Assembly: GCA_030690945.1 (NCBI GenBank) | Contig: JAUYFM010000064.1 | Coordinates: 91,072-155,071 of the forward strand | Direction: 5' to 3' | Length of the DNA stretch: 64,000 nucleotides | Origin: Smithellaceae bacterium | Lineage (GTDB): Bacteria > Desulfobacterota > Syntrophia > Syntrophales > Smithellaceae | In this document: positions 1 through 64,000 of the stretch, piece after piece | Layout: every line of letters starts with the position of its first letter | Numbering within the stretch: position 1 is the stretch's first letter | Notes under the pieces: model-generated | Databases searched by the model: none | What the model saw: the letters and a program-made list of their open reading frames with translations, nothing else | What the model was told of the DNA's origin: nothing | Program-made: the position numbers and the translations under genes

Positions 1-767
1 TGGGTTCTGCCACGCAGGATGGTGCAGCAGCAGGGGCAGCAGTTGCAGATCACACTGGCCTTATCCGCACTGTTATTGCTGGTATGCACCAGCCCCGCCG
101 CTTCCGCCTGATCCAGCACTTTGATGCCCTCTTCTTTACTGATCTTGCGCGCAAATCCCCGCTCCACGAGGAATTCGCCCACACCGTCAAAGATAAGACA
201 GACCTCTTTCGGCTTATCGCACTTCGCAACGCTCACCCGGCAGGCACATTTTGTCAGGGCGACATAATTGGAGTTTTCAATCAGGTGTTTGACTTCTTCA
301 TAAGGATGGATTTGATCCTGCGGGGTAACGGATTTTTCCACCGCGACCACTCTCATCATCGGCGTCGGATTTCCGGCAAAAGAAGCGCCAAGGCTCTCAT
401 GGTGATATGCTTCCCATAGCCTGGCCAGGCGGTCATGCATGGGCGAGCCACCCCCCTTCATAAAGGGAAACTCAAAAACACCGGGAATAAGCGGCACCAG
501 TCCATAGAGTTTTTTGCCATCCTTGTTTTTGGAAAAGATGACGCCTTTGTTGGCCATGGACTCAAGGTGGCCTTCGGTCTCGTTTTCGGTAACCCCGGTT
601 GCCTGAGCCAGACTCACCGGGCTTTTGGGTTTAAAATTCATTTTGACTGCTATGGCCGCTTCCTCGGGCGTAAAGAGAATGCGCAATATTTCATCGATGG
701 CATCCCCCTTGGGCGCTGTTGATGGGTGCGAATCCAGGATTTCTCTGAGTTGTTCATAGGTATTCAT
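1..767 (-). CDS. 4Fe-4S ferredoxin-domain protein (partial, runs off the left edge; absent from the ORF track)
   Basis: Manual translation from ATG 767 after an AAGGAGG RBS: MNTYEQLREILDSHP...TKCACR...KEVCLIF...GLVH...VICNCCPCCC; open to position 1. Confidence 0.8.
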   Translation of the reverse strand, partial: MNTYEQLREILDSHPSTAPKGDAIDEILRILFTPEEAAIAVKMNFKPKSPVSLAQATGVTENETEGHLESMANKGVIFSKNKDGKKLYGLVPLIPGVFEFPFMKGGGSPMHDRLARLWEAYHHESLGASFAGNPTPMMRVVAVEKSVTPQDQIHPYEEVKHLIENSNYVALTKCACRVSVAKCDKPKEVCLIFDGVGEFLVERGFARKISKEEGIKVLDQAEAAGLVHTSNNSADKASVICNCCPCCCTILRGRT

Positions 768-805
768 GGGCGGCCTCCTTAATTATTCACTTCTTGTTTT
801 CTTCC

Positions 806-832
806 ATAATAGACCGGTCGTCTAGTTGTCAA
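806..832 (-). promoter_or_regulatory. Putative sigma70 promoter with a TetR-like operator (TAGAC-N5-GTCTA, 810-824) downstream of the -35 box
   Basis: Minus strand reads TTGACA-actagacgaccggtc-TATTAT, upstream of the 767 start; the inverted repeat overlaps the spacer. Confidence 0.4.
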
Positions 833-847
833 GCTATATTTTCTTAT

Positions 848-916
848 CTGCAGCTTGCTGCGATATATTGACGTTCATTTCATACCTCGACAGCTTGCTG
901 CGAGGTGGTTGATTAA
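848..916 (-). repeat. Palindrome-rich non-autonomous element, family P, copy A
   Basis: Reverse complement TTAATCAACCACCTCGCAGCAAGCTGTCGAGGTATGAAATGAACGTCA matches 13699-13770. Confidence 0.75.
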
Positions 917-976
917 TGGGTATTTACTTCAAACGCGCATTTTACATATTACATATAAATTGTCCGAAGGCAGAAG

Positions 977-1369
977 ATGAAGAACGAATCAGAAGAAAAG
1001 AAAGAGCCTGAGTGGGACTGTTGTTCATTTCCCTGCGGAGATTCTTGTTGCCAACACGGCGCCGATGTATTCGCGCACGAGAGGGATAGCTTGATCTCTG
1101 CAGGTATTGCCACAGCATCTGATTTCTTGGAGCCAAAGACTGATAAGACGGGGACAATCATGTATCGAACACGGATAGGGGCGCTCGGTTGCACCTTCCT
1201 GCTTGACGAACGCGGCTGCAAATTGCATATTTCCGGCCACAAACCGGTGGTATGCTGCGAGTGGCCTCGCACTTTCCAGGAAGCGAAGCGCGCAGCCAGC
1301 GAGGATTACTTGCCCTGCTTCCCGCTTCGTTACAACCGGAACCCGAACAATAAAAACAAGACTCTTTAA
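977..1369 (+). CDS. YkgJ/CxxCxxCC-like cysteine-cluster protein
   Basis: CCSFPCGDSCC, GCTFL...GCKLH...KPVVCCEWP pattern. Confidence 0.65.
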   Translation: MKNESEEKKEPEWDCCSFPCGDSCCQHGADVFAHERDSLISAGIATASDFLEPKTDKTGTIMYRTRIGALGCTFLLDERGCKLHISGHKPVVCCEWPRTFQEAKRAASEDYLPCFPLRYNRNPNNKNKTL

Positions 1370-1616
1370 GTTGTGTTGTCCTGAAACGAAGTTTTCTTGA
1401 CATTATTCATAAGGTAAGGGCGACCATCGAACATTCTTCCTGAAACAAACAGACCGTCATGTTTGTTGAAAATTCCGGACTTCAATCTGCAATAATAATT
1501 AAACTGAACTTTATCAAGAAGAAAAGAATCTTTGTGGGCTGCGGTTACACCTAACTATACACCTTTGAGTTTGGCATTGGAGTGCGGATTACCAGTTATA
1601 AGCTGCGCAAGCAGCG

Positions 1617-2603
1617 TCAGCCTTCCATCTTATACCCCTTCTCCTTGAATAGCCTCAAGCATGCAGCCACGACGGCGGAGTCGAACTTGGTGCCGCTATC
1701 GGATGAAATCTTGTCCAGAGCCTCGCTAATCGGAAAGGCCTCCCGGTAGCTCCGATGGGTGGTCAGATCTTCCAGGGCGACGGCAACCGCCAGAATCCTG
1801 GCCTCGATGAGGATGGCTTCTCCTTTGATTTTTCGCGGAAATCCCGATCCGTCAAAGCACTCCCGATGCTGGAGGACGATATCGGCAATCGGCCAGATGC
1901 TTTCGATCTTTTTCAGCGTGTCATAAGCGGCCTCGGGGTAGGTCTGATAAAGGGTCAGATTGATCCGTTCCAGACGCTCCACATTCTGAAGGATCTCAAT
2001 AGGTATATTGACCATCCCGATGTCATAAATCCGTGAGGCCAGTTCTATCCCCTCCAATTGGAAGTCCGTCAACCCCATCTCCCGAGCGATGGCTGTCGCC
2101 AATTTTGCTACCCGTTCATGGTGGCCCGGGGTATTGGGACCCCTGAGTTCGACTGTTCCAGCGATTGCCTCGATCATCCCCTTCATCGATTCGTATATCC
2201 GGGCGTGGTTCTTCCGTAGATTCAAATCTATGCCTTGCTTATGCAGGGCCAGTTCGATGGCAACATGCAATTGCTTTTTTTCGACAGGTTTCAGTACATA
2301 TCCGGATGGACCGGTCAGCTTTGCCCGCCCGAAGGTCTTATCGTCGGCATAGGAGGTCAAATAGACCACCGGCGTACCGGAATGCGCCATGATCTTTTCG
2401 GCAGCCGAGATGCCATCCATCTTCCCGGCCAGCACGATGTCCATCAGCACCAGGTCCGGATGGAGTTCCGTTGCTTTCTCTACGGCTGATTCGCCTGAGT
2501 ATGCGATGGCTGCCACATCGTATCCCATATCCTTCAACTGTCTGGCTATATCATTGGCAATTATCGCTTCGTCTTCGACCACCATGATCTTTGTCTTATC
2601 CAT
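1617..2603 (-). CDS. Response regulator, REC plus degenerate HD-GYP domain
   Basis: REC (VVEDE, LVLMDIVL, KP); output domain has YDIG, HRECFDGSGFP and RSYR instead of HDIG, HHERxDGSGYP and RPYR. Confidence 0.85.
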   Translation of the reverse strand: MDKTKIMVVEDEAIIANDIARQLKDMGYDVAAIAYSGESAVEKATELHPDLVLMDIVLAGKMDGISAAEKIMAHSGTPVVYLTSYADDKTFGRAKLTGPSGYVLKPVEKKQLHVAIELALHKQGIDLNLRKNHARIYESMKGMIEAIAGTVELRGPNTPGHHERVAKLATAIAREMGLTDFQLEGIELASRIYDIGMVNIPIEILQNVERLERINLTLYQTYPEAAYDTLKKIESIWPIADIVLQHRECFDGSGFPRKIKGEAILIEARILAVAVALEDLTTHRSYREAFPISEALDKISSDSGTKFDSAVVAACLRLFKEKGYKMEG

Positions 2604-4431
2604 TATGCCACTCCCTTTCTTCTTTTAGGGGAAATGTTATGGTCCATATCGTCCCACCATCAACCCGCATATCCATTTTACCATTCATCTGCGCCACCAG
2701 CATACTTACGAGCTCCAATCCAAGAGATTTCAGGTTCTTTAAATCAATCGTCTCCGGCAATCCAATCCCGTTATCCTGAACCGTAAGTGTTACAGTCTTC
2801 TCCTGCTGTCGCATCGCGATATTTATCTCGCCTTCCCTTCCTCCCGGAAAGGCATATTTCAAGGCGTTGGCGATCAGTTCGTTCAGGATCAGGCCGCAGG
2901 GGATAGAGCTGTCTATGTCAAGATTTATCTTTTCGACATCGACCTTGATCTCCACGGGAGATTCAGTCCTTCCGTAGGATTGGCTGATGTTGCCGACCAA
3001 ATCCCGGATAAATTGATCGAAATCAATCCTCGCCAGATCCCGGGACTGGTAGAGCTGCGTGTGAATATTGGCCATGGTCCGAACCCGGGTTATGCTGGAC
3101 TGGAGTGCTTCTATTGCTCCTTTATCCTGCAAAGTGGAGGATTGCATATTCAGAAGGCTCGAAATGATGGTCAAGTTATTCTTGACCCGGTGATGAATCT
3201 CTTGCAACAGAACCTCTTTTTCTTTTAGCGAAGAAACCAACTTACTTTCCGCATTTCTTTTGTCTGTAATGTCGATAAGTGCGCCTTCGATGTACCCATC
3301 CCCTGGATAAAGGCGAGCGGAAAAGCTGATCCAAATATGTTGATTGTCTTTTCGAATGATCTCCGCTTCATAGTTGTTCACCTGGCCGTTTACGGTAACT
3401 TCCTTAACCATTCTCTCCCGTACCATCGGGTCGGCATAATGCTCGGAGGCCACAAAGTTATTCAAACATTCTTCAATGGTCGCATATCCAGACAGTTCTG
3501 CGTAGCGCTTGTTAATTTGCAGAGGAGTGCCATCGGATATTCTCGTCCGGAACAACCCTACTTGCGCATTATTATACAGATTCTTGAACCGATCTTCGCT
3601 TTCTCGTAATTGACGATCAACATGTGCCTTGTCGATGGCCGTATTCCTGAAAACATTCAGCGCTTTTTCCATCTGCCCAATTTCATCTTGACGATCGTTG
3701 CTTTCCGCGATTGCCGACAAATCACCTTCGGTGAGTCGGACCATGGATCTCGTAATCGACAGAATCGGTTTCGAAATATATTTTGATCCTATGTAAATGG
3801 TAATCAATAACGTGATCAGAGCCATGAGTACGGCAATGGAAATAATGGTTTTTCGTATCCGGTCCAGCGTCGCTTCCGACTCTTGCTTGGACTTTGCTAT
3901 CTTAGCATTCTGGTAATCAAACAGTTTTGAAAGTAAACTTCTCAGCTCACTGAACGGAATGGCAGCGGATCGAACCAGAAGAATGCCTAGGGAGGGGTTT
4001 TCAGAAATGGCCATGACAGCCTGCTGAGCCTGGTGCCTGAAGGTTTTCAGAGACTGGTTAAGCTCCTGCAAAATATCCTTTTCTTTTTGATCCAAGGACC
4101 ATCCTGTAAGAATTTCTCCATGGATGACCGTCAAATTGTTCAATCCCATCTCGAGCCTTTCAGAAACCGGCAGCAATTCGTCTTTTGCGGCCCGCATGAA
4201 TTGAAGAACAGAAAGGCGATAGATATCCGATTGAACCTGTTCACTTGTGGAGATCAACTCTTGAACAATCTGGAGCCTTTTTAACGATATCTGCTGTACA
4301 TTGGTTAATATCCGGCGCTGATTTTCCATGCCGCTAATGGCGATAGACAATATAACTCCGAGCGCAATGATCATGATGACGGGTGCGATCAACACCTTGA
4401 TTCTGATCGACGTATTACTGAAAATAATCAT
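2596..4431 (-). CDS. Membrane sensor histidine kinase (2 TM, helical periplasmic domain, HAMP, PAS, HisKA_2/HATPase)
   Basis: EIHHRVKNN H-box, LILNELIANALKYAF, DNGIG, SLGL; HAMP segment DEIGQM. Confidence 0.9.
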   Translation of the reverse strand: MIIFSNTSIRIKVLIAPVIMIIALGVILSIAISGMENQRRILTNVQQISLKRLQIVQELISTSEQVQSDIYRLSVLQFMRAAKDELLPVSERLEMGLNNLTVIHGEILTGWSLDQKEKDILQELNQSLKTFRHQAQQAVMAISENPSLGILLVRSAAIPFSELRSLLSKLFDYQNAKIAKSKQESEATLDRIRKTIISIAVLMALITLLITIYIGSKYISKPILSITRSMVRLTEGDLSAIAESNDRQDEIGQMEKALNVFRNTAIDKAHVDRQLRESEDRFKNLYNNAQVGLFRTRISDGTPLQINKRYAELSGYATIEECLNNFVASEHYADPMVRERMVKEVTVNGQVNNYEAEIIRKDNQHIWISFSARLYPGDGYIEGALIDITDKRNAESKLVSSLKEKEVLLQEIHHRVKNNLTIISSLLNMQSSTLQDKGAIEALQSSITRVRTMANIHTQLYQSRDLARIDFDQFIRDLVGNISQSYGRTESPVEIKVDVEKINLDIDSSIPCGLILNELIANALKYAFPGGREGEINIAMRQQEKTVTLTVQDNGIGLPETIDLKNLKSLGLELVSMLVAQMNGKMDMRVDGGTIWTITFPLKEEREWHNG

Positions 4432-4446
4432 CTATTCTCCCGGCCT

Positions 4447-6474
4447 TCATTCCCAAAGCAGCGCGCAAATACGGTCGTCCATCGTCAGTTTGCCGCACCA
4501 TGCCTTAATCCGACCGACTTTATGCGTTGTCGGATGAGGCCACAACCCTTCAATTTCAATGATCCCGTTACCCTGTGTTTCCCCAGTGCCTGATAATTGT
4601 TTCAGAATGTTATTCCCTTTCAAGTCAAGCACCCCGCCGATATCCATTCCCGGCTTCATCTGACCGGAATTGTCGAGGAAGACAATCCCTTTCATTGTAA
4701 AGCCGATCACATGCAATCCTGACTTCTCTAAATCCAGATAGCCACTTTTCTCATCCTCGAAAACCTTAAGTGCCTCAAACAATCCTTTTTCCTTGAGAAG
4801 ATGGATGGCCTGTATGCCGACTCGCTCAAGGGCGGATTTTGCCCCTTTCAGAGGAGGAGTTGAGGCATAGGTTATTACCGGAACCGCTTTCCAGTAAAGT
4901 TCATCCAGTGGGGAGTGCATTCCCCATATGGAAAGCGGCGGATTTCCCAAACCCTTGTTGTAAACCGTTTGATAGGGTATCAGGTTTAGCCAGACGATCG
5001 GGAGCTCATCGGTCACGATGCGTTGGAATTCGCTGTACAGTGCTTTCCGCTTGGCTATGTCCATTTCCACGGCCGCCCGGTTGAGAATGTCGTCGACCTT
5101 GCTGTTTCGGTAGTTCTGCGTATTGGACCAGACTACCCCCTTGCGGATATTGTCAGACAGATAAGTGCGGTGAACGCCGATCATGGGGTCGCCCCAGCTA
5201 TAGACGCCGTCCATCGTCATATCAAAATCCCAGCCGCCCACCCGTTCGGCCCATTCCTTGAAATTGTTTGAACTGCGGACCCGAACGTCGATTCCAATTT
5301 TTGAAAGTTGGCGTTTGATATAAAACGCGATATCATGCTGCTGGCTGGGAACGACCGGGATGTAATCCAAGGTCAGTGAAAAGCGCGTGCCGTTCGGCTT
5401 GACCGGCAGCCCGGCTTTGTCAAGTAGAGCGCCGGCTTTCACCAGGTCCAGATCGTAAGTCGCTACCTTCGGCTCATAAAACGGGCTGAAGGGAGAAATC
5501 GGCCCGTTGGCGCGTACCGATCGGCCTCTATTCATGAATTTATTGATAAACGCCGCATCAATCGAGTAGGCGATTGCCTGGCGCACCCGCTTGTCATCCA
5601 GCGGTTTGCGCAAAAGATTGAACGCCAGCCAGTTCATCGCACCAAGGCCCTCATGCCCTATAGGCGTGATCACGATATGTTTATTTTTACTGAGCCTCTC
5701 TATCCCCTCAAGGTCGATGAACAGCGGCAGGATATGGGCATCCTGCCGTTCCATATAAATCAGTTGCGCGTTTGGATCATAGTCATATCGAATAACGATT
5801 TCGTCAAGATAAGGACGCCCCGGGATGAAGAATCGTTCGTTTCGTTTCAACACAATATACTTTCCCGGCACATTCTTTACCAATTTGAATGGCCCGGAGC
5901 CGACTGGTTGCAGATTGGCGGGGTGCGTCTTAATATCCCGGCCGTCCCCGTAGATGTGTTTGGGCAGGATCGGCAGCAGCGCCGGCGACATCGCCAACAA
6001 GAGGGCAGGATGATGTCGTGACAGCCGAATCACGGCCTTCTGTGGATCGGGGGTATCCACCCTTTCCACAGGGGCAAACATGGGCTTGAAAGGGTGGTAC
6101 TTTTGGACCGTCAGAATGGAAAAAGCAATATCTTCCGAAGTAATCGGTCGGCCGTCGTGAAAGGTGGCGTCCTTGACCAGATGCAATGTCAGTGACAGCC
6201 CATCCTTTGAAAATTCCCAGCTCTTTGCCAGATAGGGTTTCGGATTCCAATTTTCATCATACCTGAGCGGGCTCGCAAAAATTTGTGCGCCGATAATCGC
6301 GGTTGCCGAGCCGGAAGCCACTGCCGGATTGAAATGCTTTGGCTCGCCGACTCCATCTGAGATAATGATCCTACCGTCCTGCTTGGGCTCCACCGCCGGA
6401 CTGTGCGTGGCAATTGCGATAGACAGAAAAACGCAGGTAATTACAAGATACGGGTTCCCTATGATATTCACCAT
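4447..6474 (-). CDS. ABC family-5 solute-binding protein with a C-terminal Cache-like domain
   Basis: N-terminal signal, LAKSWE..DG, FHDGRPITSEDI, PVGSGPF, DDKRVRQAIAYSID; extra ~140 aa ending WPHPTTHKVGRIKAW. Confidence 0.8.
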   Translation of the reverse strand: MVNIIGNPYLVITCVFLSIAIATHSPAVEPKQDGRIIISDGVGEPKHFNPAVASGSATAIIGAQIFASPLRYDENWNPKPYLAKSWEFSKDGLSLTLHLVKDATFHDGRPITSEDIAFSILTVQKYHPFKPMFAPVERVDTPDPQKAVIRLSRHHPALLLAMSPALLPILPKHIYGDGRDIKTHPANLQPVGSGPFKLVKNVPGKYIVLKRNERFFIPGRPYLDEIVIRYDYDPNAQLIYMERQDAHILPLFIDLEGIERLSKNKHIVITPIGHEGLGAMNWLAFNLLRKPLDDKRVRQAIAYSIDAAFINKFMNRGRSVRANGPISPFSPFYEPKVATYDLDLVKAGALLDKAGLPVKPNGTRFSLTLDYIPVVPSQQHDIAFYIKRQLSKIGIDVRVRSSNNFKEWAERVGGWDFDMTMDGVYSWGDPMIGVHRTYLSDNIRKGVVWSNTQNYRNSKVDDILNRAAVEMDIAKRKALYSEFQRIVTDELPIVWLNLIPYQTVYNKGLGNPPLSIWGMHSPLDELYWKAVPVITYASTPPLKGAKSALERVGIQAIHLLKEKGLFEALKVFEDEKSGYLDLEKSGLHVIGFTMKGIVFLDNSGQMKPGMDIGGVLDLKGNNILKQLSGTGETQGNGIIEIEGLWPHPTTHKVGRIKAWCGKLTMDDRICALLWE

Positions 6475-6503
6475 GACCCCCTGTCTCTATTCTTCGCAAA
6501 AAA

Positions 6504-7895
6504 TCATGCATCTTCAAGCTTAAACCCTTTTTCACGAAATAATCTCAAACAGGCATCCGCGACAGTCTTGTCGTAAAAGATACCCCTGTTCTTCTCGATC
6601 TCATTCAGAGCGGCATCAATGCCTAAGCCGGGACGATAGGGACGGTGGGAAGCCATCGCCTCCACCACGTCGGCAACCATGAGAATGCGGGCTTCTATGA
6701 GAATTTCCTCGCCCTTCAGATTTCTGGGATAGCCGGAACCGTCCATCCGCTCATGATGCTGATGGACGATCTCAGCCAGCGGCCAAGGCGATTCCACATC
6801 CTTCAGCATCTCGTACCCTTTCCGGGAGTGCTCTTTGATCAGGGAAAACTCAAGGTTTGTCAGCTTGGTAGGCTTGGACAATATCTCCGCGGGTATGGAT
6901 AATTTCCCGATGTCATGGATGGAACCTGCCATACGGAGTCCCTCGATTACATCTTGAGGTAATTCCATCTCGGTGGCAATGGCCCGGGCAAGGTCTGCCG
7001 AACGGATTTGATGACCGGATGTATAGGGATCTCTGGACTCCACAGCAGACACCATGACCTGAATGATGGTGCCAAACGATTTCCTGAGACTTTCAAGGGT
7101 TTCCTTCAGTTCCGCCTCGGCCCGTTTGCGGTCGGTAATGTCCCGAGAAATACCCCAAAACCCGATTGGTTTACCTTCTGAATCCCTGATGAGAGATACC
7201 GAAACTTCGTTAAAACCTTTCGTCCCGTTTTTTCTGATAATTTCAACATCTAATGCCTTAACTGGTTCACCTGTTCTGTAGAGCCTTCTGAAGAATTGAT
7301 ACATTTTTTGAGCGGTTGTTTCATCTTGATACTGCCGGTTATTCATTCCGATCAATTCCTCTTTGGGATATCCTATATTTCTGCACTCGGCGTCATTAAC
7401 GAAGGTATAATTACCGGCAAGGTCCATCTCAAAATAGCCTTCCTGCATGTTCTCAAGAATGGTTCGATACTTTTCCTCTCTTTCCTGCAGAGACTCCTCT
7501 GCCTTTCTCCTTTTCCTATCCACTTGGGAAATATACAGGGCCATTTCTACGGCGACCTTGAGATCATTTCTCTGGAACGGCTTGAGCATATACCCATAAG
7601 GATGAACCAATTGAGCCCGCTTCAATAGCTTCTGATCCGTATAGGCCGTCAGGAAGACAACGGGAATATCCCCGCGGGAATGGATTATGTCGGCGGCTTC
7701 AATCCCATCCATTTCCCCGGCCAGGACAATATCCATCAGGACCAGGTCGGGATGGAGTTTGCCCGCCTGCTCAACAGCATCTTCCCCCGCATATGATATG
7801 GAAACCACATCGTATCCCATATCCGTAAGCTGCCTGGCAATGTCATGGGCAACTACCCCCTCGTCCTCAACTACCATGATCCTGGTCTTATCCAT
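6504..7895 (-). CDS. Response regulator REC-PAS-HD-GYP (putative c-di-GMP phosphodiesterase)
   Basis: Intact RDPYTSGH, HDIGK, HHERMDGSGYP and HRPYR motifs. Confidence 0.9.
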   Translation of the reverse strand: MDKTRIMVVEDEGVVAHDIARQLTDMGYDVVSISYAGEDAVEQAGKLHPDLVLMDIVLAGEMDGIEAADIIHSRGDIPVVFLTAYTDQKLLKRAQLVHPYGYMLKPFQRNDLKVAVEMALYISQVDRKRRKAEESLQEREEKYRTILENMQEGYFEMDLAGNYTFVNDAECRNIGYPKEELIGMNNRQYQDETTAQKMYQFFRRLYRTGEPVKALDVEIIRKNGTKGFNEVSVSLIRDSEGKPIGFWGISRDITDRKRAEAELKETLESLRKSFGTIIQVMVSAVESRDPYTSGHQIRSADLARAIATEMELPQDVIEGLRMAGSIHDIGKLSIPAEILSKPTKLTNLEFSLIKEHSRKGYEMLKDVESPWPLAEIVHQHHERMDGSGYPRNLKGEEILIEARILMVADVVEAMASHRPYRPGLGIDAALNEIEKNRGIFYDKTVADACLRLFREKGFKLEDA

Positions 7896-10617
7896 CGAGC
7901 CACACCCTTTCTTTCTTTATGGGGAAGGTAATTGTCCAGGTCGTTCCACCGTCGACTTGCATATCAAGCTTGCCGCCTATCTGACCCACCAAGATATTCA
8001 CGAGCTCCATTCCCATGGATTTTCGATTCGCTGCATCGGTCACAGACCGAAAGCCAATTCCGTTGTCACAAACTGTAAGTGTCACATGATTGTTTTGTAA
8101 TTGCATAGTAATATTTATCTTGCCTTCCTTCCCCTCCGGAAAGGCATGTTTCAAGGCGTTGGAGATCAGTTCGTTCAGGATGAGCCCGCAGGGAACAGCC
8201 TGCTCTATGGGCAGCGTTGCATCAACTATATCCGCGTGTATTTCAATAGGCGCTCCTGAGATTTTGTAAGACTGTTGCAAACTACCTGTAAGATCCCTGA
8301 TAAAACCGCCTATATCAATCCTAGTCATATTGCCCGAATGATAGAGCAGGTTATGAATATCAGCCATAGTCTTGACCCGGTTCACGCTGTCCTGAAGCGC
8401 TTCTCTGGCTGTTTCATCCTGCAAATAGGAGGACTGCATATTGAGAAGACTCGAAATAACCTGCATGTTGTTCTTCGCCCGGTGGTAAATCTCGCTTAGC
8501 ATCGTTTCCTTCTCCAGAAGCGATGCCTGGATCATCTCTTCCGCCTGCCTGCGCTCGGTGATGTCAGAGCCAATGCTTAAGACCTCCAGCACCTGTCCAT
8601 TTCTATCCAGCACGGCCTTATTTGTCCAGGAAATCCATACCCGCTCACCATTGCGGCGCATGTTCTCGTTGATATTTTGCTCAAAATCTTTCGGGTTGGC
8701 GACTATTCCATCCACGAGCGGCCTCAAATCCCTGCCGGTGTTTTTCTTTTCCGGAACAATCGTCCCTACCAGATGACGCCCGATAATTTCCTTTTCGGTG
8801 TACCCGAAAAACTTCTGGCCGAACTCATTCATGAACGCAATTTCCCCGCTCGGGTTCCATCGGAGGATTATGCTGTTGGCGTTCTCAACGAGCTCTCGGT
8901 ATTTCCGTTCGCTCTCCTTCAGTGCCTCCGCTGATTTCTTCAGTTCCGTCAGTTTAATGCCCGTTCCAATAACATACGCCGTATCACCTTTGGTCATTTG
9001 TACCCCGGTGAGATAATAGGGGATCATGACATTGTCCTTTGTGATCAGCTCCGCTTCAACTTCTCCATATCCTTCTACAAACGCCTTTTCCATAGCGTTC
9101 CGCACCCTCGCTCGGTCTGCTTCGGCAATGAAGGTCATGATGTTGCTACCTTTAATTTCTTCCGGCGCATATCCAAAAAACGTCTCGATATTCCTGTTCC
9201 ATAATACCAAGCGTCCTTGCCGGTCATACATATAAAAAATGCCTGGCAGACTGTTGATGGCGGTTTCCGAAAAGTCTTTCTCTGCCAGGATAGCATCGAC
9301 GAAAACAATAAACGCCTTACCCATCGCCGCAATTTCATCGTGACCGCCGCCGATTAACTTGCGGATATCCTCTTCCAGGCGGCCCGGTTTTCCCCGTTCG
9401 GCCTCGGAGGCAGACAGGCGCATATATCTCGTCAACCCTTCGATGCGTCTGATAACCCGGACTCCCAGCAAATAGTAAAGGGCAAGAAAGGAAAGCGCAG
9501 CCGCCGCCAAGGAAAAACCGAGGAGAAACTTGTTTGCGTGGCGAACATCGCTGTTGGTCTTTTGCACTGCCAAGCGCACCATATTGTTTTGCGTTCCCAC
9601 AATTTTGGCGGCGTCCCTCTGTAAATGCCTGGACATCTCGACGATCTGATCATATTGAGTTTGCGCTTGCTTTTCCACCTCGATTTCCATCTTCCGGATG
9701 AGAAAAAGGGTCTGAGGATGATTTCCGGAAAATTGACCGGTCAGATCATTTATAAGGACAGCAAGGTTACGAACGACTGGGGTCTGCGTGAGGTGTGAAT
9801 GCATAGACAACCTCAGAGAGGCGGCCGCCGCTTGCCTTGCAAACTCGTTGAGGGCAGCCGGATTCATCTCAGCCCCGACAGCGTCAGCAATCGTTTTTAG
9901 TTCCCGTCCATCGTTGCGTAAATCCTGTGCTGTCCCGAGCCAACTCATCTCCCGTTCAAGAAAGGTGTCCAATTCCTGTTGCAGTCGGCCCTGTTTTGCG
10001 GCGTTGGGGATATTGACCGCCAGCGACCGGGAGACAAAAGCGCGCATCTGCCGATTTGTATCCTCGGCGGCCGATATAAAACTGGCGTAGACGCGATCAA
10101 TACGCTCCTGTCGTATTTTTAGCTCTTCTCTGGCGGCAATCCGGCGACCTGTAATCTGATCATACCGGGTGATAACTTGATCCAACTGGCCCAGTCCCTT
10201 TTCCAGATCCCCGACCCCGGTGTCACGTGTTCCCGCCAATGCCGCAAAATTCATGCCGCCCATCTGTTGCAGATCCCCCAGCAGGCGCTTCATCAGTTGT
10301 TTGATGCTGGCCATCTTCTGTTGCCTCTCCGCATGGCTGCCAATGAAGGGGATGCCTTGAAGTTCGTCAATCAGGGAGCGAAACTCATTTTCGATTTGCT
10401 GGGCCATAACCAGGCCGGCAAGATCCTGCGTAGCCAGATGGTTCATGGCGGTGCGCGTATTGTTCAGGGTGTACATGGAGTAGAGAACCAGGATCAGGGA
10501 TATCGACAACAATCCCATCATGATGCCAATCAGGCTGGCGCGGATGCCGAGGAAACGATGAAACGGACCTGTTGGGTCTCGCAGTTCTGAAGTTTTTGTC
10601 ATCTCCGCGATCATCAC
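7888..10617 (-). CDS. Membrane sensor histidine kinase (large helical periplasmic domain, HAMP-like, 2 PAS, HisKA_2/HATPase)
   Basis: EIYHRAKNN H-box, NELISNALKHAF, DNGIG; two TM segments about 320 aa apart. Confidence 0.9.
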   Translation of the reverse strand: MMIAEMTKTSELRDPTGPFHRFLGIRASLIGIMMGLLSISLILVLYSMYTLNNTRTAMNHLATQDLAGLVMAQQIENEFRSLIDELQGIPFIGSHAERQQKMASIKQLMKRLLGDLQQMGGMNFAALAGTRDTGVGDLEKGLGQLDQVITRYDQITGRRIAAREELKIRQERIDRVYASFISAAEDTNRQMRAFVSRSLAVNIPNAAKQGRLQQELDTFLEREMSWLGTAQDLRNDGRELKTIADAVGAEMNPAALNEFARQAAAASLRLSMHSHLTQTPVVRNLAVLINDLTGQFSGNHPQTLFLIRKMEIEVEKQAQTQYDQIVEMSRHLQRDAAKIVGTQNNMVRLAVQKTNSDVRHANKFLLGFSLAAAALSFLALYYLLGVRVIRRIEGLTRYMRLSASEAERGKPGRLEEDIRKLIGGGHDEIAAMGKAFIVFVDAILAEKDFSETAINSLPGIFYMYDRQGRLVLWNRNIETFFGYAPEEIKGSNIMTFIAEADRARVRNAMEKAFVEGYGEVEAELITKDNVMIPYYLTGVQMTKGDTAYVIGTGIKLTELKKSAEALKESERKYRELVENANSIILRWNPSGEIAFMNEFGQKFFGYTEKEIIGRHLVGTIVPEKKNTGRDLRPLVDGIVANPKDFEQNINENMRRNGERVWISWTNKAVLDRNGQVLEVLSIGSDITERRQAEEMIQASLLEKETMLSEIYHRAKNNMQVISSLLNMQSSYLQDETAREALQDSVNRVKTMADIHNLLYHSGNMTRIDIGGFIRDLTGSLQQSYKISGAPIEIHADIVDATLPIEQAVPCGLILNELISNALKHAFPEGKEGKINITMQLQNNHVTLTVCDNGIGFRSVTDAANRKSMGMELVNILVGQIGGKLDMQVDGGTTWTITFPIKKERVWLDG

Positions 10618-10629
10618 TCCGAGTATTCG

Positions 10630-11643
10630 TTAATGTAAATCTTGAATTCTATTATATAGTTCCTCGGTCCAGGGGAAATAACCGTTGCCCTGAAAGGGCC
10701 GAAGGAGCTCGATCATCGGTCTCCGGTCCACCGGATGGATGATCGCCCCCAACCTGGGCAGATCCTGTGCCAGTTGGAGTTCCTCTTTTCTAACGTCATC
10801 GGTTACCCGGTCTGACGCTTCCCGGAAGATTTTTACCAATATTTCCTGGTCGGCAGGGGGTATTGCATTCCAGCGCTTGCCGTCCATCACGACCAATTGG
10901 GCATCGGAGATATGGGCCGTGAGATTGACAAACTTGGTAACCTCGTAAAAGCGCATGGCCTTGATGGCCGGAAAAGGATTCTCCTGGGCATCGACGATGC
11001 CTTCTTTCAGGGCCTGATAGGTCTCCTTGAACGGCAACGGCACGGGCTTTGCCCCCAAGGCGCGGAAGGTGAGGACAATGATCGGAATGTTCGGGACACG
11101 GATGGCCATACCGTTCAGGTCCCCGGGGCCGGTCAGCGGCGACTTCGTCGTGATGTGACGCTCTCCGTAATAGGCCAGTCCCAAGACCTTCATCCCCGTT
11201 TTCTTCTCGAAACCCGCCACCAATTCCCGGTAAATAGAACTGTCCCGGAAGGTCTGCCAGTGTGCGAAATCCCGGAAGATAAACGGTCCGGAACCGATAG
11301 ACAGAGGGGGATACAATTCCTTCAAATGTCCGAAGCTCAGATAGGCCATCTGGACAGTACCGGCTTTAAAGCCTTCAATGACCTGGGCGTCGGTGGCGCC
11401 AAGCTGGCCTCGCGGCACTACCTGCAAGCGGTAATGTCCTTTAAGCTGCCGATTGATTTCGCCGGCCGCCCAGACCATGTTGCGGTGATGGGCCGTGGAA
11501 TCATCAAGGATATGGCCGAATATCAATGTTTCTTCCGCCTGTGCAGGCCGTGCTTCGCAGAAAAATAAACCTGTACACAGCAACACCCATAATACCGCTA
11601 AAAAATAAGATTGACGCGATATGCTCATTCCCATAAATCTCAT
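10630..11643 (-). CDS. dctP: TRAP-type solute-binding protein, DctP family (no dctQ/dctM adjacent)
   Basis: Signal peptide; YYGERH, IRVP, ALGAKPVPLPFKETYQALKEGIVDAQENP. Confidence 0.85.
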   Translation of the reverse strand: MRFMGMSISRQSYFLAVLWVLLCTGLFFCEARPAQAEETLIFGHILDDSTAHHRNMVWAAGEINRQLKGHYRLQVVPRGQLGATDAQVIEGFKAGTVQMAYLSFGHLKELYPPLSIGSGPFIFRDFAHWQTFRDSSIYRELVAGFEKKTGMKVLGLAYYGERHITTKSPLTGPGDLNGMAIRVPNIPIIVLTFRALGAKPVPLPFKETYQALKEGIVDAQENPFPAIKAMRFYEVTKFVNLTAHISDAQLVVMDGKRWNAIPPADQEILVKIFREASDRVTDDVRKEELQLAQDLPRLGAIIHPVDRRPMIELLRPFQGNGYFPWTEELYNRIQDLH

Positions 11644-11866
11644 CCTCCTTATATGACAACTATCGATAACGGGTTAAACTGTTGCATGGAGCAGGGGAAT
11701 CGGGAGATCAACAGTACAGGAAGTTCCGCAAATCACCGCCCCCGCCTTTTGAAAAAACAATACGCTCTATTCCCGGTCGAAATCAAGCATTTTCATTAAG
11801 ATTGCCGTTTTGTTGCTTTCAGGAAGCTAGATATATTTCACAAGCACGTAAGATCTGGATAAACCA

Positions 11867-13687
11867 TTATTTTGACACCCTCTTAGCTTCTTCGTGGATA
11901 TAGCGTCGGATCTCTGCGAGAAATATTTTCCCATACTGCTTCATTTTGTGCTCACCGACACCGCTCACACCCAGCATTTCGATTTCATCCCGGGGACACA
12001 TATCCGTCATTTCCAGAAGCGTCCTGTCGGAGAACACAACATAAGCCGGCACATTGTTCTCGTCCGCCAGCGTTCTTCGGAGCGCGCGCAGTTTCTCGAA
12101 AAGCCCGTCGGCCACTACCTGTTTCTTCGGAAGGGCGGCGACGGTTTCTAGCTTCTTTTCCAATGCCATAGGCTCAGTCAAGAGCACTTCCATTTCCGCT
12201 TTCAGAATTTTACGGCTCAGGTCGTTCAATTTCAGCGCGTAGCCTTCGTCGTAGGCGATATCGACAAAACCGGAATTCAGCAGTTGAAAAATATACTCTG
12301 CCCATTCACTGTATTTTATATCACGGCCGACGCCGAATGTTTTAATCTGATCATACCCGTTTTCCCGGATGAACATATTGTGCGAGCCGCGTAGAATTTG
12401 GATCAGGGTGGTCATGTTGATTTTTTCGCCCGTGCGGGCGATAGCCGACAGCGCCTTCTGGGCGATGATCGTGCCGTTGAATTTTTTCGGCGGATTTTTG
12501 CAGACGTCACAATTGCCGCAGTCGCCCGACGGTTGCTCGTTGAAATAACTGAGCAGTATACGGCGGCGGCAGATGTCCGCTTCCGCGTAGCGCTTCATGC
12601 GGTCGAGCTTGGCCGAAAGCAGTTCCTGCCGATCCTGCGGCAAGTCTTTGAGCATTTCGTGATGGGTTTTAACATCGGCGTAACTGTAAAACAGCACCGT
12701 ATCGGCAGGCGCGCCGTCGCGCCCGGCTCGTCCGATTTCCTGATAATAGCTTTCAATATTTTTGGGCAGGCTGTAATGAATGATCCAGCGGATATTTGAT
12801 TTATCAATGCCCAGGCCAAAGGCGATGGTGGCGCAGATGATTTGAATTTTGTCACGGATAAACGCGTCCTGAACTTTACTCCGCTCGTCATTAGCCATAC
12901 CGGCATGGTAATACGCCGCCCGATAACCGCGATCCTGAAGTCTGGATGCCACATTTTCCGTTGTCTTGCGGCTCAAGCAGTAAATGATTCCCGGCTGATT
13001 TTTTCTTTTGGATAAAAAGCGCAGAATCTGCTCGAGGCGCTTCTGTCCCGAATACACCGTAAGACTCAAATTCGGCCGGTCGAAGGAGGCGATAAATTGA
13101 TGCTCCTCAGGGATATCCAGCTGCCGGAGAATGTCTTTGCGGATCACTCGGTCGGCCGTGGCGGTAAGCGCAATCAGAGGTACGGTCGGAAATTTTTCTC
13201 GCAGGACATGAAGTTTCAGATAATCCGGCCGAAAATCATGCCCCCACGATGAAATGCAATGCGCTTCATCCACGGCAAAAAGAGAAATTCGCAACTTTTG
13301 TAAAAAGCCAATTGTGGAGGCAGCGCCCAGCCGCTCCGGAGAAATATAAAGCAGTTTGATGTCGCCTTTCAGGCACTGGCGGATAACGGCCGCGCTTTCT
13401 TCTTCAGCAAGCGCGCTGTTGAGAAACGCCGCGGGAATGCCGTTGGCTGTAAGTCCGTCCACCTGGTCTTTCATCAAAGCAATGAGCGGCGAGATGACAA
13501 TGGCCGTGCCGTCCATAATCAACGCGGGAATCTGAAAGCAGACGGATTTTCCCCCGCCCGTCGGCATCAAAACCAGCGCGTGTTTCCCCGCGAGAGCGTG
13601 ATCGATGATTTCCGCCTGCAGCGGATAAAATGTCTCGTAACCGAAATATTTTTTCAAGGCGTCTTGCTTGGTCATCTTACGGGTCAA
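11867..13687 (-). CDS. recQ: ATP-dependent DNA helicase RecQ (start may be ATG 13675)
   Basis: MPTGGGKS, VDEAHCISSWGHDFRP, QEIGRAGRDG, Zn-binding Cys, RQC and HRDC regions. Confidence 0.97.
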   Translation of the reverse strand: MTRKMTKQDALKKYFGYETFYPLQAEIIDHALAGKHALVLMPTGGGKSVCFQIPALIMDGTAIVISPLIALMKDQVDGLTANGIPAAFLNSALAEEESAAVIRQCLKGDIKLLYISPERLGAASTIGFLQKLRISLFAVDEAHCISSWGHDFRPDYLKLHVLREKFPTVPLIALTATADRVIRKDILRQLDIPEEHQFIASFDRPNLSLTVYSGQKRLEQILRFLSKRKNQPGIIYCLSRKTTENVASRLQDRGYRAAYYHAGMANDERSKVQDAFIRDKIQIICATIAFGLGIDKSNIRWIIHYSLPKNIESYYQEIGRAGRDGAPADTVLFYSYADVKTHHEMLKDLPQDRQELLSAKLDRMKRYAEADICRRRILLSYFNEQPSGDCGNCDVCKNPPKKFNGTIIAQKALSAIARTGEKINMTTLIQILRGSHNMFIRENGYDQIKTFGVGRDIKYSEWAEYIFQLLNSGFVDIAYDEGYALKLNDLSRKILKAEMEVLLTEPMALEKKLETVAALPKKQVVADGLFEKLRALRRTLADENNVPAYVVFSDRTLLEMTDMCPRDEIEMLGVSGVGEHKMKQYGKIFLAEIRRYIHEEAKRVSK

Positions 13688-13698
13688 GTCCTCTTTAG

Positions 13699-13807
13699 TT
13701 AATCAACCACCTCTCGAGCTCACTGTCGAGGCATGAAATGAACGTCATGATATCGCGAGCAAGCTCGCGGAGAATTAACGCTCGTCCCGCTTAAGCGGGA
13801 TTGAAAT
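13699..13807 (+). repeat. Palindrome-rich non-autonomous element, family P, copy B (longest)
   Basis: TCAACCACC start, two hairpins, terminal CCCGC-TTAA-GCGGGATTGAAAT; homologous to 848-916 and 20845-20912. Confidence 0.75.
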
Positions 13808-13818
13808 ATAAAAAGCGC

Positions 13819-16077
13819 TTAAAAGCGCTTGCCCAGGTAAAGATAAATTGACGAATGGCTGCGCTGGGCCTGGCCGTAGGCAAGGTAAATTGGTCCCAGA
13901 AATGATTTGGTTCCGATAAAAATACTTCCTGCCAGGATCAAAGATTCAAAATTGATATCCGAGCGTTTATCCCAGACATTCCCAGCTTCCGCGGACAGGC
14001 CGATGTAAAGAGGCATCTTGAGCGCACCCAGCCCGGCGGAGCCGATCTCCCTGTAGGCCACCAGACGGGCCAGGCCGGTATGACGGCCATAAATTTCATT
14101 GGCGGAAAAACCAGACAGATTCAGGAATCCACCCAGCGGGAAGGTGTCCTGAACGGCCATGTCGTCATTATCCAGAGTGGTTTTAATGTCGATAGAGGGA
14201 AGAAACGTATATTTTCCCCAGGTGAACGCGGTCATCCATTTGACGCCTACCGCCTGCACCTCAATATCCGAGCCCAGCATTTTCAAGTTATAATCCCAGG
14301 TCACATAGGCATCCGTACCGTATAAAGGGAAAACATAGTTATCCAGTGTGCTGTAAGCAGCCGAAACAAAGACACTGCCTCTGTTATAGGTATCCGCCGG
14401 TCCGGTATGGTCGCCGACCAGAACCTTTATATCGCCGTATTCCCGGCGAATGCCCAGGCGCAATTCGCCCCAGTTGCCGAATTGTCTGCCAACGTCCAGA
14501 CCGATGTGACCGGATTGAGCCCGATACCGCGTGGTAATATCGCCATCTTCGTTGTAGTTATTAAAGTTTCTCACACGGTATCCGGTATTAGCCGCAACAA
14601 AATAACTGAGCGAATAATCGACCGGTTGATAAAACTCGGTATAAATGTGCGGGCTTTCGCCTATCTGTACTTCGGTGCGCCATTCGCCCGCCAGACGGTT
14701 TATGGCCGTTTTCGTAAACTGCGCGGTCAATGCATAACTGCTGGAACCTTTGAAGTTGTCTTCCAAACCCAAACCGAAACGAAAGTAATTCGGGCCCCAT
14801 GATTTTTCGAGAGGCTCGATAACCATTCCTGATGATTTATCTTTTTTCTTCAGGTAAAAATCCACGCGCTCAAACGTGTCAATGCCGTAAACCCGATCAA
14901 TATTTCTTTTCAATTCGGCCAGGTGAAGTTTCGCGCCCGGCTTCATGTCGATATGCGCCGCAATGAGGCCTGTGGGCAGCGACGTTTTATTGACCACCTC
15001 CACGGTGTCAATAGTCGGCATCTCCTGATCTTTTTTTCTCTGGATCTGCAAATAAGCCAGAAAGTCTTTATCGGGAGCGGCCAGACGGGCAAGCTGCGGC
15101 TTCATCTCCTCTGCTTTTTTCCGGCCGGTTGCGACCGCCTCGGAGGCGCGAAAAAAATCGCCGCTGCTAATGTTGCCCATATCCGGTCGAATCAGAATAT
15201 CCGTCTCGTGCATCGTGCGGATTTGCAGGGTAGTATTGCGCTGAACCAAAATGGTCGTGAGCTGGGAAGTGACTTCGACTGAGGATGTCAGTTCTTCGCG
15301 CCTGCTCAGATTTGTACTGATATCGACAACAATAACAACATCCGCGCCCATTTGCCGGGCAATATCTATGGGTAAATTATTGGCGATACCACCGTCCACC
15401 AGAATCCTGCCGTCAATTTCCACGGGGGCAAATAAAGCAGGAATAGACATGCTGGCACGGATCGCTTTAGCCAATTCCCCCTTTTCCAGTATGACGGCAT
15501 CACCGGTTTCGAGGTCCGTGGCGACGGCCCGGAAGGGAATGTTCAGCTTGTTGAAATCGTCAATACCCTCCGTATGGAAAAGCAGGGATTTCAATATCAG
15601 GTTCAGATTCTGTCCCTGAAGAAGGCCTTTGGGTATGGCAAACTTGCCGTCTTTAAAGCCAAGGTCAAAATTAATCAGATAATCGGCCGCTTCTCTCTTG
15701 CGGCGAAAGGACAATTCGCTGGGCGGGGGCTTATCCTTAAAAGCCTCATTCCATTCTATGCTGGTAACAAATTTTTCCATTTCGGCGGGCGGCATCCCTG
15801 CCGCATAAAGAGCGCCGACTATCGCTCCCATGCTGGTGCCGGCAATGCAGGAAATGGGAATTTTCATTTCTTCCAGAACCTGAATCACGCCAACATGAGC
15901 CATTCCCCGCGCCCCGCCGCCGCTTAATACCAGACCAATGCGCGGTCGGCCATCAGGAGCGGTCAGTCCGGCCTGGGCGTCAGCCGCCGCAAACAAGAAA
16001 AAACCTATAGCTATACAAAAAAACAGGGGTTTAATTTTCAGTATTCCACCACCGGACTTGAAAACGCCTGAGTTCAT
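13819..16077 (-). CDS. Patatin-like phospholipase with POTRA/beta-barrel C-terminus (PlpD-like)
   Basis: LSGGGARG, GTSMG and DGG motifs; signal peptide; beta-strand-rich C-terminus ending YLYLGKRF. Confidence 0.88.
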   Translation of the reverse strand: MNSGVFKSGGGILKIKPLFFCIAIGFFLFAAADAQAGLTAPDGRPRIGLVLSGGGARGMAHVGVIQVLEEMKIPISCIAGTSMGAIVGALYAAGMPPAEMEKFVTSIEWNEAFKDKPPPSELSFRRKREAADYLINFDLGFKDGKFAIPKGLLQGQNLNLILKSLLFHTEGIDDFNKLNIPFRAVATDLETGDAVILEKGELAKAIRASMSIPALFAPVEIDGRILVDGGIANNLPIDIARQMGADVVIVVDISTNLSRREELTSSVEVTSQLTTILVQRNTTLQIRTMHETDILIRPDMGNISSGDFFRASEAVATGRKKAEEMKPQLARLAAPDKDFLAYLQIQRKKDQEMPTIDTVEVVNKTSLPTGLIAAHIDMKPGAKLHLAELKRNIDRVYGIDTFERVDFYLKKKDKSSGMVIEPLEKSWGPNYFRFGLGLEDNFKGSSSYALTAQFTKTAINRLAGEWRTEVQIGESPHIYTEFYQPVDYSLSYFVAANTGYRVRNFNNYNEDGDITTRYRAQSGHIGLDVGRQFGNWGELRLGIRREYGDIKVLVGDHTGPADTYNRGSVFVSAAYSTLDNYVFPLYGTDAYVTWDYNLKMLGSDIEVQAVGVKWMTAFTWGKYTFLPSIDIKTTLDNDDMAVQDTFPLGGFLNLSGFSANEIYGRHTGLARLVAYREIGSAGLGALKMPLYIGLSAEAGNVWDKRSDINFESLILAGSIFIGTKSFLGPIYLAYGQAQRSHSSIYLYLGKRF

Positions 16078-16112
16078 GAAAGGTTCCGCTACTTCCTACC
16101 GTTGATTCGTTA

Positions 16113-17504
16113 TTATTTCCGGCCCTCGCGATTCATACCGTCGCGCTGCGGCCGATCTCCGCGATCGATAGAGCGCTGCGGCACATCTTGTCTTTCTTCA
16201 CGCGGCGTAAAACGCTGATCGCTTTTCATGTCGCGCTCCCGAACCTGAACCGGTTTATCTTGTTCCATCAAACGTCGATCCGGCTGTTTAACCCTGTCAC
16301 TATCCGTAATACGCGGAACACCACTACCCGGATGCTTACCCGTATCGGTTTCCGGTTGGCCCAGCCGTGGCTGCTTCTCCCGGTTAATAATAACGGGTGT
16401 GCCCCCGTCAGACTTTCTGTCCTTGTCGTCCAGGCGCGGAATCGGCCGCTTTTCCCTGTCCGTAACACTGGGCACTCTTCCATCAGGCCTTCTGTCCTTG
16501 TCATCCAGACGCGGGATCGGCCGTTTTTCCCTGTCCGTAACACTGGGCACGCGCGGTTTGTCAGGTGGCCTACGTCTGCCCGGTTCGGGAACATCGCCGC
16601 CGGGTCTGCGATCCCAACGCTTCCCGTCCGGTAATGGTTTGCCCGGTGGATGGAAACGCGGAATTTCACCGCCGCGTCTTTCACGTACATATCGTCTGTC
16701 ACGATCAGGCCGCCAACGGTGATCCGGACCTCGGTAGTCATGATAACGCCTGTTGAATCTTCTGGTTCTGTCAATATCCACGATAATGACATTGCGCTCG
16801 CGCCAGTTGAAGCTGCTCCAGCCGAACACCCCGAAGCCGACGTAGAACCGGGGAGAAAAAATAATACCGGGTCCCGCCACAACCAGTCCGGGCAGGATGA
16901 TCGGGAAAGGTGGAAACAGGGGAAGCCACCAATGTCCGTAAATGATGTGCGGATTATAGGCGGGCACATAAATATAATCGGTACTGACCGGCTCAATGCG
17001 GATAATGCGTTCCTCAACGATCACCTTCTGCTCTTCAGTGGTCGTCAGATTTCCCGCCGCATGCGCTCTTTTGCGCAACTCCTGAACGGTATCCATGACA
17101 TCTTCTTCCTGATTGGTAAAAGCGTCTCCCAGCCGGGCTGTCCAGTTGAGATTCTCACTCATCATGGTCAGAACTTTCGGATAGTGGCAAAGCGCGAGAA
17201 CGCTGACATCCCAATCTTTTGCCTGCAATGCTTCGTCCAGAGCGTCGCCCTTCACATAAGAATTTTTCGTCAACCATCGTTCAGCTTCTACCACCTCAAA
17301 TGGATAGGTGGCGGCCATCAGAATCTGTGACAGCAGCGCATCGGGATAAAGGGCGATCGGGGCAAGCATCTGGGCCAGCTCCTCATTGCTGAATGTCTGA
17401 TTGGAAGAAGTCCGGGCACCATCCTGCGCTCCCGCCACACACGGAATGAGCACCGCTATCAGCACAATCATGCAGATTATATTTTGAAGACGTTTGATCA
17501 TCAT
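16113..17504 (-). CDS. DUF3300 domain protein with a low-complexity R/D/P-rich tail
   Basis: LAPIALYPDALLSQILMAATYP, WDVSV, LGDAF..Q..DVMD.VQ.LR motifs. Confidence 0.85.
   Translation of the reverse strand: MMIKRLQNIICMIVLIAVLIPCVAGAQDGARTSSNQTFSNEELAQMLAPIALYPDALLSQILMAATYPFEVVEAERWLTKNSYVKGDALDEALQAKDWDVSVLALCHYPKVLTMMSENLNWTARLGDAFTNQEEDVMDTVQELRKRAHAAGNLTTTEEQKVIVEERIIRIEPVSTDYIYVPAYNPHIIYGHWWLPLFPPFPIILPGLVVAGPGIIFSPRFYVGFGVFGWSSFNWRERNVIIVDIDRTRRFNRRYHDYRGPDHRWRPDRDRRYVRERRGGEIPRFHPPGKPLPDGKRWDRRPGGDVPEPGRRRPPDKPRVPSVTDREKRPIPRLDDKDRRPDGRVPSVTDREKRPIPRLDDKDRKSDGGTPVIINREKQPRLGQPETDTGKHPGSGVPRITDSDRVKQPDRRLMEQDKPVQVRERDMKSDQRFTPREERQDVPQRSIDRGDRPQRDGMNREGRK
16403..16552 (-). repeat. Intragenic 75-bp tandem repeat (2 copies, plus degenerate ones)
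   Basis: RVPSVTDREKRPIPRLDDKDR(R/K)xDG occurs twice in tandem. Confidence 0.85.
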
Positions 17505-17605
17505 GGTTCAACCTCCTTCAAATTGGCGAGACGCGAAACAGATATCCCGCATTGTCGGGTAAATCTTTACCGTGTGAATCAGTATAGTGATTAGAAACCG
17601 GAAAA

Positions 17606-18169
17606 TCAATGGTTAAGTAGAGAAATTCTCCCGCGTGCGTCCAAGATAACCCCTTCTTTTTCAAGGAGTTGTTTCTTCATTTCACTGCCGCCGCCGAACT
17701 GTCCAGGATTTCCATCGGCCCGAACCACACGATGACAGGGAATAATGATGGGGAATGGATTATTCGCCAGCGCCGTACCCACCGCTCTGGCCGCGCGAGG
17801 ATTTCCGACCTTTGCCGCCAGACCCGAATAAGTAGCAACTTTGCCGCGAGGTATTTTATAAGCCTGTTTTAATACTTTTGCTGAAAATTCCGTAAGCCTT
17901 GCTAAATTCAAGATGGATAAATCAAACTTCTGCTTTTTACCGTTAAAGAAATCAACGATCAGGTGATCAATGCCATTGGGAATTGTGCGCGAAACCTTAT
18001 TGATTGCGGGAAAATTCCTGACAATTCTGACCATCATCTTTTCTTTGCCGCCGGGCAGATAAATATATTCCACTTGCGGTTTCCCTCCGGCTAAGTCCCA
18101 CACCAACCCGATTTCGTCCTTCCCGACTTTGATTATTTGGTAAAACATTTCAAGCCTCGTATCTCGCAT
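17606..18169 (-). CDS. ogt: Methylated-DNA-protein-cysteine methyltransferase (start probably 18148)
   Basis: IPRGKVATYS, ARAVG, PCHRV active site. Confidence 0.9.
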   Translation of the reverse strand: MRDTRLEMFYQIIKVGKDEIGLVWDLAGGKPQVEYIYLPGGKEKMMVRIVRNFPAINKVSRTIPNGIDHLIVDFFNGKKQKFDLSILNLARLTEFSAKVLKQAYKIPRGKVATYSGLAAKVGNPRAARAVGTALANNPFPIIIPCHRVVRADGNPGQFGGGSEMKKQLLEKEGVILDARGRISLLNH

Positions 18170-18186
18170 CTCGTCGTTCGTATCTC

Positions 18187-18261
18187 GTTTGTAGGGAACG
18201 GCCTTGCCACCCGCAGGGTGGTCGCGATAACCTAAAGGTCACCAGACCGTTCCCTACAAAC
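18187..18261. repeat. GTAG-type REP doublet (REPIN-like)
   Basis: Perfect 15-bp inverted arms GTTTGTAGGGAACGG / CCGTTCCCTACAAAC with an internal hairpin. Confidence 0.7.
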
Positions 18262-18296
18262 ACCATCACCTCGTGCCCCCTCGCGTGACCTTTAGG

Positions 18297-18854
18297 TCAG
18301 CCTGTGTGTTCCAAAAGTATCTTCACACCAATGGCAATCAAAACCAAGCCGCCCAGAATCTCAACTTTCTTACCAAAAATCCGGGCCAGTCCTTTGCCGA
18401 AAATCATGCCGACCGCCGTCATCACAAAACAAACAACACCAATGATCGCCGCCGGAAACAAGATAGGAGTTTTCAAAAGAGAAAAACTGAATCCCACGGC
18501 AAGCGCGTCAATGCTGGTGGCAATCGAAAGCAGAAAGAGCGGCCAGCCGCGTGTCTGATCGGCTTTCTCTTCATCGCTTTCCTTTTCAAATCCCTCCCAG
18601 ATCATTTTTCCGCCAACTAATGCCAACAGCGCAAAGGCTATCCAGTGATCGAACATCTGGATCCTATCTGCCACCGTCGAACCGGCCAGCCAACCGGCGA
18701 GCGGCATCACAAACTGAAAAATACCGAAAGCGAGGGAAAGCCGCAAAACAGGGACCCACGACTTTTTACTATTCGCCGCGCCGATTCCGATAGCCACGGA
18801 AAAAGCGTCAATACCAAGACCAACCGCCAGAAGAAAAATCGTAATCAAACTCAT
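18297..18854 (-). CDS. mntP: Manganese efflux pump MntP family
   Basis: LGIDAFSV and ATSIDALAVG repeats, FQFVMP, DHWIAF. Confidence 0.9.
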   Translation of the reverse strand: MSLITIFLLAVGLGIDAFSVAIGIGAANSKKSWVPVLRLSLAFGIFQFVMPLAGWLAGSTVADRIQMFDHWIAFALLALVGGKMIWEGFEKESDEEKADQTRGWPLFLLSIATSIDALAVGFSFSLLKTPILFPAAIIGVVCFVMTAVGMIFGKGLARIFGKKVEILGGLVLIAIGVKILLEHTG

Positions 18855-18865
18855 ATCATGACCCA

Positions 18866-18891
18866 GAACAAGGGGTTGCAACCCCTTGTTC
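18866..18891. repeat. 26-bp perfect palindrome, copy 1
   Basis: GAACAAGGGGTTGCAACCCCTTGTTC, identical to 54417-54442. Confidence 0.85.
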
Positions 18892-18892
18892 C

Positions 18893-20779
18893 CTATCTCT
18901 GCGTCAACGCCGCATAAATTTTCCCCGCCAACTCCTTACCAATTCCCGGAACCTTTTGCAAATCGGGAAGCGAGGCGTTTTGAACCTGACGTGCCGAACC
19001 GAAATGCTTAAGTAACAGCTTCCGGCGCTCACGACCTATACCGGAAATCGTATCCAGAATCGAGCTGAAGTCATTTTTTTGTTTCAACTTATGATGGTAA
19101 CGGAGGGCAAAGCGGTGCGCCTCATCGCGGACCCGCTGCAAAAGCGACAGAGCGGCAGGCCGGGACGAAAGATAGACAGCATCCTTACGCCGGGGCAGAT
19201 ATACGCGATCTTCCGACTTTGCAGTTTTTCCCCGGAGCTTGTTTTTTGCGGTTAGATATGCTCTTTCTTCTTTGGCCAGTCCGACCACATCCATTTTAAT
19301 CTTCAATTCGCTCAAAACGGAAAGCGCGGCATTGAGCTGCCCTTTGCCGCCATCAACAACCACCAGATCGGGCAGCGGATCGGAGCCTGTAAAACGCCGG
19401 GTCAGTACTTCGCGCATCATGCCATAATCATCCGGTTCGTCCATGGCTTTAATGCGAAAACGCCGATAACCCGATTTATCCGACTCGCCGTCCTGAAAAA
19501 CCACCATAGATCCCACAGCGTTTTTTCCGCTGATATTGGAAATGTCATAGCATTCTATTCGGCGAGGCATTTTAGTCAAAGATAACTTTTCCTGAAGGAT
19601 TTTCATGGTTGCGGTTTTCTGCTCTTCTTTCTTTTGGTCTGATGCGAGCAACTCGCGGGCATTGGCGCAGGCCATATCGAGCAGCGCTTTTTTCGCGCCG
19701 CGCTGAGGAACCGTGAGCGGCACTTTCTTTGTCTTTTTGTCGGCAAGCCATTCGGCAATCACATCTTCATCGGGAAGATTTCGGGGCAGAATAATCTCAT
19801 CCGGCAAATTGGAACCATCATAATACTGTTGCAGCACTGACGAAATAATTTCACCAACGTCTGCTTTTGTTTTTACCGGCGTAAATGATTTGCTGCCCAG
19901 CAATTTTCCACCGCGCACAAATAGAATGCAGATCTGATAAGTATCACCATCTGCATAGACGCCCAGCACATCCTGATCCTCGGCGCCGCCCCAATCCACA
20001 TTTTGCCGCTCCAGCGCGTGTTCCAGCGCGCCGATGCGGTCGCGCAGGCGCGCCGCTTCTTCATAGTTTAAGTCTTGGGCCGCTTCTTCCATTTGTTTTC
20101 TTAAATCGGACACCAATTCCCGTCGTTGCCCCCGCAGGAACGACACGGCGTTTTCGGCCAGTTTCCGGTAAGCGGCTTCCTCAATCAAGTTTTTGCAGGG
20201 CGCAAGGCATCGCCCGATTTGATATTCCAGGCACGGCCTCGCTCTCAGTTGGAAATCCCTGTTGCGGCAGGTGCGCAGCGGGAAGATCTGCTGAACAAAA
20301 CGCAGTGTTTCACGGGCGGCCAGTCCCGATGGATACGGGCCGAAATAGAGCGCCGTGTTATGAAGTCTTTTGCGCACCAGCTGCAGGCGCGGATATTTTT
20401 CCGCCGGATCAAGAGACAGATGGTAATAGGTTTTATCATCGCGCAATATGACATTATAACGGGGACGATTTTTCTTGATGAGATTGTTCTCCAGAATCAG
20501 CGCTTCTTTTTCCGTGGCCGTCGTGATGAACTCTATATCGTCGACCCGCGCCATCAAAAACGGCGCCATCGGCCGCGTATCGCGGCCGGTAAAATAAGAA
20601 CTGATACGGCTTTTCAGATCATTGGCCTTGCCTACATAGATCACCTTCTGCTGCGCGTCCTGCATAATATAAACGCCGGGGCTGCGCGGTGCGGAAGTCA
20701 TTTTTTCTTTTAAGGCAATGTTTTCTTGCATTGGCATTTCAAATAAGAGTAATGGTTCTGCTTTCTTTAATATGTGCAT
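18893..20779 (-). CDS. uvrC: Excinuclease ABC subunit C (true start probably ~20730)
   Basis: GIY-YIG (PGVY, IYVGKA), RIECYDIS, DGGKGQL, RDEAHRFA, C-terminal HhH. Confidence 0.97.
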   Translation of the reverse strand: MHILKKAEPLLLFEMPMQENIALKEKMTSAPRSPGVYIMQDAQQKVIYVGKANDLKSRISSYFTGRDTRPMAPFLMARVDDIEFITTATEKEALILENNLIKKNRPRYNVILRDDKTYYHLSLDPAEKYPRLQLVRKRLHNTALYFGPYPSGLAARETLRFVQQIFPLRTCRNRDFQLRARPCLEYQIGRCLAPCKNLIEEAAYRKLAENAVSFLRGQRRELVSDLRKQMEEAAQDLNYEEAARLRDRIGALEHALERQNVDWGGAEDQDVLGVYADGDTYQICILFVRGGKLLGSKSFTPVKTKADVGEIISSVLQQYYDGSNLPDEIILPRNLPDEDVIAEWLADKKTKKVPLTVPQRGAKKALLDMACANARELLASDQKKEEQKTATMKILQEKLSLTKMPRRIECYDISNISGKNAVGSMVVFQDGESDKSGYRRFRIKAMDEPDDYGMMREVLTRRFTGSDPLPDLVVVDGGKGQLNAALSVLSELKIKMDVVGLAKEERAYLTAKNKLRGKTAKSEDRVYLPRRKDAVYLSSRPAALSLLQRVRDEAHRFALRYHHKLKQKNDFSSILDTISGIGRERRKLLLKHFGSARQVQNASLPDLQKVPGIGKELAGKIYAALTQR

Positions 20780-20844
20780 TTGCTTTTAACATATCCGGAA
20801 GTGCAGGTCTTCAATTTTTTACTCAGAAATCTTCTATCAAGTCA

Positions 20845-20912
20845 ATTTCAATCCCGCTGTTGCGGGACGAGCGTCAATGCTCCGCAGCGAGCTCGCGAGG
20901 TGGTTGATTCAA
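20845..20912 (-). repeat. Palindrome-rich non-autonomous element, family P, copy C (internal deletion)
   Basis: Reverse complement TCAACCACCTCGCGAGCTCGCTGCGGAGCATTGACGCTCGTCCCGCAACAGCGGGATTGAAAT shares both ends with copy B. Confidence 0.75.
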
Positions 20913-21002
20913 TTTTTTTAATGTTTACAAAACAGATCAAAAGAGATAGCCATAATAAAGACTATTGTTGCAATTACCGTGATAAAGATCAGGAGGATAA
21001 AC

Positions 21003-21572
21003 ATGAAGGTACTTGGCATTATGGGAAGCCCGCGAATCGGAGGCAACAGCGATATTCTTCTGAGTCAGGCACTAGCCGGCGCCAAAGAAGCCGGTGCGGA
21101 TGTGGAGAAAATCATCCTCGACCAAAAGCACATTGCCGGATGCAAAGACTGCAAAAAATGCAATAAAATCGGCGTCTGCGCCATCAAGGATGACATGGCT
21201 GAAATTCAGGAGAAAATTCTGGACGCCTATGCCGTCATCCACAGCAGCCCCGTTTACTTCTGGACGATGACCTCACAAATGAAAGCCTACCTGGACCGGT
21301 GGTGTGTTTTCTTTGATGCCCAATGGCGCTGGCAAAAAGATTATTATCCGAAAATGAGGAGCAAACGCATCGGCCTGATCACCGTCTGCGGCGACACAAA
21401 CGTGCACACAGGAGATCCGATTGTTCACAGTTTCAAGTCAACCGTTGATATGACCAAAATGCAATGGCTCGGATCCGTCATGGCCTCCGCCGACGACAAA
21501 GGAGACATTGTCAACAACGAAGCAGCTATGCAGCAGGCGTTTGAGTTAGGAAAGAAGGCCGCGACGCCCTGA
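21003..21572 (+). CDS. Iron-sulfur flavoprotein / flavodoxin-like protein
   Basis: GSPR..GNS, CxxCxxCxxxxxC..KDD, SPVYF; AGGAGG RBS before 21003. Confidence 0.88.
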   Translation: MKVLGIMGSPRIGGNSDILLSQALAGAKEAGADVEKIILDQKHIAGCKDCKKCNKIGVCAIKDDMAEIQEKILDAYAVIHSSPVYFWTMTSQMKAYLDRWCVFFDAQWRWQKDYYPKMRSKRIGLITVCGDTNVHTGDPIVHSFKSTVDMTKMQWLGSVMASADDKGDIVNNEAAMQQAFELGKKAATP

Positions 21573-21598
21573 CACCTTTTCCCGAGGACATGGCGATA

Positions 21599-22255
21599 TC
21601 ATGGCATAAGGGGTTTGTCGAAGCTTCTGTCTAAGACGCCGTTTTTTTCCATTTGGGCATCCCATAGGGCCTGATTGATAAAAGGGATAATCTGGGCCAG
21701 ATTTTCGGCTTTCAGGTGTTCCGGCCGGGCAAGCTTCCCAAGAATGATCTCATCGAATTTGCCGGTTTTTCCGAATTCTACCCCGATCTGATAAAAATAC
21801 TGATAGTATTTGTCAGTCAGGAAAGTGGGCTGAACGTCGAGTCCTTCGCAACCGCCTTTTAACATGGAGCCTAAATAACGGCAGTTCATCCTGCGGGAGA
21901 ATTTCTCACAGTACCGTTCAACATACCGGAGGTGCGACGTCTCGGGAAAACCGCATTGTATGACAAAACCCATGGCAGGATTGTTCTCTTTTCCCATATA
22001 GGGCTGAAGTGTTTCGAAGAATTCTTTTACACTACCGGGCATAGCGTCAACATAGAGCGGAAAGCCGATGATCACATGTTCTGCGGCGGCGAATTTCTCC
22101 GCAAGAGCGGCAAGACTGTGCCTGTTCTTAGTCAGGTATTCGATTTCACAGATATTGTCTCCCGTCTCCAGAAAACCTTTGATGAAATGATCCATGAGTC
22201 TCTCGGTGTTACTTTTATTTCCCCGCGGGGACCCGTTAATGAATGTTAATCGCAT
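21599..22255 (-). CDS. Flavodoxin-like NAD(P)H-dependent oxidoreductase
   Basis: INGSPRG.KSNT, FPLYVDAMP, CGFPE. Confidence 0.8.
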   Translation of the reverse strand: MRLTFINGSPRGNKSNTERLMDHFIKGFLETGDNICEIEYLTKNRHSLAALAEKFAAAEHVIIGFPLYVDAMPGSVKEFFETLQPYMGKENNPAMGFVIQCGFPETSHLRYVERYCEKFSRRMNCRYLGSMLKGGCEGLDVQPTFLTDKYYQYFYQIGVEFGKTGKFDEIILGKLARPEHLKAENLAQIIPFINQALWDAQMEKNGVLDRSFDKPLMP

Positions 22256-22787
22256 GAAGAACTTCCTCCACAGGCGTTTCGGTAAACTGGACAAAACCCA
22301 GTGACGATCTCACATTGATGGCTTCCCTCTGGAAAATGCCGGTGGCAATGGCGATGTCCTCAGCATCCGTGAAAGATTCTTTCTCCAGCAGGAATGAAAT
22401 GACCGGGTACTTGTCGTACCGCTTCTTATGATGCACTTCGCCGGCTACATCCTCGATGTGCGGGTGGACCAGAGGGATGATCCTGTCCATGGTGTTTTTC
22501 AAAAGCGAACTTAGAAAACCCATGATCAGAGGTGACACAAGGATTACGTGGTCTGATGCTATGTATTGCCTGGCTATTTCATTTCCATCATCCCGGATAA
22601 GGCAATGGCCCGGAGTCTTGACCCAGCAGTTGAAGCAACCCGTACATGGCTTTATTTTCATTCCCCTGAGGACAATCAACTGGACCTCATGTCCGGCTGA
22701 TTTTATCCCGTCGAGAAACCTGTCGATGTATTGGTCCATGTAATTTCTGTCACAGCATGGATTTCCGGAGATTACTAAATACTTCAA
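22236..22787 (-). CDS. Flavodoxin family / iron-sulfur flavoprotein
   Basis: CTGCFNCWVKTPGHC..RDD motif. Confidence 0.82.
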   Translation of the reverse strand: MKYLVISGNPCCDRNYMDQYIDRFLDGIKSAGHEVQLIVLRGMKIKPCTGCFNCWVKTPGHCLIRDDGNEIARQYIASDHVILVSPLIMGFLSSLLKNTMDRIIPLVHPHIEDVAGEVHHKKRYDKYPVISFLLEKESFTDAEDIAIATGIFQREAINVRSSLGFVQFTETPVEEVLHAINIH

Positions 22788-22896
22788 TAAGCATTCCTCC
22801 TTTTAACGAAAAAACTGTCTTTTCTTCTTGATTGGAGCAGGCCGGCTCCAGCCGATATTACTTGCATAAAAGGTTTTAAACCCAAAGATTTATGAG

Positions 22897-23217
22897 TCAC
22901 TTTTCTAAATTAGCCGCGGCCATCTCGCACATGGATGCTGCCGTGGAATCGCCAACGAGTTGCAGTAAATCCTCTTCTGCCAGAGAGACAATTAAAGACC
23001 TCTTACTTTTTAATTCTTCAATAACCTTCGCAACGATCAGATCTTCCGTCTGATGATCAATATCGATATTCTTAACTTTTTGCAGATCTGCTCCGGGAGG
23101 GAAATTGAAATGTATCTTATTATCAGTTATTTTATTGCCAATATTATTTTCATCGATCTGTTCTTTTATCTCAGGTATCATGAATTTAACCATTTTATGA
23201 ACATTTTCCCAACTCAC
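22897..23217 (-). CDS. Hypothetical protein (AT-rich)
   Basis: 106-aa ORF, GTG start with AAGGAG RBS; no recognised motif. Confidence 0.5.
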   Translation of the reverse strand: MSWENVHKMVKFMIPEIKEQIDENNIGNKITDNKIHFNFPPGADLQKVKNIDIDHQTEDLIVAKVIEELKSKRSLIVSLAEEDLLQLVGDSTAASMCEMAAANLEK

Positions 23218-23383
23218 AGCTTACTCCTTTTCTGATTAATAGACCTAACTCCCATGTTGTTACTAATAAATTACGGCAACGACCCAATATATGCAAATTA
23301 ATTTGGCCTTTACATACCATGGATATTAGCAAAAGCGTGAATAAAAAAAGCTAAAGAGACATACCGCCAAATGATTTATTACC

Positions 23384-23413
23384 TTGACATACACCTGCGC
23401 TCACCTCTATATT
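23384..23413 (+). promoter_or_regulatory. Putative sigma70 promoter
   Basis: TTGACA-18 bp-TATATT, 100 bp upstream of 23513. Confidence 0.4.
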
Positions 23414-23512
23414 TCGGCCCTTAGTAACGGGCCGAAAGCATAGGCATAGGATCGCACGAAAGGAAATGACAACATTTTTTAAAACTAACGGGAAACATGG
23501 AGGTTTATTGTA

Positions 23513-24928
23513 TTGAATCTTGATCTTTTATTTCATCCGAAAAGCATAGCGGTTATCGGCGCCTCAGACAATCTTGGCGGCGGGAAAATGCCATATTTTC
23601 AAATATTACAGATGAACGGCTTCAAAGGGGCTCTCTATCCGGTCAATCCACGACGTGGCGTAGTGAGCGGTGTCAAGGCCTATGCGTCCATCGATGAACT
23701 CCCTGAGCCGGTCGATTTTGCGATCGTTGCCGCGCCTCTGGAACAATCCATCGACATTATTAAGGCGGCAGTGCGCAAGCAAATCAAATTCATCCACTTT
23801 TTTACATCCGGCTTCGGAGAGACGGGAAACCGGCAATTAGAAGAGGATTTAATCCGGGAGGCGCGAAAGGGAAATCTCCGGATTGTCGGCCCCAATTGCG
23901 TGGGGATTCACTGTTCCGAATCAAAAATTTCTTTCACACTCACGCCTCTGCAGGAATCGCCGGGAGCCGTCGCCTTCCTGGGGCAATCGGGCGGGGTCAC
24001 GGCAAATTTTCTGGCGATGGCATCGACAAGAAAGATTGTGCTCAATAAAGTCGTTTCATACGGAAACCAAATCGATCTTCGAATTGAAGATTACCTGGAC
24101 TATCTGGCCAACGATAAAAATATCCGGCTTATCGCCTGCTACATTGAAGACATCAAGAATACGGAAACATTTCTCAAGACGCTTCGGCGGACAACCGCCA
24201 TAAAACCGGTGATTATTCTCAAGGGGGGAAAAACGGAAACGGGATCAAAGGCCGCGGCGAGCCATACAGGCGCCATGGCGAGCAATTACACGATCTGGGC
24301 CGCCGCTGTTCGGCAGTATGGCGCCATTCTGGTTGACGATTTCGAGCAGATGATGGACCTGGTGATGCTGGGCACCATTCAGAAAACATTAACAGGAAAA
24401 CGTGTGGGATTTCTCGGCGCCGGAGGCGGCGTTTCGGTCCTCTTCAGCGATCTGGCCGTGAAGTCGGGTCTTGCTCTTCCTGAACTAGGGGCAAAAGCAC
24501 AGAAGATGATCAACGAAAAAATCATGGGTGTCAACACCTCTACAACAAACCCGATCGATCTGGGAGCCTTCGGTTTCGACCTCAATATCATGCTGCATAC
24601 CATGAAGGCGCTTGATGAAGACGATGGCATCGACGTGATTGTTCCCTACTTTTCTGTTGAATACATCATGCGTTCGGAATTATTCCTTAATGTAAAAAAT
24701 AATAATGATACCATCTTCGAAATGGCTAAACAAATCAAGAAACCCGTTATCCCCATATTGGCAAGCTTTGTGGAAGACGATCTGGATGCGGAACGCATCA
24801 GGATTAGCACATTTGCCGCCCTGCGCAAAGCAGGATTCCCCGTCTATTCCCGAATGCAGGACGCCATTTATTCCATCGGGACCTACTTCGAATGGGCGGA
24901 GAAGCGGGCCCGCAGTAAAAAGAAATGA
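23513..24928 (+). CDS. NDP-forming acyl-CoA synthetase alpha-subunit-like CoA-binding protein
   Basis: PKSIAVIGAS, YPVNP, GPNCVG, QSGG, SHTGAMA phospho-His motif, NPIDL. Confidence 0.88.
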   Translation: MNLDLLFHPKSIAVIGASDNLGGGKMPYFQILQMNGFKGALYPVNPRRGVVSGVKAYASIDELPEPVDFAIVAAPLEQSIDIIKAAVRKQIKFIHFFTSGFGETGNRQLEEDLIREARKGNLRIVGPNCVGIHCSESKISFTLTPLQESPGAVAFLGQSGGVTANFLAMASTRKIVLNKVVSYGNQIDLRIEDYLDYLANDKNIRLIACYIEDIKNTETFLKTLRRTTAIKPVIILKGGKTETGSKAAASHTGAMASNYTIWAAAVRQYGAILVDDFEQMMDLVMLGTIQKTLTGKRVGFLGAGGGVSVLFSDLAVKSGLALPELGAKAQKMINEKIMGVNTSTTNPIDLGAFGFDLNIMLHTMKALDEDDGIDVIVPYFSVEYIMRSELFLNVKNNNDTIFEMAKQIKKPVIPILASFVEDDLDAERIRISTFAALRKAGFPVYSRMQDAIYSIGTYFEWAEKRARSKKK

Positions 24929-24970
24929 CCCCTGTCGCCGGTGATCGTAATAAAATAATTCGATGAAATT

Positions 24971-25051
24971 GCTGACAAGAGCGACGTCATCAAGGACGAA
25001 GCTGCCCCGAAACAGGCCAATGAGTTGGGGAGGAAAGCAGCTATGCCCTGA
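24971..25051 (+). pseudogene. Orphan 3'-terminal fragment homologous to the end of the 21003-21572 flavoprotein gene
   Basis: ADKSDVIKDEAAPKQANELGRKAAMP* aligns with DDKGDIVNNEAAMQQAFELGKKAATP*; both end GCCCTGACA. Confidence 0.75.
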
Positions 25052-25186
25052 CAGAATTTTTTTAATAGAAGAGAGATTAAGATGAGGCAAAACAAAGCAT
25101 GCCGGTAACTTCATCAACTCTGTCATTACCCAGTTTGACTGCATAATCCAGTTAGTGCTTTGTTCCACTACATTGCACTTTTGATT

Positions 25187-25609
25187 TCAAATCCCGATAA
25201 AACTGCCGTACTCTTTCAGGAAACGTTTTATATCACCAAGCCTGCTCTGAATAATCCGAAAAAGTTCTTGATCATCAATGTCCCAGTATATATGCACCAA
25301 CCTGTTCCGAAATCTTGCCATCTGGATCAGGGAAGCAGTGAACTCTTTATCAAATGCGCCTTGTTGATTCATCACTTTGAAGGTATCGGCATAATCCTCA
25401 GCCGTCCTATACCCGTTTTTAGCAATAATGTGATTGGAAAGATCAACCGCACCTTCTATGGCAACAATCAGAGAATACTTTGCACTGCCAATTTTGTGGG
25501 CATCAGCTATAAACTCTTTGTCGGACAGCTTTTGCAAATCCTCCAGATTGGTTATGGCCGTAAGAATCTCGGAAGTTATTTTTCTGACTTTGTCTTCATT
25601 ATACTCCAC
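25187..25609 (-). CDS. HEPN (DUF86/HepT-like) RNase toxin
   Basis: RNRLVHIY fits Rx4HxY. Confidence 0.88.
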   Translation of the reverse strand: MEYNEDKVRKITSEILTAITNLEDLQKLSDKEFIADAHKIGSAKYSLIVAIEGAVDLSNHIIAKNGYRTAEDYADTFKVMNQQGAFDKEFTASLIQMARFRNRLVHIYWDIDDQELFRIIQSRLGDIKRFLKEYGSFIGI

Positions 25610-26024
25610 GGTTCAGTGCCTCCTGCAGATACATCTTCCGGTAAGGAGCAAAATCAAAATAATTGCTGACGGTCATTTCTTCGAAATCACATCTGGCATC
25701 GTCATCGATAACGGCAAGACGTCTCCCATCCTTAATCACATTGTATCGGAAAGACAAAGGTGCACTGTTTAGTATCCTTACATCCACAGGGTATTGAACA
25801 AGATTATAAAGTTTTGCCTCCAGATCAAGCTCAACCAGTAAAAGTTCAGTGGGTGTTGATTTAATGTAAATCGCCACGTCTATATCCCGGAACTGATCCT
25901 GCGAGATAAAAGAACCATGCACATAAGCAAATAATAAATCAGGGTAATTCTCCAGAAAGCATTCAATCCGACAGACAATGTCTTCTTTTTTTTGCCTAGT
26001 GATTTTGTAGTATTTTTCTTCCAT
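25599..26024 (-). CDS. Minimal nucleotidyltransferase (MntA-like) antitoxin
   Basis: HGS...RDIDVAIY, VDVRILNSAP; overlaps the HEPN gene. Confidence 0.88.
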   Translation of the reverse strand: MEEKYYKITRQKKEDIVCRIECFLENYPDLLFAYVHGSFISQDQFRDIDVAIYIKSTPTELLLVELDLEAKLYNLVQYPVDVRILNSAPLSFRYNVIKDGRRLAVIDDDARCDFEEMTVSNYFDFAPYRKMYLQEALNRGV

Positions 26025-26312
26025 AGCATCACACCTTGTTTATTGGGCTTCAGAACTATCAAATTTTGTTAATAACATACAATGATTACATGAACAGTCA
26101 AGATATAATTCAAGCAGACATGATTCAAACCGCTAAATTTTAGTGAGTCAAGCAAAAACTTGACCCGATGCCTACCTCTATTTTATATGATCCCTGCAAT
26201 TCGAGGCCAATTCCGTCTGATGCTTTTTCAGGCAATGATAAATTTCAAAGCTGCTCAAAATGCTGTCCGGCTATTCCTTCAGTCTTCAGCCTAAAACGCT
26301 TCAACCTATTTT

Positions 26313-28970
26313 CTAATGTGCTTCATCCCAGTTCTTGCCGGCTGCAATCTCCACTCGCAGCGGCACTTTAAGGTTGATGACTTCTTCCATTTCTTTTTTG
26401 ACCAGTTGCATGACTTCTTGTTTTTCCTGAACCGGCGCTTCGACAACCAACTCGTCATGCACCTGCATGATCAGGCGGGCGGAGAGTTTTTTCTCCCACA
26501 GCAGATGATCAATGTTGACCATCGCCACTTTGATCAAATCCGCTGCGGAACCCTGGATGGGCGCGTTAATGGCCATGCGTTCGGCAAACTGGCGGACGGA
26601 AGGAATCTGACTTTTTAATTCCGGCAGGTAACGGCGGCGGTTCAAGAGTGTGCAAACATAACCATCGCGCTTTGCGCCGTCTAAAATGCTATCCAGATAG
26701 GTGCGCACTTTTTTATAACGGGCAAAGTAGCCGTCAATGTAAATCTGCGCGGTTTTCTGCGGAACGCCCAGTTCCCTGGCCAAACCGAACGCACTCATAC
26801 CATAAAGAATGCCAAAGTTGATGACTTTGGCCTGCCGGCGCATATCGGCGTTGACCATTTGCGGAAAGACACCGAAAATGTCGGAGGCGGTACGGCTGTG
26901 AATATCTTCATCGAAGGCGAAGGCCTCAAGCAGTGATTCGTCTTGAGACAGGTGCGCCAGCACTCTGAGCTCAATTTGCGAATAATCGGCGGAGATCAAA
27001 ACGCAATCGGGTGCGGCAATAAAGGCCTGGCGGATTCTTTTTCCCTCCAGTGTCCGAATGGGAATATTCTGCAAATTGGGATTGCTGCTGGAGAGCCTGC
27101 CGGTGGCCGCCACGGTCTGGTTGTAGGATGTATGAATCCTGCCGGTTTGCGGATGAATCAAAGCGGGCAGCGCATCCACATATGTGGATTTGAGTTTAGC
27201 AAGGCTGCGGTAAGCTAGAATCTCGGCGGGTAGCTCGTGGCTTCGGGCCAAGTCGCTCAAAACATCCACATCCGTGGAATATCCTTCTTTTGTTTTTTTG
27301 CCCTTGGGAAGGTTGAGCTTTTCAAAAAGAATCGTCTGCAATTGTTTGGGGGAGTTGATGTTGAACTTTTCTCCGGCCAGACGATGAATCTTTTCTTCGG
27401 AGAAAGACAGCAATTGACCCAGTTCCTCGGACATCTGCTTCAAAAGGGCGGTATCCACCAATACGCCTTTTTTCTCCATCGCGGCCAGCGTAAACAGCAG
27501 CGGCATTTCCACATCGTTGTAGAGTGAAGTCGCGCCTGCCTCTGCGAGTTTTCCTTTCAGCACCGGAGCAAGCGCCAGAATCGCGGCGGTTCGCTGTCCC
27601 GCATAGGCAGCCATCTTGTCCACGGGCACCAGCGCCAGCGGATAAGTTTTCCCCTTGCCGCCCGCCACATCGTTGGGCGCGGGAATTCGCTCGCACAGAT
27701 ATTCCCAGGCTACTTCATCGAGCTCATAGGAATGCCTGGCCGGATTGAGCAGATAAGCGGCTAACTGCAAATCAACGTCCGCCTGAATGTCCAGATTCTG
27801 CAGGCCGACGAGCGCCGTTTTTAAATCGTAAGCATATTTTTTAATTCCGGGATTCGCAAAAACAGGCGCCAGTGCGGAAAAAACGTCTTTTGTCGTTAAT
27901 TGCATTCCAGCATTGGTATGACCAAGCGGAATGTAAAAGGCTTCACCGCTCGCGTTGATGCTTAACCCGATTAATTCCTGCGGAGGATTTTTCTCCCAAA
28001 TGATTTCGCAGGCGATTTCAGCGCTGCTTTGCAGCCTGACAACCAGTTCCGAAAGCTTTGCGCTATCCGCGATAACGCTACAGTCTTTAATCGGCTTGAT
28101 GGCGTTTGTTTTAATTTGTTGTAGCAATGAGGAAAATTCAAATTCACTGAAGAGCCTGGTCAATAATTCGTTGTCCGGTTCTTTGCGCGCTGCATCATGA
28201 AGGTCAAAATCAATGTCCACGTCTGTACGAATCAGCGCCAATTGACGGCTGAGCCTGGCCTGTTCGGCGTGTTTGCGGAAACTCTCGCGCAGCTTCACAT
28301 TATGTAGCTTCTCCGCGTTTTCAATAACCGCTTCTACCGAACCATATTCTTCAATGAGGCGATGCGCCGTTTTCGGGCCGATGCCCGGCACACCGGGAAT
28401 GTTGTCGGACGTATCGCCCATCAACCCCAGAATTTCCACCACCTTGTCGGGGCCGACGCCGAATTTCTCTTTCACCGCCGCGACGTCGTAGATTTTGTCT
28501 TTCATCGTATCGACCATCGTGACAGAGTCGGAAACCAGCTGCATCAGATCTTTGTCGCCGGAGATGATGGCCGTGCGCCATCCTTTTTCGCTGGCCCGAA
28601 CGGTGAGCACTCCGATCAAATCGTCGGCCTCAATACCCTGTTTTTCTAAGAGGCAAATCGAAAAACCCCGGACAACATCTTTGATGGACGGAATCTGAGG
28701 GATCAGATCATCGGGCATGGGTTTGCGCGTCGCTTTATAATCCCCAAACTCCCCATGGCGCGTGGTCGGGCCCTTGAGATCAAATGTCACGACAACATAG
28801 TCCGGCGCGAGGTCACGCAAGAGCTTCATGAGCATGGTGGTGAACCCGTAAATGGCGTTAGTGGGAAAGCCCTTGGAGTTGGTCAGCACGGGAATGCCGT
28901 AGTAGGCGCGGTAAATATAATTGCTGCCGTCCACCAGGGCCAGCAGAGGTTTTTTGATTTGTTCAGTCAT
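26313..28970 (-). CDS. polA: DNA polymerase I
   Basis: 5'-3' exonuclease (VDGS, EADD, GDKD, GDTSDNIPGV); polymerase motifs DYSQIELR, KVINFGILYG, QVHDEL. Confidence 0.98.
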   Translation of the reverse strand: MTEQIKKPLLALVDGSNYIYRAYYGIPVLTNSKGFPTNAIYGFTTMLMKLLRDLAPDYVVVTFDLKGPTTRHGEFGDYKATRKPMPDDLIPQIPSIKDVVRGFSICLLEKQGIEADDLIGVLTVRASEKGWRTAIISGDKDLMQLVSDSVTMVDTMKDKIYDVAAVKEKFGVGPDKVVEILGLMGDTSDNIPGVPGIGPKTAHRLIEEYGSVEAVIENAEKLHNVKLRESFRKHAEQARLSRQLALIRTDVDIDFDLHDAARKEPDNELLTRLFSEFEFSSLLQQIKTNAIKPIKDCSVIADSAKLSELVVRLQSSAEIACEIIWEKNPPQELIGLSINASGEAFYIPLGHTNAGMQLTTKDVFSALAPVFANPGIKKYAYDLKTALVGLQNLDIQADVDLQLAAYLLNPARHSYELDEVAWEYLCERIPAPNDVAGGKGKTYPLALVPVDKMAAYAGQRTAAILALAPVLKGKLAEAGATSLYNDVEMPLLFTLAAMEKKGVLVDTALLKQMSEELGQLLSFSEEKIHRLAGEKFNINSPKQLQTILFEKLNLPKGKKTKEGYSTDVDVLSDLARSHELPAEILAYRSLAKLKSTYVDALPALIHPQTGRIHTSYNQTVAATGRLSSSNPNLQNIPIRTLEGKRIRQAFIAAPDCVLISADYSQIELRVLAHLSQDESLLEAFAFDEDIHSRTASDIFGVFPQMVNADMRRQAKVINFGILYGMSAFGLARELGVPQKTAQIYIDGYFARYKKVRTYLDSILDGAKRDGYVCTLLNRRRYLPELKSQIPSVRQFAERMAINAPIQGSAADLIKVAMVNIDHLLWEKKLSARLIMQVHDELVVEAPVQEKQEVMQLVKKEMEEVINLKVPLRVEIAAGKNWDEAH

Positions 28971-28994
28971 AAATAATTCCGATTCTAGATTAAA

Positions 28995-29654
28995 TCAGTG
29001 CGCACTTGCACGCTGGTATTCCTTGGCCGACTCCCGATATTCTTTACGCATGTCTTTGCCCATCTTGCGCCACTTGTCCATCTCCGATCCCATGTTTCTG
29101 GCTTTATATTCCGCGTAAATACCGAGGAGCGCAAAGATCACACCGATAATGCCGAAAACCAGCCACGCTTTTTGCGACGGCAGATTGTGTACATGAATGC
29201 TCGCTGCCACCAGGTAAAAAACATAGATGGCCATAGTCATAAGACCGCCGGCATAGGGCACTACGCCGATAATCCCGGTGATGGGAGCCAGAGCCATCAG
29301 ATAAGCACCGCAACGATAGGCTGTTTCATAGTTTTCCTGCGAACCCATCAATTTCCAGATAACAAGTAGTATGGCAGCGCCAATAAAGCTACCGATAGCG
29401 GCGACAATCGGCATAAAGATAATAACAACAAAGCTACCCATCATGGCTCCGCCATAACCTCCGGCATGACCCAGACCGATGAAACCCAGTATCGCCTGAA
29501 TGATACCGGCAATGAAACCCATGATGACAACAAAAGCAAGCGGATCCAGAAATCCGCCGGTTTTAGGCATTCCCCTGAAAAAACCAGCGGGGTTTGCGAC
29601 GACGTTCACCGCCGTCTGCGGTATGGCTGCAAAATTATTGTCCTTCGGTTCCAT
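28995..29654 (-). CDS. YIP1-family membrane protein
   Basis: P.GFF..MPK.GG..PL.F N-terminus and five hydrophobic segments. Confidence 0.7.
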   Translation of the reverse strand: MEPKDNNFAAIPQTAVNVVANPAGFFRGMPKTGGFLDPLAFVVIMGFIAGIIQAILGFIGLGHAGGYGGAMMGSFVVIIFMPIVAAIGSFIGAAILLVIWKLMGSQENYETAYRCGAYLMALAPITGIIGVVPYAGGLMTMAIYVFYLVAASIHVHNLPSQKAWLVFGIIGVIFALLGIYAEYKARNMGSEMDKWRKMGKDMRKEYRESAKEYQRASAH

Positions 29655-29715
29655 CTTTTCGTCTTCCTTTTCTTATTTCAAGATTTCTCCGTGCGATCGA
29701 TGTAACATTGGCAAC

Positions 29716-30162
29716 TTACATATCGAAGGAGGCATCAATCTTAAACGTTCTGACCGCCCGCATATCCAGAATATCCGTTACGCCGGTTTTTTCCTTAACA
29801 TTTTTGAGAAAGTCCGCAAGTTCTTCGGCGGTCCCGGCGCTCGCTGTAAACCAGATGTTGTATTCGTGATTGCGACGGTAATTATGTGTGACGCCTTTAT
29901 TGGCGTTTACGGTCTGAACAAAGATGTCTATTTTATCTTCCGGCACACGCGCAGCGCACAAGGTGCTCACGCGCCCGAGCTTTACCCCGTCAAACACTGC
30001 TCCAATGCGGCGAATAATTCCTTCATCCTTCATTTTCTGAATACGGGCAAGCGCTTCGTCTTCGTTGATACCGCACCGCTCGGCTACAATCAAAAACGGC
30101 CTTTCCTCAAGCGGAAATTCTTTCTGCAGAATATTGAGTATTTTTTTATCAATAGCGTCCAT
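29716..30162 (-). CDS. ahbA: Sirohaem decarboxylase subunit (Lrp/AsnC-like; AhbA/NirD type)
   Basis: LQKEFPLEERPF, GIIRRIGAVFD, STLCAA, GVTHNYRR.HEYNIWFT; directly after ahbD. Confidence 0.85.
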   Translation of the reverse strand: MDAIDKKILNILQKEFPLEERPFLIVAERCGINEDEALARIQKMKDEGIIRRIGAVFDGVKLGRVSTLCAARVPEDKIDIFVQTVNANKGVTHNYRRNHEYNIWFTASAGTAEELADFLKNVKEKTGVTDILDMRAVRTFKIDASFDM

Positions 30163-30163
30163 A

Positions 30164-31615
30164 CTATTTTTGTTCATAAAGACACAGCGGCTCCTCTGAT
30201 AAGTAATCTCCCGTCGCCTCATACGCGCGTGCGCGACAGCCGCCACAGACCTTGATAAACTCACAGCGGCCGCACTTGCCGCCGTATTTGCCATAGTCAC
30301 GGAGATTCCGAAACACTTCGGAGTTTTCCCAAACCTCGCCGAAACTCTGCTCTTGCACATTGCCGCAATTAAGCTCCAGATAGCCACAAGGCTGCACCTG
30401 GCCTACATGGGAAATAAAGCAAAACGTGATGCCCCCCAGACACCCCCGGGTGGACTCATGAAAGCGGCCACCCGTTTTTTTCGCAGGCGCCGCTCCCTTT
30501 ATCTTGTTCTGATGCATGATGCGGAAGTAGTGCGGCGCGCAGGTGGCTTTGAGTTGTATTTCACAAGTCCGGCTTTCCTGATGAAACCACATCAGTGTTT
30601 CTTCATAATCGGCGGCGGTAATGGCCTGCTGGGCCAAATCCTTGCCCCGACCTGTCGGCACGAGCAGAAAGATATGATGCGCCGCCGCACCCATCTTCAG
30701 CGCCAGATCATGAATGTCTTTGATCTGGTGCAGGTTGGCCGTGGTGATCGTCGTGTTGATTTGGAACTCCATCCCCACCGACTTCATTGCTTCAATGCCC
30801 CGCATCGCGCCTTCAAACGCGCCGGGCTCGCCGCGAAAAGAATCATGGCTTTCTGCGTCTTTGCCATCAATACTGATGCTGACTCGCTGGATCCCGCTTT
30901 CGATCATCTTCCGCGCGGTCGGCTCATCCACAAGCGTACCGTTGGTCGCCATGACCATGCGTAAACTCTTACTGGTTCCATAAGCGGCAATCTCAAAAAT
31001 ATCCGGCCGCAATAGAGGCTCGCCGCCGGTCAGAATAATGACCGGCTGATAATTTTTCGCGATATCGTCAATGAGCCGCAGGCATTTTTCCGTGGATAAT
31101 TCCCCCGGATAAGGGCCGCGGTGAGACGCGGCACGGCAGTGGACACAGTTCAGATTGCAACTGCGCGTCACTTCCCACGCGATCATGCGAACCGAATTAT
31201 CCCGCCCCTGCATACCCTTCAGAATAGAAGTGGGGAGGCAAAGACCGGCGGATGCCGGTGGCTTGGGGGAGTGTGATAGCTTTTCCATGATAGTTTCCAA
31301 TACACCTTCAATGTTCCGTAGAACATCATTATTCCAAAATCTTAATACTTTGAAGCCTTGTCCGGTAAGCCATTTATCTCTTTCCTCATCTTTCTGAGTG
31401 TCTATCGCATGCTGGCCACCATCCAGTTCAATGATCAGTTTCTTTTCAAATGAAACAAAATCAACGATATAATTGCCAATGGGCTGTTGTCTCCGGAATT
31501 TTATATTCCCCAGTTGTTTTGATCGCAGTTTTTTCCATATTAATTTTTCAGCATCCGTTTGGTTGACCCGCAAATTCTTGGCTAATTGAGTTAAATTAGA
31601 TTTGATCTGTTTCAA
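30164..31615 (-). CDS. ahbD: In-frame fusion: N-terminal DUF559 endonuclease plus radical-SAM haem b synthase AhbD (AhbD alone could start at ATG 31213)
   Basis: aa 1-112: TDAEK.IW..LR, KFRRQQPIG.YIVDF, IELDGGQH, VLRFWN; then IAWEVTRSCNLNCVHCRA, KATCAPH, RGCLGG and SPASM cysteines. Confidence 0.88.
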   Translation of the reverse strand: MKQIKSNLTQLAKNLRVNQTDAEKLIWKKLRSKQLGNIKFRRQQPIGNYIVDFVSFEKKLIIELDGGQHAIDTQKDEERDKWLTGQGFKVLRFWNNDVLRNIEGVLETIMEKLSHSPKPPASAGLCLPTSILKGMQGRDNSVRMIAWEVTRSCNLNCVHCRAASHRGPYPGELSTEKCLRLIDDIAKNYQPVIILTGGEPLLRPDIFEIAAYGTSKSLRMVMATNGTLVDEPTARKMIESGIQRVSISIDGKDAESHDSFRGEPGAFEGAMRGIEAMKSVGMEFQINTTITTANLHQIKDIHDLALKMGAAAHHIFLLVPTGRGKDLAQQAITAADYEETLMWFHQESRTCEIQLKATCAPHYFRIMHQNKIKGAAPAKKTGGRFHESTRGCLGGITFCFISHVGQVQPCGYLELNCGNVQEQSFGEVWENSEVFRNLRDYGKYGGKCGRCEFIKVCGGCRARAYEATGDYLSEEPLCLYEQK

Positions 31616-31625
31616 TGGTTTTTCA

Positions 31626-31830
31626 CCCCTTCCCTAACCCTCCCCCCTCAAGGGGGAGGGAACTAAAGGGCTGAACTTTCCATTGCGCTCTTAACAATAT
31701 ATAATACCCTCTCACTAACCCTCTCCCATCGAGGGAGAGGGTGTTAAAGCATTAAACCTCTTATTGAACTCTAACAAAATACAACTATTTTTTATCTCCC
31801 CTCCCCTCGTGGGAGGGGTAGGGGGAGGGG
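31626..31830. repeat. Three CCCT..CTAACCCTCTCCC-N-GGGAGAGGG-type palindromic repeats (31626-31660, 31707-31741, inverted 31798-31830)
   Basis: Seen directly between hemB and the DUF559 start. Confidence 0.85.
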
Positions 31831-31837
31831 CAGCCCT

Positions 31838-32812
31838 TCACTTATTCAACACCTGCGCGAGTTGTTTCGCCCAGTAAGTAATGATAATGTCCGCACCGGC
31901 TCTTTTGATGGCGGTGAGGCTTTCCATCATGGCTTTTTCTTCATCCAGCCAGCCCAGCTGTGCCGCGGCTTTGATCATTGAATATTCTCCGCTGACGTTA
32001 TAAGCGGCCAGCGGCAAATCAAATTCCTGCCGGGCACGATAGATGACATCCAGATAAGCGAGCGCGGGCTTGACCATGATGATGTCCGCCCCTTCCGAGA
32101 CATCCAGCGATATTTCCCGAATAGCCTCATCAGCATTGGCCGGGTCCATCTGATAAGATTTGCGGTCGCCAAACTGTGGCGCGCTTTCGGCGGCCTCCCG
32201 GAAAGGTCCGTAAAACGACGAGGCATATTTCGCGGAATACGCCATAATGGGAATATCTTCCAGTGCGTTCTCATCGAGCGTCTCCCGGAGAGCAGCGATC
32301 TGCCCATCCATCATGGCCGAGGGCGCAACCATGTCCGCGCCGGCTTTGACCTGTGACAGGGCTGTTTCCGCCAGCACTTCGAGCGTCATGTCGTTTTGCA
32401 CCTGACCTTTTTCCAGGATGCCACAGTGGCCATGACTGGTGTATTCGCAGAGGCAGACATCCGTGATCACAAGCATTTCGGGAACTTCATTTTTTATTCG
32501 TTTGACCGCCTGCTGCACAATGCCGTCTTTGGCAAAAGCGCCGGTGCCTGATTCGTCTTTTTTGGCCGGAATGCCGAAGAGCAGCACGGCCGGGATTCCC
32601 AGTTCAAAAGCGTCACGCGCTTCTTTGGCGATATAATCCACCGACAGTTGAAACTGGCCGGGCATTGAATTAATCGGCTTTTTCACGCTCTTGCCGGGAA
32701 CTGCAAACAGCGGATAGACCAGATCATCCACGCTCAAATTTGTTTCGCGAACCAGACGCCTCAGGTTTTCATTTTTTCTCAATCTGCGTCCTCTATATTC
32801 AGGAAATTGCAT
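31838..32812 (-). CDS. hemB: Porphobilinogen synthase
   Basis: [36 protein letters not shown]. Confidence 0.98.
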
Positions 32813-32815
32813 AAT

Positions 32816-34003
32816 CTAGTCCTCCTTTTTGGATATTTCTTCATCCGTCAGATAACAGGCGGGATCCGGCCCCCAGACATCGCCTGCCGATTCCGCTCGC
32901 GCCCGGAAGTTGCCACCGCAGACCGTAAGCCACAAGCACGCGGCACAGCGGCCGTGAACATGTTTTTTCTTGTCCTTCAACTTCATCAAGAGCTCATTTT
33001 TTTCATCCGTCCAGATCTCGCCAAACGGTTTTTGACGGACATTGCCCAGAGGCTGGTTGCGCCAGAACTGATCGGGATAAACTTCACCATCCCAGCTGAC
33101 GCAGCCGATGCCGTGGCCGGAACTATTGCCCTCATTCATTTCCAGGAGTTCCAGCACTTCTTTGGCCCGTTCGGGATTTTCCTCTTTCATTTTCAAATAC
33201 AGGTAAGGCCCATCAGCGTGATTATCGACGGTAAGGATTTCCGGCGACAGGCCGTCATCAAACATCTGTCTGGTCTTGGCCGCAATCATATCGATCAGCT
33301 TACGCGTTTCTTCGTGGGTCAAATCCTCTTCGCGCAGCTTGGAGCCGCGGCCGGTGTAAACCAGATGATAGAAACACATCCGTTCAATTTTTTCCTCTCT
33401 AAGCAGACCGAACATATCCGGCACATCGGCCAGGTTATGTTTATTGACCGTGAAGCGGATACCGACTTTGATGCCCGCTTCACGGCAATTTCTCATGCCT
33501 TCGATTGCTCCAGCAAACGCGCCCTTCTTCCCCCGGAATCGGTCGTGCGTTTTTTCCAGACCGTCAAGGCTTACGCCAACATAGGAAAGACCAATCTTTT
33601 GGAGTTTGACCGCAATTTCTTTGGTAATGAGCGTGCCATTGGTGGAAATGACCGCGCGCATGCCCTTGCCCGTCGCATACTGCGCCAGTTCCAGCAGGTC
33701 CTGCCTGAGCAGCGGTTCGCCGCCGGAAAACAAGATCACCGGCGCGCCGAAGGCCGCCAGATCATCGATGAGCCTTTTACCTTCATCCGTCGTCAACTCA
33801 TCGGGATAGTCGATGTCGGCGGAATTGGAATAGCAGTGGATACATTTCAAATTGCAGCGGCGTGTCATGTTCCAGACCACCACCGGTTTTTTATCCACCG
33901 AAAATTGCAACAGGTGCGAAGGAAGCGATCCGGAATGCCGGTTGTAGCGCAGCACATCGGAGGGCTCCACCGCCCCGCAATATAACTTGGAAATACCGAT
34001 CAT
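32816..34003 (-). CDS. ahbC: Radical-SAM 12,18-didecarboxysirohaem deacetylase
   Basis: MIGISKLYCG, KKPVVVWNMTRRCNLKCIHCY, TVDNHADG, CGGNFRARA, DPACYL. Confidence 0.92.
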   Translation of the reverse strand: MIGISKLYCGAVEPSDVLRYNRHSGSLPSHLLQFSVDKKPVVVWNMTRRCNLKCIHCYSNSADIDYPDELTTDEGKRLIDDLAAFGAPVILFSGGEPLLRQDLLELAQYATGKGMRAVISTNGTLITKEIAVKLQKIGLSYVGVSLDGLEKTHDRFRGKKGAFAGAIEGMRNCREAGIKVGIRFTVNKHNLADVPDMFGLLREEKIERMCFYHLVYTGRGSKLREEDLTHEETRKLIDMIAAKTRQMFDDGLSPEILTVDNHADGPYLYLKMKEENPERAKEVLELLEMNEGNSSGHGIGCVSWDGEVYPDQFWRNQPLGNVRQKPFGEIWTDEKNELLMKLKDKKKHVHGRCAACLWLTVCGGNFRARAESAGDVWGPDPACYLTDEEISKKED

Positions 34004-34022
34004 ATCACTCCCCACTCGCCAT

Positions 34023-35567
34023 TCAGGATGATTTTTCTTGCACATCATTGACCAGGGATTGCACCAGTCCCTCCATGGTGTATTCTTCCTGAGAAATATT
34101 AATTTGAAATCCTGCTTTTTTTGCGGTGGCCGCCGTTACCGGGCCAATACAGGCTATTTTTATATTGGGTGGCAACGCATAATCGGCGCCCATAATTTCG
34201 ACAAAGTTGGTCACTGTTGATGAGCTGGTAAAGGTGATCACATCCACTTCGCCCGCGTTGATCCATTCCGCCAGTTCTTCTTTTTTCCGGCCGGAATTAA
34301 CGGTCTGGTACGCCGTGACCACCTCAACTTCCGCGCCCTGTTTTTTCAGAGTTTCCGGCAGAACGTCGCGGGCCCTGCAGGCTCGCGGGATCAGAATTCT
34401 CTGTCCCGATAAATTCATCGATGCAAACGACTTCAGAATACCTTCGGCGATAAACTCGTCCGGCACCAAATCCACCCGAATGCCTTTGGCTTCAATCTGC
34501 CGGGCCGTCGCCGGACCGATGCAGCAGATTTTTATCCCCTTGAGGTCGCGAACGTCCCTGCCCTTTTCCCGCAGGCGCTCAAAAAAGAAATGCACGCCGT
34601 TGGCGCTGGTAAAAATCAACCATTGGTAGGATTCCAATTGACCAATGGCTCTGTCCAGCTCGCTCCAGTCTGAAGGCGGCTCAATGCTGATGGTTGGAAA
34701 AGCGAGAGGAGACGCCCCCTGAGCCGCCAGCAGCCTTGCCAGATCATCCGCCTGCCTTTGAGGCCTGGTGATAACCACGCCCTTGCCGAACAGTGGCTTT
34801 GAGTCAAACCAGCGTAGCTGGTTTCGCAAATCGACAACCTGGCCTACAACCAGAATGGCGGGAGGCTTGAAACTGCTGGCTTGTGCCAGATCAACAATGC
34901 TAGCCAGCGCGCCAGTGATTATTTCCTGCTGCGGCGTCGTACCGCGGCGAATCAACGCCGCCGGCGTGCCAGGCAACTTACCGTGTGAAATCAATGCCTT
35001 GGTAATCTGCCCGAGGTTTTTCACCCCCATCAGAAAAACCAGCGTACCGATTCCGCACAAAGCCTGCCAGTCGATGTCGCTTTTATCCTTGGTTGGATCT
35101 TCGTGGCCGGTAATGAAAGCTACCGTGGACGTCAGCCCCCGATGCGTGAGCGGTATGCCCGCATAAGCCGGCACCGCAATAGCCGACGTCACGCCGGGAA
35201 TTAATTCAAAGGGCACACCCTGGGCTACCAGTACTTCGGCCTCTTCACCGCCACGTCCGAAAATAAAAGGATCGCCGCCCTTGAGACGGGCAACGGTGTT
35301 GCCGACCAAGGCTTCTTTGGCCAAAAGCTCGTTGATCTTGTCCTGCGATAGTGTGTGATCGCCGCCCTTTTTACCCGCGTAAATGAAACGGGCATGCTCC
35401 GGCGCGTATTTCAGCAGTTCTTCATTCACCAGATTATCGTAAATAACTACGTCGGCCAGACGCAAAGCCTCAACAGCCTTCAGCGTGATCAACCCCGCAT
35501 CCCCCGGCCCCGCGCCGATGATATAGACTTTTCCCGGTTTTGTTTTTTCTATCATAGCTTTCAGCAC
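34023..35567 (-). CDS. cobA: Uroporphyrinogen-III C-methyltransferase / uroporphyrinogen-III synthase fusion (CobA-HemD)
   Basis: GAGPGD, RLKGGDPFIFGRGGEE; C-terminal ITRP, FTSANGV, IGPAT, FTSSSTV. Confidence 0.95.
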   Translation of the reverse strand: MLKAMIEKTKPGKVYIIGAGPGDAGLITLKAVEALRLADVVIYDNLVNEELLKYAPEHARFIYAGKKGGDHTLSQDKINELLAKEALVGNTVARLKGGDPFIFGRGGEEAEVLVAQGVPFELIPGVTSAIAVPAYAGIPLTHRGLTSTVAFITGHEDPTKDKSDIDWQALCGIGTLVFLMGVKNLGQITKALISHGKLPGTPAALIRRGTTPQQEIITGALASIVDLAQASSFKPPAILVVGQVVDLRNQLRWFDSKPLFGKGVVITRPQRQADDLARLLAAQGASPLAFPTISIEPPSDWSELDRAIGQLESYQWLIFTSANGVHFFFERLREKGRDVRDLKGIKICCIGPATARQIEAKGIRVDLVPDEFIAEGILKSFASMNLSGQRILIPRACRARDVLPETLKKQGAEVEVVTAYQTVNSGRKKEELAEWINAGEVDVITFTSSSTVTNFVEIMGADYALPPNIKIACIGPVTAATAKKAGFQINISQEEYTMEGLVQSLVNDVQEKSS

Positions 35568-36475
35568 ACCAGATTCAAAAGTTTTTTGCCGCCTTTTTCC
35601 ATGATCATGTCGGCCAATCTTTTGCCTAATTCTTCCGCCTCGGCAATTTCTCCTCTGACTTTGTCCCGACAGATGCTCGCGCCATTAGGCGCGGCCACCA
35701 GGCCTTCCAGTGAAAGCTCTTTGCCTGCAAGCTTGCCTAACGCCGCAATCGGCAGACGGCACCCGCCACCCAATGCTCTAAGATACGATCTCTCCGCTGT
35801 CACTTCCGCGGCAGTCGCCGCATGGTTGAGTTTCGCCAGAACATTGGCCAATTCGGAATCTGCCTTTCGTATCTGCAAACCCAGCGCGCCCTGACCAACT
35901 GCCGGCAGCATCAATTCTATCGGCAGATACTGCGCAATTTTTTCCATGTACCCCAGCCGCTTCATACCCGCCGCCGCCAAAATAATGCCTGTAAGATTTT
36001 CAGTTTCAATTTTTTTCAGGCGCGTGTCGATATTGCCGCGCAGGGGCACAATGGTGACATCAGGCAGCATCGCCTTGATCTGAGCGCCTCGCCTGAGTGA
36101 CCCGGTGCCGATTTTCGCGCCCCTGGGCATAAATTCCATCTTGATGTTGCCGCGTGACACCAGAATATCGCGCACATCCTCTCGCGGCAACATGGCCGCA
36201 AATGTCAGGCCATCCGGGGTTTCGCCGGGCACATCCTTCATGCTGTGCACGGCCAGATCGATACTGCCCGAAAGCAGCGCTTCCTCAATTTCCTTAACAA
36301 ACACACCCTGGCCGCCGATTTGTAGAAGCGACACATCCTGCATGATGTCGCCGCTGGTTTTGATCACACAGATCTCGGCTGTTATGTCCGGGGCTATTTT
36401 TTTTATACTTTCCAAAACAGAATTCGTCTGCGCCAGCGCCAGCTTGCTGCCTCTTGTTCCAATTTTGATGTTCAT
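35561..36475 (-). CDS. hemC: Hydroxymethylbilane synthase
   Basis: GTRGSKLALAQ, AVHSMKD, RGNIDTRL, GGC..PI. Confidence 0.97.
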   Translation of the reverse strand: MNIKIGTRGSKLALAQTNSVLESIKKIAPDITAEICVIKTSGDIMQDVSLLQIGGQGVFVKEIEEALLSGSIDLAVHSMKDVPGETPDGLTFAAMLPREDVRDILVSRGNIKMEFMPRGAKIGTGSLRRGAQIKAMLPDVTIVPLRGNIDTRLKKIETENLTGIILAAAGMKRLGYMEKIAQYLPIELMLPAVGQGALGLQIRKADSELANVLAKLNHAATAAEVTAERSYLRALGGGCRLPIAALGKLAGKELSLEGLVAAPNGASICRDKVRGEIAEAEELGKRLADMIMEKGGKKLLNLVC

Positions 36476-36490
36476 ACAACTCCCTATTTT

Positions 36491-37753
36491 TCAATCATCC
36501 AGACGGAAAAGCTGCCGGGCGGCCGCGACGATATCCTTCGAATTGAACTCGACGCTCTCTTCCTTCATCACCGCCACCGGCGCATGCAGAATCTTGTTGA
36601 CGATGCTGTTCACCAGCGCTTCAACTTTTTCGCGATCTGTGTTTTCGAGATTCCCCATCCAGTTTCTTGCTTTTTCCAGTTCCGCACTCACAATGCCTTC
36701 GGCCTTGCCCCGTAGCGACACAATGGTGGGAACGGCCTTCAGTTCCTTAAGCCAGTTGGCGTATTGCGCCACCTCTTCTTTGATAATCTCCTCGGCCTTA
36801 AGCGCCTCGCGCCGGCGGTTCTTGACATTTTCATCGACGATATCCTGCAAATTATCGATATTGTACAGATAGACATTTTCGATGCTGTCCGCCGCGGGAT
36901 CAATATCGCGCGGCACAGCAATATCGACTAAAAACAGCAGACGGTTCTTACGCTTGCGCAGGCAGTGGCGAACCATGTCCTGGGTCACGATATACGACGG
37001 CGCGCCGGTGGAACTGATCACAATATCAGCATCACAAAGCGCTTCGTCAAGGGCGGGAAGCCCGATGGCCCGGCCGTGATATTTTTCGGCAAGCAACTCG
37101 GCCTGAGCGAGCGAGCGGTTGGCGACAATAATGTCTTCCGCGCCGTTGCCGATCAGATGTGTGCAAGTCAGCTCCGCCATCTCCCCCGCGCCGATAATCA
37201 GAATTTTTTTGCCGAAAAGCGTTCCGAATATTTTCTTGGCCAGTTCCACTGCGGCAAAGCTCACCGATACCGGATTGGCGGCAATGCCCGTTTCCGTCCG
37301 CACGCGTTTGGCGGTGCGAAATGCCCGATGCATCAGGCGGTTGAGTGCGATGCCGGTGGCATTGAGCGCCAGCGCCTGGCGGTAGGCATCTTTCACCTGA
37401 CCCAGAATCTGCGCCTCGCCCATCACCAGCGAATCCAGGCTGGATGTGACACGGAACAAATGTTTTATCGCTTCATCGTCGCGATAGCCATACAGACAGG
37501 ACGCGGCTTCGTCATTCGATAGGCTGCCGTATTTCGCCAGAAAGGACTTGATCGCCTCAACGGCCGCAGACGTCTCGTCAACGGAAGCCACCAGCTCGAC
37601 GCGGTTACAAGTGGAAAGATGCAGAATTTCCCGCACGCCGTCAATCACCAGCAGTTCGGCAAGAAGATTCACCTCTCCCTGGCATCCGGCAAAGAGTCTT
37701 TCGCGCACCGCAAGCGGCGCTGTTTTATGATTTAATCCGACTAATACAATCAT
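36491..37753 (-). CDS. hemA: Glutamyl-tRNA reductase
   Basis: STCNRVE, LDSLVMGEAQILGQVK, GAGEM, DIAVPRDI. Confidence 0.97.
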   Translation of the reverse strand: MIVLVGLNHKTAPLAVRERLFAGCQGEVNLLAELLVIDGVREILHLSTCNRVELVASVDETSAAVEAIKSFLAKYGSLSNDEAASCLYGYRDDEAIKHLFRVTSSLDSLVMGEAQILGQVKDAYRQALALNATGIALNRLMHRAFRTAKRVRTETGIAANPVSVSFAAVELAKKIFGTLFGKKILIIGAGEMAELTCTHLIGNGAEDIIVANRSLAQAELLAEKYHGRAIGLPALDEALCDADIVISSTGAPSYIVTQDMVRHCLRKRKNRLLFLVDIAVPRDIDPAADSIENVYLYNIDNLQDIVDENVKNRRREALKAEEIIKEEVAQYANWLKELKAVPTIVSLRGKAEGIVSAELEKARNWMGNLENTDREKVEALVNSIVNKILHAPVAVMKEESVEFNSKDIVAAARQLFRLDD

Positions 37754-37756
37754 TTT

Positions 37757-38581
37757 TTAAATAAAATTATGCACGGTTGAAAAACAATATCGAATCACCA
37801 GGGCCGACAATAAAAAAAGCAGGAACGCTAAGCAGGACAATGCCGCCATCCGGGACCCTTTCCAGCCGATGGCCAAACGCTGATGCAACAGAAATCCGTA
37901 AACCATCCAGATGGCAAAAGACCAGATCACTTTAGGATCAGCAGGCCAAAAGCCGCCCCAGACAAAAGCGGCATAGACGGCACCCCCGATCATACCCAGC
38001 GTCAACAAGGGAAATCCCCACAACAAACCCAAATGGTTGATCCAGTCCAGGTCGCTGAGCGACGGCAGCAGACGGCCCATCTTGCCCGGTTTTTTGTTTT
38101 TGAGCAAATTGTTCTGGATCATGAACATGGCTCCGGCCGCGGACGCCAGAACAAAAAGCGCTTCACCGGCAATCGCCAGTACCAGATGAAACGTTGTGAG
38201 CCAGCCCTGCCACTGGGGCGGAACAAGATTTTTATCCGATTCCTGACCGGCCGCGGCAATCAGAAACAATAAAATAATCGGCGCGATAAAAGCGCCCAGC
38301 AGGCGTGTTTTCGTTTTAAATTGCAATCCCAGGTAAATGCCGGCAATCGTCCAGGCGTAAATCGACAGGAAATGACGCGAGCCGAAATTCACCCATCCGG
38401 AAGAATTGGCGGCGCCCAGCAGCAAGTTGAAGGTTAAAAAAAGAGCCCCCCCTGCCAGAATCCAGGTGGATCCTTTGGCCAGCACAATTTTTTTCACCAG
38501 CAGTGAAAGCAGATAACCGGTGGTGGCGAGCGCACAGCACGTCAGGGCCAGCACGAAGAAACTTATTTCCAGACTAGTCAA
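37757..38581 (-). CDS. ccsA: Cytochrome c biogenesis protein CcsA/HemX family
   Basis: Multiple TM segments, LPSL..LD, GFPLLTLG, W..DPKVIWS, GWKG.R; TTG start after GAGGTG. Confidence 0.85.
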   Translation of the reverse strand: MTSLEISFFVLALTCCALATTGYLLSLLVKKIVLAKGSTWILAGGALFLTFNLLLGAANSSGWVNFGSRHFLSIYAWTIAGIYLGLQFKTKTRLLGAFIAPIILLFLIAAAGQESDKNLVPPQWQGWLTTFHLVLAIAGEALFVLASAAGAMFMIQNNLLKNKKPGKMGRLLPSLSDLDWINHLGLLWGFPLLTLGMIGGAVYAAFVWGGFWPADPKVIWSFAIWMVYGFLLHQRLAIGWKGSRMAALSCLAFLLFLLSALVIRYCFSTVHNFI

Positions 38582-39245
38582 GCTGCACCTCCTCGCCGGT
38601 GATATCACGGATAATCTTTTTAACCCTGTCCGCCTGTTTCTGCCGGATTGCCGTGAGCAGCCCTGCCGCCATCAACTGATCAAACCAGACTTTACCCACA
38701 CCCGCGTTTTTCTCCATCTTTGCCCGCAATTGGCCCAATATCTTAATAAGAATTGCGTATTCCTCGCCATAGATGGCTTCCAGTTCTTCGCGCAGATGGC
38801 GCGCAAGCGCCGGAGAGTTCCCGCCGGTGCCGCAAGCGATAGTCAAATCGCCCCGTTCCACTAAAGACGGCAGAATAAAATCGCATTTCTGCGGATCATC
38901 GACGATATTGACCGGAATACCTTTTATTTTAGCATCTTGCGATATGGCTGCATTGGTTTGCTCATCATCCGTCGCGCCGATAACCAAAACCGCGCCCTCC
39001 ATGCCCCGGCCGTTATATTCCGAAGGGATATGGGAAATCCGTTGCTCGCGAGTCAAATCGGCCAGTTCCGGAACCAGATCGGGGCTTATCACGCATACTT
39101 TCGCGCCACAATCCAGAAGCCTTGCAACTTTTCTGGCAGCCACCTCGCCTCCGCCGATCACAACACATTTTTTCCCGGCAATGTCCCAAAAGACAGGATA
39201 ATATTTCAAGTTTTCCCTTTCCGCTTCCGCCGTCGTAATATCCAT
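38574..39245 (-). CDS. Precorrin-2 dehydrogenase / sirohydrochlorin ferrochelatase (CysG N-terminal / SirC type)
   Basis: YYPVF, IGGGEVAARK, VNIVDDP..CDF, TGGNSPALA. Confidence 0.92.
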   Translation of the reverse strand: MDITTAEAERENLKYYPVFWDIAGKKCVVIGGGEVAARKVARLLDCGAKVCVISPDLVPELADLTREQRISHIPSEYNGRGMEGAVLVIGATDDEQTNAAISQDAKIKGIPVNIVDDPQKCDFILPSLVERGDLTIACGTGGNSPALARHLREELEAIYGEEYAILIKILGQLRAKMEKNAGVGKVWFDQLMAAGLLTAIRQKQADRVKKIIRDITGEEVQLD

Positions 39246-39391
39246 TAATAAACAATAAACGGATGCAAGCTACCATGAAGGGGGGCAAAATTCAAGCAGG
39301 GGTATCGAATAACACCTTTGGCAAATCTTCTTGCAGTGCCATCATGGATGTGTTACCCATCCGCCACTTTAAAAAGGGGCGACCAAGATCA

Positions 39392-41026
39392 ATGATTCAT
39401 TTCAGTGGCATTTCCAAACAGCATGGTCCGCAGATCCTGTTTCGGGATGCCAGTTTTCAGATATTGCCCGGTAGCCGAAACGGCCTGGTCGGGCCAAACG
39501 GCGCGGGTAAAACCAGCATCTTTCGCCTGATCATGGGTGAAGAAGAATTTGACGCGGGCGAAATCACCAAAGCGCGCAATATCGTTTGCGGCTATTTTTC
39601 CCAGGATGTCGGCGCCATGTCCGGTCGCTCGGCGCTTGCGGAAGTCATGTCCGCTTCGGAAGACGTGACGCGGCTGGGCGTGCAAATCCGGGAAATGGAA
39701 GCGGCCATGTGCGAGCCGATGGACGAAGAGGACATGGCCAATCTGCTGGAACGCTACGGGAACATTCAGTCCGAATTCGAACACCGCGGCGGCTACGATC
39801 TGGAAAGCCGCGCGCAAACCATTCTGACCGGCCTGGGCATTGGCCCCGATGACTATTCTCACCCGGTGGAAACTTTCAGCGGCGGCTGGAAAATGCGCAT
39901 TGCGCTCGCCAAAATTCTGTCCATCAATCCCGATGTCCTTTTGCTGGATGAACCCACCAACCATCTGGATGTGGAATCGATCATCTGGCTGGAAGACTGG
40001 CTCTCCACGTCATTTAAGGGCGCGCTGTTGATGACCAGCCATGACCGCGAATTCCTGAACCGCGTCATCAACCGCATTATTGAAGTCGCCAACCGTGCAA
40101 TCACAACATACAGCGGCAATTACGACTTTTATCTGCGCGAGCGTGAAATCCGGCGCGAGCAGCTTCTGGCGAGCCACCGCCGCCAACAGGAAATGCTGGC
40201 CAAGGAAGAGGACTTCATCGCCCGTTTTGCCGCGCGGGCATCGCATGCGTCGCAGGTGCAGTCGCGCATCAAAAAGATTGATAAAATTGAACGCATCGAA
40301 ATACCGTCCGAACAGCGCAGCATCAAGTTCGAATTTGCCGAACCCCCACGCAGCGGCGACGATGTGGTGAAAATCGACAACCTTGGCAAAACCTGGCCAC
40401 GTCCCGACGGAGATGTCAAATCCGTATTCGGCGGCGTCAGCGGCATTATCCGGCGTCAGGATAAAATTGCTGTCGTGGGCATCAACGGCGCGGGCAAGTC
40501 CACCTTCTTAAAAGTGCTGGCTGGTCAGGCCGATCCTTCAACCGGCAGCCTGAATCTGGGCGCCAACGTTTATCCCGGCTATTTCAGCCAGCATGCCATG
40601 GACATTCTCCAGCCGCAGAAGACCGTGCTCGAAACCGTGCAGGATGCCATGCCGCAGGCTCATCTCGGTACGCTGCGCAATCTCTGCGCCGCTTTTTTGT
40701 TTCAGGGAGATGATATTTACAAACGGATCGATAAATTATCCGGTGGAGAAAAAAGTCGGGTGGTTCTGGCAACGATGCTGGTCCAGCCGATCAACCTGCT
40801 GATCCTCGACGAACCGACCAACCATCTAGACATCCAATCGCGCGAAACGCTGCTGGCCGCGCTACAGAACTTTACCGGCACAGTCGTGCTCGTCAGCCAT
40901 GACCGCCACTTCCTGCGCTGCCTCATCAACCGCGTCTTCGAAATTGATCATGGTGAGATGCGAATTTACAACGGTCATTACGAATACTACCTGGAAAAAT
41001 CCGGACGCGAGCACAAAGCGGCGTAG
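39392..41026 (+). CDS. ABC-F family ATPase
   Basis: Two ABC domains (GPNGAGKT, FSGGW, LDEPTNHLD; GINGAGKS, LSGGEK), no TM segments. Confidence 0.93.
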   Translation: MIHFSGISKQHGPQILFRDASFQILPGSRNGLVGPNGAGKTSIFRLIMGEEEFDAGEITKARNIVCGYFSQDVGAMSGRSALAEVMSASEDVTRLGVQIREMEAAMCEPMDEEDMANLLERYGNIQSEFEHRGGYDLESRAQTILTGLGIGPDDYSHPVETFSGGWKMRIALAKILSINPDVLLLDEPTNHLDVESIIWLEDWLSTSFKGALLMTSHDREFLNRVINRIIEVANRAITTYSGNYDFYLREREIRREQLLASHRRQQEMLAKEEDFIARFAARASHASQVQSRIKKIDKIERIEIPSEQRSIKFEFAEPPRSGDDVVKIDNLGKTWPRPDGDVKSVFGGVSGIIRRQDKIAVVGINGAGKSTFLKVLAGQADPSTGSLNLGANVYPGYFSQHAMDILQPQKTVLETVQDAMPQAHLGTLRNLCAAFLFQGDDIYKRIDKLSGGEKSRVVLATMLVQPINLLILDEPTNHLDIQSRETLLAALQNFTGTVVLVSHDRHFLRCLINRVFEIDHGEMRIYNGHYEYYLEKSGREHKAA

Positions 41027-41034
41027 CGAAAGCA

Positions 41035-41144
41035 CTAGTGTCCTGTCAACGATACGCTGTCATTTCGAAGGAGTCATAACGACTGAGAAATCTGAGATTT
41101 CTCCCTGCGGTCGAAATGACATTTCTTGATTGCCGAGACACTAG
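41035..41144 (+). mobile_element. 110-bp MITE-like element, copy 1
   Basis: CTAGTGTC...GACACTAG termini, internal TGTCATTTCGA...TCGAAATGACA palindrome; 6 mismatches against the inverted copy at 46278-46387. Confidence 0.8.
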
Positions 41145-41425
41145 GGGTGAGGCGTAAAAAAAGAGAGGTGTCCCATTATTTACCAGTTCGAAGAACTGGT
41201 AAATTGCTTGCAATGGCATTCTGTTGTCCTGAAAAAAACACGATCACTTTATCTCATCGGAATCAGTGAATAATTATTTGACATTGCCTGATATTTCGGA
41301 TTATTGTCTTTCCGAATTCTAAGTATTAGCAGTAGCACATTAAAGATGAATTTTGCGGGTGGAAACAAAATGTCAATAATTAATTATACGGTTCACCGAA
41401 TTCACCATAACAGGAGGACTATAGA

Positions 41426-42262
41426 ATGAAGACACAATCCGGAACTATCACGGCGCAAGACGGGACATCCATCTACTGGAAAGGATGGGTGCCTGACCAT
41501 TCCCCCAAAGCCGTCGTGCATATTATCCATGGCTATGCTGAACACATTGACCGCTACGGAAATGTCATAGGCGAACTTCTCCCCTCAGGGTACGCGGTTT
41601 TCGGCAATGACCACAGGGGTCATGGCAAAAGCGAAGGGAAGCGCGGACACGTCAGGAGCTTTCAGGAATTCATCGATGATGAAAAGCAGTTTCGCCGTGA
41701 AGTGATCCAGGCGCGATTTCCGAAAATGCCTTACTTCGTTCTTGGTCATTCTATGGGAAGTCTCATTGCCATGAATTATGTTGAGCAGAATGCCGTTGAC
41801 GTAAAAGGGCTCGTGTTATCGGGCACCGGATCGGAACCGGGAACGGACATCCCCAAGGCTCTCCTTACCATAACCAAGATCCTGTCGAAAATACTACCCT
41901 CCTTGCATGTGAAATCGCCTCTCCCGCCGGAGTTCATATCCCGGGATATGGATGTGGTGAAGGCCTATGTTAACGATCCCCTGGTGTATAACGTCATCAC
42001 GCCGAGACTCGCCCATGAGATGAACAGGTATGTGGTCATCGGCGCCCAAAATGCCTATAAGATTCAAATCCCGGTTCTTATCCAACTCGGTTCGCGGGAC
42101 ACCGCCTTTTCCGGGCAGAAGGAACTCTTTGAGATGATCGGAGCAAAGGACAAAACCTTCAAGCTCTATGAGGGCCTTAAGCATGAGGTTTACAACGAAC
42201 TGGCTGCTGACAGGATGAAGGTACTCGCCGACCTGAGATTCTGGCTGGACGGACATCTGTGA
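41426..42262 (+). CDS. Alpha/beta hydrolase, lysophospholipase/monoacylglycerol lipase family
   Basis: HGYAEH..RY, DHRGHG.SEG.RG, GHSMG, HEVYNE. Confidence 0.9.
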   Translation: MKTQSGTITAQDGTSIYWKGWVPDHSPKAVVHIIHGYAEHIDRYGNVIGELLPSGYAVFGNDHRGHGKSEGKRGHVRSFQEFIDDEKQFRREVIQARFPKMPYFVLGHSMGSLIAMNYVEQNAVDVKGLVLSGTGSEPGTDIPKALLTITKILSKILPSLHVKSPLPPEFISRDMDVVKAYVNDPLVYNVITPRLAHEMNRYVVIGAQNAYKIQIPVLIQLGSRDTAFSGQKELFEMIGAKDKTFKLYEGLKHEVYNELAADRMKVLADLRFWLDGHL

Positions 42263-42289
42263 TACAAGAAAGAGAGGGAAACAAAAAAC

Positions 42290-43486
42290 ATGCTCACGGA
42301 AAGTAATCTTGAAAGATATGCCGATGTGCTCCTCTGGGCGCTGAATACAGCGAAGAAAAATACCCTGAAGAAAGACGAGATCGTTCTCATTCAGTATGAT
42401 CTGCCTGCACTGAGGCTCGCCGAAATCCTCTACGGGCGGCTCCTCGATCTGGGCATGCGCCCTGTGCAGCGCATGGCCGCCACATTCGGCATGGAACACA
42501 GTTTCTATCAGAAAGCTAATCTGAAACAATTGACGTTTATCACTCCCGGCGACGAAGAACTCTACAAAAACATTAACGGCAGGATTTATCTGCACGCGCC
42601 CGAGTCGCTCACACACCTCAAGGATATCGATCCCACCAAGATCGGCAAAGCCATTGTCGCCCGCAAACACCTCAAGGACATTCTCGACCGCCGCGAAGAA
42701 TTGCGAAAGTATAGCTGGACGCTCTGCTTACTCCCCACGGAGGAATTGGCCCGCCAGGCTAAAATGTCCATGAAGCAATATACGGCGCAGGTCATCAAAG
42801 GTTGCTACCTCGACCGCGACGATCCCGTTCTCGAATGGAAGGCGATTCACAAAGAGGTCACGGCCATTAAAAAGCGGCTCAGTTCCCTTCCGGTCAAGTA
42901 TTTCCACATGGAATCGGCCAACATGGATTTGCGGATTACGCCGGGGGCTAATCGTAAGTGGGCGGGCGTCTCCGGCCACAACGTCCCCAGCTTCGAGGTG
43001 TTTGTCTCCCCCGACTGGCGCGGCACGGAAGGGGTCTATTTTGCCAACCTCCCCTCTTTCCGCAGCGGAAACTACGTCGAGAACGTCCGCATCACTTTTG
43101 CCAAAGGGCAAGCGGTCAAGATCGAAGCCAGTGAAGGAGAGGCGTTTGTGAAAAAGCAACTGGCCATGGACCCGGGCGCGCGCCGGGTGGGCGAATTCTC
43201 ACTCACGGACAAGCGCTTTTCGCGAATCGACCGATTCATGGCGGAGACGCTCTTCGATGAAAATTTCGGCGGCAAAGAAGGAAACTGTCATCTGGCTGTG
43301 GGCTCATCCTACAGCGATACTTATAACGGCGACCCGGCAAAACTGACCGAGACGCTGAAAAAAGAACTGGGGTTTAACGATTCCGCTCTTCACTGGGACC
43401 TGGTCAACACCGAACCAAAGACAGTGACAGCACATTTGACCAACGGCAAAAAAGTTCTCATTTACGACCGGGGCATGTTTAAGTAA
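42290..43486 (+). CDS. Aminopeptidase, M29 (AmpS/AmpT) family
   Basis: NVPSFEVF.SP, GEFSL, LFDEN, HLAVG.SY, NDSALHWD. Confidence 0.88.
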   Translation: MLTESNLERYADVLLWALNTAKKNTLKKDEIVLIQYDLPALRLAEILYGRLLDLGMRPVQRMAATFGMEHSFYQKANLKQLTFITPGDEELYKNINGRIYLHAPESLTHLKDIDPTKIGKAIVARKHLKDILDRREELRKYSWTLCLLPTEELARQAKMSMKQYTAQVIKGCYLDRDDPVLEWKAIHKEVTAIKKRLSSLPVKYFHMESANMDLRITPGANRKWAGVSGHNVPSFEVFVSPDWRGTEGVYFANLPSFRSGNYVENVRITFAKGQAVKIEASEGEAFVKKQLAMDPGARRVGEFSLTDKRFSRIDRFMAETLFDENFGGKEGNCHLAVGSSYSDTYNGDPAKLTETLKKELGFNDSALHWDLVNTEPKTVTAHLTNGKKVLIYDRGMFK

Positions 43487-43489
43487 AAA

Positions 43490-43545
43490 AGACTGAAGGT
43501 TGAAGACTGAAGGCTAAAGACTGAAGGCTAAAGACTGAAGGCTGA
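43490..43545 (+). repeat. Heptamer tandem repeat (AGACTGA/AGGCTRA x8)
   Basis: Seen directly; a related degenerate tract lies at 26276-26308 on the minus strand. Confidence 0.85.
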
Positions 43546-43558
43546 AGGAAACAATTAT

Positions 43559-43930
43559 ATGTCGTCTGATCAGAGTTTTGTTGAGTTTGTTGCGGACCAG
43601 ATGGCGGCTGCCGGTAACATTACCTATCGGAAAATGTTTGGTGAGTATGCCGTCTATTGCGACGGTAAAGTCGTAGCGCTGGTTTGCGACAATCAGCTTT
43701 TTGTAAAACCCACGGAAAACGGAAAAACATACATTGGCGATGTTTGTGAAGCACGGCCGTATCCAGAGGCCAAAATGTACTTTCTGATAGAAGACGCCTA
43801 TGAAGATCCGGAGTGGATCAGCGGGTTAATTCGCATAACGGCAAAAGAGCTTCCGTTGCCCAAACCAAAAGGAATGAGAGAAAAAACAAAAAAAACGAAG
43901 GTATTCAAAACACCGATGGCTCAGAAATAA
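43559..43930 (+). CDS. TfoX/Sxy N-terminal domain protein
   Basis: RKMFGEYAVYCDGKVVALVCDNQLFVKPT. Confidence 0.85.
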   Translation: MSSDQSFVEFVADQMAAAGNITYRKMFGEYAVYCDGKVVALVCDNQLFVKPTENGKTYIGDVCEARPYPEAKMYFLIEDAYEDPEWISGLIRITAKELPLPKPKGMREKTKKTKVFKTPMAQK

Positions 43931-43931
43931 T

Positions 43932-44399
43932 ATGAAAAAAGCGTTTCTCTTTCCGATCATCATTGCGGTATCAATTCTATTTTCAACTTCAGTGGTTTGT
44001 TGGGCCGGTTCAGACCAACAAGGCAGGAGGAGCGCGGTGGAAGAAGAGATTTGGGCATTAGAAGAGGGATACTTTACCAACCTGTATAAAGCAAATTATG
44101 ACGGAGTCCTTACCCTTGTGCACAGCCGGTTTCTGGGATGGCCAGGTGCCATGTCTCAACCGATTGACAAAGAAGAAAGCGCTCGTTTCATGAGGCAATT
44201 AATCTCCAAACCGATTACATGCTCCATCCGTATTGAAAGAGGCGGCATCCGGTTCTCGGGAGAAGTGGCATTGACGCAATACACGCTGCACGTTAGTTTT
44301 ACTGAAACCGGCAAAACTCAATCATCCCGGATAACCCATACATGGATTAAAGAAAGTGGCCGCTGGAAATTACTGGGCGGTATGAGTTACGATAAATAA
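43932..44399 (+). CDS. Exported NTF2-like (DUF4440) protein
   Basis: Signal peptide; RITHTW.K..G.WKL C-terminus. Confidence 0.7.
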   Translation: MKKAFLFPIIIAVSILFSTSVVCWAGSDQQGRRSAVEEEIWALEEGYFTNLYKANYDGVLTLVHSRFLGWPGAMSQPIDKEESARFMRQLISKPITCSIRIERGGIRFSGEVALTQYTLHVSFTETGKTQSSRITHTWIKESGRWKLLGGMSYDK

Positions 44400-44427
44400 A
44401 CCGATACAAAGAAAATAGGAAAGCAAC

Positions 44428-44847
44428 ATGAAATATTTCACAGCTGTCGAAGCGAAGCAATTTGCAGAAAAATGGCTGCCGGCGTGGTCGGGCAATAATC
44501 CCGAATTGCTGACAGGCTTCTATGCAGAAGACGCCTTTTATCTTGATCCTGGCATTCCCGACGGTGTTAAAGGGAAAAGTAATTTACTGGCTTACTTTCG
44601 CAAGCTGCTGTCCGGTAATCCCCATTGGATCTGGACGCAGATTGAGGGCATTCCGCTGGAGGATGGTTTTCTGAATAAGTGGCTGGCAAAGATTCCGGTA
44701 GGGCCCGTAATGCTGGAGATTGTCGGCGTTTGCTTTGTTCAGTTGGATGACGCAGGTCTGATTCGCCGCAATGAGGTGTATTTTGACCGTTCCCGTCTTC
44801 TTGGCGAAATTGCTAAACTCAACCGGAACAAATCGGCCGGACGTTAA
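44428..44847 (+). CDS. NTF2/SnoaL-like protein
   Basis: W..AW, FYAEDA.Y.DP, G.I.RNEVYFD. Confidence 0.75.
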   Translation: MKYFTAVEAKQFAEKWLPAWSGNNPELLTGFYAEDAFYLDPGIPDGVKGKSNLLAYFRKLLSGNPHWIWTQIEGIPLEDGFLNKWLAKIPVGPVMLEIVGVCFVQLDDAGLIRRNEVYFDRSRLLGEIAKLNRNKSAGR

Positions 44848-45263
44848 GGCGGGCTTGGCATAGCCATCCGATTGTCCATCATGGCCCTGATCTTCTGTAA
44901 AAAGGTATCCGGATCGCTTGTGTCAATCGCAATGACTTCGCCGGGACAGATGGTGCTTTTGTCTTTTGTCAGGATGTTGGCCGCAACATCAAAGGCTGTC
45001 AACGGGATGCCGCTTTCCTCCAGAAACTCTTTTGCCGGACGCGATGCGACCATCGTGAAGATTTCAGCGATAATGCCGGAACGAACAATCAGTCGGGCGG
45101 CAGCCAGCCCCATGACCTTGTCATGCAAAAGCAGACCGGACTTGTCTTTATGTTTTTCCAGAGCATCCCAAAGCGGCCGCAGACCGCCGCCATCCGAAGC
45201 ATGGATCAGTTTCTCGTCTTTAAAAAGCGCCAGCGAATATTGTGTGAAGTCCGGAATCAACAT
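44844..45263 (-). CDS. DUF1893 (TM1506-like) protein
   Basis: GLRPL, DKVMGLAAA, I...DK...CP.E. Confidence 0.75.
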   Translation of the reverse strand: MLIPDFTQYSLALFKDEKLIHASDGGGLRPLWDALEKHKDKSGLLLHDKVMGLAAARLIVRSGIIAEIFTMVASRPAKEFLEESGIPLTAFDVAANILTKDKSTICPGEVIAIDTSDPDTFLQKIRAMMDNRMAMPSPP

Positions 45264-45469
45264 AGATATTTTTTTATCGGTTTCATATCCAGCTCAATCA
45301 GCAAAGCCCACAGGATATTTCCTAAAAAAGCAAAAGTCAGGGCGGCTTGCCTGTGAGACTTAAGGCCTGTTTTTGTCAAAGAGGGATTCGTCATATCCCA
45401 TACATCCCGTTGCTATTTTTAATTTCGCTTCTACACGATTGAACATTCTTTGAACAGCTAATTTTGCAG

Positions 45470-46240
45470 TCATTCACTCACAAAACGATGTCGAAGTTTG
45501 CAAGAAGAGATCGCGACCTTTCCTGTTTCAGCCATCAACCTTCGGTCTCGTGTGCCCCGCAGGGGTACCAACCTCGCATAATAACTGTCCAAAAGATACA
45601 CAGCCGCCAGCGGATTGTGCCCGGTCACCCGGTCTTTGACGGCCAATACGGTTGTCGGCGCCTCGGCGTACTTGAAAAACAAGGAATCATGACCTACACA
45701 CAGCCCCAGCAACACATTGAATTGGACTTTTGCGTCATTGACGATCATTGCCTGGGCAATGGGATTGCACATGGCTTCATGCCCTCCGATAAAGATTTTT
45801 TCGTGTTCCCGCACACCGATGGTTTCCTTAGGAACCGAACCGATCTTGCAGATCACCGAGACCACCTCAAAGCCTTGTCGTTCAAGGAGATCGCTGACGA
45901 TCCTTGCTTCCCGGGCGAGACCCACGCAAAAAACCAGACCTAAACGGATATAGCCCATCTTCTTGGCAAACTCGCCGATTTCTTCCAGCCGGGTTTTGAT
46001 GGGATGAAGGATATAGGGCTTTTGATCCCTCCCCGCGTAACACTCGCCTTCCTGTATGGATGCCTGCCTGGCGAATTCCTGAATATCAGAATTGGCGTAT
46101 TGGCTTTTTGCCTGTTCAATGAGTTTTTTTCCTTGGGCGGTAGGACACCCCCTGGACGCCTTGCCCTTGCGGTTGAGGCAGACTCTTTCCGCACGGGCCA
46201 AGGAACAGCACGCGCAATCCGGCAATTCTTTTTTCTTCAT
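45470..46240 (-). CDS. DUF1847 metal-binding protein with an atypical C-terminal extension
   Basis: FCVGL, CKIG, MCNPIAQA, GLCVGHDSLF, KDRVTGHNP. Confidence 0.85.
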   Translation of the reverse strand: MKKKELPDCACCSLARAERVCLNRKGKASRGCPTAQGKKLIEQAKSQYANSDIQEFARQASIQEGECYAGRDQKPYILHPIKTRLEEIGEFAKKMGYIRLGLVFCVGLAREARIVSDLLERQGFEVVSVICKIGSVPKETIGVREHEKIFIGGHEAMCNPIAQAMIVNDAKVQFNVLLGLCVGHDSLFFKYAEAPTTVLAVKDRVTGHNPLAAVYLLDSYYARLVPLRGTRDRRLMAETGKVAISSCKLRHRFVSE

Positions 46241-46277
46241 GAAGCCCCCCCATCTCTTCTGCCTTTCATTGATTCTA

Positions 46278-46387
46278 CTAGTGTCTCGTCAATCAAGAAA
46301 TGTCATTTCGACCATAGGGAGAAATCTAAGATTTCTCAGTCGTTATAACTCCTTCGAAATGACAGCGTATCGTTGACATGACACTAG
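46278..46387 (-). mobile_element. 110-bp MITE-like element, copy 2
   Basis: Inverted near-identical copy of 41035-41144. Confidence 0.8.
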
Positions 46388-46500
46388 TCCATTTTCGTCG
46401 TCTCGTCCACGAATTATTCATTGCTGATTGCGTCGGATAAAAAACTGCGGGCTGGCCGACCAAATTCTGACCGGCGTAATCCTCTGTCTTTCAGTACCGG

Positions 46501-46528
46501 TTGACGCACCACTCCGATGATGTATAAT
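46501..46528 (+). promoter_or_regulatory. Putative sigma70 promoter
   Basis: TTGACG-16 bp-TATAAT upstream of the 46596 start. Confidence 0.5.
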
Positions 46529-46595
46529 GCGCCAGTCGGGTTGTTCTGTAATGATGCGTGCCGAACCGGCAACTAAAATAAAAAGGAGAGCCAGC

Positions 46596-47552
46596 ATGAT
46601 GGCGAAAATAACGTTAAAAGCGGTAGACAAAGTTGAGATATTAACGCTACAGGACAACTATATCGAGATGACGGCGATGGACAATAACGCCATCGTCACA
46701 AGAGCCGCCCCACTCAAAGACGGCGAAATCCGCGCCTCAATTCTGGCGGAACATGGTTTTTCAGCGCTGGTCAAAACCACGGCGTCAGGAAAGGCACACA
46801 CGCTTTTGTTTGATTTTGGATTTTCCGAAGACGGAGCGGCGCAAAACGCCAAAACGCTGGGCGTCGATATGCGCGAAGTCGAGGCTGCGGTTCTGTCACA
46901 CGGACACAGCGATCATACGGGTGGCCTTCAAAAGCTCACGGCATTAATCGGCAAGCGCGACATTCCGCTGATTGTGCATCCTTCGGCTTTCAAGTCGCCG
47001 CGCTATCTAAAGCTGGGCGAAGACTTCAAGATCAATTTTCCTCAACTAACACGCGAAATGATACAGGAAGCTGGATTTTCCGTCATCGAATCCGAAGCGC
47101 CCTACCTGCTTCTTGACGACACGATTCTGTTTCTGGGTGAAATTCCGCGGAAGACGGATTTTGAAAAAGGTTTCCCCATCGCCCACTGGCAAAAAGACGG
47201 CAAGGAACAGTGGGATGCGATTGAAGACGACACTTCCATTGTCCTGAATATCAAGGATAAAGGCCTGGTGATCGTCTCCGGGTGCGCGCATGCGGGCATT
47301 GTCAACACAGTACATCATGCGATGGAGGTCACGGGCATCGATAAAGTTCATGTTGTAATGGGCGGCTTCCATCTTTCGGGGCCCCTCTTTGAAGCGATTA
47401 TTGACAGGACCGCACAGGAACTGCAAAAAGTTCACCCGACTTATGTGGTTCCCATGCACTGTACAGGTCGCAAGGCCATCATGACCATGGAAAAACAAAT
47501 GCCGGATCAATTTATTTTGAATATGTCGGGAACGAAACTGACGTTCACGTGA
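46596..47552 (+). CDS. MBL-fold metallo-hydrolase
   Basis: AEHGFS, LSHGHSDHTGG, SGCAHAG, GGFHL, PMHCTG; AAGGAG RBS. Confidence 0.9.
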   Translation: MMAKITLKAVDKVEILTLQDNYIEMTAMDNNAIVTRAAPLKDGEIRASILAEHGFSALVKTTASGKAHTLLFDFGFSEDGAAQNAKTLGVDMREVEAAVLSHGHSDHTGGLQKLTALIGKRDIPLIVHPSAFKSPRYLKLGEDFKINFPQLTREMIQEAGFSVIESEAPYLLLDDTILFLGEIPRKTDFEKGFPIAHWQKDGKEQWDAIEDDTSIVLNIKDKGLVIVSGCAHAGIVNTVHHAMEVTGIDKVHVVMGGFHLSGPLFEAIIDRTAQELQKVHPTYVVPMHCTGRKAIMTMEKQMPDQFILNMSGTKLTFT

Positions 47553-47703
47553 AGCGGGACTCGTGAAGTGTGAAGCGTAAAAAAACCAGAAGCCCAAGGC
47601 GTTGCTTGGCAGATTGGCCGGAATAAGTCGTTAACCACGGTTTAAAGAGGTAGATACGAGATACGCTTCACGAGATGCGAAATACGAAATTTAAGGAGAC
47701 TTC

Positions 47704-48189
47704 ATGACAAAGAAAGCTTTTCAGGATTTCTATCCTGACCATTTCAGCCATTGCTATGGCTGCGGCCGACTTAATAGTGACGGTATGCAAATCAAGAGTT
47801 ACTGGGACGGGGAGGAAGCCGTTTGCGTTCACATCCCCAAAGCCTTCCACACGGGTGGCGCCCCCGGGAACGTTTACGGCGGTTTGATCGCATCCCTTAT
47901 CGATTGCCATTCCATGGGCACTGCGGCAGCGGCTAAATGCCGATCGGAAAACCGGGAACTGGGCTCTGAGCCGGCGCTGCGTTTCGTGACGGCGTCGCTG
48001 CACGTGAATTATCTCTTGCCCACGCCAATGGGCGGGCCGCTGGAAATCCGCAGCACAATCAAGGAAATCAAGGGACGCAAAATCATTGTTGAGTCGCGTT
48101 TGATCGCCGAAGGAAAGGTCTGCGCGACGGGCGAAGTGGTCGCGGTCCAAATTCCAGAACACATGACACCTAGCGACGGAAAGAAATAA
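47704..48189 (+). CDS. PaaI-family hotdog thioesterase
   Basis: CYGCG, YGGLIASLIDCH, VTASLHVNYL.PTP. Confidence 0.88.
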   Translation: MTKKAFQDFYPDHFSHCYGCGRLNSDGMQIKSYWDGEEAVCVHIPKAFHTGGAPGNVYGGLIASLIDCHSMGTAAAAKCRSENRELGSEPALRFVTASLHVNYLLPTPMGGPLEIRSTIKEIKGRKIIVESRLIAEGKVCATGEVVAVQIPEHMTPSDGKK

Positions 48190-48266
48190 AATCCCATCAC
48201 ATTGATTCAGATCAATGCTTTTTCGCTTGTGGCCTGATACTTTTTGGACCAAAAAAGGAGAGATAC

Positions 48267-48401
48267 ACGACCCGGAGAAAAATTATCGTGATCGGTGGAT
48301 CGGCCCCTATTCCCCTTGATTTTGAGAAGAAGATCGAAATACTGACGGGCCATGTGTTACAACGGAAAAAACCAGGACCTAAGAAGAAACAACGAGATTG
48401 A
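48267..48401 (+). pseudogene. Chimeric remnant: N-terminus of an FAD-dependent oxidoreductase joined to a Y1/RAYT-like transposase C-terminus
   Basis: AAGGAG RBS then ACG (mutated ATG?); reads TRRKIIVIGGSAP...FEKKIEILTGHVLQRKKPGPKKKQRD*. Confidence 0.5.
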
Positions 48402-48426
48402 ATTAGGTGTTGTGTCCCCGGAATTC
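48401..48426 (+). repeat. Direct-repeat site copy 1 (AATTAGGTGTTGTGTCCCCGGAATTC)
   Basis: 22/26 identical to 49318-49343. Confidence 0.75.
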
Positions 48427-48496
48427 CAATAAACTGATATTTCAAGACCGGACCCCATTTTTTTTGTTTATGAGTTTCTCCTCTGGTTTTCTTTTA

Positions 48497-48526
48497 TTGA
48501 CTCCACTTTCGTGAAAATGTTATAAA
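48497..48526 (+). promoter_or_regulatory. Putative promoter of the TA cassette
   Basis: TTGACT-18 bp-TATAAA with TG in the extended -10 position. Confidence 0.45.
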
Positions 48527-48568
48527 ATTAGTGAAATTATAGTTAACCGTAAGCAGGAGGCAATAAAA

Positions 48569-48811
48569 ATGGAGCAGACAGGTATTCTAAACCGGATTAC
48601 GATCCATCCGGATGTTATGGTTGGAAAACCTACGATCAGGGGGTTGCGCATCACGGTCGAACAGATACTCAAAGCTTTGGCCAATGATGTCAAAACCGAT
48701 CAATTACTCGATGATTACCCGGAATTGGAAAAAGATGATATCCGTGCCGCTCTTCTTTATGCATCGCAGCTGGTGGATGAAGAAAGAGTTTACGCTGTTA
48801 ACGCAAACTGA
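48569..48811 (+). CDS. DUF433 antitoxin
   Basis: RITIHPDVMVGKPTIRGLRITV...DYPEL..DDIRAAL.YA. Confidence 0.92.
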   Translation: MEQTGILNRITIHPDVMVGKPTIRGLRITVEQILKALANDVKTDQLLDDYPELEKDDIRAALLYASQLVDEERVYAVNAN

Positions 48812-48829
48812 TCATTGTCCAGGTGATGA

Positions 48830-49172
48830 ATGAAATTCCTTGTTGATGTTGGAGTTGGCAAGAAAGTTGAAGACTTTTTGAAGGTTAACGGATACGATAT
48901 CCTTTCTGTCAGGGAAATCGATGCGTGTGCCAGAGATTTACAAATAATGGGCCTTTGATGATCAGCGAATGATTATTACGATGGATAAGGACTTTGGGGA
49001 ACTTGTTTTCAATTCCAGCAAACAGCATGCCGGAGTTCTTATTTTGCGCCTTGAAGATGCTGATGGTGATGCAAAAGTCGAAGTGATTAAAAATATTCTT
49101 TCCAATTATTCAGATAGATTGAAGTCAAGTTTCTGCGTTTATCAAGACGGAAAGCTCAGGATTAGAGACTAA
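48830..49172 (+). pseudogene. DUF5615 PIN-like toxin, frameshifted near 48945
   Basis: MKFLVDVGVG... in one frame; WAFDDQRMIITMDKDFGELVF...HAGVLILRL in another. Confidence 0.8.
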
Positions 49173-49215
49173 AGCATTGGTTTCTCATTTCCAGCTCAAT
49201 AATTCTGATTGCAAC

Positions 49216-49265
49216 TTTGTTTTCTCTGGTTCCTAGGCTGGAGCTTGGGAACCAGAGAAAACAAA
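49216..49265. repeat. Long palindrome (REP-like or terminator) after the TA cassette
   Basis: 18-bp arms TTTGTTTTCTCTGGTTCC / GGAACCAGAGAAAACAAA. Confidence 0.75.
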
Positions 49266-49317
49266 AAGCGGTTGAAGAATAATCTCCGACCGCCATCATT
49301 TAAAACCTGTTGCAATT

Positions 49318-49343
49318 AATTTAGTGTTATGTCCCCCGAATTC
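49318..49343 (+). repeat. Direct-repeat site copy 2 (AATTTAGTGTTATGTCCCCCGAATTC)
   Basis: Matches 48401-48426 and supplies the ATG at 49329. Confidence 0.75.
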
Positions 49344-49769
49344 GCGCTGGCGGTCTGCCGGCTTTTCCCTGGTAAAACGGTACAAATCGACACACCGTGC
49401 CTGGATTGTGGACAGCCTATCCATTTAGAGATGCGAGACGGCGTGATTTTAAAAGCCGACCCGGAGGACGTAATCGGCTACGTGGCCGTTCCATTTTCCA
49501 ACTGGATGCAAGATATAAGTTTCGCCTGATCGACGATGACATTCTTCCGGTCGGAAGAACATCTTCGCAACTGGGCTCAGTTTAAACCGGAGACGGAAGA
49601 AGGGATATTCCCCCTGCCTGACCTGCTCAAACTTTTTTCAGCTCAGATGTTCCGGCGGCGCCTGGATCCCGAGTATTTTTCCCACATGCGCGAATACGTC
49701 ATGGAGTGGATCACCACGCTCACGGAAATCGGCAAGACCGGGCCTTTCTGGTCGTTGAAAAAACCATAA
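49329..49769 (+). CDS. MerB (organomercurial lyase)-like selenoprotein, Sec at UGA 49527-49529; probably 5'-truncated
   Basis: ORFs 49329-49529 and 49536-49769 are in frame; the join FA-U-STMTFFRSEEHLRNW resembles MerB FCCHVHFFAS..AEDW; SECIS-like hairpin follows the UGA. Confidence 0.75.
49535..49563 (+). promoter_or_regulatory. Bacterial SECIS-like hairpin
   Basis: GATG-aca-TTCTTCC-GGTC-GGAAGAA-CATC; loop G is 20 nt after the UGA. Confidence 0.7.
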
Positions 49770-49848
49770 TCTTCAATTGATATCCTCCGTCGGGCTCGCC
49801 CCGGGGAGGCGCAGGATTGTTGAACTTAAGATTACATGGAGGCGCTTA

Positions 49849-50883
49849 ATGTATGAACTGAAATTTAAAGAAAAAGTTTGCGCAACGTGCCCGTCATCCG
49901 ACTGTTTGCTGAAGTGCCAGTATATGTCCTTTACCGGTCACCCGGAGGCGCACGGAGAAATGATGAAAGTCGTGAAGGGCAAGGATTCCCGGGTGCTCAA
50001 TGAGTGCGTCACCTGCTATGCCTGCGAGGAATACTGCACCAGAGGCAATCACCCCTTCTACCTCATCTCCGAGCGGCGCGAAGAAAAAGGCATGTTCACC
50101 GCGCCGCGCCCCATCACTAATCAGTGGATCAACATGACCGCGATGCAGGGCAAATATCTGGCAGGCGACGTCAAGGACAAGGCGCTCTCCTGCTGTTATA
50201 TTCCGGATCTGGGGCCGCTGGGTAGCGGAGAAATTTTCAAGGATGTCGCCTCTGCGGGCGTGTTTGGCGCGGAATTCATGTGCCCTGCCGTCCATACGCA
50301 CTTTGCCCGCATGTCGGTGATCAAGGAACGGCTCCCCGTCGTCATCGAAAATTACCGCAAGCTGGGCGTCAAAGAAGTGATCTGTCTGCACGATGAATGC
50401 TACGGCACGCTGACGTCCATTGCCTCCGCCTACGGTATGGAGGTCCCGTTCAAGCCGGTTTATTACATGGATTATCTCTTCGAAAGAATGAAAGAGCTCA
50501 AAGACAAAATCAAGCCGCTGGGCATCACCGTCGCTTATCAGCGCCCCTGCTCCAACCGGCTCATTCCCGACAAGCTGCCGCTGGTGAAAAAAATATTCAA
50601 GCTCATCGGCGTGAAAGCGCCCAAAAGACTCTACCAGGATGAAAACGCTCTTTGCTGCGCGGAAATCCTCCGCTCCGTATCCGGCTACAAGCTGGCGGAC
50701 GACGTGCAGAAGCGCAACATCGACGACATGCTGAAGGCGGGCGCCGAATACTGCGTCTTCAACTGTCCGGCCTGCCAGTCGTCTCTTTCGGAAAAAGTTT
50801 CCAAAAGAGGTTTGAAACCGGTGCATATCATCGACCTGTGCAAAATGGCCATCGGCGAAAAAGGAAGGGAGGCGGTATTATGA
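49849..50883 (+). CDS. Fe-S oxidoreductase with ferredoxin and CCG-like domains (HdrD/GlcF-like)
   Basis: CxxCxxxxCxxxC, CVTCYACEEYC, YQRPC, LCC, NCPAC; GGAGG RBS. Confidence 0.8.
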   Translation: MYELKFKEKVCATCPSSDCLLKCQYMSFTGHPEAHGEMMKVVKGKDSRVLNECVTCYACEEYCTRGNHPFYLISERREEKGMFTAPRPITNQWINMTAMQGKYLAGDVKDKALSCCYIPDLGPLGSGEIFKDVASAGVFGAEFMCPAVHTHFARMSVIKERLPVVIENYRKLGVKEVICLHDECYGTLTSIASAYGMEVPFKPVYYMDYLFERMKELKDKIKPLGITVAYQRPCSNRLIPDKLPLVKKIFKLIGVKAPKRLYQDENALCCAEILRSVSGYKLADDVQKRNIDDMLKAGAEYCVFNCPACQSSLSEKVSKRGLKPVHIIDLCKMAIGEKGREAVL

Positions 50884-52262
50884 GCGACATTCTAAAATCC
50901 CTGATCGAAATTGTCGGAGAAAGAGGCGTTTCCAATGCCCCGGAAGAGCTCTGGTTTTATTCGCGCGATCCCGGCGTGCTGGCGCCGCACAAACCCGATT
51001 ATGTGGTCGCGCCCAAAACCACCGAAGAAGTGCAAAAGATTGTCCAACTGGCAGGCCGCGAAAATATCCCCGTTGTCCCGATGGGCAACGGCATGTCGCT
51101 TGCGGGGCTGGTGATTCCGCTCAAGGGCGGCATCGTTCTGGACATGAAGCGGATGAACAAAATCCTGGAAGTGAACGCCATGGGCCGTTACGCCGTTTTG
51201 GAAGGCGGGACCTCTCAGGGCATGCTCAAAGCGTACCTGCAGAAAAACCACCCCACCCTGCGGCACAGCCTTCCCGACGCGCCGCCCACAACAACCATCG
51301 CCGCCAACGTCGCCCTGCATGGTCAGGGGCGGCTGACCAATCAGTACGGCTTCAATTCCGATATGGTCACGGGGCTGGAAGTGGTGCTGCCCACCGGCGA
51401 AATCTGCCGGATCGGCTCGCCTTCGATCGGGCCCTACTGGTTTTCCAAAGGGCCCACGCTGCCCGATCTGTCAGGGCTTTTCCTGGGCTGGCTGGGTTGC
51501 ACGGGAATTATCACCAAGGTCGGTTTGAAACTCTTTCCCAACAAGAAGTTTCGGGATGTCGAACTGTTTGTCACCGACCGGGTTGACCTGGTCCCGACCA
51601 TGCTCTATAAGCTCACCCACCTGGAAATACTCGAGGACGTCAATGTCTGGTTTCAGCCCAAACCGCTGATGTTTCTGGGCAATTATCATATCACCATGTT
51701 CTTTACCGGCGATACGGAAGAAGAAATCGAATTCAAACGGAAGATGATCTGGGATGCCCTGCAGGAATTCATGGATTCGAAGGACGGCGGCTTCATGAGC
51801 GTTCAGTATATGAAATCCGCGCTTCTGGAAATGCCCGGCCGTACCATCGCCGATTTTGCCGATGTGCCCAAAGGCGGCGGTTTCGAATATTCGGGGCCGA
51901 TCGCGCTCATTGAGCATTACCCGAAGTACGCGGCCAAAGTCGTTGAGCTGGCCGAAAAGTACAACGTCCTTTACGCCAGCGCGGCCCGACTCATTTCCGG
52001 CGGACATTGTATGATGTTCAGCATTTCTTTTGCCTTCAACCGCAATGACCCGGCCATGATGGCGCGGGTGGAGAAAGCGCTTACCGAAGCGATGACCTTT
52101 GCCCTGGACATGGGTGGCGTTCCCTGGAAACCCAACTTCAAGGAGCAGAAAATGGTGATGCAAAGAATGGAGCCCAATGCACTCAAGCTTCTTCTGATGA
52201 TCAAGAAAAACCTCGACCCGCAGGGCATTATGAATCCCGGCAACTGGGAGGTGACGCCATGA
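50880..52262 (+). CDS. FAD-linked oxidoreductase (GlcD/D-lactate dehydrogenase superfamily)
   Basis: P.TTEEVQ.IV.LA, GGIVLDMKRMNKI, GLEVVLPTG, GIITK, DPQGIMNPG. Confidence 0.88.
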   Translation: MSDILKSLIEIVGERGVSNAPEELWFYSRDPGVLAPHKPDYVVAPKTTEEVQKIVQLAGRENIPVVPMGNGMSLAGLVIPLKGGIVLDMKRMNKILEVNAMGRYAVLEGGTSQGMLKAYLQKNHPTLRHSLPDAPPTTTIAANVALHGQGRLTNQYGFNSDMVTGLEVVLPTGEICRIGSPSIGPYWFSKGPTLPDLSGLFLGWLGCTGIITKVGLKLFPNKKFRDVELFVTDRVDLVPTMLYKLTHLEILEDVNVWFQPKPLMFLGNYHITMFFTGDTEEEIEFKRKMIWDALQEFMDSKDGGFMSVQYMKSALLEMPGRTIADFADVPKGGGFEYSGPIALIEHYPKYAAKVVELAEKYNVLYASAARLISGGHCMMFSISFAFNRNDPAMMARVEKALTEAMTFALDMGGVPWKPNFKEQKMVMQRMEPNALKLLLMIKKNLDPQGIMNPGNWEVTP

Positions 52263-53434
52263 CCTACATCCGACACATCGAACATGAAAACATCGTCCAC
52301 CGCTGCTTCCGCTGCGGTTACTGCAAATTTCCGGATGACTACAGCGATTTCAACTGTCCATCTTACAAGGCCTTCGGGTGGGACACCTTCTCGCCGGGCG
52401 GCAGAATGTGGCTGACCCGCGCCTGGCTGGCCGGAGAAATTGAAACCAGTCCTCGCTTTGCCGAAATTATGTTTTCGTGCGTGACCTGCGACAACTGCAA
52501 GACCCAGTGCGTCTTTCCGAAGTTTAAAGATTTCCTGACGGATATTTTTCAGGAAACACGCGCCGAACTGGTCAGCGAAGGCCGGATCCCTCCCGGTGTG
52601 CGGGATTATTTGAAAGCCGTCGCCGCAAGCGGCAACCCCTATAAACTGCCGCAGGACCAGCGCGGCGCATGGGCCAAAGGAACGGGACTGAAACCCTACA
52701 CCAGCCAGGAATATCTTTTTTTCGCGGGCTGTGTCGGCTCTTACGACGAAGTCGGTCAAAAGATGGCCCAAAGCGTGGGACGGCTGCTGGTTGATGCCGG
52801 TCTGGACGTTGGCATTCTGGGCAATGAAGAAACCTGCGACGGCAATGATGTGCGCACGTTGGGAGAAATGGGATTGTTTGCCGAACTGGCCCTGGCCAAC
52901 CTTGAGAAGTTCAAGGCCAAAGGTGTCAAGAATATTATCACCCTCGATCCTCACGCGCTCAATACCTTCAAGAAAGATTATCCGGCGCTCGGCGGAAAAT
53001 TCAAAGTGCTGCATTATACCGAAGTGGTAGCTGAACTGATTAAAAAGAAAAAAATAAAATTGAAACCCTGGCCGGTCAAAATCACTTACCACGATCCCTG
53101 CTACCTGGGCCGGCATCAGCAGATATATCAGGCGCCGCGGGATATTCTCAACGCCATTCCCAAAGCCGAACTTATTGAGATGAGCCGCAGCGGGTTAAAT
53201 GCTTTTTGCTGCGGCGGAGGCGGAGGAAACTTTTTTACGGATATTCTGGGAACGGCCCCGGACAGCGCCTCGCGCGTACGCGTCCGTGAAGCGATGGAAA
53301 CCGGCGCAGGCATCATTGCGGTTGCCTGCCCCAACTGCGCCAAGATGCTAACTGATGCGGTCAAGATGGAAAATCTGGAAGATAAACTGGAGGTTTTGGG
53401 CATTGCCGAAATTCTGGAGAAGGCCAAAAAATGA
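52259..53434 (+). CDS. Fe-S/CCG-domain oxidoreductase (HdrD/GlcF-like)
   Basis: CFRCGYC, CVTCDNC...C, YHDPCYLGR, CCGGGGG, ACPNC. Confidence 0.88.
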   Translation: MTYIRHIEHENIVHRCFRCGYCKFPDDYSDFNCPSYKAFGWDTFSPGGRMWLTRAWLAGEIETSPRFAEIMFSCVTCDNCKTQCVFPKFKDFLTDIFQETRAELVSEGRIPPGVRDYLKAVAASGNPYKLPQDQRGAWAKGTGLKPYTSQEYLFFAGCVGSYDEVGQKMAQSVGRLLVDAGLDVGILGNEETCDGNDVRTLGEMGLFAELALANLEKFKAKGVKNIITLDPHALNTFKKDYPALGGKFKVLHYTEVVAELIKKKKIKLKPWPVKITYHDPCYLGRHQQIYQAPRDILNAIPKAELIEMSRSGLNAFCCGGGGGNFFTDILGTAPDSASRVRVREAMETGAGIIAVACPNCAKMLTDAVKMENLEDKLEVLGIAEILEKAKK

Positions 53435-53460
53435 TGAACCTCGTATACTATGGCACAGAC

Positions 53461-53755
53461 TGTCATTCCAACACGCAGGCTGTGTCGCAATTACGAGAAT
53501 GAACATAAAAGTTGTCATACCGGCGTACAGACTGTGTCGTAATACCCTTTTGTCATTACGAGCCGCCTCTTAGGCGGCGTGGTAATCTCATAGATACAAG
53601 CAAGTTAAGAGATTGCTTCAGTCGCCTCGCTCCTTCGCAATGACAATTACGACACATTCTGGTAGGCCGGTATCCAGATGTCGTCCTGGCGACGGCCGGG
53701 AACAAGTCCATATTTTCCTGGATTCCGGGTCGCGCTTCGCTTGCCCGGAATGACA
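53461..53755. repeat. Nested cluster of GTCAT...ATGAC palindromic elements and a TIR element
   Basis: TIRs 53528-53543 / 53646-53661 with a GTA duplication, inserted inside a GTCATACCGGCGTAGGCCGGTATCCAG unit. Confidence 0.8.
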
Positions 53756-53812
53756 AAATAACGTCCGATTTTAACTATACTAGTCCATCACATTATAACG
53801 GAAGGAACACCA

Positions 53813-54340
53813 ATGAACAAAGAAGAAATGCTCAACGAAGTCTACAAGCGGGCGAAAACTCATGAACTCACAGGTGGCAATTGTGCGCAATGCTCTCTGG
53901 CCGCTATTTTCGAAGTGCTGGGCGTGGACGATGAAAACGTTGTCCGGGCCGCCACGGGGTTTGCAGACGGCGTGGGCCTCACCGGCGACGGTCACTGCGG
54001 CGCTTTATCCGGGGGCACCCTCGCCATCAGTTACTTTTTCGGCCGGAAAAAAGAAGATCTCGGGAACGTGGGAAAACAGCTCAAAGCCCTGCTGCTCGCG
54101 AAGAAATTTCACGAACAGTTTGTTGCAGAATTTTCCACCTGCCGGTGCCATGATATTCAAATCAAGCAATTCGGCCGTTTTTTCAATCTCTATGAGATGG
54201 AAGACATGAAGGCGGCGCAGGCCGCGGGCATGGCTGAGCAATGCTCCACGCTGGTCGGAAAAGCGGCGCGCATGGCGCTTAACATCATTCTGGAAGAACA
54301 GGCCAAAAAGGAAAAAAAGGTGGAACTACCGGTGGTGTAA
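53813..54340 (+). CDS. C_GCAxxG_C_C family putative redox protein
   Basis: NCAQ, GHCGALSG, CRC, QC. Confidence 0.85.
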   Translation: MNKEEMLNEVYKRAKTHELTGGNCAQCSLAAIFEVLGVDDENVVRAATGFADGVGLTGDGHCGALSGGTLAISYFFGRKKEDLGNVGKQLKALLLAKKFHEQFVAEFSTCRCHDIQIKQFGRFFNLYEMEDMKAAQAAGMAEQCSTLVGKAARMALNIILEEQAKKEKKVELPVV

Positions 54341-54416
54341 AAAGCAGGGATACGGCGAGGGAGTATTATGGAAGACGCGACAGAATAAAAGCTGAACGAT
54401 CAAAACCCGGTTCATG

Positions 54417-54442
54417 GAACAAGGGGTTGCAACCCCTTGTTC
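54417..54442. repeat. 26-bp perfect palindrome, copy 2
   Basis: Identical to 18866-18891. Confidence 0.85.
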
Positions 54443-54545
54443 TAAAGGGATAAAGATTTAATAGCAGAAGGATTTATTCCGGCATGATGAATAAAACAAA
54501 AATTATACCTTAAGCCGCCCTTTGTGCGACGAATTAGGGCCAATT

Positions 54546-55370
54546 TCAGTTTGGCAAGTCTTTAAACATCGTATTGCCCCCGGATAAATCATTCAGGGGG
54601 TTTTCGCGGGGATCATTCTTTTCGCCTTCTTGGTCTTTTTCTTTAATGACGTCATCATATTCTTCAATCACAATGCCGCGGCGCACCATAATCTGATAAA
54701 TTCTTTCCGCGCTGTTTATCGCATATTGCGAATGGCCGTCGGGCCGAAAGCGTCGCGGATTGGGCAGCGCGGCAGCAAGCGTTGCTGCCTCCCGTGGGCT
54801 CAAATCCCGGGCTTGCTTGCCGTAATATTTGCGGGCGGCGGTTTCAATACCGAATAAACCGTCCCCCCATTCGGCAACATTCAAATACAGCTCGATAATT
54901 CTTTTTTTACTCAGTTGCCGCTCGATACGCCAGGTCAGGATGGCTTCCTTGATTTTTCGAATTGGATTCTTGGCCGGCGTCAGATACAAATTTTTTGCCA
55001 ATTGCTGCGATATCGTGCTGCCACCCGCTTTAAACTTCTTGTTCTTAATATCTTTTTCCAGCGCTTTCTGCATCGCGTCGAAATCAAACCCTTCGTGGGA
55101 CCAGAACTTGTCATCTTCCGCAATGATCACGGCCTTCATAACATAGGGCGATATTTGTGAAAGAGGCGTCCAGGATGTCGAAATCTTTTTCTTGATGCCT
55201 TTTGCCATCCAGGTATCTTCCCGATACTCCATAAAAGCGGTTTTGCCGGGACGATTCTTCTTGAGATCAGCCACATTCGGATAGAAAAAATAACGGCCGA
55301 TATCGATCACAAAAAAAGCGAACACGGCAAGAACACTCAATAAAATAATTTTTCCCCCGTGACGCATCAT
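54546..55370 (-). CDS. mtgA: Monofunctional peptidoglycan transglycosylase
   Basis: AEDDKF..H.GFD, GGSTISQQLAKNL, RKIKE, YLNVAEWG. Confidence 0.93.
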   Translation of the reverse strand: MMRHGGKIILLSVLAVFAFFVIDIGRYFFYPNVADLKKNRPGKTAFMEYREDTWMAKGIKKKISTSWTPLSQISPYVMKAVIIAEDDKFWSHEGFDFDAMQKALEKDIKNKKFKAGGSTISQQLAKNLYLTPAKNPIRKIKEAILTWRIERQLSKKRIIELYLNVAEWGDGLFGIETAARKYYGKQARDLSPREAATLAAALPNPRRFRPDGHSQYAINSAERIYQIMVRRGIVIEEYDDVIKEKDQEGEKNDPRENPLNDLSGGNTMFKDLPN

Positions 55371-55618
55371 CGTTATTTCCCCTTTTTCAACTGTCGCTTC
55401 CTATACCTCATTAAAAAAGAATGCAAAATAAATTTGACAGACAATGTGTTTTTTAGTATGTCAATCCACACGAAGTTGGTGGAACGGTTTTTGAGATTAA
55501 TCTTCGTTTTCTGTGTGCAGTAAATTATCCTTGATACATTTACACTTGGCGGCATTGAGCTGCAATCTGTGCACCGTTAACAAAATGGGACCCCCCCGCA
55601 AAACGAAGGAGGTACTTC

Positions 55619-56575
55619 ATGATGAAACGGCGGATTTCAGTATTTTCAGGATTATTTGTTCTTTTTTTGTTGTTCTGTTTTAATACCGGCGCTTATGCCA
55701 ACCAATACAAAGTTAAAAAAGGTGACAGCCTTTACATCATTTCCAAGCAACTCGGCGTCAGCGTGGCTGAAATCAAAAAGACCAACCACCTTACCGGTAA
55801 CAACCTAAAACCCGGTCTGGTTTTGTCCGTCAATCAAAAGGGTTCCGCTTCTCCTGTTTTCGTAAAATCAAAAGCTCGCCCCGCATCCTTTTACACGGTA
55901 AAAAAAGGCGATACACTTACCACTATTTCTAAAAAAACAGGAATTCCCGCAAAACAAATTGCCGCGTTGAATAATGTCCATTCGAAAAACATGCGCGCTG
56001 GCCGCAAGCTTATTCTATCAAAGCCCAGTTACGCCAGCTACACCGCACACTCTTCATCTGCTACCGATGAAAATGAGGATATTTTAGATGAGGATGAGGA
56101 AGAAATCACTTCATCCGACGCCTCAAATGACATCGCCTTTGAAGCAAAATCAAGTGAAGAGCTTTTAGGCAAGTGGGGCAGTACGGATGAAAGAAAATTA
56201 TTTATTAAAGTCGCAACCGGTTTTCTGGGCGCTCCTTATCGATTAGGCGGCGCCACCGTTAAAGGGATTGATTGTTCCGCCTTTGTCCGGAAAATGTACG
56301 AATTTTTCGATATTTCTCTGCCACGCACCGCCCGTGAGCAATCCACTGTCGGTGTCCGAATTGACCGGAATGAACTGGTTGAAGGCGATCTGATTTTTTT
56401 CCGAACAAGAAAACCGATTGGTCACGTCGGCATTTATATCGGCAACAACGAGTTTGTTCATGCTTCCTATAAAGGCAAGTCCGTCCGCATTGACAATCTG
56501 GATCGGCCTTATTTTCAGAAGAGATTCCAGCGAGCCGTCCGTGTAAAAGGTCTGGATGAAAATGGCGGCACCTGA
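55619..56575 (+). CDS. LysM x2 plus NlpC/P60 peptidoglycan endopeptidase
   Basis: Signal peptide, two Y.VKKGD.L LysM repeats, GIDCSAF, HVGIY, FVHAS. Confidence 0.92.
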   Translation: MMKRRISVFSGLFVLFLLFCFNTGAYANQYKVKKGDSLYIISKQLGVSVAEIKKTNHLTGNNLKPGLVLSVNQKGSASPVFVKSKARPASFYTVKKGDTLTTISKKTGIPAKQIAALNNVHSKNMRAGRKLILSKPSYASYTAHSSSATDENEDILDEDEEEITSSDASNDIAFEAKSSEELLGKWGSTDERKLFIKVATGFLGAPYRLGGATVKGIDCSAFVRKMYEFFDISLPRTAREQSTVGVRIDRNELVEGDLIFFRTRKPIGHVGIYIGNNEFVHASYKGKSVRIDNLDRPYFQKRFQRAVRVKGLDENGGT

Positions 56576-56600
56576 TCTTTTGCCATCCCCCAAAACATAT

Positions 56601-56636
56601 CTTTAAAAAAAGGGCGCAAACGCCCTTTTTTTAAAG
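56601..56636 (+). terminator. Intrinsic terminator (bidirectional shape)
   Basis: AAAAAAAGGGCG-caaa-CGCCCTTTTTTT directly after the NlpC/P60 gene. Confidence 0.8.
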
Positions 56637-56719
56637 GCAGTTTTTGACGGTTGATTATCCCGTCGCTTTATTGTATGAAACCAGCCTTACCGGTTTGTTC
56701 GTGTGCTAAGGAAGAGTAG

Positions 56720-58654
56720 ATGGGAAAAAATATTATTGAAAAGATTCTCGCCGGACACCTGGTTTTCGGAAATCTTGCGCCCGGTGCGGAAATCGGCATC
56801 CGTATCGATCAAACCCTCACCCAGGATGCCACCGGCACCATGGCCTATTTGCAATTTGAAGCCATGAACGTGCCGAAAGTTAAAACGGAATTGTCCGTCA
56901 GTTACATCGATCATAACACGATTCAGATCGGTTTTGAAAACGCGGATGATCACCGCTACCTGCAGAGCGTCGCGCAGAAATTCGGCGTGGTGTTTTCGCG
57001 CGCCGGCAACGGCATCTGCCATCAGGTGCATCTGGAACGGTTCGGCAAGCCCGGTAAAACCCTGATCGGCTCCGACAGCCACACGCCCACCTGCGGCGCG
57101 CTGGGCATGATCGCCATCGGCGCGGGGGGCATGGACGTGGCGCTGGCAATGGCCGGTGAACCCTTTTATCTCACCTGCCCTTCCGTCATTAAAATCAACC
57201 TCAATGGCAATCTGAAACCCTGGGTTTCCGCCAAGGATGTAATCCTCAAGGTGCTGGAGATTTTTACAACGAAAGGCAACGTCGGAACCATTTTTGAGTA
57301 TGGCGGAGAGGGAATCGCATCGATCAGTGTTCCGGAACGTGCCACCATCACCAATATGGGCGCGGAGTGCGGCGTAACCACATCGGTTTTCCCCAGCGAC
57401 AACGTTACAAGACTATTTCTCCGGTCGCAGCAAAGAGAAATAGATTTCATTGAAGTGAAAGCGGATGACGACGCGGTTTACTCCAAAATTGTAAATATTG
57501 ATTTATCTCAATTGGAATCTCTGGCAGCCAAACCGCATAGCCCGGATAACATCGGCACCGTGCGTAGCATGAAGAGCATCCCTGTCAATCAGGTCTGTCT
57601 GGGCAGTTGCACTAATTCTTCTTATAAGGATTTAGTAACGGTTGCTAAAATCCTCAAAGGAAAAGTGGCCCATCCCGATATCAGTTTTATTTTAGCCCCC
57701 GGCTCACGGCAGGTGCTTGATAATCTCGCCCGTGACGGCTACCTGGCCGACCTCATCGCTTCCGGCGCGCGGCTGATGGAAAATGCGTGCGGTTTCTGCA
57801 TCGGCAATAGTCAAAGTCCAAAATCCGGCGCGGTATCCCTGCGCACATCCAACCGTAATTTTCCGGGACGATCGGGAACCATGGACGCGGATGTTTATCT
57901 GGTCAGTCCCGAAACAGCCGCCGCAGCGGTCATCACCGGCCGTTTTACCGATCCGCGGGACTTGAAAATGGAATATCCACAGATCCCAATGCCTCAGAAA
58001 TTAATCATTGACGACAACATGATCATCCGGCCGGACTATACGCAAAGAAACATTGAAATTCATCGCGGTCCGAATATCGGCGCACCGCCTGTAAACGTTG
58101 CGCTGCCCGATACCATTTCCGGCCAGGCCACGATTAAAGTCGGTGATAAGATCACGACCGATCACATCATCCCCGCCGGAGCGCGGATGAAGTATCGCTC
58201 GAATATTCCTAAATATTCGGAATTCGTTTTTGAAAACGTGGATGCCTCTTTTGCCCGACGCGCCATGACCCTGAAAGACGCAGGAAGACACAACATCATT
58301 GTGGCAGGTCTGTCTTACGGCCAGGGATCGTCGCGCGAACATGCCGCCATCTGCCCTATGTATCTGGGCGTCCGCGCGGTTTTGGTCAAATCGCTGGAAA
58401 GAATCCACGCCGCCAATCTGATCAACTTCGGCATCCTGCCTTTGACATTCCTCAATGAGCATGACTATGACGCCATAGACCAGGGCGATGATCTGGAAAT
58501 TGCCGGGGCCCGCACAGCCATTCTGGAAGGGAAAAATCTTATGGTAAAAAACAAGACCAAAGGTACATCCTTCCCGGTGGGCTGCGCATTATCGTCAAGA
58601 CAAAAGCAAATCATTCTGGCCGGCGGCGCGCTCAACGTCCGCAGCCACACATAA
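56720..58654 (+). CDS. Aconitate hydratase (short 644-aa type)
   Basis: QDATGT, DHN, GICHQVH, GSDSHT, GSCTN, CGFCIG, TTDHI, GSSREHAA. Confidence 0.93.
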   Translation: MGKNIIEKILAGHLVFGNLAPGAEIGIRIDQTLTQDATGTMAYLQFEAMNVPKVKTELSVSYIDHNTIQIGFENADDHRYLQSVAQKFGVVFSRAGNGICHQVHLERFGKPGKTLIGSDSHTPTCGALGMIAIGAGGMDVALAMAGEPFYLTCPSVIKINLNGNLKPWVSAKDVILKVLEIFTTKGNVGTIFEYGGEGIASISVPERATITNMGAECGVTTSVFPSDNVTRLFLRSQQREIDFIEVKADDDAVYSKIVNIDLSQLESLAAKPHSPDNIGTVRSMKSIPVNQVCLGSCTNSSYKDLVTVAKILKGKVAHPDISFILAPGSRQVLDNLARDGYLADLIASGARLMENACGFCIGNSQSPKSGAVSLRTSNRNFPGRSGTMDADVYLVSPETAAAAVITGRFTDPRDLKMEYPQIPMPQKLIIDDNMIIRPDYTQRNIEIHRGPNIGAPPVNVALPDTISGQATIKVGDKITTDHIIPAGARMKYRSNIPKYSEFVFENVDASFARRAMTLKDAGRHNIIVAGLSYGQGSSREHAAICPMYLGVRAVLVKSLERIHAANLINFGILPLTFLNEHDYDAIDQGDDLEIAGARTAILEGKNLMVKNKTKGTSFPVGCALSSRQKQIILAGGALNVRSHT

Positions 58655-58679
58655 ACTGGATAGGGAGTAACATTTTTAC

Positions 58680-59903
58680 ATGACAAAAAAAATCAAAGTA
58701 AAAACAACCCTCGTCGAAATGGACGGGGATGAAATGACCCGCATCATGTGGCAAATGGTGAAAGACAAACTGCTCTTCCCCTATCTGGATATGGATATTG
58801 ACTACTATGATCTGCACGTTAAGTATCGCGACGACACGGATGACAAGGTAACCTTTGACGCCGCCCGCGCGATTCAGAAATACGGCGTCGGCATTAAGTG
58901 CGCTACCATTACGCCCAATGAAGACCGCGTTGTGGAATATCATCTGAAAAAAGCATGGAAGAGTCCCAACGGCACTATTCGCGCCATGCTGGACGGCACA
59001 GTCTTCAGAAAACCTATCCTCGTCAATAATATTAAACCGGGCGTTTCCTCCTGGAAAAAACCGATTACCATCGGCCGTCACGCTTACGGTGATGTTTATG
59101 ACAATTTCGAAATGAATATTGAACAGGCAGGCAAACTGGAAGTCGTGTTCACGCCCGCCGCTGGCGGCAAACCACAGACCACGTTGGTGAAAGACTTCCC
59201 GTCGGCAGGCATTGTTCAAATCAACCATAACCTGGAACAATCGATTTTGAATTTTGCTCAAGCCTGTTTCACTTACGCGTTCGACGAAAAAATCGACGTG
59301 TGGTTTTCCACCAAAGACACGATTTCCAAAATATATGACGCCGGTTTCCGCGATATCTTTGATCGGGAATTTACAAAAAACTGGAAAGATAAATTTGTGA
59401 AGGCCGGAATCGAATACTTCTTCACACTGATCGACGACGCGGTCGCGCGCATTATGAAAACAGAGGGCGGCATTTTGTGGGCATTGAAAAATTATGACGG
59501 CGATGTGATGTCGGACATGATCGCCTCCGCCAGCGGATCTCTCGCCATGATGACGTCGGTACTGGTTTCACCCAACGGATGGTTTGAATACGAAGCCGCG
59601 CACGGCACAGTGCAGAAGCACTACTACAAACACTTAAAAGGCGAGGAAACCTCCAGCAATTCGATGGCGCTAATTTTTGCCTGGACCGGCGGCCTGCGCA
59701 AACGCGGCGAACTGGACGGAACGCCGGATGTAGTACGTTTTGCGGATATGCTCGAAAAGGCTGCGCTGGAAACCATACAAAACGGCATCATGACCGGCGA
59801 CTTGCTGTTGCTGGCCGAAAAGAAACCTTCCAACAGAAAAGTCAACACAGAAGGATTCATCGATGCCATCGCTGTATCATTAAAGAAAATACTGAATGAT
59901 TAA
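58680..59903 (+). CDS. icd: NADP-dependent isocitrate dehydrogenase
   Basis: [37 protein letters not shown]. Confidence 0.96.
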
Positions 59904-60945
59904 GAGCGCAGAAAAGTTATTGCCCAATCTGCTGGATTTCACCCTGGAAGAACTGGAAGAATTCATCGCTTCCTCCGGCAAGGAAAAGTACCGCGCCCGG
60001 CAGATCATGAAATGGCTGCATCAATCCGGCAGCGCGTCTTTTGACACCATGACCACGCTCTCACGGGATTTCCGGGAAAAGCTCTCCGCCAGCGCCCGGA
60101 TTTACAGACCGGAGATTGTCAAAATCCAGAAATCGCAGGATGGCACGCAAAAAGCGCTCCTGCGGCTGGAAGACGGCCTCTTCATCGAAAGTGTGCTCAT
60201 TCCCGGGAAAAGCCATTGGACCATTTGCATTTCCACACAAGCCGGTTGCGCGATGGGCTGCGAATTTTGTCTGACGGCGCGTCAGGGATTCAATCGTAAC
60301 TTAACGCCGGCGGAAATTGTCGGGCAACTGATTACCCTGAAGCACAAAGCACCGGAAGGCACCGCCATCAACAACATTGTGATGATGGGCATGGGCGAGC
60401 CGCTGAGTAATTATGCAAACACGCTTAAGTCGATCCAAATCCTAACCTGTGATTTCGGTCTGGGAATGTCCAACCGCAGAATAACGGTTTCCACCTGTGG
60501 ACTTGCGCCACAAATCGTCCAACTGGGTAAAGACATCTGCATCAACCTGGCCGTGTCCCTAAACGCGCCCGATGATGAAACCCGAAATCAGCTCATGCCG
60601 ATTAATAAAAAGTATCCGCTGCAAACACTACTGGATGCCTGTAAGAAATACCCTATGCCGGGACGGCGTCTGCTCACTTTTGAATATATCCTCATTGACG
60701 GCGTGAATTCATCACGAGCGGACGCGGATAAACTGGCCGCGCTTCTGAAAGATCAGCGCTGCAAATTGAATCTGATTGTTTTTAACGAATACCCCGGATC
60801 ACCGTTTAAATCGCCATCCTTAAAAGACGTGGAAGCCTTTCAGCAAATTCTGCTGGACAGGCATTTTACCACCATGCTTCGCAAAAGCAAAGGCAGCGAC
60901 ATCCTTGCCGCCTGCGGTCAGTTGAGCGGCGCTTTCGGAACCTGA
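59896..60945 (+). CDS. rlmN: 23S rRNA m2A2503 / tRNA methyltransferase RlmN
   Basis: [27 protein letters not shown]. Confidence 0.95.
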
Positions 60946-61007
60946 TGCGCTGTTTATTTGTGGCATGAAAGAATTGAAATATGCCGATAAAAAACAAAAA
61001 ATCTCAA

Positions 61008-62309
61008 TTAAGTGTCCCCCGAAGTCCCTTCCATTTTCACCAGTTCCTCTGGTAGTTTCTCCACTTCCGGGCCCTGATAAATAACGTCTTCCTTGTAAAG
61101 TGTGTCGATCTCCTCTTCGGAATATCCCAGTACCGTCGAGAGGACTTCCCGATTGTGCTCTCCCAGGAAAGGGGCGTATCCCCTGATGGTGGCAGGGGTT
61201 TCGGAGAATTTCAGGGGACTGCCGTACATCGTGACGGGCCCCAAAAAAGGCTGAACCATGGGAATCCGCATCTCCCGCGCCCCGATATGAGAATCTGTTG
61301 TGGCCAGTTCCTCTATGCTTTTCACTCGGGAGCAGGGAATCCCCGTCTCATCCAACTTCCTCTCGGCTTCCTCCACTGAATCCTGGGACATGACCCAGCC
61401 CTCGAGAGCATCATGCACGAGATTAACGTTTTCGCTCTTGCAGCGGGCGGCCAGATCTATGGTGCGGGGGTCGGTTTTCAGCCATTCATATCCCGGCCCT
61501 ATGAGATCAACCAACTCGGACCAGCGGTTATCCGAGAGGAGAGCGATCGAGATGGAGCCATTCTTTCCTGTGTAAACCCCGTATGGTGACGAGGTTGGGC
61601 TTTTTTGTGACGTTAGAGGCATGATAAAGGGGGCACCCACGGCCTCACTGATCCAATAGGAAGGGAAAGAGGTTTCGTGGACCGAGAAAAGACAGTCCAC
61701 CAGGGAAATATCGATATTTTGCCCCTGCCCCGTGATCATACGGTGAACTAAGGCCGCCAGCATCGCCGTACAAGCATGCATCGAAGCGGTCGTATCACCA
61801 ATCGCCACGGGGGCCCCTACATGCATTGACGTCAGCCCTACCCATCCGCTTGCTGCTTGCGCGATCGCGTCATAACCAGGTTTATGCGTATTCGGACCCC
61901 AGTGCCCCCAAGCCGATATGGAGCAATAGATGATGTCGGGCTTGATCTTCTTCACGGATTCATAATCCAGATGCAGTCTTTCCATGACGCCGGGGGCAAA
62001 GTTTTCGATGATAATATCGCTTTTCTTGATCAGGCCATGGATCAGCTCTATCCCTTTGGGATGCTTGAGATTGATACACAAGCTTTTCTTCCCCCTATTA
62101 AGGTGGAGGTGGTAGGAGCACTGGACAACACCATTCTTCTCCACCTGCAAGGCTTGATGTCGTTCATTGGTCCCTTTTTTGAAATGTTCAATTTTGATGA
62201 CGTTGGCGCCCATATCGGCCAATGTCTTCGTTGCGTGAGGCCCCGCCAAGACCCATGTGAAATCCAAAACGTTTACATGGGGAAGCGGACCTGGTTTCAG
62301 GGTTTTCAT
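61008..62309 (-). CDS. Family III CoA-transferase (CaiB/BaiF)
   Basis: LAGP, LADMGA.VIKIE, NRGKKS, ENFAPG, GYD..AQA.SG, conserved Asp in IGD. Confidence 0.92.
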   Translation of the reverse strand: MKTLKPGPLPHVNVLDFTWVLAGPHATKTLADMGANVIKIEHFKKGTNERHQALQVEKNGVVQCSYHLHLNRGKKSLCINLKHPKGIELIHGLIKKSDIIIENFAPGVMERLHLDYESVKKIKPDIIYCSISAWGHWGPNTHKPGYDAIAQAASGWVGLTSMHVGAPVAIGDTTASMHACTAMLAALVHRMITGQGQNIDISLVDCLFSVHETSFPSYWISEAVGAPFIMPLTSQKSPTSSPYGVYTGKNGSISIALLSDNRWSELVDLIGPGYEWLKTDPRTIDLAARCKSENVNLVHDALEGWVMSQDSVEEAERKLDETGIPCSRVKSIEELATTDSHIGAREMRIPMVQPFLGPVTMYGSPLKFSETPATIRGYAPFLGEHNREVLSTVLGYSEEEIDTLYKEDVIYQGPEVEKLPEELVKMEGTSGDT

Positions 62310-62400
62310 GATAGACATCTCCTGTTGATTATTGCTGCATGCTTATAGATGCGGCCAATCTAAATTGCGAAGCAATATACATTACCATTTCAGCCAAATA

Positions 62401-62691
62401 CTAAATACATTCTTCCAACGGAAATGTAAAAGCCCGCACACCGGCGCGCGGTTGCTCTATTTTAAGCCTTTGCACAAGTTCAATAAGTTTTCGAATCTCC
62501 TCGTCCGGCACAGCCAACATCAGGGTGTTGTTCCTACCCGGCCAGAAATGCGTGTCCAGTTTGGGTTCACTTTCCTGGCCTTCACCCGTCGCGCCGTGAA
62601 CTTTCGTATAAGATTTATAACCCGCCTCTTTAAAGGCAGCCGTAATGCTTTCATCGGAGGCTTCAGCATAAACAACAAGAAACATTTTCAT
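62401..62691 (-). CDS. PII-like small protein associated with an RND transporter (PG0541-like)
   Basis: YTK..G..G.G..SEP...TH.WPG.N motif; directly downstream of the RND permease. Confidence 0.7.
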   Translation of the reverse strand: MKMFLVVYAEASDESITAAFKEAGYKSYTKVHGATGEGQESEPKLDTHFWPGRNNTLMLAVPDEEIRKLIELVQRLKIEQPRAGVRAFTFPLEECI

Positions 62692-62718
62692 AGAGGGTCC
62701 TCTTTAAGAGATTGCCAA

Positions 62719-64000
62719 CTACTTTTTAATAAGTTGTTCTTTTCTTTTTTTCCGGTTTTTGAATTTTTCCTGCCAGTCATCAAAGATATCGTAGGCGGAT
62801 GGAATAACGATCAACGTCAACACCAGTGATGTTAAGAGTCCGCCAATAACCGAAATACCCATTGGAGAACGTGTTTCCGCGCCCTCTCCCACACCCAGAG
62901 CAATCGGCAGCATGCCGAACACCATGGCAAACGTCGTCATGAGAATCGGCCGCATCCGGACAGGCCCCGCCTGAAGGATCGCTTCACGGCGCGACATCCC
63001 GCGTCCGCGTAAAACATTGGTATAGTCCACGAGCAAAATAGCATTCTTCTTTACCAGTCCCATGAGCAGAATCAGGCCGATAAAACTGAAAACGTTCAGC
63101 GTCTTACCGGTGATAAACAAGGCGCCAAAGGCTCCGACAAAAGAAAGCGGCAGGGAAAGCAAAACCGTAACCGGATGAACAAAACTTTCAAATTGCGCAG
63201 CCAGAATCATATAAGCCATGATAACACCCAGCATCAGGGCAAAAAGCAGATAACCAAAAGATTCCTGCATGGTATCAGCCATTCCCTGGTATTTGGGTAA
63301 ATAATCCGACGGCAAAATTTTACCGGCAATGGAATCCAGTTCGTCTTTTGCCTGGCCCAGAGGTTTTCCTTCCAGAGAAGCGAATATGGTAATGGCTCTC
63401 TGCCGGTCAACACGGTTGATGACACTGGGTCCGGTGCCTTCCTCTACTTTAACCACATTGGCCAGCTCAACAAGTTTCCCATCACGGGCACGCACGGAAA
63501 TCCGCTGCAGACCACCGATACTTTCCCGGTCCTGCGGATTCAATCGCACCCTGAGGTCATAACGCTTTCCTTTTTGCTCGTCTTTATAGCGGGCGATATC
63601 CAATTCCCCGCTGATCAGCAGATTTATGGCCTCGGCAACGGTTGCCACGTCCACACCGAGATTCGCCGCCCGGTCACGATCAATGTAAACCTTGAATTCC
63701 GGCTTGCCCACTTCCAGAGATGTATCCACATCCACGATCCCCGGCAGCCTGGAGAACTCTGCTGTTACCTGCTTTGCATATTTCTGTAATGCAGCGAGGT
63801 CCTGTCCGCGGATGCTGTATTGAATCGGCACCTGCCTCTGACCGCCTCCCACAACCGAAATATCTTCCGCGGACACTTTCAACCCCGGAATCTGCCGCAA
63901 TTTGATTCGCGCTATTTTTTTAAGTTCTTCCTGATTTCTCTTGCGCTCCGCCTTCGGATGCAGGTTGAGCATCATCAGCGCACGATTGGCATACCCCCCG
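62719..64000 (-). CDS. RND efflux permease (AcrB family), C-terminal part; runs off the right edge
   Basis: LAAQFESF.HP, GLVKKNAILLVD, RMRPILMTT, GGLLTS. Confidence 0.93.
   Translation of the reverse strand, partial: GGYANRALMMLNLHPKAERKRNQEELKKIARIKLRQIPGLKVSAEDISVVGGGQRQVPIQYSIRGQDLAALQKYAKQVTAEFSRLPGIVDVDTSLEVGKPEFKVYIDRDRAANLGVDVATVAEAINLLISGELDIARYKDEQKGKRYDLRVRLNPQDRESIGGLQRISVRARDGKLVELANVVKVEEGTGPSVINRVDRQRAITIFASLEGKPLGQAKDELDSIAGKILPSDYLPKYQGMADTMQESFGYLLFALMLGVIMAYMILAAQFESFVHPVTVLLSLPLSFVGAFGALFITGKTLNVFSFIGLILLMGLVKKNAILLVDYTNVLRGRGMSRREAILQAGPVRMRPILMTTFAMVFGMLPIALGVGEGAETRSPMGISVIGGLLTSLVLTLIVIPSAYDIFDDWQEKFKNRKKRKEQLIKK

Follow-up and report, generated by a model that had tools for sequence, protein, structure and literature searches.

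The closest described relatives of the locus analysed here are MerB and SaoL. In MerB, Cys96 and Cys159 bind R-Hg and Asp99 protonates the carbon, each of the three residues being described as essential (PMC10114901); the same source describes the degradation of methylmercury by anaerobes without mer genes as unresolved. SaoL is presented as a protein with one selenocysteine (Sec) in a CU motif that keeps Cys99 and Asp102 (Haft and Gwadz, bioRxiv 10.1101/2022.07.06.499078). A 2026 inventory of 119 families (PMC13188914) has no MerB-like entry besides SaoL, which it lists with one Sec, and the table of a 2022 review holds one MerB-like row (PMC9312934). No mention of MerB was found in the main texts of BSepDB and deep-Sep, and the literature listings searched showed no description of a MerB-like family with two Sec residues. 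The third described system concerns mobile DNA, namely the TIRYT elements, which are characterized by a GGGGWSAS motif (Di Nocera et al. 2013, PMC3733652; Quentin et al. 2018, PMC6006769, subclass 2.1).

The window, a stretch of 64,000 nucleotides from a Smithellaceae genome (G000), had been proposed in an earlier note to hold a hidden selenoprotein, i.e. a MerB-like lyase with one Sec. Rereading 49329-49769 (+) reproduced the two short open reading frames joined in frame by TGA-TCG-ACG: 66 codons, TGA-TCG-ACG and a further 79 codons are read, giving 146 amino acids with U at residue 67. The in-frame TGA (49527-49529, +) is conserved in relatives and lies at the position of MerB Cys159. It is followed by the 7-bp hairpin with a GGUC loop that the note had seen, a SECIS-type upper stem-loop at 49542-49559 (+) with its first loop G at +20, which we take to be similar to the E. 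coli fdhF SECIS in loop and spacing. On its own this hairpin is modestly better than shuffled sequences, as 7 of 200 shuffles were as good for a 25-nt piece (-8.0 kcal/mol) and 15 of 200 for a 54-nt piece. A scan of the window with Rfam at gathering thresholds gave no match. The likeness to MerB was borne out by the Pfam MerB model (PF03243), which scored 58 bits on the window ORF versus a cut-off of 27. Nevertheless, the ORF is very probably not a whole working selenoprotein of 146 residues but the recently truncated remnant (49345-49769, +, codons ~94-235, the rear 60%) of a longer gene with two Sec codons, retaining a CxxC motif (PCLDC) and the second Sec site.

This longer gene belongs to a family found in a scan of GTDB genomes, which yielded 44 loci from 101 candidate stretches; a first search for DNA relatives had used the remnant as query and was biased to close relatives. 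Single-frame, full-length genes with two TGA codons and ~235 amino acids were present at 36 of the 44 loci, the rest comprising one locus with Cys at site 1, three cut by contig ends and four broken. Of 46 other genomes in the genus, 10 have a match, eight of these with the full two-TGA gene. The single Sec of the original claim is therefore the second of two, the other site lying upstream: the two UGA sites occupy the positions of MerB Cys96 and Cys159, with Glu replacing Asp99. We examined 51 other loci (L001-L052, sets that may hold one genome twice). Site 2 is TGA in all 46 that cover it, site 1 in 45 of 47 (the others being one TGC and, in a broken copy, one TCA), neither site is ever TAA or TAG, and Glu stands three codons after site 1 in 48 of 48 loci. 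Among 30 longer homologues, most of them distant, 21 have Cys at the two sites, so that at the level of the family a conserved UGA is aligned to Cys, as the note's proposed homologue check had anticipated.

A SECIS hairpin 3' of each UGA is supported by pairing at site 2 and by frozen codons at both sites. In a hand-picked set of 41 sequences (40 distinct; L002, L024, non-covering and genus loci left out), 99.3% of the cells of the site-2 stem are paired, and three of its seven pairs change on both sides, with one pair providing 17 of the 19 both-side-change cells and kinship uncontrolled. Across 41 of the 50 loci, with broken, partial and some genus loci omitted, the mean share of the commonest codon was 0.91 at five four- or six-fold degenerate hairpin positions versus 0.47 at 60 others. 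The genome carries the Sec machinery for which the note had asked, with tRNA-Sec (selC), selA, selB and selD all present, and all 37 carrier genomes searched have a selA match over the cut-off. The selD gene (G000:C8:50037-50963) itself has one in-frame TGA.

From these sequence comparisons the UGAs of the family are likely read as Sec. Were UGA a true stop, or read as Trp or Cys, the two short ORFs would be separate or meaningless, and public gene calls do take this form, being fragments that end at the UGA or read-throughs with W: among 120 matches listed, both sites are W in 53 and Cys in two, while 65 stop at site 2. The exclusive use of TGA among stop codons, the natural Cys residues at both sites, the conserved hairpins with frozen synonymous codons and the presence of selA in the carriers speak against such a reading, as do the neighbouring genes, which end in TGA, and the tRNA-Trp, which is CCA, making it extremely improbable. 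The entries of full length that carry W at the two sites (P0003-P0057) were probably produced by gene callers using a TGA=Trp code.

The intact family has the MerB fold. In L001 (234 amino acids as read) U90, E93 and U155 align to MerB C96, D99 and C159 (C160 in one gapped alignment), in agreement with the earlier placement of the window UGA near Cys159, and C112 aligns to C117. An AlphaFold model of an intact member with Cys substituted for Sec had a pLDDT of 95.5, and Foldseek gave 11 hits at E<=0.001, every one of them a MerB or MerB2 structure, with an E of 9e-11 for the shared MerB fold. The Cys96/Asp99/Cys159 triad as such is not present, the intact family having U/E/U and the window copy keeping the third position only. 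From the alignment and the model we infer a MerB-type mechanism for the intact family, in which the selenolates of U90 and U155 would hold an organometal cation while Glu93 would take the part of Asp99 and protonate the leaving carbon. By this analogy, chances are about even that the intact family is a lyase for carbon-metal bonds of some kind. The window copy, by comparison, cannot be a working MerB-type lyase because the equivalents of Cys96 and Asp99 are lost.

The break is visible in the DNA. The remnant is 80-84% identical in amino acid sequence to L001-L003 over the 49345-49769 part only, and DNA likeness to every close relative tested starts at 49345, six to 11 bases downstream of where the first UGA would lie, with a microhomology of four to five bases leaving the joint uncertain by a few bases. 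Accordingly, the ORF had been mistaken for a complete gene: the first 93 codons, including the first UGA and the Glu, are missing upstream, and the remnant shows S and F at the sites where relatives show U and E. What has stayed behind from the lost site is an orphan SECIS-type hairpin with 6 bp and a GGUCU loop (49346-49362, +). The first five codons of the 146-residue ORF (MSPEF) together with its ATG at 49329 derive from a copy of a dispersed, TIRYT-type terminal repeat (49318-49343, +). This ATG has no ribosome-binding site, pairing with the anti-Shine-Dalgarno sequence at +1.0 kcal/mol, as compared with -2.1 to -13.3 for 11 neighbouring starts. With 93 codons gone, a repeat-derived ATG and no Shine-Dalgarno sequence, the window copy does not have the makings of a complete translatable gene. 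A gene split between the remnant and an upstream ORF of 161 amino acids was considered and rejected, as that ORF is a thioesterase.

A junction at a dispersed repeat in an assembly of 69 contigs, in a lineage whose close strains are intact at this place, might also be an assembly chimera, with the organism still keeping an intact gene. The repeat is shorter than 31 bases, however, and one Logan contig of 4,437 bases from run X1 spans 47600-50400 without any difference at a depth of 11.6, although X1 is possibly the source of the assembly and would then be a second assembly, not a second sample. Moreover, the 5' half of the gene is absent from G000 in searches by tblastn with four full-length relatives, with Pfam MerB and with a 56-row profile, and the AraC gene that precedes the MerB-like gene in L002 and G006 was not found in G000 either, a genome that is 100% complete with 3% contamination. 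Gene order on both flanks of the junction matches that of the relatives, so that a chimera is very improbable and a genuine truncation remains the preferred reading. Contigs from three other studies (X2, X3 and X7) match the window from 49345 and upstream continue into KWFGQ-TGA; they differ from the window at 9 of 268, 7 of 246 and 47 of 666 bases, respectively.

The lost codons have been replaced by a foreign block of ~1 kb (~48306-49344), which stands in place of roughly 2.2-2.5 kb of L002 or G006; on the left, likeness to genome G016 runs to 48305, and the last ancestral gene on this side encodes a hotdog thioesterase (47704-48189, +). The stretch between the two repeats of the block has a GC content of 40%, the surroundings 52-55%. 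Next to its left border lies what is left of a Y1 HUH tyrosine transposase gene, a 3' stub of ~27 codons (48318-48401, +) with 80% identity to the corresponding end of the complete gene at G000:C26:35259-35930. A second repeat copy (48401-48427, +) abuts the stop codon of the stub, and 48318-48424 as a whole is 80% identical to the 3' end of the C26 transposase gene plus repeat. The cargo comprises a DUF433 antitoxin-type gene (48569-48811, +) and a DUF5615 PIN-like gene (48830-49172, +), the latter frameshifted near 48945, followed by a palindrome with 23-bp arms (49216-49265, no strand). The DUF433/DUF5615 cassette (48467-49294) recurs nearly identically with other flanks in X2, X3 and X7; in these runs the DUF5615 gene has five more bases at 48945.

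In the genome the repeat has 13 matches at <=3 mismatches, as compared with one or two in three shuffles, and in reverse complement it agrees with the TIRYT motif GGGGWSAS. Two copies flank the intact transposase gene on C26 (35221, -; 35930, +), which encodes a Y1 tyrosine transposase of 223 amino acids (PF01797) between outward-facing repeats. The anatomy of a TIRYT element or TIRtron, a Y1 HUH gene between inverted GGGGWSAS repeats, is thus present at C26, the window having the stub only; judging from this anatomy, the repeats would be moved by the transposase. A small pair of toxin-antitoxin-like genes on C26 is bracketed by a third copy at 34409. At C20:58143-59525 and C57:145815-147235 copies bracket or abut small cargo genes which by eye look like nucleotidyltransferase/HEPN and MazEF-type pairs, and several copies end in short stutters containing GAATTC. 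We had also considered the repeat as an integron attC or dif site, a view dropped once the link to the Y1 transposase was found. Taken together, a Y1 tyrosine transposase acting at the terminal repeats probably swapped the first 93 codons for the 1-kb block and would thus be the agent of the truncation.

The remnant shows no sign of decay. Its dN/dS versus five relatives is 0.07-0.17, as compared with 0.08-0.15 among those relatives, and it has four private substitutions, other sequences having two to six. We read this as a recent break; the lack of decay dates the event as presumably recent and leaves inactivity unproven. An exchange of W to R at codon 11 was dismissed as a sign of decay, since the intact L014 also has Arg and the change strengthens the hairpin stem. 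The same lack of excess amino acid change would be expected if the repeat-derived ATG were used to make a 146-residue protein with one Sec and a new or partial role, for instance metal binding by Sec67 and the CxxC motif. The ATG is in frame, the UGA and its hairpin are intact, the Sec machinery is in the genome, and the remnant folds in prediction (pLDDT 89, with an alignment of intact relatives as input). However, a recent break accounts for the lack of decay, the chance of an in-frame join is one in three, and the start has neither a Shine-Dalgarno sequence nor, in a weak scan of the + strand from 48192 to the ATG, a promoter-like site. The residues equivalent to Cys96 and Asp99 are gone, and other 5'-truncated copies break elsewhere (query positions ~75, 91 and 166). 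A profile search of 1.8 billion representatives revealed no group of stand-alone forms of 146 amino acids among the 150 matches listed, a single candidate of 153 amino acids being without the site-1 motif and looking like a distant fragment. A functional short protein is thus improbable; the truncated remnant is presumably not translated, and the window copy is likely inactive. A syntenic copy of the same genus (L055, G016:C1:506500-513500) has been cut independently, with ~the last 70 codons kept, and G016 also carries a more distant intact paralogue elsewhere in its genome.

Downstream of the remnant, genes for a CCG Fe-S protein, an FAD-linked oxidase and an Fe-S/CCG protein (49849-53434, +) correspond to those 3' of the intact gene in close relatives. 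The same genes followed by one for a C_GCAxxG_C_C protein (49849-54340) lie downstream in L007, which is more distant, as well as in the close relatives, and this gene set is a possible clue to the role of the family in this lineage; outside the closest relatives neighbourhoods vary. The note's observation that no mer genes are nearby held for the 12 neighbouring ORFs scanned, among which there is no sao gene either, and no mer or sao genes were found among 24 neighbouring ORFs of the relatives' loci scanned.

The genomes do not provide a mer operon or a MerA partner: with up to 32 candidates scored per genome, merA was over the cut-off in one of 37 carriers and in none of the candidates from G000. 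The methylation gene hgcA, by comparison, was over the cut-off in 18 of 37 carriers and in G000 (G000:C15:50294-51280, over the NCBIfam cut-off); across the genus this holds for 35 of the 47 genomes. A link of the family to mercury methylation was rejected, since within the genus the carriers are not enriched for hgcA, which matched in 8 of 10 of them versus 36 of 46 overall. By analogy with MerB, it is conceivable, if somewhat doubtful, that the intact family has a real role in methylmercury breakdown. Equally tentative is the broader suggestion of a widespread, uncatalogued organometal lyase of anaerobes that has Sec at both sites and would cleave methylmercury or another organometal without MerA. 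If true, this would supply a missing route by which anaerobes break down methylmercury, hidden as fragments by gene callers, in a lyase often found in organisms that also methylate mercury (the hgcA-bearing carriers and this genome). An intact member would make mer-less anaerobic degradation of methylmercury testable.

Apart from its chemistry, the double-Sec MerB-like family is apparently real and missing from the catalogues checked. It escapes merB surveys because its members are stored as fragments or as mistranslations with W for U. The locus in the window is also a warning that a perfect UGA, a SECIS and an in-frame ATG can sit in a truncated gene, in this case with the start codon supplied by a mobile repeat.

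How, then, does the locus compare with the known systems? With the TIRYT elements and TIRtrons the repeat shares its scattered further copies and the arrangement of a Y1 gene between inverted repeats that have a GGGGWSAS core; it differs in that copies here also bracket cargo of the toxin-antitoxin type and that one abuts a truncated host gene. SaoL, from the SAO locus, resembles the intact family as described, being MerB-like, from anaerobes, with Sec at the Cys159 position and mis-annotated as truncated. The present family does not belong to SaoL, which the note had named as an example of Sec-containing MerB-like families: versus the NF040728 cut-off of 140 bits the intact member reached 43.2 and the remnant 16.7. 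Where SaoL is described with a single Sec in a CU motif and with Cys and Asp at sites 96 and 99, the intact family shows AU or SU and carries Glu together with a further Sec in the position of Cys96. No nine-gene sao neighbourhood was seen in the neighbourhoods scanned, and the SaoC marker matched neither G000 (0/1) nor the carrier genomes (0/37), with the controls likewise giving no match. With MerB (NF033555, NF009710; PDB 3F0O, 3F2F, 1S6L) and MerB2 (5C17) the intact family shares the fold, the aligned catalytic positions and the equivalent of Cys117. It is not a member of MerB proper, as the intact protein scored 39.8 bits versus a cut-off of 200 for NF033555 and 44.9 versus 193 for NF009710. 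In contrast to MerB, to which it is ~20% identical, it has Sec for both Cys and Glu for Asp99, an extra Cys that completes a CxxC motif, and a longer C-terminal helix.
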